This document shows, piece by piece, positions 1-64,000 of a DNA stretch of 64,000 nucleotides. How positions within the stretch are numbered: the first letter of the stretch is position 1; the number at the start of each line of letters is the position of its first letter. The DNA lies in assembly GCA_000934665.2 (NCBI GenBank), contig KZ538284.1:1-64000 (forward strand), read 5' to 3'. Position numbers and translations under genes: made by a program. The notes below the pieces were generated by a model. The model was not told the DNA's origin, searched no databases, and saw nothing but the letters and a program-made list of their open reading frames with translations. This DNA comes from Catajapyx aquilonaris. Its lineage: Eukaryota.

Positions 1-1307
1 AGCTAATATATATTTCAAGGCCTATATCTGTCTGTCTGTCACCTAAACAGATCCATACGGAGGCCTCCACATATGCCCCAGGGGTATCCCCAGGGGTAGT
101 TTTTTTTACCGGGAAGGTTCTTAGCGCATTGGAATTGACCTCTGAGGTCATCCTTGGCCACAGGAGGCGAAAAGGACTTTGGAACACTCTTCTAACAATG
201 AGCAATTGGCTGTAAACATCACCTGTCTTGGGTTACCGGAGCAACCAGCACTGAATGCCCAAGGCGATGAATCGCCCCCCCCCCTCCTGNCCATCCCCGT
301 TCCGTAATAATCAACATTTAACTTTCCATATTTCATTATATTACAAACACAACAAATAAAACACGTTCCCACGGCAACGACGTTCCATCGCGGTCAACAT
401 TAGCAAAAAAAAAACAAAAAAAAACGGTAACAATGAAGCCCTTGGCGACGACCTAAACAAACTCGCTTATGCATGGGCAGCATATGGGGATTCGACAATC
501 ATGTCCACGCTTCTGCGGCCGTACGGGCGCAAAAATGGTGCAATGGAGACAGAAATTACACCCAAAAATAGGACATGATCTGTCGCAGGGCACCTTCGTC
601 GGCAATTTATCATTTTCGGCCTAGAAGTGACCTTTTCATCGAGTTGAAGTGAAAGGAAAATGGCGTTCCCCAAAAGCCCATTTGAATAACATGGCGGCAG
701 GAAACGCGACAAAGTCGGGAACGCTTCTGCGCCCGTATGTCCACAATTTTAATGCAATCATATCGAGTATGGTACCAAACCTTCGCGCAGGGCACCTTCT
801 TCGTGATTTTTCCGATTAACGGTGCGTTTCGCCACAAAAATATAAAATTCCCTCAAAAATGCACCTACAGTATTTTTACTAATGCGTCGCCTTAACCTTA
901 ACGTGATGGTGGGCCTTGAGTTCTCCAGCGACCCCATAGCTGCCTGCTGGCACAGTCATCCAGGCCAGATTGGCCATTTTGGGGTTGGGGAATGACTAAG
1001 AGAGGTGCCGGTCTTTCAATGCTATTCTACATTTACTGCACAGCCTTCAATTTTTCATGAAATACTTTTGCTGGATTTTTAAGGCGTATTGTGTACTCTC
1101 TTACAATCTGACATCCGCAGTTTGGTGTTTGGACTTCTTGCACATGCAATATGCCCCATGTTACAGGTATGCCAACATTGTATGGCCATAATTATTTCCA
1201 AGGTTACTACCAAATCAATGACTTACACCTACATGGAAAAGTATTTCATAACCCGAGCAGTATAGTCTAATATGATACTCGGTATGTCCGTCCCTCCCAC
1301 ACATATG

Positions 1308-1475
1308 TACTATCGGTCTCAATATTAGTTTCGGCCACTTTATCCTGGTCTTGATGCAATATCCCGCCTTCACTCACACACACACACACACTTCCTCACC
1401 GTGAGGCCTGTGCAAATGGTTGCTTCAAGGACATGATAAAGTGGCCGAAACTAATATGAGACGAGACCAGTAGTA
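1308..1475. mobile_element. Small foldback/MITE with ~50-bp imperfect terminal inverted repeats and an internal (CA)n tract
   Basis: GGTCTCAATATTAGTTTCGGCCACTTTATC (1315-1344) pairs with GATAAAGTGGCCGAAACTAATATGAGAC (1435-1462); TA at both ends. Confidence 0.7.
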
Positions 1476-1480
1476 GTCTA

Positions 1481-2995
1481 CTATAACTCGCAAAAAGATT
1501 GTCGCACTGTATCCGTGTGATGTCCGCGACTTTTTGTTTACAATCCGGCCGCAAGGGTCCTTGCCTGATGCTTGGGACCCTGCTTGGGACGATTGGGCGG
1601 AATTTCCGTCCCACTGCTCACTTATTAGCAGTAGATTACCAGTGTTGGCAATGGTACTGCTAAGATAGAAGCCCCATCAGCAATCTATATTGGGGCAATA
1701 TTGGCTACAACATGGAAACCATTAATGGGCCAGCATTGCCCACCATCATTGGTGCAATGTTGCCCGCTGCAACTTTTCTCGATATATCCCAACATTGGGA
1801 GGCGGACGTGGCCCAATATGGGCAACCCCAACATGGAGCCAATGTTGGAAAATACACGGAGGTCGGAGGTTGAAGGTAGCAGCTTGAGAGTTGAGACCCT
1901 GAAAATCTCCGCTTGGGTTCCTTTGAGATCGTGTACTCTATCCACGTGAACTGAAAAAAACGCCAAAAAATGTTGGAAAATACATATTGGGACATCATTG
2001 GCCACCGTCATTGGTGCAATCTGCAATGTTGCCAGCTGCAACTTTTCTCGATATATCCCAACATTGGCAGGCAATGGCTCAATGCTCGAGTTCGTCCGAG
2101 AGGACCACTCAATGGGCGCCTTTATCTTAGCCAGAGGCCGAGAAGCGTATGAGATAGAGTAATTATATGACCGCCTTTCCATACAGCGGATTGTCCTGCT
2201 CGCACCATAAGCTTTGCCATCGAACGACTCGATCAAATTAATGTCACAATGAAGTACCTCGGGGGTAAATGAGCCGCATGCAGTGGAGTTTCCTGCTACC
2301 TTTGCACACGGGTAATCGCCAAAATTAATTCGCATTGTTGTGGGATAAATCGGAGAAGACTTGCAACGATACACCGACAGGCAGCGCCATCCGGACGAGG
2401 GAAGCTGACGGTCATACGCCCACATGGCTGCAACTGGCCAATGTTGCCTATGTGGAGCCGATGTATCCGCAAGATCGGCTAATGAATGGCTAAATTTCTT
2501 GGCAATGTGGAGCCGACATGTCCGCAATGGCGGCTTAATCATGGCAATGTAGGCGTGGTGGCGTTGATGGGCCAATGTCGCCTATGTGGGCCCATCATGG
2601 CTTGCAACCTATAAGGCAGCAAATATTGGCCGAACATGGATTCCCATGTTCGGCCAATGTTTCACATATTAGCCCGCACTGGCGTTCCATGTTGGCGCAA
2701 TCTTGGCCCGATATTCCGCTGTGTCTCTGTCCCCATGGACATCATGGCTGAACATCGGCCATATTGGGCTATGTTGCGCCGGCTTCCCCAATGTTGCCCC
2801 AATGTTGCCCCCATATTGCTTGCTGCAGGGGAGGTGTTTAGGGTAATTTTCGTCCCACTGCTAATAAGTTAGCAGTAACTAGCAGTGGGACAAAAATTCC
2901 TGCCCCAATCACCCCCAAACATCCAGCAACGACCCTTGCGGCAGGAGGGTAAACTAAAAGTAAATACAGTGCGACAATCTTTTTGCGCGCTATAG
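1481..2995. mobile_element. TA-flanked non-autonomous DNA transposon (outer element) carrying a nested insertion
   Basis: TIR CTATAACTCGCAAAAAGATTGTCGCACTGTAT (1481-1512) vs ATACAGTGCGACAATCTTTTTGCGCGCTATAG (2964-2995); further inverted matches CCGCAAGGGTC/GACCCTTGCGG and GTCCCACTGCT/AGCAGTGGGAC. Confidence 0.7.
1672..2831. mobile_element. Nested non-autonomous element with CCC...GGG termini, probably CMC/EnSpm(CACTA)-like
   Basis: Ends CCCCATCAGCAATCTATATTGGGGCAATATTGG and CCAATGTTGCCCCCATATTGCTTGCTGCAGGGG are imperfect inverted repeats; AG on both flanks (possible 2-bp TSD); many subterminal CCAATGTTG/CAACATTGG motifs; internal direct repeat ~1748-1800/2009-2067. Superfamily assignment is inference. 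Confidence 0.6.
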
Positions 2996-3002
2996 TAGGC
3001 TA

Positions 3003-3157
3003 CCTGGTGTCCAACAAGAATTGTTGCAAGCGGCAGCGCACGAACTACAGTCTCTCGTATACCTGTGCTCGTAGATTGTAGTTCGTGCGCCTACGAGCAC
3101 AGGTAGAGACTGTAGTTCGTGCGCTGCCGCTTGCAACAATTCTTGTTGGACACCAGG
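3003..3157. mobile_element. Near-perfect palindromic MITE flanked by TA
   Basis: 55-bp perfect arms 3001-3055 and 3105-3159 (TACCTGGTGTCCAACAAGAATTGTTGCAAGCGGCAGCGCACGAACTACAGTCTCT), plus inner arms TACCTGTGCTCGTAG/CTACGAGCACAGGTA. Confidence 0.8.
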
Positions 3158-3567
3158 TACCAATCGCTCACATCGCAATCGAATGATTTCCATCTGGCTT
3201 GCAGTAAAGTCGTGTCAACCCGGGCACCATTTTGAATCCTCCCTCCACTTGCGTTCTGTTGGCACCACTGCGGAAACAGCTTCTCCTCCCAAAAGAGTAG
3301 CCGCTATCCACCAAAGGTAGCTGCTACTGTGCAACCCCCGGCATGTTCACAAGCTGCTATCTCACCATCAGCAGCTATGCTACTGGCCGGTTTCCCTCGG
3401 CTTCTCTCCCGTTTCGGTGCGGCCGTTCCAATGCGAGGAGGTTCGTCTCGCCCCCGTGTCCTGCCCCTGGGCCGCCCCTAGGTGTGCTAATCCGACAGGG
3501 AGGGGGGAGGGGGCAGATCCACCGCCCCACCAACGTCCCCGCAGCATCATCCCTCCCACAATCAGCC

Positions 3568-5986
3568 ATGGACCAGATGCTTCCAAGCCCTGGGTTCAGC
3601 ATCCCCAGCATTGGAACGCCTCTGCACCAGCCGGAGGAGGACCAGCAGATCCTGCCGCACGCACAGCAGCAGCAACAGCTGCACCTTCAGGCCAGCACCA
3701 GCACCGTCGCCGCTGCTGCCGGACAGCCCTCTTCATCCTCCTCGCTGCCTCCTCCGCTGGCACCTCCGCTCCCACCTCCGGCTGCCCCACCCGCAGCCGC
3801 AGCCACAAGCTCTGGACTCACGCCGCAGCATGCCTTGCAGACATTCGCTCCATTCGCACACCAGCAGCCGCTCTTGCAGCCACAGACGCCGGTGGGTTAC
3901 CTTTGCATGGGTGGACTACAAAATTTTTTAAATTTAAAAGGATGAGCTTTTCCATCCGTCATTCCCTCCACGCTAAAGACAAGGGGGTTAAACCCAGTCG
4001 CAGACATTTTCTACATTTCTGCCAACAAGATTCATATTCTGAAACATGTGGTGTGCAATTATTTAGGAGATGCACAGCAGCTGCCGTTTGAATTGATACA
4101 TTCAGGCCAGCAGGGGCGTCGCTTCATTGCTGAATAAGTTTCAAGGGTGTATACTAGAATCTGAACCTTTCGTTTCTAGCAATCACATTTACATGTGCGC
4201 GATACCATCGCTAAATTGCAAATAATAACAACAATAATAATCATTATAATAACTAATAATAATAATATTAAATATTTGCGGGGGTTAGCATAAAAACATT
4301 TTCCCCAAGAAAGGATTTTCTTTCTGACAGTGAAAATTTCCAGGGTTCATAAAATGTCGCAAGTTTCCTCGTAACCGGCCGTAACCATAGTCACTAATAA
4401 TTAACTATGGTTACGACCAGTTACGACATTTGATGAATCCACCACCCCATCTTTTTAAAAATGCAACACTAGCCTGTGAGCAAACGAGCAAATGGAATTA
4501 TCATAAATTGGGCTGACTAAATATTCTGTGTTTAGTTTTTGGAAATGCCGTTTATTCCGTACACAGCCTGATGACAGTCTCTATAAATATTGCAAGAAAA
4601 TGTTGGTGTACTGTCCATCAGTCTTGCATGGAAGTAAATATTTTGTTTGCAATTTTTCTCATGACTGTCAGTTGTGCATCAGAGGGTTAAAATATTGATT
4701 CCGGTGTGGGGACCTAAATTATTTATGATTTTTGCATTCTTAAAAAAAACGACGCACTAAATTGGGAGAATATGAGTGAAATATTGTTATGCCTAGGAAA
4801 TGAGGAACAATCAGTTACGATGATGAGGCATTTTAACCAGCTCATTTCATTCGTGAGCCTAAAACTTTTGGCAATTTCATTAATACCGGTACGGGAGTAC
4901 TGTGCTTCTAAAATTGGTGGCTATGCAGCTAATAGTTCCGGATAGAAATAAAAATGTTGCCCGCTATTACTAGCACTCATCTTGACCTCTGTTGAAACGT
5001 CAGAGTGGCCTTCACAAGGGCTGGTGGTCTCATGCGGACAGGCAATCACGCCACCGCCCCTTGAAGAGCAAGTGAACCTCTCAACACCCGAATCAATAGA
5101 GGTCAAGATGAAAATGTGTCCAGTCATTTACAGCGATCTACGTTCGGCTATTATCTGTCATCCTATTTGTATGTGTCACATTTTATTAATAGGTAGGAGG
5201 AACTGGCTAATATTTTAAATTTTGCTAGTTTCATATCAGTAAATTTACGGGCTTGATATTTGTGTGTGCAGCAAGCGCTGCTGGGGACGACGCCTCTGGC
5301 TTCCCATGCACCTCAGAGTGCTGCGTCACTCTATGGCCCCGCAACACCTGCGCCTATGACGCCGCTTACTCCGTCATCAGCGGACCCTGGCATTGTGCCT
5401 CAACTACAGTAAGTTCCGTCCAGCCCAAACCGAGCATGACATTTTAAACTTTCGTTGTACTTTCAGAAACATTGTGTCGACTGTGAACCTGGGCTGCAAG
5501 CTTGACCTGAAGAAGATAGCCCTGCATGCCCGTAACGCAGAGTACAACCCCAAGCGATTTGCTGCCGTCATCATGCGCATCCGTGAGCCCCGCACCACTG
5601 CTCTCATATTCAGCTCAGGGAAGATGGTCTGCACGGGAGCAAAGAGCGAGGAGGACTCCCGCCTGGCTGCCAGGAAATACGCTCGCATTGTGCAAAAGCT
5701 TGGCTTCCAGGCCAAGTTCTTGGACTTCAAGATCCAGAACATGGTGGGCAGTTGTGACGTCAAGTTCCCCATCCGCCTGGAAGGACTTGTGCTCACCCAC
5801 AGCCAGTTTAGCAGCTACGAACCAGAGCTGTTCCCGGGGCTCATTTATCGGATGGTGAAACCACGCATTGTGCTCCTGATATTTGTGTCCGGGAAGGTGG
5901 TGCTCACTGGCGCCAAAGTGAGACAAGAGATCTACGAGGCATTTGAAAACATTTACCCTATTCTTAAGAGCTTCAAAAAGCAATAA
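3568..5986 (+). CDS. TBP: TATA-box-binding protein
   Basis: Exons 3568-3891, 5272-5408, 5467-5986 with GT-AG introns in frame; N-term [18 protein letters not shown] with short polyQ; core [49 protein letters not shown]...[10 protein letters not shown]. Confidence 0.98.
4343..4440. mobile_element. Small hairpin MITE in TBP intron 1
   Basis: GGGTTCATAAAATGTCG...CGACATTTGATGAATCC outer arms and CGTAACCGGCCGTAACCATAGT/ACTATGGTTACGACCAGTTACG inner arms. Confidence 0.55.
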
Positions 5987-6813
5987 GCTGTCATTAAAAG
6001 TGGCATACCTGGAAACGATAGTCGTCGTCGTCACAAAGTCTTTTGTATTAATTTTTAGGATATAATTTGCGAGCCTTGTTGGTTACCGGTTGTGAGGATA
6101 ATGTTAACAATACTTGGAATCACAGGCTTCATATGCAAGAATGAATGGATTAAAATAAATTGTTTCAGATTCTTTCTGCTGATTTTCACTGCCGCGGCCA
6201 GTGGTAGCTTCGATCACAACAGCCCCGGAAATGACCACATGTGTTATGGAAGTTCACATATGAACAGACATTTATTACACACCCTCGGCTAATATTCACA
6301 CATGACACCCTCCATTAGTTATTTACATGTGCAAAAATATTCAATGAACAGTGCTCCAGCAAGGTTCATTGGCAAAAGGTAATTAACTGATCATTCACAG
6401 TGTGCAGTATATCAGCATGCAAAACAGAGAACAACGAATTTTTACAAATAATATTCTCGCTGATTCAACAATAGTCGGCTAGAAAGAATATTTGAAAATA
6501 ACTTGTTAGCAGCGTTTTGACTAGTTGAAAATTGTGCCCTTACAATGGCTTGAGCTCCACGAAAATTGATGCTAATGTTGCTATCCGCAGCTGTTCACGG
6601 CCTAATATTGGCCAACTTCGGATTTTGAAAATAGCACAAGCATAGAACCCAGGATGTTTTGTGCAGGCCAGTGACGCTGCTTCTTTTCCTTACTTTGACG
6701 AGCACAAACTGCAATGAGGAAATTTAATTCGGAGACCAAAGATTACTTCACAACCAAGACAAGTTCTGAGTGCATTGCGGACCTGGGTCATGTTCTCATT
6801 CCGTAACAAAACA

Positions 6814-9195
6814 TCACTCGTCCTCAACTACCGTCAACGTGTCCTCCGTGTCCGTAACGTCCTCCGATTCCTCTTCAGTTGGTGGCACGAACAATCCCAT
6901 GTCATCTGCCCCCTCAATCAAAGGGCAGAGGAATGGAGCCTCGACTCCCAGCACGTACTCGCAAGTGTGGGGTTCTAGAAGGTAGAGAGCAACACTGTTG
7001 CTGCTGGCACCTCCAGTCGCAGTCAGGAGAGTCTTCTCCATGCACTTGAGCTTGACTTCCACATGTCGCCTGCGTCCTGTCACGTCACATTCAGCACCGC
7101 CGGAGTAGTAGTGGTGGACAAATTTGCGCAGGAAGCGAGGCTTTGGCCTCTTGTGAGGGTTGCGCTCCAGCCACTGCTCGTGGCTGGCGCGGTCAAACTC
7201 TCCAAGGACAATCACACTCCGTCGGCCTTCCTTATCCTCATGGAACTGCTGCACGTGGCGGCCGTGGCACAGCTCAAACTTCCACCAGCCGCTGCCCTAC
7301 AGTGCACAAGTTAACGATGATTATTCATGTCGCTTATCTACAATCAACAGGATAACAAACCCCAATGAGGCAGTGCGTTCCTTCCAGAAACTGATTAACC
7401 ATTCGCTCATCTAGGGTTGGCTTCGGAGGGGGACGGATATCCAGTTTAGCGGCCTGTGAGGCAGATCCGCCAGCCGAGGGCCCCGAACCGCTCCCAGCTG
7501 AAGCAGAGTCCGCATCCGCATCCTCAATGGACTCTAGCTGTATCTCAAGAGGCCACCCTTCCCCTTTGATTTTGGCTTCCAGAGCCTCAAGGTCCTGCAG
7601 AAGGTTCTCATGCCGCAGCTTCAGGCTCTCAGCTTCCAGTTCGATGAGGCTGCGGGGTCTGGATGGACTCCCATCCTGTGCAATGCATCTCACCTCACTC
7701 TCGCTGGTCTCCTGGGGTCGGTACCTCGGATGGCGGCAGAGGTACGACGACAGTACAACGATCTCGTACTCACAGGTTGACACCTCGTCCAGGGAGTACA
7801 CTTCATGCTTTCCGTGCGGATAGCAAACGTACAGGATGTGAGACGTACGTGGGCGACCACTCAAGTCACACAGAGTCCCATCGGTCATGTTGATCTGTGA
7901 GATAACATTCAATAATGACATAGTGTGCCTTTATAATATACATAAGAATGAGCAATTCGACACACGCGCCCAAGCTGCTGGACGGACAGGTCGTGTCGGC
8001 TTTTGGATGCACTTTGGAGACAGGAGTGTCCCCATTGTCGCTAAGGCTATATGGCCACTGAGACGGTTTATAATCAAAACTAAAGAGCTTTCCGAATAAA
8101 GACTGGTGAAAATTGATTTCGACTCGACAATGTACAAGCTGCGGAACTGTTTCCCTCAGTGAATACTTGGGCAGTCCGACAAATTACATCATTGTTACAT
8201 AACTATACTTGATAATGTATTTCGGAAGTTTTGTAATTAAAATATGGTGCTGTGTCCCCCTAAAAGGGGCCATGCCCTGTTACAGGGTAAGAAATAAATG
8301 TTTTTTTTATTTTTAATGTGAGCAATTTGATCAGCGATGTGGTGTTACTTTTGCTCAGCAACTTACATCGCTGCACATCGCAGCACAGTTGAACTGGCCT
8401 ACATATTCACCTGCAGATAAGGCATGTTGACACCTTCAATTCGCCTTGACGGGACACTGACAGGTCCGGACGTGTCAGACGCAGTGTCTGACAGGCGGGA
8501 TAGTCGATCCAGTTCAGCCTCGTACTTCTCTCGTTCCTCCTTACTCCACTTCCCAAGATAGTACTCCTGAAGGCGCACCTTGCGACCCTCACGCTCTTCG
8601 TGGTACTGACGGATGAAACGCCCGTGGCAGAGCTCATACGTCCAGTACGTATCCAACTGCAATAATTACATCAATGAAAATGCACATTCCTTTATACCGC
8701 GATGGAGTGCTGTGTAATGATTAGTTCCCTGTTCTTATTACCCGATATGAACAGGACATTGCTGCGAACAGCGGTGAGAGCAGCTGCAGCGGGTTAGGTC
8801 CTCTGTAGTTTGTCGAATCATCCTGCACGGAACAATGGTTATTAAACAACGTCCTTTATTATGGCGCTCAATTCCGTGCTTACATTGGGCTCCCCCCAGG
8901 AGACAGGCAGGATGCACTTGTACTTCTCCTGGTTGGCAGTGATCATCGTGATGCTCTCTGCCTCCTCCGGCTGTGTGTACGGAACGCATGTCATATCATC
9001 TGCACTTACTTTTTATAAATTGATTTTTTATGAATTTATTTTTATAAAGTATACCAGTATTCCTGTCGACTCTTCCCTTTCCTCCGGCCATGTGATCTTG
9101 AACAGAATGGAGTCGTCGAACGCCCTGAAGTCCCCGCTCCCACCAGCCTCCAACACCAGCTGGACCACCAGCAACACCCAGCACCCTCTCATCAT
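6814..9195 (-). CDS. ERLEC1: Endoplasmic reticulum lectin 1 (XTP3-B/erlectin; two MRH/PRKCSH domains)
   Basis: Approx. exons 9195-9055, 8970-8884, 8822-8742, 8656-8411, 7894-7361, ~7297-6814; signal peptide MMRGCWVLLVVQLVL; motifs [46 protein letters not shown] and a second MRH domain ending YLLEPHTCEYVLGVEAPFLC. Confidence 0.92.
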
Positions 9196-9283
9196 CTTGT
9201 CATCTCTGTTTACAACACACTCTTTGGCATGGTACTTCTATCTCTTCGCAAAAAATTTCAGCAACAAAAATTGCGGAGGAAGT

Positions 9284-9410
9284 ACACGTCACAACACCCG
9301 GCAGTGACGTCACTTCAGCGGCGCACACTTCTCAAATAAATTCAAGCAGCGACGGCGCGTTCAATAGCAGCTAACAGTAGCTATTTAAAAAAAAGCTGCT
9401 TGTGACGTCA
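9284..9410. promoter_or_regulatory. CRE/UPRE-like bZIP sites in the ERLEC1-MDH1 divergent promoter
   Basis: Two TGACGTCA palindromes (~9305-9312, ~9403-9410) and ACACGTCA (minus strand TGACGTGT) at ~9284-9291. Confidence 0.45.
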
Positions 9411-9411
9411 T

Positions 9412-9552
9412 CAGTTGCCACAGCCGGCTGTGTTGCCACATTTCAGTCGGCACAGTTGCCACATTGTGGGGCTGTGTTGCCACATTGTGGGGCTGTGTTG
9501 CCACATTTCAGCCGGCATAGTTGCCACATCCTCTTTCAGCGCAGTTGCCATG
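9412..9552. repeat. Minisatellite, ~7 units of ~20-22 bp with core GTTGCCACA
   Basis: Repeated GTTGCCACA core, with GTTGCCACATTGTGGGGCTGT present twice exactly. Confidence 0.85.
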
Positions 9553-9942
9553 TCGTCCCATTTGCCTTAATTTACGACGCCCTTGAACTATAATTGTCAC
9601 AGCGGAATGTTCCATGGCCTGCCTGCATGTCCCCCGTGCACATCCTGGGAAACGGAATAAAACAATATGATTTGCAGGCCCATCAGTGGCATTGAGAGGA
9701 GCGGGAGGTTAGAAGGTCATCGTCTGTCGTAATATTTGATCGTAGGAGGAGGAGCAGCAGCGTATGATCCGAGAGGGGGAGGCTGCCTCAGAGCAAATAA
9801 GGACGAGGGAAAAAAAAGTAGAGTAGCAGAGGTCGACCTTTCCGAGTCCTTTCGCCTTCAGAATCGACTGCCGTTCGGTCGTGTACAAGCCGCTCTCTCT
9901 CTCTCTACAGTACATTGCACCGTTACTTCATCGGATATAAAC

Positions 9943-11756
<1,814 letters not shown>

Positions 11757-11759
<3 letters not shown>

Positions 11760-11774
11760 CTAGGGAAGCTGTGA
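11757..11774 (+). promoter_or_regulatory. Stop-codon readthrough signal (UGA-CUAG) with short extension X-L-G-K-L-stop
   Basis: In-frame GAT TGA CTA GGG AAG CTG TGA at the end of MDH1. Confidence 0.75.
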
Positions 11775-12548
11775 AGTGGCGCAGTCCAGTTTTAAAAGAA
11801 CCCGTAGACATCCATCGTTAGAGACGTTTACCGGTACATGTTTCCTCCAGTGGGATCAAAATCCACGCTTAAAAAGAAGAAGAGAGAGAGATATACGTAT
11901 ATAAACAAGGTGGTGGTGGACTCGGAACAAAATAAATAAAGATCTTATTTTGCACCGGAAAATAACAAATGCCTTGGATCATGTTTTCACTTTTACTACT
12001 CTTACTGAGCGGTTTTTTAATATATATTTTTACAAGCATGATCGTAGGTCCAGGGAGGTAGAATTGAAAGGGAGGGGGGGGAGGGAAAAGGATTGGAGGA
12101 GATATACTTCACACGTAAGGCACCCAATAGATAGATACACACACTTCCCCTCACCCAAACAAAATCCGTAATAATAATAAATTGTGGAACCTAAACGACA
12201 TACATGAGCCATCCCATACATTAGATGTAATTACGCAGCGTAAGGGAAGTGACAGGACTTTTTTTGGGGGGGGAAGGAAATGGTTTTCTCAACACGCCCG
12301 TTTCTAGGGAGAGGGTAAAAGGGAAATAGTCTTTGTCACGGTGTCTTCAACATGGAAGTCGTGGGCATGGCTTACAGTTGGGGCGGCGGCGGAGTGGGAG
12401 GGCAGAGCAGTGCAGGAAGTGAGAGGGAAAGAGAGAGGTTGGGGCAACACATATCCTAATCTGCAAGGGAGATACGGGTATGCTTTCGATTTGTTTTTCT
12501 TCTCTTATTTTTTTGGTGTGTTAGCTAGCACCCTGCTTCGTTCAGAGT

Positions 12549-15500
12549 TCAGTTGAGATGGAAGCCCTTCTCTGCAGTAGCGGCCAGCAGCCTCTCTCTC
12601 ATGAGTTCCTCCGTCGGGTAGTCTGGCAGCTTGAGGTAGTGGACGCAGGTGTTGACTGACGGGTACGATCCCTCCCCTGCGTCCACTTTACGCACCACAG
12701 TCAGTCGTGGGCTCAGGTTGGCCAGTCCTCCAGGCGGAAGCGACGAGCAACCTGTGGTGAACTGCAGGAATGCCTTGCGCTCTACTGGGCTCATGTGGAC
12801 CAGCACATTCACGAACCGCTGGAACCCAGGGCTGTAAAGACGCAACCGATTAATTCTCACGACTCAAGCGAGAGGACGAATCAATCCCCGCCCCAGACTG
12901 ACCTGTCCTTCGTGTATCCTAGCTTTGGCTCTGTGTAGTTCAGGATCTCATCCCTCGTCCAACTGGGCATCTGCTCCCCGCACAGCATGAGCCTGACTTC
13001 CTCTGGGCTGAAGGAGCCCAACTTGGCCATGGGAAAGACCTGGTCGAATCCACGTCTGAAGGCCTCCACCTGCTTCCGGATACCTCGCCACAAGCACCAG
13101 TCCGTTGCAAGTTCCACGTACTCTTCCACGTTGCCCATGCCAACCTCCTCATCCTCTCCGTGAGGCCTTAGTTCTACTGCCTGGTATCCATACACCTGAG
13201 CGCAAGTTACAGAAAATTGCAGTAGACATGTCGCAGCTTATATGTATGTAAGTGAAAAGTACCTTGGATGATGGGGCAAACTGGAAGGTCAGCCCTAGAT
13301 CCCCCAGCTTCACGGCTGGACCTGGAGGCTGCCCGGCTGGTTGCGGCAAGGCCAGGTTCTGCAGCTGGTGCAGCCTGTCCTCCTCCGACAGCGCTCGATC
13401 CCTCAGGATGGCCTGCTTACGAGCCGACAGCTCCCTCAGCTGCGCCAGGAAACCGGCATGGTATTCGTCCACCTCTTCCAGGTCGGCAGGGGTCAGAATC
13501 CCGGCAAACCATGGCCGCGAGGGGTCAGCACTGTCGTTGGAGTCAGCGCATGGTCTGGCTTTTGGAGGATCAAGCTCCAGCTCCTTCTCGCTCTCCTCGG
13601 ATATGTAGGATGAGGACATGAGGTCATCATCGTTTCCACTACCAGGTGCGGAGGTCGGGGGAGGAACAGAGAGCTGTGAGGATGGGGTGGACGTGGAGGG
13701 TGAAGCGGCCAGCGAGAACCTCCTGGCCCTCTGCCTGGCGTCAGTGCCTACGTCGCCCTGGCACATGAGCTTGAGGAAGGGTCGCGCTAATGGCAAGTCC
13801 ACTAAGCGATTGTCCTGCAGCACCTTCGCCAGGAACACTCCTAGCAGGTGGTACACACGGCAAGCACGCTCACAAGCAGGACTGTCTTGCGGCAGAGGAG
13901 CAGGGAACAACCCGTGCACACGATGGATGTAGTACCTGTAAACAAATTTAATGTTGCAAAAAGGCATCGACTACTTCCCATATAATGATCGCTTACCCAG
14001 GCGGTTTGACACCGGCAGATCCCAGATGCAGCGCTTGCAAGTTGTCTTGGTCTGGCGATCCGGCTTCAAGGGAGTCCGCATCATCACACAGCCACGATGC
14101 GAGGTCTTTCCTCTGCAGCTCAGCCGCCACTAGGGCGTAGAACTCCAGAGTGGGTCCCAGACCAGTGCCTTCCTCCCCGGAGAACTCGACTTCCAGGATC
14201 CCCTTCCGCTTGGAGTGTATTTTCATCACTTGCATGGCCCATTCCAGAAGCTCCTCTCCGCGGGGCACCTTCACTCGCTCATGCTTCAGTCGCCCTACAC
14301 GGAATTCATGGGGATCGTCCCTACGTAGCGGGGATGGCCCTCCGCCCCGGTTTCTCTCCAGGGCCAAATCCCGTTGGCTCTGCAGCCACACAATGGAGCG
14401 CGAGGCTCCGAAAGCGGTGCAGTTCAGGTACAGCTGGCGAATCTCAAATGGGAACAGCATGGGACAGGAGAAGGTCAACTCCTCGCACCACTCGGGAAGG
14501 GCCCCCGAGGAGAGGACCAGCGGGTCTTGCACCTGCTGCACCAGTTTGTTAGTCAGCTTCTTGCTAACAAACTCCTCTGGAGGAACGTGGAGGGTAGCCC
14601 ATCGTTCTTCCTCTCCTTCCTCCTCCCCCCAGTAATCCCCATCTGAAAATGCAATGAGCATGTTATTTTCTCTCACCAACAATATCTACATATGGTAATT
14701 ACATCAGCAAATTACTCACTGTAGAAGTGGTTTTTGGCATCCTTGGAGAGGGCGTACAGGTGCCTGAGAAGCTGCAGAACATCCTCCACGCTACAAGATG
14801 GTTCAGTCGAAGTTCCAGTCGGGGAGTTCTGGTTGTGGCCTGGGTTGGGAGACGCAGGGAAGAGGGAGACGACAGGCGTCTCCTCGATTTCCAGACTGTT
14901 CTCTTCATCCTCACGCACCTCCTTGTACATTATCCTTTCATGGGGGGAAAAGAAACTCTGCTTTAGACCGTGTCTTGTACAGCATTTTCTCTCTCTCTCT
15001 TCATATTGGGACATGACGTAACTTACACATATGTGGGCTCCCACACCCTCCTGAGCTTGTCCTGCCTGCTTCCCATGTCTGACGCCTGGACCAGCTGCTG
15101 CACTGACTTGAAGATGGCTGCCTCCGAATCGGTCAGAGGCACCTGAACATCAGCCACCCCTGGCAGGTTGGGACCCTTCAGAACCAGCTTCAGCTTTGGC
15201 TTAGGGCTCAGTTCTTCATCCGAGGCTGTCGACGGAGGCTCCTCTGTTCCAGGCGAGGGTACGTCCAAGTCCGTGGTTTGGTTCACGTTGGTACGTCCGG
15301 GTCTTGGGTCAAACGCAGGGATCAGAGCAGAGAACTGCCTCTTCAGGACGAAGTCATCGTCCCAACTTCGGCGCTTGCCATTGCGGCTCTCACACGCACC
15401 GGGCTCCTCTTCCCCCTGCAATTGCTTTGTGAAGCTCGTCAGGCTGCCCCACTAGCACACAAGCAAGTGTTAGCCAGAAGCATGCCAAAAGAAGTCAAAG

Positions 15501-18500
15501 GCACAACCAAGTACACCAATCAGGGAAAAAACTTTATACAGCTGGGGGGAAAAAAAAAACTGCCAAGCATTGCTCCTTAACCACTCTCTCTTGGAAAGGT
15601 ACAGTGCACTCCATTTTTAATAAATAAAACCAAGGAAAAGCATCATGACTAATGCAAGACCCCCTCGGGGAACAAGCAATAGTGTAGGCCAATATAAAAA
15701 ACAATAAGAACACTGTGCATGTACTTAGCTATTAAACTGATAAGAAAATGTATAAAACCCACCACCCGAGGCAATACAAGAAATCCACCTGCACGGATAA
15801 TAATCAGGACATAAAACGAATGGGGTAGGCGCATGTTCAGTGCGTCCTTATGGTGAATCAGGCGCGACACGTAACATTTTGATGATAATCCCAATTAGAT
15901 GTACAGTGGCTGGTTTTGATTTTCATCTTCGCTCAAACACTGATAAACGTAGACAGCTTGAGAGATCTCGTTACTCTTATACATCTGCAGCAGAAAGTAA
16001 ATGGCTCAGACGAGCCTTATCCTACACTAGAACATATTGCCATAGAGAGGGTGAAAATAATGCAAATTACATGTGTGCAACAATGCAGCTATCAAGCGTA
16101 GCATAAAATAAAGTGGAAGTTGAAGAAAGGGTTTTTTTCCCGGAAGCTGTGCGACATGTTTGAGGCTCTTACGAAACTATGTGTACGCTTCCTACAACAA
16201 TTTTTCGCCAAGATTACCTATCATAAAAAGGACAATCGGGTGGCCTACGTTGTCAAAACCTACAATTCCAGCAACGGAATAAGTGAAGCTTTTCATAGAT
16301 TTTATGCTTCATGCCTTGAAACAGCTACACAATTTGCACAAGTGCATACAAGTGACTTGTAGCATCACAAATAAACTTAAATATGCTGAGTCTAAGTGCA
16401 TTAACTCTAGTACTCGGATACCCCAAAAAATCAGCTGCTTCATTTTCTTCCTTTTGTATGCAAAAAAATATATATATCTTAAAATAGTACTGAACACCCT
16501 TAATCAAGACTATCATAATGCGCAATGAAAAAACTACCACACGAAAAGTTCAACTGGTCCTAGTTGCAGAGGTCGTACAATGCACCTTACTGTTACTAAT
16601 TTACGAAGAAAAAGGAACCGGGAATTATTAAGGCCTGGTTGCATAATCAATAGGGCATCCAAAGCATATGGCTGATAATGTTTGACCTATTGGATCAACC
16701 GCTTGTTCTGGATTTACAGTTCATCACCCGACCCAGCCCATGGTTTTTAAAAAAAACCGGTAGTTACTTCCTGCTGCAGATATCGAATCTCGTATATCAA
16801 AATTCAAAATCACCTCATGTAGACTGTATCTGGATGAAGATGCAGTGGTGGCAAGGAGACTCACCAGGGCCTCTTCGTACTCGTCATCGTCCTCGTTGTC
16901 CTCATCCTCGTCGTTCTCGTCCTCCTCAGGCTCAGGGAGCTCGTCATCATCCTCCAGCTCAGCCAGTAGCGTTGTCGCTCTGCAGCTTTCCAGGAAGTCC
17001 TGGTCATCAAGAACGAGCTGAGAGTTAGTCCCAGCCCGCTCAATTTCCTGGCAACACATAATAACCATGTCCTTTCACACCCTGCATCGCCACATCTCAA
17101 TTTTCACAGTGCATTCTGTTTACTTGCTTTATGCAAATTGGCCGATAGCAAATTACTGACTTATGCTGAATGATGCCCAGTAGCTCTGCAGTACTGGCAA
17201 CTACTATTCTGCAATGCCACATGTTTGTGGTTTCATGTGGGCCCTGAACTTCTGCTATGAAACGTAGCAGACATGCATTACTACTCATAAATTACGCATA
17301 AATTTAAACATCAGCATCACAACCTGCATTACTTTCGGTAGATTAATCCATTCGTTAAGAATCTTCTGATCATGCATTCTTTCACCTTACAGTACGTTAA
17401 CATTGCATTTGATGGCACATAAGACGCACTTTTTGCCTCAAAAAATTACATTGCATCTTAAATACGCTAAAAACATGTTTTTCTGAATACGATGGGGGGT
17501 TGCGTCTTATATGCCCGCAAATACGAAATTATAAAAGTGACACTCTAAAACCAAGGGTCAGTTATTATAAAACCAACCAAAAAAAAAAACATGGATCTAA
17601 GCTACATTGCCCCCCCGACAAACTTATTTGCAAGAGTTGGAAGGAAAAAAAAAGGTTGTCCTAAGACTCACCTCCAGACTGACCTGCTCGCTGTCACTGG
17701 AAGTAGAGGTGAGACTCATGGTGAGAGCCTGTCCCAAGCATGGCGCATTCCCAGTTGACCCTAGACCTGACCCCAGCCCAGCTCCCATCCCAACCCCTAC
17801 CCCTATACCCGAGGATACCGACCCTCCTCCTACGGAGACTGAAGACGGCCCTCCGCTCACTGGAGTGCTTGTCAGGCTGGGGTAGCTCTGCGCAGTACTC
17901 AGCAGGCCTCCTACACGCCGAGTAATGCAAGCGATGGGGGTGAAAAAAAAGGAAGTGTTTAAACATAACATCTTTGAAGCTTGCAAAGTGCTGTGATTGA
18001 GAAAGGAATTGAGGAGTAGTGATTGCGGATGAGGCTTGGTGAGAATATACCCAGCTGCGATTTCACCCACTCAGGAAATTGAAAATCAGCCCGTTTAAAA
18101 AAGAATGGCAAACGCCGTTCCTTTACATGAATATTTATGACATGCTACATTTTCTAAAATTGACCTTTATAATGTGTGCATGTTTTTTTTGTGGATCCTA
18201 AAACTCGACCACCACTTTTAAAAATCTGGTCACAATTGAGCACAAGAATACTGTACCTTCTTCGCTACTAGAGCAGATTGCTACAGTCATGTAGGGTATG
18301 TCATATTTCACGCACGCCTCATAACCATGGGACGGATGTTGGCTTAGGGATGGCGCGGACATGGTTAGGATGGTAGGAGTGCCATTGTGTGCCACATGCA
18401 TGTCTACAAAATGGAGAGGGAATAGCCAAACAAACCCATAACCAACGACCCAAACCATGCATTAAAATGTACAACAACAACAAAAGAAAATGACGATGGG

Positions 18501-21500
18501 AGTTGGAGGGAGCATTACAAACGCAAGCACTCAATGAACTCACGCACTCAACAACCAACCAACTGGAGTGTGCCCAAGCCGGCACACCGGCCTAAAGACA
18601 TAAAAATCAGCAGACGGGTAAATAAACGAATGAACAGAGAAACCACAACGTGATCTACTATTTGGTCAGCAGCGAAAAAATCTAAACATCAGCTGACAAC
18701 TTTGGCTTGGATATTTGGTTACGACGCTTGTCTGGCAGGAGGAGGTGGTGGGTGGGGCGGGGCGGGTCATGGTTTAGGTGAATAATAGAAAGACGAAAAA
18801 GACGGGGAAAAAGTGGCCTAACCTGGGAAATGAGAGGAGAGGGCCAGGTGAACCAGACTGGTGACAGAGCTGGGCGTGCGGGCCAGGATATTGGCTGCAG
18901 CCGGTATGGTGTTGTCGTAGGAAATGGGCAGGGCGGATGGCGGGAGGAATGCTCCCGGGGGTGGGGACATTAGCTGGGGCGGTGGGGCAACCCCCACCCC
19001 ACCTCCTCCTCCCATCCCCCCGACCACCATCCCACTGCCGGGGGGAGGCGGTGGCACAGCAGGAGGGTTGAATACCCCCATGGCCAGCCCCACCCCGAAG
19101 GCAGCTGCAGACGGTGGCAGCATCACTTGCGGAAGCGGTGGCGGATGGCCCGTCCTCCGCCGGGCCACGGCCACGAATGTTTCAAGCAAGTTAATGGCCG
19201 GCTCCGCGCTGCTCAGGTTGGGCACACTCACACTCATGGAGTCGTTGGTCCGAGAGGAAGGAGTGGTACGAAGGGGCGGTGGGCCTTGGCAGCCACCCAG
19301 AGCTGCGCGAATCTCACCCGAGCGGCGGCGTCCCTCCCTGGCAGCAGCCACACTGCTGCCACTCCCTGTTGTACCAGTAATACTGCCTGCAGTAACCATC
19401 GGGGATTCTGGAATTTCCTCTGAGCAAGTTTCAACCACCACAGTGGAAGAAGTGGCACTGCCCCGGGTGGTGGGAGGAGGAACCTGGCGTAGTCCCAACC
19501 CTGGTGGGAGCTCCCCAGACAAGACACAGTTGCGGTCATTGTTCAGAAGAGCCAAGTTGTCTTCGCTTAAGTCCAGGCTGCTCGGGCCTCCACGCTGGCT
19601 ACCCAAGTGGACCTGGAGAAGGACAAAACGCGTGAAAAAAGTTCAGGGTCAATTATTATGTTCAACTCGTACCTTGAGTTTGCTGCTGTAACTCATGGGC
19701 TTTGCAGGAGCCCCTCCAGACGACCTGGTGCTTCCTGATGATCCTCCCCTGGCGGCAGCAGGAGGCATGTCAGGCAGAAGTACGCCCATGGGTGTAGAAG
19801 TGTACTCGGCCTCCACAATGGTGGCCAGGTCACACACAGCAGCAGAGGCACCATGCCCACTGAGTAGCCCAGCTGTCTTCTGAGCCCTCTCTATGGCCGC
19901 CTGGATGCTCACCGAGTTGCTCTCCTCCCCCGAGAGGCTGCTTCCTAAGCCGCCTCCAAGACTGCCACCCAGGCTTCCTCCCAGGCTGCCCCCAAGGCTG
20001 CCACTAAGGTTTCCTCCTAGATTGCCTCCGAGGCTCCCTCCTAAGCTGCTGCCAAGGCTGCTGAGCTTGCTGTCACTGCTCATAGCCACCATGGCCTCAG
20101 CATTGGCTTTCGACAAGACACTTTCTGCCAGTGCTTCTGCCGCTTGCTGTCAAAGTACGAATGTCAGAATTAGTTGCGATTTACAATTGACGCTAGCAAT
20201 GATATTTTCACACTACCCATGCAGGTTTTACTATAACATTATAATTTATGTATCATCCCGAAGAGAGAGTATATTCGATACAGCAGAATACCTCACCAGT
20301 AAGGATGAATTCAAATTTATTATAGCATGATACATGAGGGGGTTAAAATCAAAAACCGACAGCTCCAGAAAATTAAAAAAAAAAAGAGTTAGCGCCGGAA
20401 ATGCATTCCACATGCCATGGACTACATAATACCTGAATATGGTATCCGTTTTTCTCCGTTACGTTTATGACGGAGCTGTCGGTTTTTTATTTTAACCCCC
20501 TCACATATCCATCACAAACATACAAGCCTGGATGGTTTTTCTCTCATGCATCAAGTCCATTGCAACAACGCATCAATACTGTGTTAACAATTATGATGCT
20601 CATTCGTAAACAAGAAATAATTCACTACAGATAATGTATTATAGATAAAAAAAATACCCTACAATACCCCAAAATTATGTATGACTTGTAATGAAAGTAA
20701 CACGTATTAACCGTACCTTGGCAGCCAGATTATCTGCAGAGGCAGCCTGATCAGTGGAGGCCACCGAGGCCTTTGCATGGCAGTCAGTGACATCAGGGAG
20801 GCTAGGGGTGGAGCTGGATTTCCGTGAAGACAACACGCTAGTGGTTGATGAATTTTTAGTCTGTTCACTTGGACCAGTCCCTGCAATGGTGGGTAGCCTG
20901 GGTGCACATCCTGATGAGCTACGCTGACAAGGAATCGCAGGAGCTCCACTGGTCTTGTTGGCCGATGGAACCATGGGTGCAGACGAGGTGGGGAGGGAAG
21001 AGGATGTGAGAGGCACTGGGACCCCTGAGGTTGGAGGAGGAGGTGGAGGGGCATGGACGTCTGGGTCGTACCCTGGGGCCAGGCGGAGATCGTACTTGCC
21101 TTCTGCACCCATTCGGTACGAGTTGGAACCTCCATGATCCCAAGTCACATCTATCCAACCTGAAAGGCCAATTGGTATCGTCACTTCCACTGAGCCCTTG
21201 TTAAATGTAACAACCACAATTTAAAAAGTCACAGGTGTTTCATCCCCAACAGTGAGTGCATCAATATCAAGATACCTCACCAGTAAGGATGAATTAAATT
21301 TGTTATAGCATTACTTCTTCCCTCACAGACATAAATCCGGAAGGCGTATTTCATGCATCTGTCGATTGATTAAAACCCAACATCATTCCATTGACTACAT
21401 TATGCACGTCTCATCACAAGTCTTACCATTATGAAGCTCCCCGGTGACAGTCCCTTCCCCAGGTGGCAGCCCATCTTGATCCCGCCACTTCCAGTCAATT

Positions 21501-24500
21501 CCCCTGACTACCCTTGCTCCAACAACCATGTGTTTGAGAACTAGTGTGCGCAGCTGTCTCCTCTGCCTGCGAAGATTGGCCTCGGCTTCTTTCACTGCTT
21601 TGCCCAAGTCTTCACACACTCCAGTCACAGTTCCGTACACTTCAAACCCAGACAGGCTCAAGTAGTGTGTCTGCCCTGAAGCATTCTTCCCCATCTGCTG
21701 CAGGCGGAAGTGCCTCCACCCCTGCGTCTCGTCTGAAGGGGGCTCCAGAGGCCATGATGCTGTGCTGCCTGGTTCATTCAAGGAGCAGTCATCCGAGTGG
21801 GTGTACAGAGTGGTCCAGGTGACACCATCCTTTGAAACCTGCAAATCCAATCGGTGGTTAGCCTGACATTTCCACAGGCACTGTGTTCAGAAATGGGACG
21901 TGTTTCATCTCCAACAGTGAGTATACTGATACACAAAATATCTCACCAGTAAAGATGAATGTATAGTTAATATTGCATGTTAAACAGGACCCCCAAAGAT
22001 AAAAACATCTTGGTGGCAATAATTTGTTTCATGCTTCAGCAACCAGTTTAAGCTCCAGTTTTAAAACCAGACCTCATTACAAGTACATTTGAATTTCAGC
22101 CAGATAATACTTCATCAAGTAGTGTTGCAGTAAATAACTTTGCATTATTTTTCACGGAAATAAACACACACCTGGAAGAGCCAGTTTCGGAGTGCAGAGC
22201 GCCCATATCCTCTTGCATGACGCAGAGTGTAGCAGGTGGGAATTAGCCAAAGGCCCAGGTCAAGGGCAAACCAGGCTCTCTTGTCGTCATTTGTGTGGCA
22301 GTTGAGAGCCGAGGCATCGCGGCTCAGGACATCCTCCAACCGTCCATAGGGGAGGTTCCGGCCCTCGGAAGAAGTCACCACCACTAGCCCATACTGTGCT
22401 GGGTTCACCCACTCGGAACTTGTTCTGCAAGGACAAATCACTTGCATGATAAGTACATGTCGTTAACTGAATTGTCAACTTAAAAGTATCGCTAAATGCA
22501 GTTAAGCTGAGTGTGACTTGAAGCGAACATGTTATCACTTTGGGAAATGGAAGGAGATTTACAGTTTTAAAGAAATGCAGATAAGGGGCATAGGAATGAA
22601 AATATAACACTGACTTTGCATTAGTTCCAATCCAGTAGATAACACCATTGTCATCAAAGTCATGTTGATGCCTGAAGGAGAGGGATCTTCCTTCCCTCAG
22701 CTTGCGGACAAAGGCAAAGGTGGACCGGTCGTAGTCGTACCACTGCTTTGCCACCATTTTGAGCAGGAAGTGCTCCAGTTGGGACACAGTCGTGAGGGGC
22801 TCCATCTTGAGGGATCGGCCCGTCCTGTCCAGCAGGGAGCTCTCCCCAGGTGCCTTCTCCAGGCGAAACCTCAACCGGCGGGTCAGAATCTGCAGGCCAT
22901 AACCTGACCCAGGTGAGTCGTACAGGTACACAGGAAGCTTCTCAATGGACTCCAGCACAGCCACCAGCTTCCGCACCAGTGCTGTGGCAGGAGGTACCCC
23001 AGATCCAGGCCCACATCCATCTTCCCTGGCCGAGGCCTCTTTCAGGCACTCCCGAACCACATCTAGTCTCTGTCTCTGCAGACGGGCTTCTCTCTTGGCA
23101 CTGCGCAATTCCTCCACTTCTGACAATCCAGTTGCACTTTAATGAGGGAAGACGCATATCAACATTTTGTTTCTTTACACTCGACTAGTTAAAGTTAATG
23201 ACAACTAGGTTATACCTGTGCGTGGCAAACAAGGCCAGAAGTGCCTGCACCAGCCCGCTGGAGTGCAGTTCGTAAGCAGAGATGACGCTGTCCTCAGCCA
23301 GTAGTGGCAGCAGCTGGTGAAGAGCTTGCCGAAGAGCTTCCCGCCACTCGTCTCTCATCTCCCTGTTGTTCATTCGTTGCTTATGGCAGGCCCTCTCCAA
23401 CTGAGCCACTATGGCCCCCAGTTTGGCAACGACACCTCTGGGCCTTGCCCTTGCTGCCCTGAAGTGCTTTTCGTACACGTCTGCTGCCTGAGATCGCACC
23501 TTCTGCTTCAGGGCTTCCATCTTTGATCGTAGCCTCCTACCACGCCTTCCTGCCCAACCAGCAGAAAACTCTGGGCCCAGAGATGTCTCCGCCGTGAATG
23601 AGTGCTTCGTCCCACGATTAGATTCAAACACAAAGCCTGCCACATCCTCCCGCAGTATTGTCACCTGCAATGAAATCGCAGCAGTGATTAGAAACTAAGA
23701 CAAAGGTCCAAGTGCAAGGCCAGACTAATGAGTTTCACATCTTAAGTGACACTGGGTACATTTATGCCATTTGTACTATGCAGATTGTATTAACCACATC
23801 TAAAAATTAATCTGCGCAAAGGCTTTTTTACTATTAAAAATTAAGTCAAATTAGCTTACGTCTTGTAATAAATATTATGCCAGGCAGTCATTTCTTGGCT
23901 TTACATACTTGAATAAGACACAAACTGTACGATATGAATTGATTTAATTAATTTTGAGTAAATTTTGCCCTTAAATTTTGACGATGGGTCAGCTTTCCCT
24001 TGAACGGAACCATTACAAACAGTAACGAAACTTGATGCTACTGTTTCTAAGGACTTATTAATTCTTCTCCCCCTCCCCTCGCCTCTTATCTTATCAAGAG
24101 GACGGACAGCTGCTGGCATACACACACATTCCGCAACAATGCTCAACTCACATTGGCCTGCTCTTGAGAACACATCCTCACCTGCTGCTGTCCGTCTGAG
24201 TTGAGTATGTGCAGTTCTCTCTCCTTTCTGCTGGTGAGGGACCAGTTGCCCACAACCAGACGGGTGGGTCCTGGCTGGCTGAGGATGGGCTGACTTGGGC
24301 TGCCCGACTTCACCTGAGCCCTGGCTCGCTGCAGCTTCTCCAGGAACTCCCCTCGGTTCTCTGCAAAACGCACAACTGCTCCCTCGTCACCACACCATCG
24401 CTACTGTCTCATGCACTGTGACCAGATCTCTTTAGCACAGTGTTCTGTACAACTTACAGTAAGCAATTCCCATCAATTTACAAAAATGCTATGCACCAAC

Positions 24501-27500
24501 TACTGTTCAAATTAACGAAGGCCTTCAAAATAAAAATTAAATAACGGGTGCCACACACAGGATGCCCCAACAAGAAAGAAGAACCGTTATAGAAATTCTA
24601 CCTGTTCATGTTTTTCCATTAACTTGCGACACAAGAGTCACCCACAGTCTAATAATTTTACTTTTTGTAATAAAAGCATCTTAATTAGGCAAAAATGCGT
24701 AGAAAGGAAATGAGTAGTGTTTTCCCATCTTCTTAATAGCAAAGTAGCTGGTCCTACTTCCTCAATACATAACTTGAGTCATATTTTGTGAGAACAATTT
24801 TCAAGGCATCAGTGACCTAATCCTATAGCTGCTGTCAAGCCCCACAAAAAAGGAGAGCTTGTACTGCCAGTTACCTGAGCTATCTGATCCTCCCTCAGGG
24901 CTGCCGCTGGAGTACATAGTTGCCAATTTCCCATCCAGAATAAACCGGAACCACCCGTTGCTCCCGTTGGACAGCTCAAGGGCAGCTGCATCACTCCACA
25001 CATACAGACAATCCCTTCCCCTGCAAATGCACCAGTCTCGCCAGTGGTAGGCCTTCCCAGGTACAATCTCTGCGGCATCCTCTGTAGCATCCTCAGAACC
25101 CCCTGACTCTTGGTTCTCCCTCCCATTGGAGGCCCCGGTCCCTGTCCCATCAGCAGGCCCAGCCAAGGACTGAACTTTAGCAAAAACTCCCAGGCGTGCA
25201 AAGTGGTCGAGGAATATCTCTGGCTGCTTTGTCATCAGATCTTGCACTATCTGCAGTACAAGCAAGTGGCCATCCTCATCCTCCTCCGTGTCCAGGACCG
25301 CAGCCACCACTTCCACCAGAAGGGTAGCCGGGCCATGGCTGCCGCTCTCTGAGCCACACACTTCTGCGAGCAGGCCACTGCTGATGTAGTGGATCATCTT
25401 CTTGATCAGACTCAAGCTCGTTTTCCTGTAAATGACAGCATATCCATTAGACATAGTTCCTTCCCAACTGCGCCCAAAGAAATGCTACTCAAACGAAGTT
25501 CACTTTTACCACATACGAAATACCCCAGTAATCACGCATTCTGCCACTTGACATGCCCACTTTCAAACATTGTTCATAAGCACATACTTCACTATTGCAT
25601 TTCAGCCATGGCAAGTGGAACTTCAGTTGCTGATGGGTTAGTGACTCTACAGTGTGCAGATTTTAAAGTACATCTTGCACCAAATAACATAAGACACGCA
25701 CCTGACAGACGGCAGCATGGTGCTCTGCAATGCATTGCAAAACACTGGCAGCAAGCGCCTCAGGTATAATGGTGCCATCTCAGGCTCCCCTTTTGGTTCA
25801 GTCCCTGCATTCGACACGTTGCCATATTCGGCTACTCCCTCTGGTGCATCAGTGGGAGAGGAACAAGCAGCAGGGGCTTGTCCAGCACTCACAGGTGGTG
25901 GTGATGATGGCAAGGGCGAAGCTGTTGGCGACTGTGGACCTGCCCCGTCCGAGTGCCTTCTTTCTGGTGGTGCCACCACAATCCATTCCCCTGGACTCTG
26001 TAGTATGGCAGCTACTTCCCGGTGTCCCTCATCATTTCTCTCTCTTGCTTTGTCCAGTGGTGTCTTCCCATCCTCGTCCCGCAAATCTGGGTTGGCCCCA
26101 TGGCGCAGCAGCACCTTGGCAATGGCTGGCCGCCCAAAGCATGCCGCATAATGTAGAGACGATGAGCGTTGTCCCTTGTTAACATCTGCACCACGCTCAC
26201 ACAGGAATTCCACCATTTCCTGGGTGCCAAATGCAGAAGCCCAGTTCAGCAATGTCTGGCCAACGTCATCCATAAAATTGACTTCGATGCCTCCTGAGTC
26301 AATGGCTTCAATCAGGGCATCAGTGTCTTTGCTCCGAATGCAGTCTATTAGCTGCCGATGTGTCTTCTCCCCTGTGCTGTCCATCCGACGAAGAGATGGA
26401 AGGCGCCCTCCAACTGACCCAACTGGACAAGCAGAAACACCTGGTGCACCACATGTGCCAGTGCGAGGGAGTGCCTTCCGACCCTCAAACAGCAACACCA
26501 ACAGCAGGTCAACTAGTCGCATGGTATCAAGCACACACCTTTCATCTCCCTTCAGTGCTTTCTCAATTGCTTCAGGCAAATCTGATCGCAACAGTTCGTG
26601 TGTGATCCCAGGAGAACCACGGCACAAGGTTGATAATAAACTTATGACAGTTGAGACGGAGGCAGGGGACTTGGGTTCTGGGGTAGCCGCCATTGGGAGA
26701 AGACCCATGGCTAGAGCTGGGGGAACAGCAGAAGCAGGGCTGGATAGATGCTGGCTCTGATTGTGGCCTGGGCCACCTGTGCTGGAGGATCCAGAGCCCA
26801 CACCAGTTCCTGCATTAGAGAGCCTTATTAAGAGCTCAGGAAGAAGTCCGTGCTGGGCCAGTGGGGCAGGATCCAGATTGCGACGGGTGAAGCGATCAGC
26901 CAGTGAGGCAAAGCACCTGTTCAGAAGTGAATGTCAATGTTACTATAATCTACATAACATATATTTGAGGCTACGCATAATTAATCTCATAAAACGCCTG
27001 AGGGTTAAAATATCAACTTCAATTACTAGAAAAGTTCCCTGTAATTGACTCCATCAAATATTCTCTCCCACCAACTAGCTAGGATGCATTGTACTTGACA
27101 TGCCATACTAATAAGACTGACACAAAAATAACCCAACAAAATCCACAAATAGCAATACATTACTGGGGAATTTATGTACTTTTTTAAAACGTCTGGCCAT
27201 AAGTTGACTTTGTTCCCGGTACATTTTTTAGTTCCCTGACAGTATCATTTCTGGGTTTAAGGCTAACCAAAAACTCGACAGAGTTGCGAGTGGTACCACC
27301 AAGTGATGCTGTCCTTTCTCTATTGATTATTTAATAATTCCAATCATAGCAAGAATGGTTGCATGTGCACTGGCAGAACCCCATCATGAACTTTATTTTT
27401 TCCAATCATGATGTGATGTAACATTACAAGGACAGCTTTTTCGCTTCTTGATCACTGAACAGCGCAGAATTAATATAATTTTCCTGTACAGTTTCTTGCA

Positions 27501-30500
27501 ATATTTTTCATATGTCTCTAACTTGAATGTTCCATGACTCATAAATTTTTCAGGTCCTTTCTGAGTGGAAATTCTACTGTGTCGTGTATAATGAAACATA
27601 AGTTGAAGTGCTTTTTGGCCAACACCACCATGGCTATGTTGAAATCATGGGTGATATAACGCACACCTTATGATCAATGATGTCTTTTCCACCACTTCAT
27701 ACATTTGTTCGTCCCTACCTGAGTGCACCATCAGCCACAGTAGGATCCTCATGCTGCAAGAGTTGTGACAATGCTCTCACGCAGGATGCCAGAGATGGGT
27801 CGTGTGCCTCCATCTTTGTGCACAGCCTTGACACCACAGCCATAGCAGAATGAAGAGTGTCCTTATGTACCAGCTGTCCATGCTCACGGATGAAACTGAG
27901 CACTGCTGCCAGGCCTCCAGCCTCAAACACAGCACCTGCCTCCCGGGTACACACCAGCTCCAGGACCTTAATGCACTGCTCTGCCAGATCCTTGCTAGTG
28001 CGAGATGACAACTCAGCAGCAGCAAGGCGGTTGCACATGGCCTTAACTGCGCCCTCCACAGCCACAATACGCCTGGTGCACTCAGCAGATACATCCAAGT
28101 AGTAGGTGATGGCACGTGCCGTCACTTCCAGGACGCTTTCAGGCGCACCCTCATCCAGGAAGATGCGGCATAGCGCCGGTAGGAAGGTGCGAGGTGGGCA
28201 ACTGTAAAAAAAAAAATCAGAACATAACCAAATTAGGATATATTGTGTCTTTTCTCACATTGCTCAATTATCCTTCAGAAAACATGAGCCGGCCATGCAT
28301 AATCGTCTCGATAATCGTTAAGCATTCAATATATTCTTTGTCCCTCTGGACGTTCTATTTTGTCATGTTTCACATTTTTTATGTATGAGCCTCATCAACT
28401 CATCTTAGAGGTTGAAACTTTCTTGTTCAGGGTCAGACTTCACTGTTTCCGAGATTTGTACAAAATTTCTTGCGAACACACTAAACCTTTTAAATACTGT
28501 ATCAAACCCAAAAATTGCCAGACGATGCATACGTGACAGTGAACAAATACAAGTCAGCCTAGCACTGCAATATCTGGCACACTGACTAACAACATATGCT
28601 AGTACCATCAACCTAACAGTGCATTGTGCGCCTGCAAACAGTTTAGGTGTTGTAATGCTACTCTGGACAATTTTTAATACCACCTATTGTACTTTTGATT
28701 ATGAATTATAGTATGGTTAGCCGCGACTTTCCCCTCAAATCATTTGGCGATATTGCAAAACTGTCGATATCTTGTCCATTAATGAGTCTAATCATGTCAA
28801 AATGAAAGAAGCACCGATTGTGATACCTGCCCTCAATAGGGGAATTTTGCACATTGTTGTATTGACATGTAGTTTCATAGCTTGGTCACCTTATCCATGC
28901 AACATTTTAAAATGTCTGATTTGAACTATTTGTAATGACAGACAAGCAGGTGACCTCCAGCTGGCAACACTGCATGACTCAACTCCTTCTGTGTTTGGCA
29001 TTAGATCTCAATGCACATTGGTTACGGCCAATTACCTAGGAACAGTCCCCTTTCCAGTTGGCCATTGTTCTCAAATATGCAGCTTTCTAAGGTACACATT
29101 TCCAATGGTGGCAGAAGGTGCCACCCTGTTAATGAGAGGTCACCTCAAGAAACCTGCCCCACCAGTGCAGTGTATCAAATTTCTCAGATCTGAAAAGGAG
29201 CTCACACTACTTCTGTTGACAACCTTGCAGAGATATTTGTACCCACCATGCTTGTACCCCTAACAAGTTGGATGTTAGTACTCTGTGAAGAATGATGTGA
29301 TCAATAATTTCAGATCCACAATAAACCTGTTACTTTACTTTCATGCTTTAAGATGTTTCCTGGCAAGATAACTCCCATTGACGTTAGATATTACGGGAAT
29401 CCTGCTGTGACTCACATTTGTCGGACTTACTCACAGCAAGGTACTTCAGCCTATCCCTCGTAATGCTATCAGTTTCGCTTACCGGATGTGGCAACAAAAG
29501 CTTGGGTTTGAATGGGTGATAAGAATATTATGAACTGAATTACCAAATAAAAGCGTCTGCTAATGTGGCCCAAATCAATCTAAATTATGTCAAATTTTAG
29601 TGGCAATTAAGACTGTAACGCTGAGCATTATCTTGCTACTGACCTCTTTCTCTGCTACTTCTGGCATTATCACATATCCTGTCTTCGAAAGAAAGAAACC
29701 TCTGCCTTCTATTTTTTAGCAACACAGTCATTGTCTATGAGGTAGAATATCTTGCTATATTAAATTTAGGAGTTGTAAACCTATGTAACATTTCAACCAG
29801 CAGATGTAATCTACGCTACACATACATTTTTTAAATCTAAATTATACCCGTGATTGAGCCTTCGGCTCTCTTAGGGGAATTAAGCTAGCTACATATGCAT
29901 TTACAGACACAGAATCTGGACGGTCTTCACTATAGAGTTACAGCAGTTTTGCAGAAAGCACATGATTTGAAGTCACAATATGACTGAAAACTGTCATGGA
30001 ACTTTCAATACGATTAATAGCAAAAATTTTGCACCAAATTCAGCCTCAGCCCCAAGGAGTGTAACGTACCAATTAATCCCAAACCTCTCACTTACAACAA
30101 GCACATTGATTATACTGATATAGATCGCTTGCTCAAACTTCTCAGAATGTATTAGCTCTCCCCTATGCATGGCAAATCATGCACAAACATGAATGTTACA
30201 CTAAAAAGGATTATCGTGCCTGTGAAGTGGTTGGGCGTGCAATATGCATAATAAAGGTCACAATTTTTGTCCTGACCTTCAATAACAACAACATGATACC
30301 CTACTTGGGCTTACTGAGGGCCTTTTACGGGGGTCTTCTTTCATTGGTCACCTGAGTTTGAATCATTGCCTGTGCCGCTTTTGGACTTTGATTATGGACG
30401 AAAATGGGAAAACCCTGAGAATATGGAGAGAACCCATCTAAACTCTCTCCATATGGGAACTGGCAATCAAATGTGAGATCTCAGAGGTGGAAGGCTGTGA

Positions 30501-31825
30501 CAATGCACCAACAACTGATCAGGCATGGTCAATGGTCACGGCTTAGATGACAGACCAAGGATAAGGTGAGGCTAAGGCAGCAATCAATGTTTCTTTTTTA
30601 TCCTGCAGTCGGTTGCATAAGTTCGTCATCCCTAAACTTATTAGTATGCAGTAATAAAAGTACAGGGCCATATACGTTACTGTTCCTTTGGCCAATTACT
30701 ACTGGTTAGGCTCCTATGGCACAACCAACTCCTACTCAGGATTCACTTATCTGATAATTTGACACTTTGATTGCACAGTTGTAGCACTAATATGCATAAG
30801 CGCTTCACCAATTTTCATTCCCACTGTTACGCACCATAAAATTTGTATTCTTTCCCACTGTTACGTGCCATAAAATTGGTATATTACAAGTACTTGGTCA
30901 TATTTCACAAGGCACCTTGCATAATTTGCATCATTGCACATCCCTCACAATTGAAAATTTATTAATTCCTCATCATCCATGGTTACTAGACAACTGTCTC
31001 CAAAACATGAGAGCAAGGACAAAGGTGGCAAAAAAAAAAAGCATCCCACACTTGCCAAACAGCTGTGAACTGGTTTTGAAAACTTGCCAAATGAGAAAAC
31101 CTTTTTCAATCGCCTCCCAGCTGAGTCCTTGGTACACTATTCTGTTGAGAAGTTGAGGCGCTGTCAAATGGGTGGAGCCAAGTAAACTTTCCTCATCTGC
31201 TCTAAACAATTTGAGGGCCAAGTTCACCCCTAAGGGGCCCTACACGCAAAAGTAAAGTCGACTCTAAATATCCGAACTTATTCTAAGAATACATATCAAC
31301 ATGGTGGTTAAATTCTGAGGGTCAGCTTGTAAAAGCATGTCAATGATAAAGTCGTGATTCAGTCACATTATGTTTTATATTGTGTTGGAAGGGTTAATCC
31401 TCTTTCTTTGTAGCGACTGTCTCTTTCAGAAATAATCCATTGCTTAACACACAGTCTGCCTCTTTGTCTCACAGTCTCATGAGTCACCTGCATGTAACGT
31501 GATGTGATATTACATCACTCACCTTACTATGCACATCTTATAATTAGTAGGTTCACTACTGCAGCCTTTCATGCAAGCAGAGTTTAAGTGATCGGCTCAC
31601 GTATTCCTTGTATTGTGCCTCAGGCATCCACTGTACTTATCATAGCATGACTGGCTACGTCTGACAAGCTAGAATTACCACGTACCTTTCAAAGCACCGG
31701 TCCACGTTGTCAGACATGAGGAGCAGCATGCAGAGCTGCTCCAGTGCGATGAGCTGCATATCCCGCTCATCTCCCTGCCCCGTAGTCAACCACTCCAGGA
31801 GAGTTTCGGGATCCACGTCGGCCAT
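12549..31825 (-). CDS. HECTD1: E3 ubiquitin-protein ligase HECTD1/Ufd4 (armadillo-like, ankyrin, SUN-like, MIB/HERC2, HECT domains)
   Basis: Start [13 protein letters not shown] at 31825; ~20 exons including ankyrin block ([24 protein letters not shown]), [58 protein letters not shown], and HECT C-term [16 protein letters not shown]...EKGFHLN* at 12549; 5' UTR acceptor at ~32006 and probable first exon near 36000-36500. Confidence 0.97.
20246..20551 (-). ncRNA. Intronic H/ACA snoRNA candidate, copy A (5' hairpin interrupted by a MITE)
   Basis: 3' hairpin TTCATCC...GGATGAT followed by ACA (20251-20249); H box ATAATA (20323-20318); removing the MITE restores the 5' hairpin GCATGA...CCATCCAGGC...GTTTGTGATGG...TCATGC; ~131 nt without the insertion. 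Confidence 0.6.
20333..20505. mobile_element. Tc1/mariner-like MITE (TA target duplication)
   Basis: TA-CATGAGGGGGTTAAAATCAAAAACCGACAGCTCC...GGAGCTGTCGGTTTTTTATTTTAACCCCCTCACA-TA. Confidence 0.85.
21233..21358 (-). ncRNA. Intronic H/ACA snoRNA candidate, copy B
   Basis: Hairpin (GCAT...CTTCC...GGAAG...ATGC), H box ATAACA (21306-21301), hairpin TTCATCCTTACTGGTGAG...CTCACTGTTGGGGATGAA, then ACA (21238-21236) plus 3 nt; ~126 nt, sense to host, ~70 nt from the 3' splice site. Confidence 0.72.
21898..22036 (-). ncRNA. Intronic H/ACA snoRNA candidate, copy C
   Basis: Hairpin GCATGAAACA...CCACCAAGAT...ATCTTTGGGG...TGTTTAACATGC, H box ATATTA (21973-21968), hairpin TTCATCTTTACTGGTGAG...CTCACTGTTGGAGATGAA, then ACA (21903-21901); compensatory C-G to T-A change in the lower stem relative to copy B. 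Confidence 0.75.
30300..30500 (-). mobile_element. Possible degenerate SINE-like remnant in a HECTD1 intron
   Basis: Minus strand reads GCCTTCCACCTCTGAG...GGGTTCTCTCCATATTCTCAGGGTTTTCCC, reminiscent of tRNA-derived SINE bodies; weak and by eye only. Confidence 0.25.
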
Positions 31826-34800
31826 TTCCCCCCTCCTTTTTTTCAGTCACACTTCCACTGACACTGCACCTCTACACACCCACTCCACCGCTAGCAAGTT
31901 TTGATGTTCATTTTGCACACCACACCATCACACTTCGTGCCTAGTGAGGATAATTTCACAATTCCTTGGATGGTGGGATCAGGAGATAACTCTTCTTTCC
32001 TGATACCTGGAATCAAAAGAAACTGGATCACAATCACTTAACCATGACTCGTACTGGATTATTCTTAAATATACTAGATCTCTCCTCTCCCCTGCCACCA
32101 ACTAAGATTTCCACCGTATTGCTCCACTTTTCCTTAACCTTACAGTGAAATCTCCTTATCAGTTACATTCTGGAGCAGTCAGACAAAAGAAACCTTATCG
32201 GCTGTCACTTGTTGCAAGAGTATTAATGCTAGCTACCATTTCTCTGTAAAATGCGGCACTAAATCCAACTGTTTCAGGCGAGGTCAGCCAATGTCTATGC
32301 AAACCTGTATTTTTGAGGGATGGTTCCCTAAATTGTGTGCTCTGTTCAAAACAGCATGACCTTTGTCCTATAAACAACATCTATTCAATTAAAATGTTAC
32401 ATATCCTGATACAGAGGGCAAATGCAAGGCTGTCAATATAAAGTGTCAACTTGCACCCAAGACACCAGTTGTTGGCAGTTTTGATCAAAGTTCATGCTGC
32501 GCCATCAGAATTATGGTCATTTCTTGGCCGTCATCCAAAGGTGCATTGCACGACAAGAATACAGACAAAAGATATCAACATTAGCAAGTAATTTGACTGG
32601 AGCAAAAACCTTGGGAGGATAACAGATTCCTGCGTCTGGCGTTCATTGTGTGACTTTGTTATTACCTCACATGAGGCCACGTCACGCACCATTTGCTCAA
32701 ACACAAGCGTCATAGTCTCATGTCAGTTGATTCAGTTACTCCAATAAATCAATCAACATAAAAATTTCAAAAGCCAGTGGAAACTAGTGACTGAAACAGA
32801 CCTAAATAAGTGCTAAGAGTAAACCAGGTGGAACTAAATTTTCTTAATGATCTGAAGCTTCCTTGAATACCGACAATGCTCTGCACACTTGCAAGCGACA
32901 CTACTGAAGGCCACCCACACACCACTTGGCTACGTGAAATTTCACCTCTGTTCTCCTCTCACTCTCCCACTCCCTTCATGTGGAAGTGCTTGCACTTTTA
33001 CTTCCACCTGGTTTTCCCTAGGAGCACTTATGATCCATTTCAGGATGCATTTCCCAATTCCCTCCCGGGGAGAGTCACATGGGTTGTTGTTGTTCAGGCT
33101 GAATTTATATGCACAAACATGTGCGAAACAAAAATAATCTTCAGTCACTGCCCAAATGGTATACCACATATTTGCTACACAATGGTGGCTATTACCATAT
33201 CCTGTGTTAACGTCCTTACATGCCTCCCTTTGACACGTGATGTCCGAGAGACTCAGACGAAGCAGTATTTTTATTTAAAAACTGGACAAACCCCAAGAAC
33301 ATGGGCAGAGTTGTCTGGCAGATTAATCCCACTAAAAGAGTGAATTTGATACAGTCCAATACATTCACACCTCCAGCAAGTGTATTAAAAACTTTCTAAT
33401 GCCGACTAGCTGCAGGATACAATTATATTCATGACATGCAATGTTACTTTGAAAACAAAAGTTTTGCACTTTTGAAAACGCTGATGCCACCTGGCATAAA
33501 AATGTCTCATCTCCATTTGAACTGCATCCACAGGCAGCCCTTGGAAGCAAGAGAAAGCAACAAACCCTTCCACAGCCATTTCCTTTGTATATTTTACATG
33601 ATCATGCATCACAAACACAGCAATTTGCTTGACTATACTCTCAGTCATTTGCATGTGCAGTTTGAATTTCCAAGTGTGGTTTAGTAGGAAATTAATCATA
33701 CGAGTTCAAGTCAGAGTAGGTTAAACAAAGCATGCAGTGTATGATGAAAGGTAGCAGTTAGCAGCAACTCCAAATAAATGTCTCAGTGGTCACGGTATGC
33801 TCCCAAGGAGATATTAAATTTATTAAGAAGCTGATCAAGATAATTTCTTTTCCCGATCTTTCCAGGGAATGACTCTACAACTTTCAAAAGACATAAAATT
33901 GAAAACGGGCATGTCTTTTGAAACCAACTGCAATTTCAATGGGCTAGAAACTGACCGATTGTACACAAAACTACTGCCTTTGAAAATGAATGTGATGCCT
34001 ATCAATGCATTGATACAGCTTCTCACTATTGACATCAGCATGCACGAAATGGTCCTAGTTTTACTAGAGTTACATCCACGTACTGCTTTATTGACATTTG
34101 GTCGTGCTTACGTGTACTGTTGAAATCACAGGACCAGCCAGTAATTTCCTGCATATGTCCACACTAACCATGGCACTTTCAACAATGCAGTCCACCTAGA
34201 TATGTGTCCTTTCACAACAGACAACTATGTCAGATGCTTAATCTTTGATCAACATTTGATACACGTCACATGCAAGCGTTTCAGTGTAGCGAGTGTGTGT
34301 TTCCAACTGCTACAACATTAATTCCCACAGTGAAAGGCAGACCACGCCATTATCTGAGATTCCCCAACATCTGCAAGGTTCAAGTCAAGATCTTTCCTAT
34401 TCACAGAACCCAATCTAAGTAACTGCAATTAGCTAGGAGGATGGCATGCCGTCATTGGTTCCAAGCTTTGGCAAGGCCTTGTCATGCTCAGTAGCATCTG
34501 GTTATAACTGCTTTCAACAGATTTTGTGTGCATGAAGCGTACATGAGTAAGTACCATCAGTCTCAACTGGTATCAACAAATAAAAGTGGCAGACAGTTAT
34601 GTTTCCCAGGCAACCTGTTACCTCTTCAAACTTGGCCTCCTTATGCGCAGTGGTCTCCCCTGATACACACCAAACTACAAGCAATGGGCACGGACAGTTA
34701 TGAACTTCTCCAATGCACCCTAACCACAGCGCACGGGTCCCAAACTCATCCAAGTCCTTGTTTATTACTTCTGCCCCAACCCAGGCCTCCTTGAGCCCCC

Positions 34801-34974
34801 CTACAGGTCACATGCTCCTAATCACGCAATCCAGGATGCCTTTGTGGCAGTGAACCCAGTAAAACAAACCTGGCCAGACAGTTTAATCATCAGTTATTTT
34901 TGTCAACAACTTATACTACCAAGTGCAAATCGGCCACATTTGTTTCACCAAGTTCAGTGTTCCTTGTCCTAAGG

Positions 34975-35446
34975 CAGTGGTTCCCAACCTTTTTTTCCCC
35001 CCTCGAGGCCCACTAAAAACTCTGAAGGCACCCCTAACTTTACACTCACTGTCAGTATAAAGCAGTGTTTACATGTGAGCGATTTGATCAGCATTGTTGC
35101 GAAAGTAACATGGCTGGTAACAAAATATTTTCGCCCCAAACAATTGGTTACATCACTGCAACATCGAGCGCTGATAAATCGCTTGCATGTAAAAGCGGCT
35201 TCTTGCGAATAGTCATATTTCAAAGTGAAATAGTAAATAAGAGTTGCATCACATTTCAACAAGTATTACGACACATTTGATAAAATATTAACTAGAAAAA
35301 CACTCACTTCGCTTGCATTTTTCTATGACTGAGGTTAGAGAAATACCTGCTTTCCTCGTGTTTTTCTTAGTTAATACAAATAAATTTCACATGGCGGGAA
35401 AGTATGATATTCATTATATTCGCGGCACCCCCGTTGGGAACCACTG
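34975..35446. mobile_element. hAT (Charlie-like) non-autonomous element
   Basis: TIR CAGTGGTTCCCAAC...GTTGGGAACCACTG; subterminal GGCACCCC motifs; no clear 8-bp TSD remains. Confidence 0.7.
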
Positions 35447-36605
35447 ACTGCCCAAGTCAAAACCCTGCATCTCTGCTTTTTGTCATTTCGACACATTCGC
35501 GTCTGAAGTTTTTCGTTTCCATTATCGTATATGGAAGGGCATGATTTCAATTGGGCTGAAACTTTGTAACAGTTGCTCATACAGTTTCCGGCTTCGTACC
35601 AAAAGGCGTGACTTGCAAAGAGGAGTCCAATGGTGCTCCATTTATGTGATTTTCAAAGATGCGAAGTTTTCACTTGGGCCGTCAGCAGTGTCCTCGACCA
35701 TCACAGGTTTTGCTCGAACACGCCGAGTTTCAATGTGTCACACTGACAAGTGAGTTCTAGCTATATGATGTATATGTCGTCTCTCTAGGTTTATTATCGC
35801 TTTGGCCGCACTCAATCACTGACTAAATGCAATCCACGATGCAACCTATAAGTTATCGTGTTGCGGCTGAACCATGTTATGGCTACACCATGTTACGGTT
35901 AAACAACTGTACTTTTCGCAATGATGGTGCCGTGCTCTGGAAGCACACGATTACCTTGTGCCAGGTGTTCCTTCCCCAAAAACTTCACCCACACATCGCA
36001 CACTGACCATGAAGGTTTTTTATTCCTCAGACAAACAACTGGGAAACAGGCCAACTTTGCACAACTCCCTTCCAACTAGGAGGCAAACTCTAACGGGACT
36101 TTCTTCCACCACCAAACCCCTCCATTTCCCCCCCGCCACAACTAGGCCTATCCGCATTTACCTTCTCTTTTTTTTTAATTCCAGGAAATTATTCCTCCTG
36201 CAGAATCATCACTACCCCCACCATCCGCCCCACCTCCCCCCCGTTCCAAATTAAATAAAAAAAAAAATGGCTTTTTCCAAAGTTTTCCTCTAAAACGGGG
36301 GGGGCTGGCTGGCCCTTGCTGTTCTCTCCGAAATGGGCCACTTCGCTCTTCCGTCCCTTTTTCTTTTTCTACCCCTCTTTTTTTTCCTTCTTTTTTCCCC
36401 CCCCCTCCTCCTCCTCCCTTTTTGCCCTGCTGCTGCTGCTTTGTGCAAGAATCTACCGGACAATTTTGGAACTACGGCCGCCATCTTTGGTCCAAATTGA
36501 TGCGTCATCCACTCAGATAGCTAGTGGCAAATAACAGCTACTTAGCTACGACGAGAGTAGAACCAAAGATATCTTTGGGCAGAACCGTGGGTAGAACCAA
36601 CGAGT

Positions 36606-36675
36606 GGAATTTTCGTCCCACTAGCTGGTTACTGCAACTTAACAGTAAGTGGATAAGTAACTAGCAGTGGGACAA
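36606..36675. repeat. Dispersed hairpin repeat (GTCCCACT...AGCAGTGGGAC), same family as 1600-1630 and 2845-2895
   Basis: GAATTTTCGTCCCACTAGC...GTAACTAGCAGTGGGACAA matches TAATTTTCGTCCCACTGC...GTAACTAGCAGTGGGACAA at 2844-2892. Confidence 0.7.
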
Positions 36676-37478
36676 CACTCGTCGCTACTGTAGCTAATAT
36701 AGCTGATATAACCATTTTGTGGCCACCAAAGCATTGCTAGTAGCTACTGGCAGATAACTAATATCCGCAACATTGAATTGTAATTAATGACAATAATTTG
36801 CATCGATTTGCATAATAGGCCATGTTTTTTTTGAGGTAATTTGAGTGTAATTAGTGCTCAGTAGGGGGGTCAAACATGGCTGGATGTTTTGCAGGGAGCC
36901 GGACCTTGTTGTGTTGGAGGTGGTTTCTGCGACGTAGGTGATCACGTGATATGATATGAAGTGGCGCTGCTGATGGCCTCGTGCGATTTTTTGATGGGGG
37001 CGAGGAGGATTTTTTGCAAGAAAAAAAATTCGATTTTGCAATGGAGGGGTGTTGCACTTTTTTGTTTGCAGGGGGCGATTGACATTTTGTAATGGCGAAG
37101 TTACCGTACTGTATTTTTTGTTTTTCATGTAATAAAAGAACTGATATGGAGGAATAATATTGGTGGCCATGAAATTCTGGAATAATTTACATAAAAGTTG
37201 AGACATCATTCGTGTTAAGAATTTCGGTATATTTCGGTGCCTATATTTCCAGCCAAAAAAAAAAAAAGGTACTGTACAACAGGAGCTGAACAACTGATGA
37301 ATAAAAATTGTTCAGAGTGAAACTCCTTGGCTGACAATGCAAACAATATATATAAGCAACACTGCAATAATTGTTGCTAATATAAACAAACACTCTATGG
37401 TTGACAGTGGCAACAATTATTTGGAGCAAAGCCATTCTAAACTCTTCCTCCAAGCGTGGAGTACGTAACGCTTCCAAG

Positions 37479-38680
37479 ATGGACCTCAGCTTGCTGGACA
37501 CGGTTGGAGACTACATATGGCGTTCTGGAACATCCCTGGATATGGAGAAGCGCTTGTTGCTCCAGAGTAGCCTGACGATCATGCAGAACGAGGGCCACTT
37601 TCAGCGGATGGAACTCTGGGGACGTATATTTGGGACAGATCGAGACTACTACATTGCCTGTGGGACCCACAATGACTACCTCACCACCCGCACGTTTATG
37701 TACAGCAATGACTGTCTCACCTGGGGTCTCATGCCTACCATCACGGCTCAAACCCAGACCTTGGTCTTGACCTGTCCTGGACGCTTTGTAGGCGACCCAT
37801 CAGCTGAAGTGGAAAGTGGAATGCCCAAAGAGGGAGCAAAGCCCAGTACCATCGGTGGTGGGGACGAACCGGGTCCTGAGGAGGGCGAATCCAACATGAC
37901 CCTCGTGAAGGAGGAGGACAGGCTGGTAGCAGTGGTCCGGGAGATAGATCAGGAAGTGGCTGTGGCTCCCAGAGGTGCAGTCATCAAGACTGGGGAAGGG
38001 ATTGCCATTGTTAACAAGGCATTCCGTGGACTCAACAAGGACCAGGCAATAGACCTCAGCAACTACCTGCACCTCAAGAAAATACCGCCTCCAAAGAGCG
38101 TCCCAGAGTGGACATCCAACCTGCTGCTCAGAAGCGACGGGAACCCAGCATATGACTTCATGGATCCCTTATCTGATGACATTCCTCAAGGTACGCATCT
38201 TTATACAGTGTGTTTAATAATGTATTAATTAATTAATATTGAAGGTATGTGTGAGTTGACATGGGATGCATATGTAATTTATCACTAATGTGCAGTAAGA
38301 AGAAGTGGAAACAACTAGTTTATTTGCATGTGCAATCTACGTTAAAGTAATGAACTACAGTTGTCCAGTCAACACAATACTTCGAGATAAAACTGGTCAC
38401 TGAAAGTAGTCCTAACTACACATGGAAAAGTACACGGCCAGCACATCACAGTATTCCGCATAGTAATACAAACAAAAAGCAAAGAATAACCAACAGGTAT
38501 TTTTCTCCCTTATTAGGGTGCTGGGTGCTGAACATGGAGTCAAACGACAAACTAGCAGTGCTACGAAGCCTTCTGTGGCCTGGCATGACAGCCTTCCACA
38601 CCCTGGGGACACCTGCTTTTGGCTTCTTCTACGCTGGGCTGGGGTTGGCCAATCCAGACCTGCCCCACATGTTGTACTGA
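37479..38680 (+). CDS. RSPH9: Radial spoke head protein 9 homolog
   Basis: Exons 37479-38190 and 38517-38680; motifs LWGRIFGTDRDYYIA, GRFVGDPS, VKEEDRLVAVVREIDQEVAVAPRGA, DFMDPLSDDIPQGCW, LRSLLWPG, NPDLPHML. Confidence 0.93.
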
Positions 38681-38822
38681 ACCCTACCCTGGTTCTTTGT
38701 TCTCCCCATCCATTCCACCCTTCACCAAATTTCCATCTAAAGTTAAAAGAAACACTTGTTTTACCATGACCCTGATAATTTGGCATTCACTGTATTGTCG
38801 ATTTGTTTCAAAAAAAAAAAAA

Positions 38823-40423
38823 TTATCTGCAGAAGAAAGGGATGGATATGGGTGCCCGATCTCGCTTGCGAGCTTCCAGATCTGAGAAAAAATTGCGGAT
38901 GTCCTCTTCCCGAACCACCTTGCGCTCATCAGCAAATGATTTCAGGTATGACTTCAGTTGCTCCCGTAGATCATTGTAACCTGATGGAAAAATATACCAT
39001 TTTATCACTATGAAATATATTGTTGGAAGGCTCACTTTCAAAGCCCGCATCTACAGTAGATCCAAATGATGTGAAAGAGATTCAAAACATGCACTCGGTA
39101 GGCAAGAAACATGTGATACACCAAAGACTTTTAACCCACCATGTATGGCCTCGACTTGCTGCACCCGGTCGAGGTTAGAGAGTGCCTGCATTCCCCTCTC
39201 ATAGTGCGACCCTCCTTGTGCAGCAGGCCTCTCCTTCCCGCTGGCTTCGTATGCCTGAACCGTATCCCCCTCATCAGTCAGGAATTTCACTCCTTTCTCC
39301 TCGTACATGGCCACACATGACTTGCACCCACAGAGTCTACGTCGCCATCCCTGAGGCCAGAATGTGGCTCCCTTCTTCTCCTCCACATCTTTCTTCAAGA
39401 GACAGCCGTTGCTCTCCGCAGGGCTTGCCTCTGTGATCCCAGAGTAGCCCCACAGGAAGGGATAGCGAAGCATGCAATCAGCACACACCATTTCTTCATA
39501 GTCATCCTCCGGGGGGACACGGCAGCCCAGATGACGCCCATGATACCAATCCTCACACACTATGCATTGGAGCATCTCGTCCGGGGTGTCGTCCTCGGGG
39601 TCCGGATAAGGACGGGCACAGGTGCAGTACACACCACGAAAGTTCTGGTTGTATGAGTTCTTTTCATTCTCTGCTGCCTTGTTCTAGGAAACAATGCGAA
39701 CAATAATCCAACTATTCGTTCATTGTTATGAGGCTACCATTAGTATAAAGGCGCATTGATCACTTTCTTAACGGAAGTAGGAACAGTAGGCGCTAGAAAG
39801 CACGCAAGCAGCTGCAGGGAGCATTCTGACTGGCTGACCGTTCCTACTTACATTAGGAAAGTGATCGTGTAACAGTCGTAAAAAGCATGACAAAGAACCG
39901 ACTCATCTCTCGCCTCTTTGCTCCGGATGGCAATACTTACAGGCTCAAGGTTGCACTTGGCTCCATTTGGGAACCTGGAATTTCCACAATCACATCGGAA
40001 GCTCCTCTTGGTGTAGAGCTCCACAAGCTTGTGTCCCTCATGGCAATGGTAACTGCAGGCCAGGCAAATCCCAGCCGGGCTCTGCCCAGGCGACGGAGGC
40101 ATGCAGGTGGTGCACGCATACAGAGCCTGCCTGGGAAGGTATCCCTGGTTGTACGTACAGTTCTGGTCATCCGATCCACCCAGTACAGCCTCCGCATCAG
40201 CCTCCAAACTCTGCTCCTCTTCCAGTACATCCAACATTGTCACAGTCCCTTCTTCCACATCCTCCATGTCTGCCGGTACAACAAATGTTAGCGCTGAGCG
40301 ATACAAAACCGGAGTCAACTCACTATCCGGCGGCTCCTTGTCCTGAGTTGGCCCGGTGTCCCTTCCCTTCTTGGCTGGCTCTCCCTCACCATCAGGTCCA
40401 CCTGGTCGCTTGTTGCTGTTCAT
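38823..40423 (-). CDS. UBR7: Putative E3 ligase UBR7 (UBR-box zinc finger plus PHD)
   Basis: Approx. exons 40423-40324, 40269-39941, 39683-39140, 38980-38823; motifs AVLGGSDDQNCTY, GICLACSYHCHEGHKLVELYTKRSFRCDCGN, YCTCARPYPDPED, MLQCIVCEDWYH, VVREEDIRNFF; start codon less certain. Confidence 0.93.
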
Positions 40424-40880
40424 CCCTGGAAGTCCTCCTCCTTAGGGAACCCCCAAGCCAGTTGGCAACAAAGGCAAAGGGATGCGTTGTGGCGGCAGGC
40501 TGCTCCCTTTCACCTTCCCAGGCACCAGCGCCCTCTTTTCATCCCCAACGGATCCCTTTTTGTGTATATGCAACGGCCGTTGGGAAAAAAAGACCTTTTG
40601 TCACTGATTAAAAAAAACAGGTGTTGGGAATTAATAGGGACATCTCAGGGACATTATTGGGACGTCCAGATGGCGGGAGGGTTTGAATAATGCAAACATG
40701 CCCATCATGATGCCCATATAAGTTATTATTGTCAGTATACTGTCAGTATCCCTAGTGACAGCTGTCAACAGTCTATGTACATTTTAATACACCGATTGGA
40801 GGAGGGTAAAATGGTGGTCTGAGTATTGATCAAGCAGGCTCTCCTGAGGTAAAATTGACAGGTGGGTTTGAAGGTCCAAT

Positions 40881-42265
40881 ATGGAGGAAGAGTTCAATGA
40901 GAGTAGATTGCCCACCACATTGGAGGTGGTGACTATGGCTACTGTGCTGGAGGATTGTGTTGCACAGCTGAAAATTCTGTCTCATGTGATCCAAGCGCCG
41001 GTCAGTGCTGATGTCCAGGGGGAGGTCCTGTGCCTTGCAGATTGGTTAGCATTTTTTTTTATTTGGGGGGGGGGGGACACCCTGTAAGTGTGTACTTATA
41101 ATTTATTATTGTGTTAGGTTGGAAGAGGAGAAGGAGAAAAGACGGAGACAAGCTAATGCACCGCCTATAGAGCTGACCAAGACGGTGAAGGAATCAGCGA
41201 CCATTGTGGAGTTGAAGAAGATTCAAACAGACAGGTAGGTTGCTCTGGGTTGTTGGATTGTAACGACTGCACTGTCTGCTATACATGCAGGGCTGTTGTG
41301 GAAGGAGTTCTTCGTGAAACCGTGGCCTGTTTGTGGTCTGATGGTCACTTCGGGCCCCTCCAGGCAGCTGTGGACCGAGAGATCCAGAGGGACGAAGATG
41401 AGATGGTGCTGATTCGTAAGGAGCATATGGCCAGGGAGGAGATGAAGGAACTTCAAAAACATCTTGGCGATCTAAAGACAAGGAGGGAGATGGAGGCGCA
41501 ACAATTCCAGGAGAAGCACGCCAAGACGAAGGTACCATCAACCATATTTGGAGCTGAAACCTTTTTTTCAAAACAGATATCTTGTAGGACAAACTCCTGG
41601 AAGCAAAAATGTTGTGTGCAACAGAGCAGAGATTTGTGTCCCGCTGGCACAAGGCAAACTACACCCATACTCACCTTGAACTTCGCACTGCCGAAGACGA
41701 AATCATCTCGAAGATTGACAAGCTACAAAGGGAAATGGAGGACGAAGGGATCATCCAAAGTGACATGGAGTCTTACATGATGGAGGAACTTGCGGTGAGT
41801 TGATTTTAACAGTTTTTTTTTTGTCAGGTCACTAATGATGGTTATTTTCGCAGACTCTTGAGGATCTTTTGCTTATGTGGTCAGACAAGTACGAAAAAAC
41901 TGTGGATGAAAGAGAAAGAGAGCTGGTTATTTTGAGGCGAGATCAAGAGGCCAATTCTATTCGGTTGAAGAGCTTGGCCAAAAGGGTATGCGCTTGCATT
42001 TTGTTTTTTTGAGAAAGTGACATGTTTTGATATTTGTTCGTCCTGGCAGTGCATAGAGTACGAAGAGGTGATTCAGGAGGATATGGAAGAAAAGGAAGCG
42101 GAGAGGAAGGCACTGGCTGAGAAGAACAGGTTGGAGAGGGCAGCAGGTCGAATTCAAACTTGGTGGCGTATTCTTATGAGGGTCAAAGGACTGGGTCCGT
42201 TCAAGAAGAAGGGGAAAGGAAAGGGAAAGGGAAAAGGAAAAGGAAAAGGGAAGAAGAAGAAGTAA
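40881..42265 (+). CDS. IQCG: Dynein regulatory complex protein 9 / IQ motif containing G
   Basis: Six short exons in frame (40881-41044, 41118-41233, 41291-41531, 41588-41794, 41854-41985, 42049-42265); N-term ATVLEDCVAQLKIL, KKIQTDR, long coiled coil, IQ motif AAGRIQTWWRILMRVKGLG, basic KGKGKG...KKKK tail. Confidence 0.85.
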
Positions 42266-42741
42266 TACATTAATCTGGAATTTGATTGCAACGCACAGCG
42301 TTTATTTGATGATTGTTTACGCCTGAGATGTAGTGTTTATATATGCCTAATAGCAGGAAATAAAGAAATTTACTTGTCCGAATGATTTTATATGAATTAA
42401 TGAATGCCAATACAGTATTCTTGTCGCCTATAGTAGACTACTTTACAAAACTGTGGTCCTGAATGTATGAAAGGTATTGATTTTTCCATCCTAAAGTGGA
42501 ACAAGCAATTTCTACCAAAAATAATTCCATTTTTACACACAATGGAATTAATTTTTTAATGCTTCTGAATGTGTGTCGCGGCAGTGGTCACGTGTCTTGT
42601 AATCAGCTCTTTGTATACACACACATACATTCAACTCCTTTCGTTACACAATCCTGTTAGCTGATAAAATGGGCAAGGGTCATCAGAAGGGTTACGTACT
42701 GTACCAGTTTAGATCCAACCCAGCAACGGTCCATATACAAT

Positions 42742-43379
42742 ATGGCAAGCAACTCCACTGTGGTAAGAAACCCATTTTGAATAAGACATTAAGACAGTCG
42801 AGGCCCCCAAAAAATCAGAAAAATCATGTGATGATTTAGGTCATCAGCAATGTTCAGAGCTATTAACAATGATTCAAAAATATTTTGCCATGTGACGCGG
42901 ACAGTGCATGCCACCTACACCTGATCCCATATATTCTGCAGGTGACTCCCATAAAGAGCTCGTTGTCGGTGTACCCAGTCCGATTTGGACCAGGAACAGA
43001 ACTGAAGAGTGCCCTCTTCTCCTTCGTGAAGGACAATGGTCTGAAGGCCGCCTTCGTCCTGACCTGTTGTGGAAGCTTGACCAAATGCAGGCTGCGATTG
43101 GCCGTCGGAACAGATGGTCACTACGCTGAATGGGAGCTGGAAGAAGCCATGGAGATCCTGGCTCTCTCTGGAACCATCTGGGGTGACCGTGACCACCTAC
43201 ATATAGTGCTGGGTCGACGAGATGGGTCAACCTTAGGAGGTCATGTGTTGGGAGACCTCATTGTGTTCACCACTGCGGAGGTGGTCCTGGGTGAAGCATC
43301 TGATGTGGCCTTTTCACGCACGTTTGACCAAGAAACTGGATTCCCTGAGCTTGTTGTTCAGAAAAGGACTTATCTGTAG
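42742..43379 (+). CDS. PPC domain (DUF296) protein, often auto-annotated as GlmU-like
   Basis: Exons 42742-42762 and 42942-43379; motifs VRFGPGTELK, AFVLTCCGSL, EILALSGT, HLHIVLGRRDGSTLGGHVLG, VFTTAEVVLGE, FSRTFDQETGFPEL. Confidence 0.88.
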
Positions 43380-45373
43380 TTCTGTAGTTACATCAGAAGA
43401 ATTGCTTGTCACTTGTCAGGAGTACCTGCAGGGGGTTTACATGACGGTATAGCAAAGAAATTTATTCAGTGACAGCAAGATGGAACATTTGTTACTGTAA
43501 TACGCTCAATTAATAACATTGCAAATCCTTCATAATTATGCTAAGTGTATAGCTCTTTTGAACCATCCTGTAATAATAGAGCGGTTAATGTCTACCAAGG
43601 TAATTACAGCGTTTTTAACGAAACCATTATAATATTAATGGTAATGAAAGCCTTAAGCGTGAATATCATGGATCATTATTCACAACATTCAGGTACAACA
43701 GTCAGGTACAGAATAAGATGACGGAAAATTCGCGGCCACATATCTTGTGAAGCATCAACATGGATGACAACAATAACAGCAACCTAATCAGGAAAAAAAA
43801 AATCGTTGATTGTCAAATGGGGAGTAGGAAGATAGGAATGATATTCCTCGTAATTAGTTACACTCTCATTCTGGGTGATTCCCAACATTTGAGCCATTTT
43901 GCTGTGCATAAATCGAGAAACATAAGTGCATATAATATTGATGGACAATAATGTAATACACGCACTGTGCAGCAGTGTAATAGAACGTTACTTGGTCGAG
44001 AACCCCATAGGCATATCTGAAAAAATATTTAATAACAGACCATGTGTTAGCAGCAATTCTCAGCCACACCTTCACATATACTCAAGCAAATAGCTTATTT
44101 GTATTCGCTTGTGCTGGTGATCCAGTTTCAGGTCCATTTGCATAGACACATATTATGGAAAATCATATATTTTTTCCCCCAATCTGCCTTTCTGCGAGGC
44201 CTTATTACACATACTTTGGTCTAGTTGTCACGAAAGGGTGCTTGCTAATTTAAAAAAATTTAAATAACATCAAGACTACAATAAACTGCACATCTACTGT
44301 ACACCTCACTGGGACTAGCATAAAATTAAGGGGGTGGCAGGAAAATTGCATTAGCTCCCGGAGTAACTTCATTACACCTTTTATCCTCTCACCCCAACCC
44401 CCTATGGAGGTGGCCTCGGATCAATTTGCACCTGTCTGGCGAGTCGTGTTGGAATAGGCTGAGAACTGCCGCTTTGCAGTAGGTACTACCTGCTTATGAA
44501 TTTTGAACAATAGCATCCTCCCTGGGGAGTAATATGCATGGGAAGTAAAGAGGAACATGGGGAAAGTTAGGCAACAAGTCTCATGTTATAGTCTGAAGTA
44601 GGACAACATGGTATCACATACAAAGCGTTTGAGCATGGAAGTGTAAACACCACAGTGATATGCTTGTGTTAAATGCTGGTACACAGTCGGGGTGTGGTAC
44701 ACACTCTATATTATTAAGAATGAAGCAAAAAAAATAAATTATCTAGCCCTACACATAATGACGGTAATGATGGATGGATTTATTGCCTGTAAATTCAATA
44801 ATTGCATGTCGTAGTCCAATCGTTCAATCTACACGTAATAGTAAACACAATGGGTGAGATTAATGTTATCAGCACATATCAGCAAGTATCCATTATCATG
44901 CCTACTTTAGTTACGACACGGTACCTACTTACACATGAAACGAAATGACAACGTTACTACCAAAAATTTTCAAACAATGAGTTGCATTTATCTCTGCATT
45001 ATCTGGCATAATTGCTTTCGTTTGCAGCAGAATTCTACCGCACGATATGAAAATTCGTTAATTGACAAGATGACGAATATCGGAATTAGGTGCAAACACT
45101 GATAAACTGTTAAAAACGGTCCCATCACCTTCATTTTCTCTAAGCTCTTTGAAATCACATTTAGCACGTTGCATGCAAAAAGGTACATCGCATTGTAGAG
45201 AAAAAAATAGACGACAGAGACATTGCGACAACGTGGAAAAAGGCCCACAGACGAGAAGGACGGACTGATCAGCGGAAGGACGAACCCGTACACCGGTACA
45301 GAAAAGGAGAGTTGTCCGTCCGTGTAACAACATCAGGCGATGGAGAGAGAGGATATAGCCAATCATCACAGGT

Positions 45374-45688
45374 TCAGCGGTAGTTTGGTGACTCTGATTG
45401 CTGTTGAGACATCTGACGTTTGAGTGGGGAGAATCCCGATAGCAATCGGGGGTGAGGGTGTGGACTGTTCATCCCGGGGCTGGCCCCTGGGCCGCCCCCG
45501 CCAGAGTCAAAGGAACTGTTTCCGCCCTCCACAGGCGAATCCGGAGGGCTTGGCTGTTGGGGAGGTCGAGACCTGTTCTTGTGGGCTTGCTGGGCACGCT
45601 CTCGACGCTGCCTCTCCAACTGCTTAGGGGTCAAATGACTCCCATGGTACCCACGGAGGGCCTTCAGGAAGGACAAGGCGCAACCCAT
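45374..45688 (-). CDS. Uncharacterised 104-aa protein with N-terminal MGC lipidation motif (candidate orphan gene)
   Basis: TTTTCAG acceptor at 45697 followed by GCCATGG Kozak; GC-rich ORF embedded in AT-rich flanks; no family recognised. Confidence 0.6.
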   Translation of the reverse strand: MGCALSFLKALRGYHGSHLTPKQLERQRRERAQQAHKNRSRPPQQPSPPDSPVEGGNSSFDSGGGGPGASPGMNSPHPHPRLLSGFSPLKRQMSQQQSESPNYR

Positions 45689-48643
45689 GGCACAACCTGA
45701 AAAGGTTGAGCCCCTTAAACTCTGGCAATTTGCATGACATGAGAGCCTTACAGGTTATATATGACACAGGATGAAGCCAAGTGACCTTCAGCCAAGTGTC
45801 ATAATTACTCGGCGAATAAATCGTGATTATGATCAACAATTTTTCTAGAGATTGCCCGACTTTCTTGGACAGCAGTAATATTCCTCGTAACATGTGGAGA
45901 GCTCCATAAAAGTCAGCTTTACCGCATCGTAATAACCATTTTTTAAAAAGCGGTCAACTTTAATCTCTCTCCAGATTGAAGGATTAAAACAGCGTACAAT
46001 GCGCTGATTATTCCCATGTACAGTACCTATTTGAATTTCATGCCATTTTTTTTTTCTTCGAATGGTACCGTACATGCAAATAATGAGGAAAATAAACAAG
46101 GTGTTGACCGCAAAGTGATGACACACTCGTTCATTAATTCCAGTCAAAATTTGCTCAGAATGGGGATGTGAAATAGAAATGGTCCTCCATCAATATTGAT
46201 TTTCAAAGTTCAGGCCAATCTTGAACGCAACTCAATTAGGCAGAGCGAGGTATATAGCCCGTGAGTAACAAGCCTCATTATTTTTAATGCGCTGCTCTCC
46301 CGCAGTCCATACGTTTCATGTATAGGTCTTATGGTAATGATTCTGACTGATGAGTATAATTATGCTGGGGACATTTTATGCACAGGTGTCATTTGGTTTG
46401 AACACTGTAGTTACTCAGATAATGAGTATTCCCCCCTCCCCCCTAAATATGACACTTTGTAATTTTTGTCACGATCCTCACAATATGGCATCATTGGCTG
46501 AAACAATGGTTTTCGTAAGTCCTTAGTGGTCCTATCACATTATTTTTTTTTACAACCCGTGGTCCTTTTTTTATGGGTCGAATTTCCAAGTTCCAGACTA
46601 TACAAACATAGGTGACGTCAGGTGCGGTTGAGACGAGTCCAAAGTGATCGATTGACCTATCTCATGATGACGTTTGATCCACAGAGTAATAGAGGAATAT
46701 AATACATGCAACATGTTCCACCTGCACCTTTCAGTGAATTCATATATAATTTGCATGTGGAAATGTATGCAAATTACTTCACACTTCCAGCTATGGGATG
46801 TATATTAAGCCAATTAGCTCAACTATTGCCTATATGTCACACCTCCAAAAAAATTAATTTGAATATTAATATTTTTTCCCCCCGTCTTCATGTAAATGCG
46901 AATCCCTGACAGGAAATTCGTTGTTACCCGTGTTAACAACGTAACTGACACATTCCACTTTCCACCTATTAAATCCTACAAAATAACAGGATATTTCGTT
47001 ACCTTTTTTTACCCGGATTCTCGAGGAGAGCAAGGGGGTGGCTCCATATGGCCCAGAGGGGTCTGGATGCATTCACTTCAACGATCCCCCAGCAACAGTG
47101 TGCCAAAAACCCGGAGCATGCGTTCAACGCAGATCCCATCGCCACGCAATTATGCAATTGCTCGCACGTACTTATGATTTTACAGGCGCGATAATTTCGA
47201 TTCTCGCTGGGTACGAGCGAGTACGAACAATTGGGGGAGGGGGGTAATAATTGCGACAATATGTGAATATGTAGGGTACTGTATGTGGAGATCGATAGGT
47301 GGGCACAAAAAAACGAGGAAAAAATAAAATCTTAGTAACCCATTTTTTTATTAGGAGTACTATTGGAAACCATTTCATATCATACCAAGCACCATGTACA
47401 ACATTTATACACACACTCAAAAACAACTATAATAATTACTATGATGTTATTTGCATAACCTTTCCCTATATGAAAAAATAAATATGTTGTATCTTTCTAG
47501 TCCTCCAGCAGCACAACTTACATAACATGTCCGCGTGTGTAAGGCACACTAATATGTCTTAGATCACATTTCAGGCCAGTACAATTATTGCAATCATTGT
47601 TATATTAAAAGTCATAATAACCAGAGAAAGAAGTTGGGAAAATCACAGTAATGTTTTTTTTTTTGTTACCAATATTTACACAACATTGTAAGATGTGGTG
47701 GTACGGAAGAGAGGTATCAAGTACAGGACACTTATCCACATAATAAATACAGTCACCTGCAGCACAGTATAATTCGCATCCCTTTTTAAAAAAATAATCA
47801 GAATAACAATTCTGACATGGGTAATGCAATTATTACTTCACCTGATGTCACAATTAATGTTCAGTGCACTTCTTGGCTTCTTCTGAAAGGAAAAAAAGTA
47901 GGCTACCACCACTAAAATGCAAGTGTATTAAAACGTCCCCACTGCAGAGTCGCTTGGGTCCACAAAATTTCTCTAGGCTCATCAAGTTTCCACTAAATGC
48001 ACGAGATACAGTAAGTCAAAAATCTTCCATTAGGAGCAATAAAAGTTCTGTAATGGGTAAGTTTCCGTAGTGTACGGGATCCATTCGACAGGTTTCACTG
48101 AAGTATTCATGTTGATTTCAATAAATTGACTGTTTGGTCCCATAAACGAATATCAATGAAGATCGCCCTGGAGTGGTCATTCAATAAAGCAAACAAACAG
48201 ACTGTGATGCAATCATATGTACTCATAAATAATTCATAAATAATAATGGATCTCCCATATCTAACTAACTATTCTCACATTAGTGGCCATGCAAACAGAG
48301 GAATAATAACGAATACTTGATCGTCCTTGCATTGTACTTCTCCAGCCATGAAAAGAGATGTTAAGATTGTTAACTGCAGGAACGTTACAAATCCAATGTA
48401 TGTTGTTAAAAAAAACTAACTAGCGGACGTCTCATGGATAGATCCTCGAATATTCTGCATGAAATATGTTACTCATTGAATGCATCAGATATTTCAAGTC
48501 CATTCTCATTGTATTCCTGTAGGTGGCAATTAAATGGCAAAATCAACACCTACTTATGTTTAGAATGTACAGTATTATCCCAGATCCATGACTTCATCAA
48601 CCGTGATTTGAAAACTATTAATATTAGAAATCCAAAAATTATA

Positions 48644-49067
48644 CAGGGTGTATCTGAACTCAGTGCCCCGACGTATATGACTGCCTTCCTAACCACCAGA
48701 GGATCGATTTAAGTATAGGAGTCATATGTCTGGGCAGCCTCATTACTGAGATACACTCTTTAGCGATTTTTGCCTAATCGCTCCTTCTGACTTTTAAATA
48801 GAATTTTCTGGTGTAACTAGCCAAAGAGGCCTTACCACCTGTGGGCAACAAACTAACAAAGTCCCGCCCCCAGACCTTCCAGAGCCTTCTGACTGGGGGA
48901 GGGTTCGATGGGTGGCCTAACCGACAGGATATTTTGTACTACATGTTTGCGGCCAATTATCTCCGTAATGCGGCGGCCAAACATAATGACTCCTATACTT
49001 AAATCGATCCTCTGGTGGCTAGGAAGGCAGTCATATACGTCGGGGCACTGAGTTCAGATACACCCTG
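48644..49067. mobile_element. Tc1/mariner-type MITE with long (~110 bp) TIRs
   Basis: TA-CAGGGTGTATCTGAACTCAGTGCCCCGACGTATATGACTGCCTTCCTA...TAGGAAGGCAGTCATATACGTCGGGGCACTGAGTTCAGATACACCCTG-TA. Confidence 0.92.
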
Positions 49068-51939
49068 TATATTCGTAAATTTGAAGCAATAAATTTTGTG
49101 TGGGCAACGAATATTGTCAATGATTTTTGTTGATGTTTAGGGGGGGGGGGGCTGGAATGGTTAATGTGTATATGTGTAACAATTACTGTAAATGAAAAGG
49201 AAGAGATCACTTGTTATTTACACTGCCTGAGAAAGTTAGTAACAAAAAATGAAAGCTGGTGCGGAATAGTATGATCTGTGACACTCTTTCATCTTACCCT
49301 CACACTGTGTACTTGAAATTTTGTAGCAATAGAATGACAGAAGTTATGGCACAGTAATGGTAGTAATAGAAAAGTACAGCCATAATGTTATCCTATGAGC
49401 TTCACAAGTTATGTAAAAGCTCAAACTGTGTCATTTGCACAAAATGTTTTCTACATGTTATCAACCAATATATGCTCATTCATGGAATGATTTGCAAATT
49501 GAAAAATCTCCCAACATTATTTGCAACTCACGACACTGTCATATCATATGAAGCTTTCTTGTAAGTGCAGGGCGATTGAACAAAGGCATTTTCAAGATGT
49601 ATAATAAATGCAATAGTTATGTAGCTTCGTTTTTTTTTTTTAATGTGGCATGATTATGCCTGTGAAATTGTAAGGAGTTGGAGATGGTTATGGCAATCTG
49701 TTATTTTTACATTGTAAGATGTTGAAAGTAGCAACGAGTAAAGTACTGCTTTCCCGATGAGAAGAAAACATTTCGAAATTATGTTTGCTGAAAGTGCACC
49801 AGAGACACACTCTGTTTTATAATCCTTCAAGCACATGTAATTGTTGTAGCATGTCTATAGTAATCCCGCTCACAAAAATGAGCTTCGGAATGATGGTTGT
49901 ATTCCTGATAAAATAACAGCATAACAGCATGGAAAAGCAGCAGTGCCTGCCAACCTCAACCTACATTTGTGTAATAGTACCCATCCAAAATTGATTTCTT
50001 TCTCACTTTCACTTATCATACAACTCATACAACAATAAAAAATTAGTAAGTGCAGCAGGACAATTACAGATCCTCATCAGAGCCCACTAGTTGCAATGCA
50101 ATCAGTCTAGTTTATATGACCTTGAACCCCAAATCCTTTTAAGCATGTGCATCAGTGACCAGAACAATTCCCACTCCCTTCATATGGCAAGAAATATAAT
50201 ATATGAACTGCTCACCCACATCCAACCAAGCATTTTAAAATATACTACACTTACCTAATTCAGATATGTAATTCATAATAAAGAAAACTTTAAGTTAGAC
50301 ATTTACTTATTACAGTAAGCCAGGAGGTGTGGATCACCTCTCTTCTGGAATGTCTCAGGAAAAATTGCCTTAGTTGGTTATTGTGATTGCTGCTCCATTG
50401 CAGTGATAATCACATATTAACGTTTGTTTCTTCACCAATGCGTATTATCTCAAATATAAATATGCAAGACGGTGACCATTCCTCTTTTGAGGTCTAATTG
50501 GATTATAATTCCTCACGATTATAAGTAATCAGACTCCATAATGAAGCATTGGAACCTACCATCAATTACTATTCGTGATAGCATCCCTCTGGAATATCCC
50601 AATCATTATGGCACTGGGATGTCATGGTGGTTACGGAAGGAATATCCAGAAAAAGGTATTCCGTATCATCAGCATTGATGTCAAAAGAAACATTAACATG
50701 TGGTTGCAATTTCTACAGGACACTGGAGTAATTTTGCCTTAGAAATCTTAATGAATCCCAAAACCAGGGAGAGACGCATAATTTTCCACCACATTGTACA
50801 CGTCATGTGTACCCAACAGATGTTGCATGTAACTTTCACGGGAACAATCATTAACCTAAACTGAATCCCCCACTACTTTTTACGTCAGAGAGCTTCTACA
50901 GCAACATAGGCCAGCAAAATAAAAAATGTAGATCACATAAAAATGCGAAGCTTAAAAAACAACATGTAGCAAGCTCTCTTGGATAATAAACAGAGCTGAG
51001 TCTTGCAATAGTGAATTTCCCCCCTTCAAAACAGCTTGCAGTTAGGTGATTCACATGTGGGTTGAAGGCAGCCTCTCCATATTTATGAAAATGTTGACTA
51101 ACATTTGTAACACAATGTGTCAGAATGAGGCACATGTAAATATGGAGTAGTGTGAGGTGGCTGGTTCAACAACTTATTTGGACACCCCAAGTTTTTGAAC
51201 AGACCTGGATATTTTATCTTGTACTGAAACACTTTGCCTTGTTATTCAAAATTGCTGGTGTTTTACTCCATCAGTAAACCCTTGCAGCTGCATTGATGAG
51301 TAACGAGATGCTTGAATAAATATCTCTTGCGTAATAGGCAGATGGTAAGTTGTGAAAGCTAAATATATCCTGCTCAACTTTCTGCGACATATTTCATCGC
51401 TCAAGTGGCCTTCAAGTGATCATTCCCTGCTAAATAGCATCTCAGTTACACAGTGCAAATTTTCCATGGGTTTCAGAGTGTGAATTCTTTTAATTCACTG
51501 TAATTATGTGGAAAGCAAAAGATTTGTGACATGAAATTGTCCACTGTTGAAATTTTTATCAGCAGCAGTCTTGATCATACTGAGCCTAGACATGACATCC
51601 CTATTCTCCAACTATAAATAATACAGGAAGACCGTATGAATGGGCACAAATTGCATCACCTGCACAAGGCCTGAATGTGCGGTGACAATTTAAAAATCAT
51701 GTGACATGAAAAAGAGGACGGACACTTATTGCACAAGTGAATTGATGTGATGCCCCAGTCAGAATATCTCGACATTTCCACTTCCTCCGCTGCCTTAGTT
51801 AATAATTTAAAATTATCACATTGTCGCTAAAATTATTCAAACATAACACGCATTTCTCAAAATTGCAAACAAAAATGGTGAATTACTTTCCCTCTGCCTT
51901 TACAACTTGGGGCAATCAATCAATTCACACCATTCAATT

Positions 51940-54552
51940 TTACTGCTTGAGCCAACTCGGTGTGATGGTGTAGAAGTTCCACCTCTGGAAGGAGTTGTTA
52001 GCATCACAATCAAGCAGCTTGAGCTTATTTGCATTGGGCATGACAGCCAGGCACCTCCCCTGGGGCTTGTGGTGCATGAGTCCTGTCTCCTTCTCGTAGA
52101 CCCAAGGCCCATCCACTGCCCCTAGGCGGCAGAAGACCAGCCTGACTCCTTGGCGATCCCCGTCAACACAACGCTCTCCTATTCCTAGTTGGCCCTTGGC
52201 ATTCAGGCGCACTAGCTGATTGCTCCCGAAGCCATGGCAGAAAGCAATGCCCATCTCCGTCGGAGCAGGCTGGCCCATGGTGTCCAAGCATTGCTTAGTA
52301 GCCAGGTTTTTCATCTGATAAATGACAAACCGTAAGTTACTGTAATTTAACTGAACTGATAGACAAACATCGTTATATTTAGAACCAATTTAGAATGAAA
52401 TTAAATATTCAATGTTCTGCAAAAGTTGTCTTCAACTCACATTTCAATTCTCCTGGCTTCAAGTACGCAGTCTAATTCTAAATCGATTCCACACTCATCA
52501 ATGCAACAATGAAAGGAGGATTGTGGACTCACCTCTCCCCAGTACAAGTTAGGCGGCAGCTCAGGATACTTCTCGACCATGTCGTAGGCAACATTTTGCA
52601 TGTACCATTCAAAATTCTTGCATCCCAAACGCTTCTTCATTGCTAACTGTTCGGAGATGTCACCCATGTCCAAGAACCGTGCAAGTGGCTCTCTCGTATA
52701 AAAATACTCCTTGTACTTGTCATCGAACCAAACTTCGATCACCCTCTTGTAATTCTGAAAGTAGTACGTGAATGAGCATCTTAATGAACACGCTTATTTT
52801 TAGTCACATCCATTGCTCGACTTACATTGGTGATGATGGGTCCCTTCTTCTTCTCAGCCAGCTTCCCAAAGTTATAAGGCATAAACCCTCTGTACACATG
52901 TCCAACCCTAGAACAGGGCACCCACTGGATGGCACCCCCACATTGCCAGATCTTAAAAGACAACTCAAAATTCTCCCCTCCCCACACTAGCAGCCCGGGA
53001 TCGTATGCCCCAATTGAGAGGAAGTATTCACGGTTGATGGCAAACAGACCACCCGCATGTGTGGGTGAGTAGTATGGCTCCGAGCGGTACTTCCTTCTGT
53101 TGGTTTCCTGCCGAGGCAACTCTGTCTCCTTGTATAGCATCCCCCATTCAAATATGCCTCGGAAGTCTTGTTGACCCTGGTACACAGGGCGGTACTCAAA
53201 AGTGGTGTGATCTACACCGTCTATCACTGGGACCGTCATGGTGGTGCGGCTGGCCCTGATGGGAGCCAGCAAAGGGGGAAGCCAGTTACGGTTGACCTCA
53301 CAGTGGGCGTCCAGGAAGAGGACCACCTCTCCACGTGCCACTGTCGCACCGAATGTCCGGGAACGAATCAAACCCTCCCGCTCCTTATTTCGGACCAAGC
53401 GGACCTTTCCTCTGAATCGGCGGATGTAGTCCTCAAGACGACCCTTCAGATGATCTGAGAGATTAAAATTTATGATCACTGTCGAGATTTAGTGTTCACT
53501 TCTAGTTTAATTCAATACTTTTACAATACGAATAATCTTTCACACATGCTATATTGTCACTAGTTAAAATTAAGTCAATCAACTCTGATAATAGATTTGT
53601 CCTCGCTTTCTACCTCAAATAGCAGATGAATCGTGAACCAATGTTTCATATGCACAACATCTCACCTTTGTCACTGTAGTCATCGACAAGCAGCACTTCC
53701 TCCAGGAACTGCGGAGGACTCCTGTTAATGACGGTATGCACAGTCCTAAGAAGCGTGGACCATCCCTCATTATGAAACACAACGACCACACTAGTCTTTG
53801 GGAGGTCGTCTATGTAGTTCCAATGGGGACACTCTGGATGCCTGGTGTCCGGTATGCTCCTGTCCATAGATATCTCATCAGAACACACCATGTTCATTCC
53901 AAACTCAGTCTGCGATTGGGACACCAGGTTCTGCTGCTCAGGCTTTGTGTAATGAGGCTTCCCTTGCTCTCCAGGCTCGTTTTTAGGCGTCTCAGGAAGA
54001 GGCTCAAAATTCCCTCGCACACCAGCGCTAAACCACGCTATCTGCCCCGTCTGTAAAAGTTAGGACCTGGTTTCACCAAGCTCGGTATATCATAAAACCA
54101 GGTTTCTTTCGGATGGATTTTCCAAAAGAAACCTGGGTGTTATCATACACCGAGCGCGGTGAAACTGCTTAGTAGCCTACGAAGGGTGAACAATATTAGA
54201 TAAATTCTCTACGTACTGTGCACGTTTGATGGTTTTAAAAGCCTCATAAAATGATTATGGCCGAATAAAAATGACATTGGTACTAAAAAGTAGTGCGATT
54301 GCCATATGTTCCATTTTGATCTTTGACGTACGATCTGTCACTTTTTGTGTTCTGCCTCACCCTCTTAGGCGGCCTCTTGACTTTCACTCCGTCTACAGCC
54401 GCCTTGTTGGTGTCCCTCAGATGCTCCGCCAGCAGCTCATCCTCTCCTCCGCCTCCCATCATGGACCAGAGGAAGTGCAGCACCAAGAGTACAGCCAGGG
54501 CAATCAGGGTCAGCTTCAGCATTCGACTCCTCCTCATCTGAACCACCTTCAT
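51940..54552 (-). CDS. GALNT7: Polypeptide N-acetylgalactosaminyltransferase 7 (pgant7-like)
   Basis: Approx. exons 54552-54361, 54050-53666, ~53453-52826, ~52753-52533, 52314-51940; type II TM anchor, SVVVVFHNEGWSTLLRTVH, FLDAHCEV, SPTHAGGLFAI, WGGENFELSFKIWQCGG, ricin lectin C-term. Confidence 0.93.
54070..54165. mobile_element. ~96-bp hairpin/MITE in GALNT7 intron 1
   Basis: GTTTCACCAAGCTCGGTATATCATAAAACCAGGTTTCTTT vs AAAGAAACCTGGGTGTTATCATACACCGAGCGCGGTGAAAC. Confidence 0.6.
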
Positions 54553-55396
54553 CTTATTGTTGCTGGTGGGGCCGTGAGTCAGTCAGTCGATGACCCCCCC
54601 TGATCCTCGTGTGGGAAGAAGAAGAGAGTCGCGGTGGTAGGTGTGAAAGGGGAGGAAAAAGGAGGACACACACAACACGTCAAGGTGTGCTCATAAGCAC
54701 AGGTGCATCTTTTTGCCGACGTGCAGCTGAAGCCACGTTGCCATGTCGCATTGCCGGCGGGTCTGAACGATTCAGAAATGTACAGGCCGATCACTCTCGG
54801 GTCTGAATTTGTCTCTTGATGTTAATTTATTAATTGCGGATTATTTAAAATAGGGTTGTGATCTTTAAGAAGTGTGGCAACGCTGCGTGGAACATGGCGC
54901 GATTTTTTGAACTGCACATTTTTGTCGGTCAGCAGATTGCCAAGGACAACAAAATATAAAAATATATAAAAAAATGGAATACTTTTTACAGAAATTGATT
55001 AGGTGCAATTAGGTATACAGTACAGAATTTGTATACCGGTAATGAAATTACCTCCATTACAATATAAAGAGGTTTCATACAAATTACACGCAGTAAAATG
55101 TGCGTATGATCACTCACCGATCAGGAAGCAAGTGAGGCATATCTGTACAATGCACTGGACAGTATCGGAGAGGACCATTGTAGCACTAAAGCACGAGAGA
55201 GCGTTTACAATAATGCATGGGTGATGTGTACGTAGTCCGAATAAGCCGAAGTTGGCAATTCTGGCATTATTGTCGACTGAAACCATAGAAACATAGGCGG
55301 TTGGTGCTATTGGTCTGTGAATATAAACTCCCTGTTGGAATAAAAACTTTTATCAAATGGGACTCACACCAGAGGGATGGAGATTATAGATTCACC

Positions 55397-58347
55397 ATGT
55401 GCGCAAACTTCCATTCAAGTAAGAGCAGACCTGCAATACTTTTAGTGACACTGTTATAAGAGGTTAAAATTTACAAAATGGGCATCGTGTAAAATGTTCA
55501 CTTGTTCTTTGTAATATTAAATATGGCATTTGCTCTTCACTAATAATTCTCGTTGTGTGGTACCTCCCCTGATACCAAAAGAGTATCGTGTGCTTGGCCG
55601 GATCGGAGAGGGTTCTTTTTCAGAGGTGCTTAAAGTACAACAGCGCACCACGGGATCCTTCCTGGCCGCCAAGCGTCTGAAGATGACTTACGAGAACCGG
55701 AAGCATGTTGATGAAATACCTGAGGTGATGGCATTTAAGCAAGTGGGACATCACGCGAACATCTTACATATGTTGGACTTGCACTAGTGAGTTACTCTTT
55801 TCGTGTGGTGATGGCGGGAGGGGGGTCACATTTCCTGTGCAAACGGAAAACCCAATAACCAACTGGGATTCTCATGAACGTGTGTCTTCTTTCTCTGCAT
55901 GGCCGAGTCTTTCTTCTCTGAAACGGTGATTTGACTTCCATTTGTTTAACTGTTCAATTCTGCTGATTCTAGCTTAACATAAAACACATAAAACAGTTTA
56001 ACATGCCATGAATCATGTTTGGTCCATCGTATTCATGACAATGCTTTGGTGCAAATCATGACACAATTATTGCGTTGAAAATAGCGAATGTAGCACCTGA
56101 GTCCAAGTAACAAAAGTATGAGCAAAGGACAACAACTATCGCAGCAAAACATTTTAGCGACTGTGTTTTCCCTTTGCACGGGAGACTCGTGTTGGCATCT
56201 TATGTGACCATTAGCATTTCCATAGTGAGCCGCTCTCTGGAAAGGTGTCATTAATATTTGAACTCATGGAACGGAACTTATACGATCTCATCAAGGCAAG
56301 AAGAAAGTGAGTCTTCACTTTTGTGTCCTGTTGCATTTTTAAAAATCCCTCTTCTCACATTTATCTAGAATAACAGTAGGCCAAGATCCCTCAAGGAGAT
56401 ACTTTCCCGAAAAAAGAGTGGCGTCCATAACATTCCAGTTGCTGAAGGCACTAGACCACTTGCATAAATGCGGACTGTTCCATCGAGATGTGAAACCAGA
56501 GAACATCCTTGTAAAGGTGAGCAGGTTTTCTTCCCACTCGGAACTTTTAGCCATAGAGTCTTGGCATCTTGAATGAGCGTACTTTCCAGAAAGACGTGAT
56601 CAAGCTGGGTGACTTGGGCTCAGTACGTGGCGTGATGAGCAAGCCGCCATACACCGAGTACATCTCTACTCGATGGTACCGTTCGCCTGAATGCCTACTC
56701 ACATCGGGTAATTACACCTCTAAAATGGACATCTGGGCAACAGGATGCGTGCTCTTTGAGATCCTCGCGTGAGTGCCATTTTTTTCAACCTCTCCTAAAT
56801 ATTTCATAAGACGTCTTGTACTGTAGAGGTGGACAATACATTATCTCCAAAATGTACTGCCTCTAACACTGCGAGCAATGTTTGAGGGCAGCAAGGGACT
56901 AAAATAGAGGCTTATTTCATCCTGCACATGAATGAACACGGTTAACATGAATTTTTACAACATGCTCTAACACCATGTGAGATGCACTGAACTTTAAAGT
57001 GGACTTTGTAACACCGCTTGCACAACTTCAGGATGAAGCCATTGTTTCCGGGAAGCTGCGAGGTGGACACAATCAACAGGATCCACAAAGTTTTCGGAAC
57101 GCCCAGCTCTCGACTAATGGCCAGGATGAGCAAATGGTCAGTTGGAACCGTATTCACTCCAGTGAATCCCTAAGTATACAGTGTGTTCCAGGTATTGGTG
57201 GGGCCCTTTCAGTTATCGCAAATTTCATCTGAAGCACAGATCTGCATTAATTTTCATAAAATTGTCATTGTGTTATCTGCTGCGGGAGGCATAAATAACA
57301 ATCCTCCCTTCTCATAATGTGTGTTAAGAATATTCTGTATTTTTGGTGTTGTGTTATCCGGGGGAAGGTAGTCGTGGACGCAATACGGACTGGACGCTAC
57401 CACAAAAGTCAGGCCAGGGCCTGCACCACCGCCTGTGTCACGTCTCGCCCCAATCCAAGGATCTCCTCCATCTCCTCCTGACCTACGACCCGGAAAGCCG
57501 TCCATCAGCGAGAAGAGCTTTGGGCCACCCCTTCCTGAAGGAGGCCCGACTCGAGTCCCAAAACAAGAATGGCCCCCTTGACTGGTCCACATCAGTTAAG
57601 AAAAAGGCAATACCGATTCTGCGGGGTGCGAACATGATCCAAACACAGGCGCTGGTTCCCTTCCACCCCGGAAAGCTGCCGCATGGAAAGGCGAAAATGC
57701 TGCCATTGAGAGCGCCAAGGGGATCAAATTCCATAGCAGTGGTTCACAACACAGTGGTAAAGCAGAGGTGAGGGAAGGATTCAGCATTAAAATTTACTTT
57801 TGCATCTGCTAATGTTCATATTTGGTCATACGAGCGAGTGGTTTAAACTTGTACGCTACCATCAACCTGTCATATAATGTCAAGTTGTAACCGCTATGAT
57901 TATTACTATTATTATGAACAGAAGTCCTCCTTTTGCTTCTCTCTCCTATCTCTCCCATGGCACTGCTATGTTTTTTAAATCCAATCTGTTCTTGTCCGCA
58001 GCATCCAACAAATTCCCATTCCCCCAGCACCTAGGAAGTGTCCAGAGTTAGGGGCAGGCCTTCCACCTATCCAAGGCAAATCTGGTCTCAAGTCGATGCC
58101 AAAGGCCAGGAAGATCAATCCCAAGCAAATACGGCTTCCGCCAATGCCCAACGAGACCAAGCTCCCAGTCAGGCTGCCCCAGAGGGGAGGCCCACAACAT
58201 GAGGAATCAAAGAGGCCCTCCCTGCCGTTACATCCGAACCTCAACAGGCGGGTGGGGATGTCACTCCCTCCAGCCCCACCTCCACCTCCTCCATCCTTAA
58301 CACTTCGGAAGATAGCCAAAGGTCCAAAAAACAAAAAGTATACATGA
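55397..58347 (+). CDS. MOK: MAPK/MAK/MRK overlapping kinase (RCK family)
   Basis: Approx. exons 55397-55418, 55582-55786, 56226-56307, 56396-56516, 56590-56768, 57032-57137, 57370-57767, 58002-58347; motifs IGEGSFSEVLK, FHRDVKPENIL, KLGDLGS, PPYTEYISTRWYRSPECLLT (TEY activation loop); Pro/basic C-tail. Confidence 0.9.
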
Positions 58348-58847
58348 AAGCAGGTTACGGTGGCCCCTACAAATAACCCCCCCATGTTCACATTGTCTTA
58401 CTGACAAACTTTAACCATGTTTTACATTACGCTACTTGATGTACATGGCTCGAGTAGAAAATATACGTGGGAGAATTTCTACCGTGTGCAAAACGTTCAT
58501 GAGAGTTCAGCTCACGAGGATTGTTTTTTTTTAGTGTGTTCCTGAAATCTATGTCAACTAACGACACTGATAATAATGATGCAAGAAAGCAGGCAGGGTT
58601 ATTCATGATTGGCACGTACCAAGATGAAACTGAACTAGCCCAACAGCCATACTGTGCAGCGCCACAGTTTGGCTACTACAGTAATTATTATTGTAGAAAA
58701 TATGACCAGAGCCTTCTGTATCCCGACAAGGTATCAGAGAAAGGAAAAGCATTCTGCAAATAATGTTTTAATTATTTATGAACAAAATGACATGAAATGA
58801 ATTGTTCTCTTCTCACCCAAAGATTCACTTTCGTATGGGGGATGTCC

Positions 58848-60879
58848 TCAACCTCTCTTAGGTGCTCCGTAAGCATCGGGCATTCTCTCTATAGTGTATC
58901 TGCAGAAAAAATAAATTGCTATTAGATTAAAGATATAAACTCAAAATTTTCATGTGAGCAAAACTTTTTTTTTTTTTTTTTGGTGAGACCAGAGTTAACT
59001 TTGATGAAGAATTGGGGAATTTGTGGAAATTGGGGCATTAGCATGTGTCACAAGAATATTCAACAGAAAAAAATATTTACTAACCTTCGATGCCACACAT
59101 ACATGATGGGTACCCCAGGAATCTTCCTGATGCGTCTCATCAGATCCTTGTCGCATGTTGCCACAATGTAGCACTTGTGCTAAAATTTACAGAGTAAGTT
59201 AAATGCAAGGTCTGGATGCAGCGTTTTCTTCCATGACAAACCTGGGTAATTCGTTGAACTATGCAGTCATCAGCGTAGGTGCCAGGGTGAGTGCAAGGCA
59301 GGCGCTCAAAACGAGGGTCCTTCACGATCTTCAGTGCAATTCGATACCGTCTCCCAAGCTTCTCAAGTTCAGCCATGACGCAGTCTGTGACATACGGAAT
59401 GCCTGCAGTAATGGAAATACATGAGATTGATAAACTGCGAGAAAATACAGCGATCATGTAAGCAAAATTCAGATGACTCATGCTTACACTTGGCATAAAG
59501 ACAGTCCATCATGGATTGCATCACATCCAACTTGTTCTTGATGGAGAAATTTATGAAGTTGGTATCCAGGATTATGTGGTATGGTGGTCCCAGCTGGGTG
59601 TTGTATTGAAAGAAGAGCGCAGAGGATGTCTGGGGACTGGACAAGCAACACTTAAATATTCAGTGCAACAGTATGTTGCACGGAACCGCACCATACGTTG
59701 AGGTAACTTATTCACAATAGTTCTGTCTTCATTAAACAAGATTATAACTCATGATCAATTGCAGGTCACAGGAGACTTGACATGTGTGGTTACCAATTCT
59801 TCCAAAAAAAATTTTTAGTATTTAGCTAAATGCGGTTGCTCACAGGCAGCCATTTGTAGCTATTAATTATAAACAAATATGTTGTAATATGCAGTAATGT
59901 ACGGAAAACGAGAGAACGATCTGACATCATCGTTCCTTCCAGTGTTGCTTTACTCATATTGTTAGCTGTGAGGTTAATTTCCATGGAAACTGCTGTGATG
60001 ATGTCAGATAGTTCTCTCATTTTCCGTACATTAGAGTCATACAGTGTTTTACATTAGGTTAGTATAGTCATCTATTTATTATTAGTTTATATTTGTATGC
60101 CGCATAATAATATTGATCATTTACTTACACTTCCCGCACTTTAATTTCCTGAGGATCCTCCTTCTTTTGCTTTCTGGGTTTCGCCCTCTCCGACTCCTTT
60201 CTGAAAACAGCAAGGATTCACTTCAATGTGCAAATAACATTGGTTAAACATAACAATAATACATTTTTTTAAACAACTTATCTCGCCAATTAATGAATCG
60301 CACACAAATTTTTGAGGGTACAGGCACAAAATAACATACCCAAAATGGTGCTGATAATGACCTGATGATGACCTACTCTTCAATATATTTAGCCAGAAAC
60401 AGCAATGTTCACCGCATATAATTTTCCGGTTGGAAATACTAATTGTGGCTTCTTTTTTTGGGGGGGGGAATGCGGCTCCATTCCGACCTTATCAAGCCAT
60501 TTCTTGCTTTATGTATTTATGCAACTTATGCAAAACATGCTCATGTCATATTTTCCATGTAGATTAATCAGTTTCCACGTAATAATTTGCAGGCTTAATT
60601 ATTCCCACTGCGATTCCCCCAGTCTTACATTCTCGGGTCGCTCTTGCTGATCATCTTCTTCATCTGGGCAAACCGCTGCATGGCCCCCTTCCGATCTGCC
60701 TTCACTTTGGGCTGAGCACAATTAAAATGCAAAGAAAATTTATAAAAAAGAGTAATTAGCAATGTAAAATCCTTAATTACACCACATGCAACCCTTTATA
60801 TTTTTTATGCAAATCTCCCACTTCCACCATCTACATTTTATTAATTACTAAGTATGTACCCCCGTTAATAGCGTACCAT
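58848..60879 (-). CDS. FCF1: rRNA-processing protein FCF1/Utp24 (PIN nuclease)
   Basis: ATG-only first coding exon at 60879-60877, then short exons; motifs [61 protein letters not shown] [33 protein letters not shown]. Confidence 0.96.
59902..60026. mobile_element. TA-flanked MITE in a FCF1 intron
   Basis: TA-CGGAAAACGAGAGAACGATCTGACATCATC...GATGATGTCAGATAGTTCTCTCATTTTCCG-TA. Confidence 0.75.
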
Positions 60880-61477
60880 TTTTAACACCCTTCCTGAGAC
60901 GATATCGCAGCAAAAATCAGGATTTAATTAGAACGAATTATTAAGAACACGTTGCGGTCGCCATTAACAAAGCCAAGGTGTCCAGATGCAACTGGTAGAA
61001 AACCATTTACTCCTATTATTTAAACACCCAACATTAAAAGTTATAACTATCATATAATTTAAGTACGTTACAACACTGTGCTACTTGTTTAAAATTGCAA
61101 AATTATAAATTATTGCACAGTAGCTATTATACGTCTAACAGTTGTGTTATTTCAAAAGGTAACAATTGGCTGACTCATCTAAGGAGCCAGATTTGGACCA
61201 ATCACAAAGAAGCTCATTGTGCACAATGTGATAGTGTAAAGGCTGTTTTCGTTTTAGCTTAAAAGTGGGCAGATGGCGCGTGATTCGCATTTTTCGGAAT
61301 AATCTTGCACGTCTCTGGTTCTGAAGAGTACACGTGCATTAAAAACGTGCTTCAGATTATTTATTTATTTAAATTATTCAGAAAGTGGCTTTCGAAATTA
61401 CCTTCAGGTAAGTTTGACCGCATAATTTTTGTGCATTTAACAGGCCATTACAACGAGTAATTTGTTGCAGTGCAGAT

Positions 61478-63912
61478 ATGGATGGAGACGCTGCAGCTGA
61501 CGAGGGAGACTTGGTTCTTCTGTCGGAGCTTCTTTATGGATGGAGGGTGCTGCAGGTGCTGGGCAGGCAGGTGGATCAGCTTGACCAGCAGGAACGGCCG
61601 GCCCCGTGGATGAGGCTGCTGAACCAGATGGTGTCCAGCAGATCTTGCAGGGAGAGGCTGAGAGAGGAACAGACCGATGCGGGGGACATGTCTCACAGGA
61701 TACTCGGCATGTGCATGTCTTTCCTTGGGACCGAGGAGGAGCCGGAGCTGCAGGAGCTGGGCTGCCAGCTGGCCGCAAACGCACTTGCAGCACTGATGCC
61801 CGTGACGCAACCCTCGGCATGGGAGGAGGACGCTGGGTTTGCGCTCAACGTGTGTGTTTCCGTGCTGGACGGAACCGATCCGAGGCTGCCGCCTGTGGTG
61901 GCTCTGACTGCGCTACAGCACCTGATGACGGCTCTTGCTCCGTTGCTGGGAGAAGTCTCAAGCACGCTCAAGGACCGGCTAGGGAAGATTGGTCAGTCCG
62001 TCTGTCATCATGGGACGGCAGTACAAATTTAGGAGAAATATTTGAACATAATGAAGTTAATTGGTCGTTAAGAGTTGATGAATAAATAAAAGCCAGGCAA
62101 TGACAAGATGATCCCATAAGAGGCATGTCATGGGTATCTAATTATTGTCAGTATAAATTACTAATTGCTCGTTAACAACTTAAAGGAGCTCATAATCTTA
62201 ATTAATTTTACCTTGGGATATCAGAATGTACTGTATTTGACAGCATATAACTTAAAGGAGCTCATAATATCTATTTTATTTAACCCTTAGTTCATATTGT
62301 TCAAGATGTACCGTATTTGACGGCATATAATTTAATAGATCATATTCAGGAAAAAAGTGTATATTCGCACATAAGACGCAGCACGTTTTTTGGAGCAATT
62401 TTTTGGAGGGAAAAGTGTGTCAAATACGGTAGGTAATTTTTCTGTAACAATTTGTCTGTCGTAATGTGCACAATGACACTTATTTTCATCGAAACTGCGT
62501 TTGTTTTCTGAAATAAGCTCTAACAAGTAATCTTCCTTCGTACAGGCCAGCATTTCGCAACCCTGGTTCAGAAGTGCGAGGATGAGGACATGGTCAATCG
62601 TGCCCTTTTGCACTGCTTCCCGGCCTGGGCCAAGTTATTTCCTGCGTTAGTGGATGCGACGCTTGGGAAGATTGTCAACAAAGCTTTAGAAAAAGATGCG
62701 GCTCATGTCCTGTGCGCACTGGCCGAGTACCTCTTTCCAGCCGCCAAACCGTCTCAGGTGACACGCCAGCTTTTGGAGTCTGAATCCTTCTGGAAGCTAG
62801 TGCAGGAAGGGTGCTGCAGCCAAGATTCGTGTCAGAGGAAGAGAGCACAGTTCCTTCTGAAGCGAGCAGTGGACAGCTGCAAATCCGGAAAGATTCGTGT
62901 CACGTGCACGGCTTTCCGGTGGGACCCATCAGCTGCAGCTATTGAAGAGTGGACAAATATACTGGGTATTCTACAGGTAATCACCGCAATTAAAGTACTG
63001 ACTGCCGTAGTGTAATTATTAAGGAAATTGTCAGTTACGGTTGACTCAATCCTATACAAATTACTCTGTGTAATTGGTAGGATCAATTAAAAATTCCTCA
63101 GCACTACAGGAGTATCATTACGTAGCAATTACAGTAATTAAGCATAATGAGACTCTCGTGTGAATATGTCCAATAATTTTGCTTAATTTCGCAGGTTTTG
63201 GAGGAAAAGCAAGTGCACGTGATCAAGCCTGTACTGGGCAAATTAAATGCCGTGCTGGAGGCAGCCACGTCTGAACGACTGGACCTATCCTGGTACTTTC
63301 TACTACTGGGACGTACTTTCATTCACGAGAGTGGATTCATAGTCCGCTGGGGTGTGGTTCAGTTTTTGTCTGGATCGTGGTGTAAATGTGACGCAGTTGA
63401 AAGCTTCATCATGGGTCCGCTGTTGCAAACACTGAGCCAGCCAATGCTGTACAGTGACGATCAGGTCATTGACGCCTTGCTATCCTTTTTCGAGAGGATA
63501 TGGGACGGAAAGCAAGAATGGGCGGCGCAATTTTTGCCTCAGTTTCTGGATGCCGTGAGCGGAACACCTCGTGACCCACTTGCCCTGTTTTATATCGTCA
63601 AAGCATTGAACCGTGTCCCTTCTGTCCAGTGCAGTTCTGGAATTTTGAGGGCATTGAAAGAGACATTGTCGACATCGGTTCAGACTCGAAGCGGACTTCT
63701 GCGACTGGCCCTTCATCGTATTCTGGTGTTGGAGCTGCCTGTCCGGTTCTTGGATATGTCCAGCGTGGATCTGGATGAAATGGCCTCGCTACTCGGATGC
63801 TGCTCCTCCAGTCCCAGAGCCAACGTCAAAGCATGGAACAACATGTCTGGCTGGTTGAAGAATGCTGTCACATCAGATGCCGCTGCGGAATTTGTCTCTC
63901 TTCATTTCAATG
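61478..63912 (+). CDS. TARBP1: Probable tRNA (guanosine-18 2'-O)-methyltransferase TARBP1/Trm3, N-terminal part (gene continues beyond the window)
   Basis: Exons ~61478-61991, ~62546-62976, ~63195-63912; motifs FWKLVQEGCCSQDSCQRKRAQFLLKRAV and LEEKQVHVIKPVLGKL resemble the TARBP1 helical N-terminal region; the SpoU domain is not in the window. Confidence 0.75.
62311..62429. mobile_element. pogo/Tc1-mariner-like MITE; related degenerate copy at ~17390-17526
   Basis: TA-CCGTATTTGAC...GTCAAATACGG-TA; shared GCACATAAGACGCA core with 17417-17430; left end is part of a local ~75-bp tandem duplication (62179-62330). Confidence 0.65.
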
Positions 63913-64000
63913 GGTATTGTATTATCATAATATTGTGTTACGTATGACTGTTGCTGAATCTACTTCACAGAAATTCCAATCGAGTGGATGTCCATTCAGC

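Follow-up and report, generated by a model that had tools for sequence, protein, structure and literature searches.

The cytosolic malate dehydrogenase gene (MDH1) encoded in the 64,000-nucleotide stretch of DNA analysed here (the window) ends in a stop codon whose surroundings raise the question of whether a second, longer form of the enzyme is made and sent to peroxisomes. The letters at 11751-11774 are CAG GAT TGA CTA GGG AAG CTG TGA when the frame of the last MDH1 exon is followed, and if the first TGA is taken as a residue the protein continues as ...VCQD-x-LGKL up to a second TGA; both the letters and the x-L-G-K-L extension are as the original prediction had described them. The best explanation, to which a probability of about 0.55 is assigned, is that a peroxisomal MDH1 isoform is made through UGA readthrough and carries a -GKL tail. 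In this mechanism UGA CUA G, the strongest known leaky context, would let a few percent of ribosomes place an amino acid at the UGA codon, and four more codons would be translated before termination at the following UGA, so that the product would be MDH1 extended by x-L-G-K-L. The C-terminal -GKL would then serve as a weak peroxisomal targeting signal of type 1 (PTS1) read by PEX5, and a minor fraction of MDH1 dimers would enter peroxisomes, where they would re-oxidise NADH via a malate/oxaloacetate shuttle.

Gene identification and structure

MDH1 is a four-exon gene at 10516-11759 on the + strand, and its GT..AG introns are very short (55, 121 and 60 nt). Exon A (10516-10717) runs from an ATG at 10516 to a donor GT at 10718 and matches Ldh_1_N (E 2.7e-9). 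Its first residues align with MAEPVRV... in the relatives, and the ATG at 10516 is the probable MDH1 start codon, with a further exon upstream possible. Exon B (10773-11254) holds 160 codons and a split codon between an acceptor CAG at 10770-10772 and a donor GT at 11255, and is matched by both Ldh_1_N and Ldh_1_C in Pfam. Exon C (11376-11600) matches Ldh_1_C (E 4.5e-15), and both of its boundaries are bridged by a contig of the public run X1. The last exon, exon D (11661-11759 including the TGA, coding part 11661-11756), ends ...EALSVCQD, and a Pfam search with its 32 amino acids returned no family; Ldh_1_N or Ldh_1_C was thus found in three of the four exons (A-C).

A protein search with exon B scored 8000 candidates, 7999 of them at E <= 0.001, and among the 120 listed the best named matches were decapod proteins designated 'malate dehydrogenase, cytoplasmic' (81-83% identity). 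The search with exon C found nothing closer than approximately 82%. The spliced window protein is 77.5% identical over its whole length to a Penaeus japonicus protein (P0003), and the closest protein identity found was 83% for one exon and approximately 77% overall. A FastTree phylogeny of 58 sequences (52 hand-picked from 227 database proteins, the window protein and the five metagenome transcripts L001-L005 described below), which carries no support values, placed the window protein among the pancrustacean sequences, near their base and without a close relative. The domains and the closest similarity to animal cytoplasmic malate dehydrogenases assign the predicted protein to the cytosolic NAD-malate dehydrogenases (MDH1), and judged from these comparisons the gene is the MDH1 of a pancrustacean-type arthropod. 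The identification of the gene as MDH1 in the original prediction is accordingly borne out by the Pfam Ldh_1_N/Ldh_1_C matches and by the similarity to decapod cytosolic enzymes.

The G+C content of the MDH1 coding sequence is 59% (75% at third positions) compared with 45.5% for the whole window, which contains one N. Approximately 1 kb upstream of the gene lies a 21-nt tandem repeat (9425-9529; 4.8 copies, 77% matches) with a perfect core of 2.5 copies at 9455-9507.

Transcript evidence

Of the words sampled from 11376-12000, 84% were present in the public run X1 (kind not on record). A 500-letter X1 contig joins 11254 to 11376 and 11598 to 11659 (equally 11600 to 11661), both across GT..AG introns; these joints are exactly the predicted introns, and the last three MDH1 exons are linked by them. 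The bins 11742-11863, which contain the stop codon and the extension, are covered by the same contig, for which no differing letters, insertions or deletions were listed. Because the contig is spliced and unchanged past the stop, a spliced form of MDH1 exists that carries TGA CTA GGG AAG CTG TGA. The X1 evidence consists of assembled contigs, which are uninformative on level, ends or translation, and contig depth is absent in bins 10400-10826 (the exon A region).

Stop codon context

The first TGA and the CTAG that follows it (11757-11763, + strand) read TGACTAG and form the full 7-nt high-readthrough context UGA CUA G, in agreement with what had been claimed for this stop. The extension CTA GGG AAG CTG (11760-11771, + strand) encodes L-G-K-L, with -GKL as a putative weak PTS1, and is closed by the second in-frame TGA (11772-11774, + strand; next base A). 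UGA CUA G has been defined as 'the high-TR motif', and MDH1 was the best context in the same work with 7.8% readthrough in HeLa cells (PMC12233894, PMC4973966). Human MDH1 is described as the most robust readthrough case (PMC12233894, PMC4973966, PMC5133446); its 7-nt context alone gives approximately 4% readthrough, the next 50 nt are not needed, and Trp and Arg are inserted at the UGA (PMC5133446). The shorter UGA CU is leaky in fungi and in human cells (Stiebler et al. 2014, PMC4207609). These figures for the strength of the motif come from mammalian and fungal cells, not from arthropods; among arthropods, Jungreis et al. (2016, PMC5100048) report abundant readthrough for insects and for a crustacean, the single one that they tested, but not for a centipede.

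The RNA downstream showed no unusual stability. The 124 nt from the stop fold at -28.8 kcal/mol compared with -25.6 +/- 3.3 kcal/mol for shuffled sequences (z = -0.99), and 32 of the 200 shuffles fold at least as well. Taken with the lack of a SECIS element or other Rfam family in the region (see below), this agrees with a signal that relies on nothing but its context.

Metagenome transcripts of relatives

When metagenomes were scanned with 24 aligned MDH1 proteins, 592 stretches matched; 586 were confirmed as relatives, and 80 of them were kept. Five of the kept loci are animal-type (L001-L005; 60-74% identity, contigs of 1.1-1.7 kb) and were read together with L072, which was excluded as not animal-type (53% identity; stop TGA GCG; tail ...FVKL). 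The other 74 (52-60% identity, mostly long contigs) were taken as bacterial-type. A scan of GTDB genomes for stray host contigs gave no eukaryotic title among 80 records, nearly all of which were bacterial. Comparison at the DNA level therefore extends to relatives of at most approximately 77% protein identity.

The animal-type transcript L001, which shares 75% identity and the native end ...SVCQD with the window protein, reads ...ALSVCQD TGA CTA TAT... and continues in frame as x-LYESNVSHSTGSGSQLSHL, a tail of 19 amino acids ending SHL. L003 reads ...FIQQ TGA CTT AGC AAT TTA TGA, giving x-LSNL, and L004 reads ...CNAN TGA CTA GAA GAG TCC AAA TTA TGA, giving x-LEESKL behind the full 7-nt motif. 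Three of the five animal-type MDH1 transcripts thus have TGA CT and, in frame behind it, a short tail that ends S-[H/N/K]-L. The arrangement is not universal: L002 has the native end ...VCKL, a PTS1-type tripeptide in the normal frame, followed by TAA, and L005 has a TAA stop, its contig ending 5 nt further on. The idea that a much shorter extension sets the window gene apart did not hold, the tail of L003 (x-LSNL) being equally short.

The recurrence of TGA CT and PTS1-ending tails in invertebrate relatives (the three transcripts and the drosophilid protein P0176 described below) favours common ancestry over coincidence, as far as these sequences can be read. Deep bilaterian ancestry or convergence had been put forward as the choice that such a gene would pose; deep ancestry is not a new idea, having been in print since 2014 (PMC4207609). 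Most likely, on this comparison, the gene is a member of an MDH1 readthrough/PTS1 system common to other invertebrates.

In the insect-like L004 the tail x-LEESKL contains 'EESK', which is common to vertebrate tails of the readthrough form MDH1x (...EESKCRL and ...EESKSRL in Table S2 of PMC4207609). This likeness hints that the extension itself, beyond the device, may be homologous across bilaterians.

MDH1 C-termini among database proteins

Among the 227 database relatives, 211 were judged complete at the C-terminus, and 35 of these 211 end in CQD as the window protein does. A strict PTS1 tripeptide closes nine relatives (CKL in five, SKL in three and CHL in one), and SNL, CNL, NKL or GKL closes 13 (12 of the 211 and P0136, which ends SNL). 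The native end ...AVCKL occurs in an arthropod-type group (P0082, P0200, P0205, P0207 and P0217) and, as ...VCKL, in the transcript L002; this PTS1-type end is two residue changes away from the common ...VCQD. An MDH-like fragment (P0228) has the native end ...GEGKL. A protein search with the last 40 window residues, read through the stop, returned three matches, none with a tail of the W-LGKL type.

Several states were seen within the Drosophilidae (P0128-P0130, P0143, P0146, P0152, P0168 and P0176). In Drosophila virilis, D. montana and others MDH1 stops at ...SVLDSN, in the D. elegans/erecta group it continues natively as ...LDSNVSNL, in D. innubila it ends ...LDSESKL, and some drosophilid proteins end natively in ...SASNL. 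The drosophilid P0176 (Logan-derived) reads ...SVLDSN-W-LAGERDSKL, which corresponds to the 311-aa relatives with ten residues added; by its sequence this is an SKL-ending in-frame tail behind the usual stop, whether the W codon is TGA or TGG. To judge from these ends, the family looks like a case in which MDH1 has repeatedly switched from a stop-gated PTS1 to a constitutive one or back, and across the arthropod sequences putative readthrough tails and native SNL, SKL or CKL ends stand side by side as what would be interchangeable devices.

The -GKL tripeptide as a putative targeting signal

GKL had been called a non-canonical tripeptide, which is correct: it fits the strict PTS1 pattern [SAC]-[KRH]-[LM] at -1 (L) and -2 (K) and departs from it at -3, and it matches only the broader PTS1-like pattern. 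The residue at -6 of the extended tail is acidic (D). When the SKL of the EHHADH tail was changed to GKL, the apparent affinity for PEX5 dropped 4.5-fold, from 6.44 to 1.42, and EGFP carrying that GKL tail was 'predominantly cytosolic' in COS7 cells with 'slight residual import' (PMC6770196). The functional SHL of DAO has an affinity of 1.86 in the same table; the closeness of the two values suggests that GKL is weak rather than dead and that context matters. GKL is also reported to be the targeting tripeptide of AGT in fruit bats and sloths (PMC12960970). A search of the literature found no description of an MDH1 readthrough tail ending GKL, nor of a crustacean case specifically. In the window gene the -GKL tail is of uncertain function.

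The strongest rival explanation, which we consider somewhat unlikely, accepts the readthrough and takes the tail to be the decayed remnant of a better signal (for example A/S-K-L changed to G-K-L), such that the extended isoform, a few percent of the enzyme, would be essentially cytosolic and without a peroxisomal role. The COS7 reporters described above speak for it, and a leaky context that is intact in the window while relatives have the stronger SKL, SHL and SNL has the look of a weakened derivative. A useless leaky stop would nevertheless be expected to drift, yet all seven bases are kept; GKL retains a PEX5 affinity close to that of the functional DAO signal; and MDH1 is very abundant and dimeric, so that weak import of a small fraction may suffice. 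We infer that readthrough probably occurs at the window stop and that the -GKL tail may be imported.

A different account of the Gly at -3 follows from the shortness of the tail. In a four-codon extension the -3 codon begins with the final G of UGA CUA G, so the residue at -3 must be encoded by GNN, and only Ala or Gly then remain among PTS1-compatible residues. GKL may therefore be what it costs to fit the complete 7-nt motif into a minimal extension. In L003 the -3 residue is Ser, and the G of the motif is missing (CUU AGC). The more far-reaching proposal, offered tentatively and regarded as unlikely, is that arthropod MDH1 repeatedly switches between a readthrough-gated and a constitutive PTS1, and that the window gene is the minimal form in which motif and signal overlap, with GKL as a selected compromise, not decay. 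CUA would supply the Leu at -4, the final G would force the GNN codon at -3, and the lineage would trade PTS1 strength (Gly for Ser) for full leakiness, while L003 would have made the opposite trade, gaining Ser from CUU AGC without the G at +7.

Chance occurrence and other decoding

The arrangement could also be a coincidence, an ordinary efficient stop followed by CTAG and a further stop by chance, with no meaningful readthrough or function. TGACTAG is not enriched in the window (three matches compared with 7.07 expected from shuffles), the tail of four codons is too short for a measurable coding signature, and 22% of random extensions have five or fewer residues, the stop position counted. 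The relatives compared are, moreover, distant (approximately 77% protein identity at best). In a first-order Markov model built on the window, which also gave the 22%, the probability of CTAG after a TGA is 0.0025, and that of a random in-frame extension ending in a PTS1-like tripeptide is 0.019 for the broad pattern (a PROSITE-style motif with P at -3 as our own addition) and 0.0026 for the strict [SAC][KRH][LM]. The joint chance of CTAG and a broad PTS1-like end is approximately 5e-5 per gene that has a TGA stop; very many windows were scanned, so the decisive weight must come from the orthologues. The pattern falls on the one enzyme known for exactly this device, and TGA CT with S[HNK]L recurs in three of five independent invertebrate MDH1 transcripts. 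Coincidence is accordingly judged improbable.

UGA also encodes selenocysteine, and recoding of that kind, or access to the tail by alternative splicing, is highly improbable, since no SECIS element or other Rfam family reached the gathering score in 11600-12200 (at E up to 10 there was no SECIS, and the four matches, E 3.1-8.8, were all on the minus strand), and the X1 contigs contain just two constitutive joints, none bypassing the stop, with the tail directly in frame behind it. Some fungi obtain a peroxisomal malate dehydrogenase through alternative splicing (PMC5133446).

Relation to known systems

In human MDH1 and LDHB, readthrough appends a PTS1 (PMC4207609). The original prediction had extended this to MDH1 and LDHB of vertebrates, which stands for MDH1, whose MDH1x tails end CRL or SRL in vertebrates; LDHBx is confined to mammals according to Hofhuis et al. 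(2016, PMC5133446). The MDH1 device was reported as conserved among animals as far as Hydra vulgaris (Stiebler et al. 2014, Fig. 4C, PMC4207609). In Table S2 of the same paper Drosophila melanogaster, the only arthropod in that table, is given as 'No readthrough' and 'Targeted' with an MDH1 ending ...SNVSNL, and Caenorhabditis elegans as 'Not targeted'; a review of Drosophila peroxisomes lists Mdh1 as peroxisome-positive (PMC7477296). The principle and the animal-wide spread of MDH1 readthrough were therefore published in 2014-2016, and the window gene opens no new question.

The window gene resembles vertebrate MDH1x in the enzyme, the UGA stop, the CUA (G) context and a tail ending x-[K/R]-L, and in both the first tail residue is a Leu encoded by the motif itself. 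The vertebrate tail differs in having 19 residues, a conserved ...EESK[C/S]RL and the tripeptide CRL (mammals) or SRL, whereas the window tail has four residues and GKL. Readthrough and import have been proven for the vertebrate protein; for the window gene both are predicted. The invertebrate MDH1 with a cryptic PTS1 described by Stiebler et al. (2014) are matched by L001, L003, L004 and P0176; the cited sections of that paper (PMC4207609) make no mention of a GKL tail. D. melanogaster Mdh1 is likewise an arthropod MDH1 with a peroxisomal form, but its ...LDSNVSNL lies in the ordinary frame and every molecule carries the signal. In mammalian LDHBx, D. melanogaster Idh and fungal Tpi1, leaky termination at UGA CU(A) similarly unmasks a PTS1 on a cytosolic metabolic enzyme; these are other enzymes, and their tripeptides (SRL, SHL) are canonical in the sources cited.

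If the peroxisomal isoform made by readthrough is real, a sparsely sampled arthropod lineage joins the animals in which some cytosolic malate dehydrogenase reaches peroxisomes in this way, and as few as four codons can suffice for readthrough targeting. It would also support peroxisomal NAD+/NADH shuttling by MDH1 as an old and widely kept requirement. For annotation, MDH1 models ending TGA CTA deserve a second, extended product.

Downstream region and neighbouring gene

Overlapping AATAAA polyadenylation-type hexamers, read from the sequence, are located at 11931-11940 (+ strand), approximately 175 nt past the stop. The summed contig depth drops between bins 11803-11863 and 11925-11985, a weak hint of a transcript end that comes from contigs only. 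A HECT-domain ubiquitin ligase gene lies at 12552-13237 on the minus strand, convergent with MDH1, and Pfam HECT was found in two of its exon ORFs (E 2.6e-25 and 1.5e-21). A minus-strand X1 contig of 3589 letters extends down to 11843, and the 3' UTRs of MDH1 and the HECT gene thus appear to overlap by roughly 100 nt.

Follow-up and report, generated by a model that had tools for sequence, protein, structure and literature searches.

Animal box H/ACA snoRNAs are pseudouridylation guides bound by dyskerin/Cbf5, Nop10, Nhp2, and Gar1. snoRNAs often reside in translation-related genes, and in animals such as Drosophila, isoforms of an H/ACA snoRNA can be clustered in consecutive introns of a single host. 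According to PMC6049503, the upper stem of H/ACA RNAs is placed ~15 nt from the box, and one-sided guide pairing failed in yeast experiments. In the human snoRNA catalogue that Jorjani et al. 2016 give as a supplementary table (PMC4914119), human SNORA41 (RF00403) has EEF1B2 as its host and 18S-1644 as its reported target, SNORA89 is hosted by NPAS3, and the only HECTD1 entry is AluACA37.

We present here three minus-strand units, A, B, and C, located in three consecutive introns of an invertebrate HECTD1 gene within a 64-kb window (the whole stretch of DNA analysed). With good confidence, they are best explained as paralogous intron-encoded box H/ACA snoRNA genes that would have arisen by local duplication within HECTD1 and most likely guide modification of 18S rRNA. 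To judge from their sequence, they resemble animal intron-encoded box H/ACA snoRNAs in layout, in an ANANNA box, an ACA at the base of the 3′ hairpin and a spacing of ~15 nt, and in having one sense copy per intron and a length of ~125-137 nt; they differ in matching no Rfam family and in a 3′ pocket that is closed by G-U pairs in two copies. Like the Drosophila clusters, they appear to be local-duplication paralogs, one per intron, but they reside in a large protein-coding gene for an E3 ligase, and a transposon has inserted into one of them.

Results

The units, their host introns, and the insert in unit C are listed in Table 1. The hairpin-hinge-hairpin-tail layout was found in the minimum-energy folds of unit A (-37 kcal/mol, z -3.5) and unit B (-44.3 kcal/mol, z -6.35; 0 of 200 shuffles equally stable). 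Unit C without its insert aligns with B over its full length and has a hairpin-hinge-hairpin-ACA fold of -36.4 kcal/mol; with the insert, a long extra helix forms within the 5′ hairpin. An ANANNA H box lies 1 nt past the 5′ hairpin in the single-stranded hinge of each unit, and the ACA follows the 3′ hairpin by 0 or 1 nt in all three. The distance from the 5′ upper stem to the H box is 16 nt in A, 13 nt in B, and 14 nt in C, and that from the 3′ upper stem to the ACA is 14 nt in each; these spacings of 13-16 nt match the ~15-nt rule of PMC6049503 and are thus those expected of H/ACA RNAs. The 5′ hairpin of unit B has an internal loop of 8+8 nt and a lower stem of only 4 bp, and the 3′ hairpin of unit C has an open internal loop. 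When all 2631 ACA triplets of the two strands were scanned blindly for this generic architecture, with thresholds set after the candidates had been seen, only units A and B were returned. The sequence-only reading had described hairpin-ANANNA-hairpin-ACA units of 126-139 nt and had proposed folding as a check; the architecture and the two-hairpin folding were borne out, while the length does not apply to unit C, which is 304 nt long as it stands because the inverted-repeat insert sits inside its 5′ hairpin.

Table 1. Coordinates of the three units, their host introns, and the insert in unit C
Feature	Positions	Strand	Details
Unit A, 137 nt	21898..22034	-	5′ hairpin 22034-21975; H box AUAUUA 21973-21968; 3′ hairpin 21959-21904; ACA 21903-21901; +3 nt
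Unit B, 124 nt	21233..21356	-	5′ hairpin 21356-21308; H box AUAACA 21306-21301; 3′ hairpin 21293-21239; ACA 21238-21236; +3 nt
Unit C, 304 nt (133 nt without insert)	20246..20549	-	5′ hairpin 20549-20506 + 20334-20325; H box AUAAUA 20323-20318; 3′ hairpin 20309-20252; ACA 20251-20249; +3 nt
Host intron of unit A	21839..22171	-	X1 contig runs from 21841 into upstream exon; GT and AG read from sequence
Host intron of unit B	21160..21426	-	X1 contig joins 21157 to 21425, skipping 267 nt; GT..AG ends
Host intron of unit C (predicted)	20147..20716	-	GT..AG and continuous reading frame over flanking exons; no contig joint
MITE-like insert, ~167-169 bp	20335..20503		In 3′ strand of unit C 5′ pocket; terminal inverted repeats; 2-bp or 4-bp target-site duplication

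Splicing of introns A and B was confirmed by contigs of X1, a sequencing run of unstated type that contains 0.28 of the sampled words, and intron C was predicted from reading frame and splice consensus. The X1 contigs leave all three units uncovered and have no bearing on their expression. Intron B splits a MIB_HERC2 domain, with Pfam profile positions 1-27 encoded by the exon upstream of the intron and positions 39-65 by the one downstream. The units end 58 (A), 72 (B), and 98 nt (C) short of the last base of their introns, in agreement with the earlier placement of the copies, sense to HECTD1, ~60-100 nt upstream of the 3′ splice site. Table 14 of PMC10068337 names HECTD1, which ubiquitylates ZNF622, as a factor involved in ribosome biogenesis; this listing fits the preference of snoRNAs for translation-related hosts.

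The sequence TTCATCYTTACTGGTGAG occurs three times in the 64-kb window, only on the minus strand (20292-20309, 21276-21293, and 21942-21959); shuffled sequence held a mean of 0.08 matches, and 0 of 100 shuffles reached three. A block present once in each of three HECTD1 introns, as first described, is thereby confirmed. The aligned 3′ halves have a mean column identity of 87% over 83 columns. A covariance model built from them scored units A, B, and C at 94-103 bits and the next-best site on either strand of the window at 16 bits, and no further copy was detected on either strand in the 62-64 kb of the window covered by the model. Scanning a metagenome with a 17-mer seed gave 116 loci, all attributable to chance (median flank identity to unit B, 24%; best, 23 of 62 positions). 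The 5′ arm of the 3′ hairpin is 94-100% identical between copies, while the flanks are ~50% identical, and all pairwise local alignments of the units terminate at the ACA. Similarity that ends there, between flanks of ~50% identity, points to purifying selection on an RNA with the ACA box as its 3′ boundary.

Across the three units, 93.9% of the cells in the 22 pairs of the 3′ hairpin are paired, compared with 36-55% when the strands are slid, and 3 pairs are altered on both sides. Values as high were reached by 44 of 500 shuffles, so that covariation among three sequences is statistically weak. The 5′ upper stem consists of 5 bp, a bulged U, and 5 bp and is homologous in A, B, and C, with 29 of 30 cells paired and double changes at pairs 4 and 6. 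Compensatory changes, of which one had been noticed earlier, are present in both hairpins (3 pairs in the 3′ hairpin; pairs 4 and 6 in the 5′ upper stem), and the view that the 5′ hairpins keep only a GCAT/ATGC base gives way to a homologous upper stem in all three. In unit C, 4 cells of the 3′ helix are unpaired. These had at first been taken to make copy C a decaying pseudogene, which was given up as the sole reading because the same substitutions create complementarity to 18S rRNA.

The Rfam check that had been suggested for the three introns placed no family on the units, either at gathering thresholds in the whole window or at E values up to 10 in positions 19800-22500; its only matches were four to lncRNA or miRNA families, at chance level and in exons. 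RF00403 (SNORA41) likewise had no match at its gathering score in the whole window or at E values up to 10 in 19800-22500. The sequence-only reading had suggested that human HECTD1 may host SNORA89. In the one catalogue checked (Jorjani et al. 2016 supplementary table, PMC4914119), SNORA89 is listed under NPAS3 and only AluACA37 under HECTD1, and the suggested synteny is therefore unsupported. As described in that table, AluACA37 is similar in being an H/ACA-class RNA inside a HECTD1 intron but is Alu derived, ~250 nt long, lowly expressed, and unrelated in sequence, with no orthology to the units. A literature search found no papers on SNORA89, and a search for HECTD1 with snoRNA gave no title on a hosted snoRNA among the matches listed.

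The segment CUUACUGG lies on the 5′ side of the internal loop of the 3′ hairpin, where it adjoins the bottom of the upper stem at a distance of 14 nt from the ACA. It makes 8 Watson-Crick pairs with CCAGUAAG, which follows U-C in three rRNA loci, in the conserved 18S context GAGGAAU-U-C-CCAGUAAG. The rRNA queries were three partial rDNA loci from bacterial MAG contigs, called eukaryotic SSU by Rfam; ~1.9-2.6 kb of rRNA was searched, covering part of 18S and 28S, and a better target may lie elsewhere. By chance, 0.5% of 8-mers match some U-N site in 1.9 kb of rRNA. The earlier lead from a conserved TTACTGG to CCAGUAA in 18S rRNA thus holds, at the expected geometry. Since CUUACUGG is a perfect complement of CCAGUAAG after U-C, the most likely job of the 3′ hairpin, judged from this pairing, is pseudouridylation of the 18S uridine before C-CCAGUAAG.

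On the opposite pocket strand, which had been reported not to fit, the copies diverge. In copy C, the 3′ side makes 6 contiguous pairs at the 18S site, a fit reached by 1.0% of all 7-mers and 1.7% of 7-mers from the window; its two-sided pairing of 8 + 6 bp leaves 4 target nucleotides unpaired, and the total of 14 exceeds 30 of 30 shuffled guides on this partial rRNA. The misfit stands for A and B, which make 8 + 3 bp at the site with a two-sided score of 11, below the shuffled-guide mean; beyond these 3 bp, their 3′ side closes the pocket through G-U pairs. Their pairing is thus essentially one-sided, of the sort that failed in the yeast experiments of PMC6049503, which weighs against the proposed target for A and B. 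The 5′ pockets differ among the three copies. A flexible two-sided scan of all six pockets was too permissive, with 11-14 bp reached by shuffled guides, and on this basis neither the three 5′ pockets nor the 3′ pockets of units A and B can be assigned a target.

The candidate site appears to be the one guided by human SNORA41. By our reading of its entry in PMC4914119, the 5′ hairpin of SNORA41 contains CTACTGG and ATTCCTC, in the same pairing orientation to the same 18S stretch. As with CUUACUGG here, CTACTGG lies on the 5′ side of the pocket and is the complement of CCAGUA(AG) after U-C. SNORA41, however, has its guide within the 5′ hairpin, with the 3′ side, ATTCCTC, abutting the target U, whereas the units have theirs within the 3′ hairpin, with a 3′ side that fits in C alone and 2 nt further upstream, and the host gene is different. 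The units would be at most a functional analogue of SNORA41 and not a member of its family.

Discussion

The snoRNA reading agreed with every in-silico test of its core, namely, architecture, box positions, pocket spacing, covariation, and a sharp end at the ACA, and it builds on the directly supported repeat, position, orientation, and splicing of two introns. Of the pseudouridylation guide family duplicated from intron to intron that had been proposed at the outset, the snoRNA architecture and the local duplication are upheld, and the SNORA89 synteny, the length of C, and the details of the 5′ hairpins are not. The units would be transcribed within the HECTD1 pre-mRNA, where proteins of the dyskerin-type H/ACA set would bind them before they leave the intron; after splicing, they would be released and trimmed by exonucleases to ~125-137 nt, with an end 3 nt after the ACA. 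The 3′ hairpin, with CUUACUGG, would then guide pseudouridylation of the 18S uridine. Copy C, the best guide of the three, could pair with both sides of this target, yet its 5′ hairpin is disrupted by the MITE-like insert; copies A and B have an intact architecture and would offer only 3 bp on the 3′ side.

That the units are silent or nonfunctional relics of H/ACA RNAs, alike through recent duplication or gene conversion and not through selection, seems to us unlikely. Their similarity is a mosaic, closest between B and C in the 5′ half and between A and B in the 3′ arm, as gene conversion would give; a two-sided target was not found for A and B, and copy C is disrupted by its insert. Against this, the flanks have fallen to the random level of ~50%, yet compensatory changes keep the structure in two separate stems, and neutral decay would not keep boxes, spacings, and pairing in all three units.

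Two further readings start from the 3′ hairpin of A and B, whose pocket is closed in the minimum-energy fold to give a near-continuous helix of ~23 bp with a small loop; opening it would cost ~6 kcal/mol. On one, which we hold to be speculative and improbable, the three copies record successive stages of a single guide RNA as it takes on a new role: C would be a working 18S guide with an open pocket and two-sided complementarity that tolerates a 169-bp transposon inside its other pocket, and A and B, with the pocket closed, would be pre-miRNA-like hairpins on an H/ACA scaffold, in a transition from snoRNA to small regulatory RNA seen inside one gene. On the other, the functional unit is the 3′ hairpin as a miRNA-like small-RNA precursor, either an independent intronic hairpin or one derived from the H/ACA scaffold of a snoRNA. 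Such an origin has precedent, H/ACA-derived miRNAs being a known phenomenon, and the closed pocket in two of three copies and the 5′ arm as the best-conserved segment, as for a mature strand, are what it would give. We nevertheless consider it quite improbable: a canonical Drosha substrate needs about three helical turns with single-stranded flanks, and the stems here, although their flanks are unpaired, are too short at 22-23 bp from base to loop; no Rfam miRNA family matched the units at E values up to 10; and a bare miRNA leaves unexplained the conserved H box, the ACA that follows the helix, the covariation of the 5′ hairpin, and the spacings of 13-16 nt. Mirtrons were rejected on the position of the hairpins, away from the intron ends, and scaRNAs on the position of the UGAG motifs, in stems and not in apical loops.

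Despite a GGUGAG stretch in the block that, as read from sequence, resembles a 5′ splice site, it is very improbable that the block derives from a dispersed repeat (SINE or MITE), a piece of which lodged in three neighboring introns, or is a cis-acting splicing structure of HECTD1: 62 kb searched on both strands gave 0 further copies, the three copies share one orientation with one per intron and boundaries that coincide with those of a snoRNA, and the sole element known from this stretch to be present elsewhere as well, the insert of unit C, bears little resemblance to the block.

As snoRNA genes, the units would add a new case to a familiar class; they leave current understanding unchanged and are of use mainly for annotation. 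If expressed, they would give an invertebrate lineage that has been little sampled a set of pseudouridylation guides missing from its annotation, and would probably serve a conserved uridine of the 18S head domain for which vertebrates use an unrelated-looking snoRNA in another host gene. They could then provide a small, clean case of a conserved modification site whose guide has turned over, and would illustrate how snoRNA families are shaped by local duplication from one intron to another, by divergence of the pockets, and by the insertion of transposons.

The insert in unit C, which the sequence-only reading had missed, is bounded by arms at 20329-20366 and 20472-20509 that form a 38-nt inverted repeat, 92% complementary, and is flanked by a short direct repeat read from the sequence. 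A second copy was not found in the window. Of the X1 contigs, two align to parts of the insert, one to 20400-20446 and the other to 20447-20503, before they run into unlike sequence, which indicates that the element is present elsewhere too. The insert thus shows the features by which MITEs are recognized: it is short and noncoding, with inverted repeats, a target-site duplication, and multiple copies.

On the minus strand of the window, three HECTD1 introns (introns A, B, and C) are each predicted to carry one member of a paralogous set of box H/ACA snoRNA genes (units A, B, and C). The sequence-only reading had proposed three such candidates, and that proposal is supported by predicted folds, kept stems, and similarity between copies that ends at ACA. 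Units A and B are intact in architecture. Unit C is interrupted by an apparent MITE, yet of the three it matches a conserved 18S rRNA site best. Such an arrangement of snoRNAs is already well known; the curiosities are an insert within a guide pocket, the closed 3′ pockets of A and B, and a possible takeover of the SNORA41 role.

The host was identified from minus-strand stop-to-stop frames between ~12.5 kb and ~31 kb, which read as a single large protein. The translation of a 418-residue exon matches the E3 ubiquitin-protein ligase HECTD1 of arthropods, vertebrates, and molluscs (58 to 65% identity, E values down to 1e-146, in a search covering proteins of 733 to 2090 residues only). By these matches the source appears to be an invertebrate animal, with no close relative among the proteins searched. 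The last exon contains the end of the HECT domain, and the halves of a MIB_HERC2 domain are split between the two exons bordering unit B. The window was compared with contigs of X1, a sequencing run. One X1 contig connects 21157 with 21425, skipping 267 bases with GT..AG ends on the minus strand, and a second passes from 21841 directly into the upstream exon. Because these contigs cross their junctions, introns A and B are spliced out in real molecules; intron C is predicted from splice consensus and reading frame. All three units are sense to HECTD1 and end 58, 72, and 98 nt upstream of the 3′ splice sites of introns A, B, and C, respectively. The exon just 3′ of intron C carries eight overlapping copies of a repeat with a 12-nt period, which encodes a low-complexity insert made of a run of (G/S)LGG-type repeats. 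A review lists HECTD1 among ribosome biogenesis factors, in its Table 14, as ubiquitylating ZNF622 (PMC10068337); this role fits the usual host preference of snoRNAs and proves nothing.

Coordinates of the predicted snoRNA units, their introns, and other features in the window
Feature	Position	Strand	Detail
Unit A	22034-21898	-	137 nt
Unit B	21356-21233	-	124 nt
Unit C	20549-20246	-	304 nt with insert, 133 nt without insert
Intron A	22171-21839	-	X1 contig from 21841 into upstream exon
Intron B	21426-21160	-	X1 contig joint 21157/21425, GT..AG
Intron C (predicted)	20716-20147	-	Splice consensus and reading frame
18-mer TTCATCYTTACTGGTGAG	20292-20309	-	
18-mer TTCATCYTTACTGGTGAG	21276-21293	-	
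18-mer TTCATCYTTACTGGTGAG	21942-21959	-	
Inverted repeat arms in unit C	20329-20366, 20472-20509		38 nt, 92% complementary
12-nt period repeat	19935-20078	-	HECTD1 exon
TATA-binding protein conserved core (putative)	5360-5986	+	Translation read by eye
OS9-like lectin (putative)	6814-8665	-	Translation read by eye
Cytosolic malate dehydrogenase (putative)	10420-11651	+	Translation read by eye
UBR7-like zinc-finger protein (putative)	39051-40441	-	Translation read by eye
Polypeptide GalNAc-transferase (putative)	52400-54600	-	Translation read by eye

The repeated block is confined to these introns within the window. The 18-mer occurs three times on the minus strand, where 0.08 matches are expected by chance, and three matches were reached in none of 100 shuffles. 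Aligned from the ATGC closing the 5′ hairpin to three bases beyond ACA (83 columns), the three copies have a mean column identity of 87%. R1, a covariance model built from the aligned 3′ halves of the units, was run over both strands with filters off and scored 94 to 103 bits for units A, B, and C and 16 bits for the runner-up place. Since only three places score high, the block is restricted to three adjacent sites in a single orientation within the 64 kb.

The unconstrained fold of unit B consists of a 5′ hairpin with an internal loop of 8+8 nt, a single-stranded hinge containing AUAACA, and a 3′ hairpin followed directly by ACA (-44.3 kcal/mol, z = -6.35; equal stability in 0 of 200 shuffles). 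Unit A takes the same hairpin-hinge-hairpin-ACA shape (z = -3.5). In a generic scan, the sequence upstream of each of 2,631 ACA triplets on both strands was folded, requiring two single hairpins of 40 to 75 nt, a hinge of 8 to 22 nt opening with ANANNA, at most -30 kcal/mol, and ACA no more than 2 nt from the second hairpin. Units A and B were the sole places returned (2/2,631), a result that demonstrates the rarity of the architecture and not an unbiased false-positive rate, since the thresholds were set after the candidates were seen. A passage in De Zoysa et al. 2018 (PMC6049503) cites a fixed distance of ~15 nt between upper stem and box.

Unit C contains an inverted repeat. Two X1 contigs match the interior of this element alone (20400 to 20446 and 20447 to 20503) and then run into unrelated sequence; with such unlike continuations, the element is also present elsewhere in the nucleic acids of the X1 organism. 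One of these contigs sets one end of the element at 20503. The element is ~167 to 169 bp long, is bordered by a short direct repeat, has no second copy in the window, and behaves like a MITE. It lies in the 3′ strand of the unit C 5′ pocket. When the element and one repeat copy were removed by coordinates, the reconstructed unit aligned to unit B along its whole length and folded as hairpin-hinge-hairpin-ACA with a 5′ pocket of 8+7 nt.

Introns A, B, and C were compared by pairwise local alignment, using unit C without its insert. All alignments stop at ACA (ACA or ACAC), and the B-C alignment starts about ten bases upstream of the 5′ hairpin. Identity between copies is ~50% in the 60-nt flanks (49 to 51%; 60% in the B-C upstream flank), 56 to 71% in the 5′ hairpin, 60 to 87% in the hinge, and 94 to 100%, 53 to 76%, and 74 to 95% in the 5′ arm, apex, and 3′ arm of the 3′ hairpin, respectively. 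In the 3′ hairpin, pairing reaches 93.9% over 22 proposed pairs, versus 36 to 55% with one strand slid, and three pairs show double changes (C-G/U-A, A-U/G-C/G-U, and U-A/C-G); with three sequences only, these statistics were matched by 44 of 500 shuffles. The 5′ hairpins, earlier thought to retain only their base, proved homologous throughout. Their upper stem, two 5-bp helices separated by a single bulged U, is kept in all three units with 29 of 30 cells paired, double changes at pair 4 (C-G versus U-A) and pair 6 (A-U versus C-G), and single wobble-mediated changes at four further pairs. Similarity ending at ACA, together with kept pairing, is taken as evidence for selection on a putative RNA. 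The similarity is a mosaic: the 5′ hairpin and hinge are most alike in B and C, the 3′ arm is near-identical in A and B (18/19), and the apex is most alike in A and C. Short-tract gene conversion among the introns may account for this pattern.

In the 3′ pocket, the conserved 5′ strand reads CUUACUGG and lies immediately beneath the upper stem. To examine it against rRNA, five loci were fetched with a short 18S motif. Rfam assigns three (L117, L119, and L121) to eukaryotic small subunit rRNA across the motif match; L118 and L120 contain the 20-mer motif and have no Rfam rRNA match. The three assigned loci are recorded as bacterial metagenome-assembled genome (MAG) contigs (Paracoccus, Myxococcales, and Planctomycetales bins). 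Rfam places eukaryotic SSU, 5.8S, and LSU rRNA on these contigs, which are eukaryotic rDNA mis-binned into bacterial MAGs.

All three loci read aacgaggaat-T-c-ccagtaagcg, bearing out the earlier suggestion that 18S carries a CCAGUAA complementary to the conserved block. The eight bases 3′ of the U-C are a perfect Watson-Crick complement of CUUACUGG, a fit that just 0.5% of 8-mers achieve at any U-N site in 1.9 kb of rRNA. As this complement begins after U-C, that U occupies the target-uridine position, and the uridine before C-CCAGUAAG is the candidate 18S pseudouridylation site of the 3′ pocket. The opposite pocket strand had been judged not to fit, which holds for A and B but not for C. The 3′ side of A and B, CUGUUGG, forms at most three pairs with the 18S target, and G-U pairs with the 5′ side close the pocket at a predicted opening cost of ~6 kcal/mol. 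In unit C (CUCUUCG), UCUUCG forms six contiguous pairs with CGAGGA, so that four bases of the target (AUUC) stay unpaired. Six pairs at this site are reached by only 1.0% of 7-mers overall and by 1.7% of those in the window. According to passages of De Zoysa et al. (PMC6049503), at least 8 bp are required, up to four unpaired nucleotides are tolerated in the pocket, and one-sided pairing (11 + 0) fails. With 8 + 6 bp and four unpaired bases, unit C would qualify on paper, and its two-sided total exceeds those of 30 of 30 shuffled guides. Units A and B do not qualify (total of 11, under the shuffled mean of ~12). The 5′ pockets of all three units gave no usable target in the same permissive two-sided scan. 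The target comparisons for all pockets covered ~2 to 2.6 kb of eukaryotic rRNA, a sample outside which better rRNA or snRNA targets could lie.

No Rfam family, SNORA41 (RF00403) included, matched the units, either across the whole window at gathering thresholds or across the region with E values as high as 10. Jorjani et al. 2016 (PMC4914119) list human SNORA41 in a supplementary table, with EEF1B2 as host and 18S-1644 as reported target. In the sequence given there, one side of the 5′ pocket carries CTACTGG and the other ATTCCTC; by our reading, both pair with the same 18S stretch in the same orientation as the CUUACUGG guide. A breast-cancer study mentions, in one passage, pseudouridine 1643 in human 18S (PMC10227372); we infer that this and 18S-1644 are one residue under different numbering. 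It is possible that the function of SNORA41 has been replaced here by an unrelated-looking guide. Human HECTD1 had been suggested to host SNORA89, which the same table (PMC4914119) instead places under NPAS3; its single HECTD1 entry is the Alu-derived AluACA37. A full-text literature search did not find SNORA89 as a word, and among the matches listed for HECTD1 with snoRNA, none had a HECTD1-hosted snoRNA as its title subject.

The neighboring putative genes indicate a gene-dense locus with short introns. The window contains one N, seen as an X in a minus-strand frame close to the window start (148-393).
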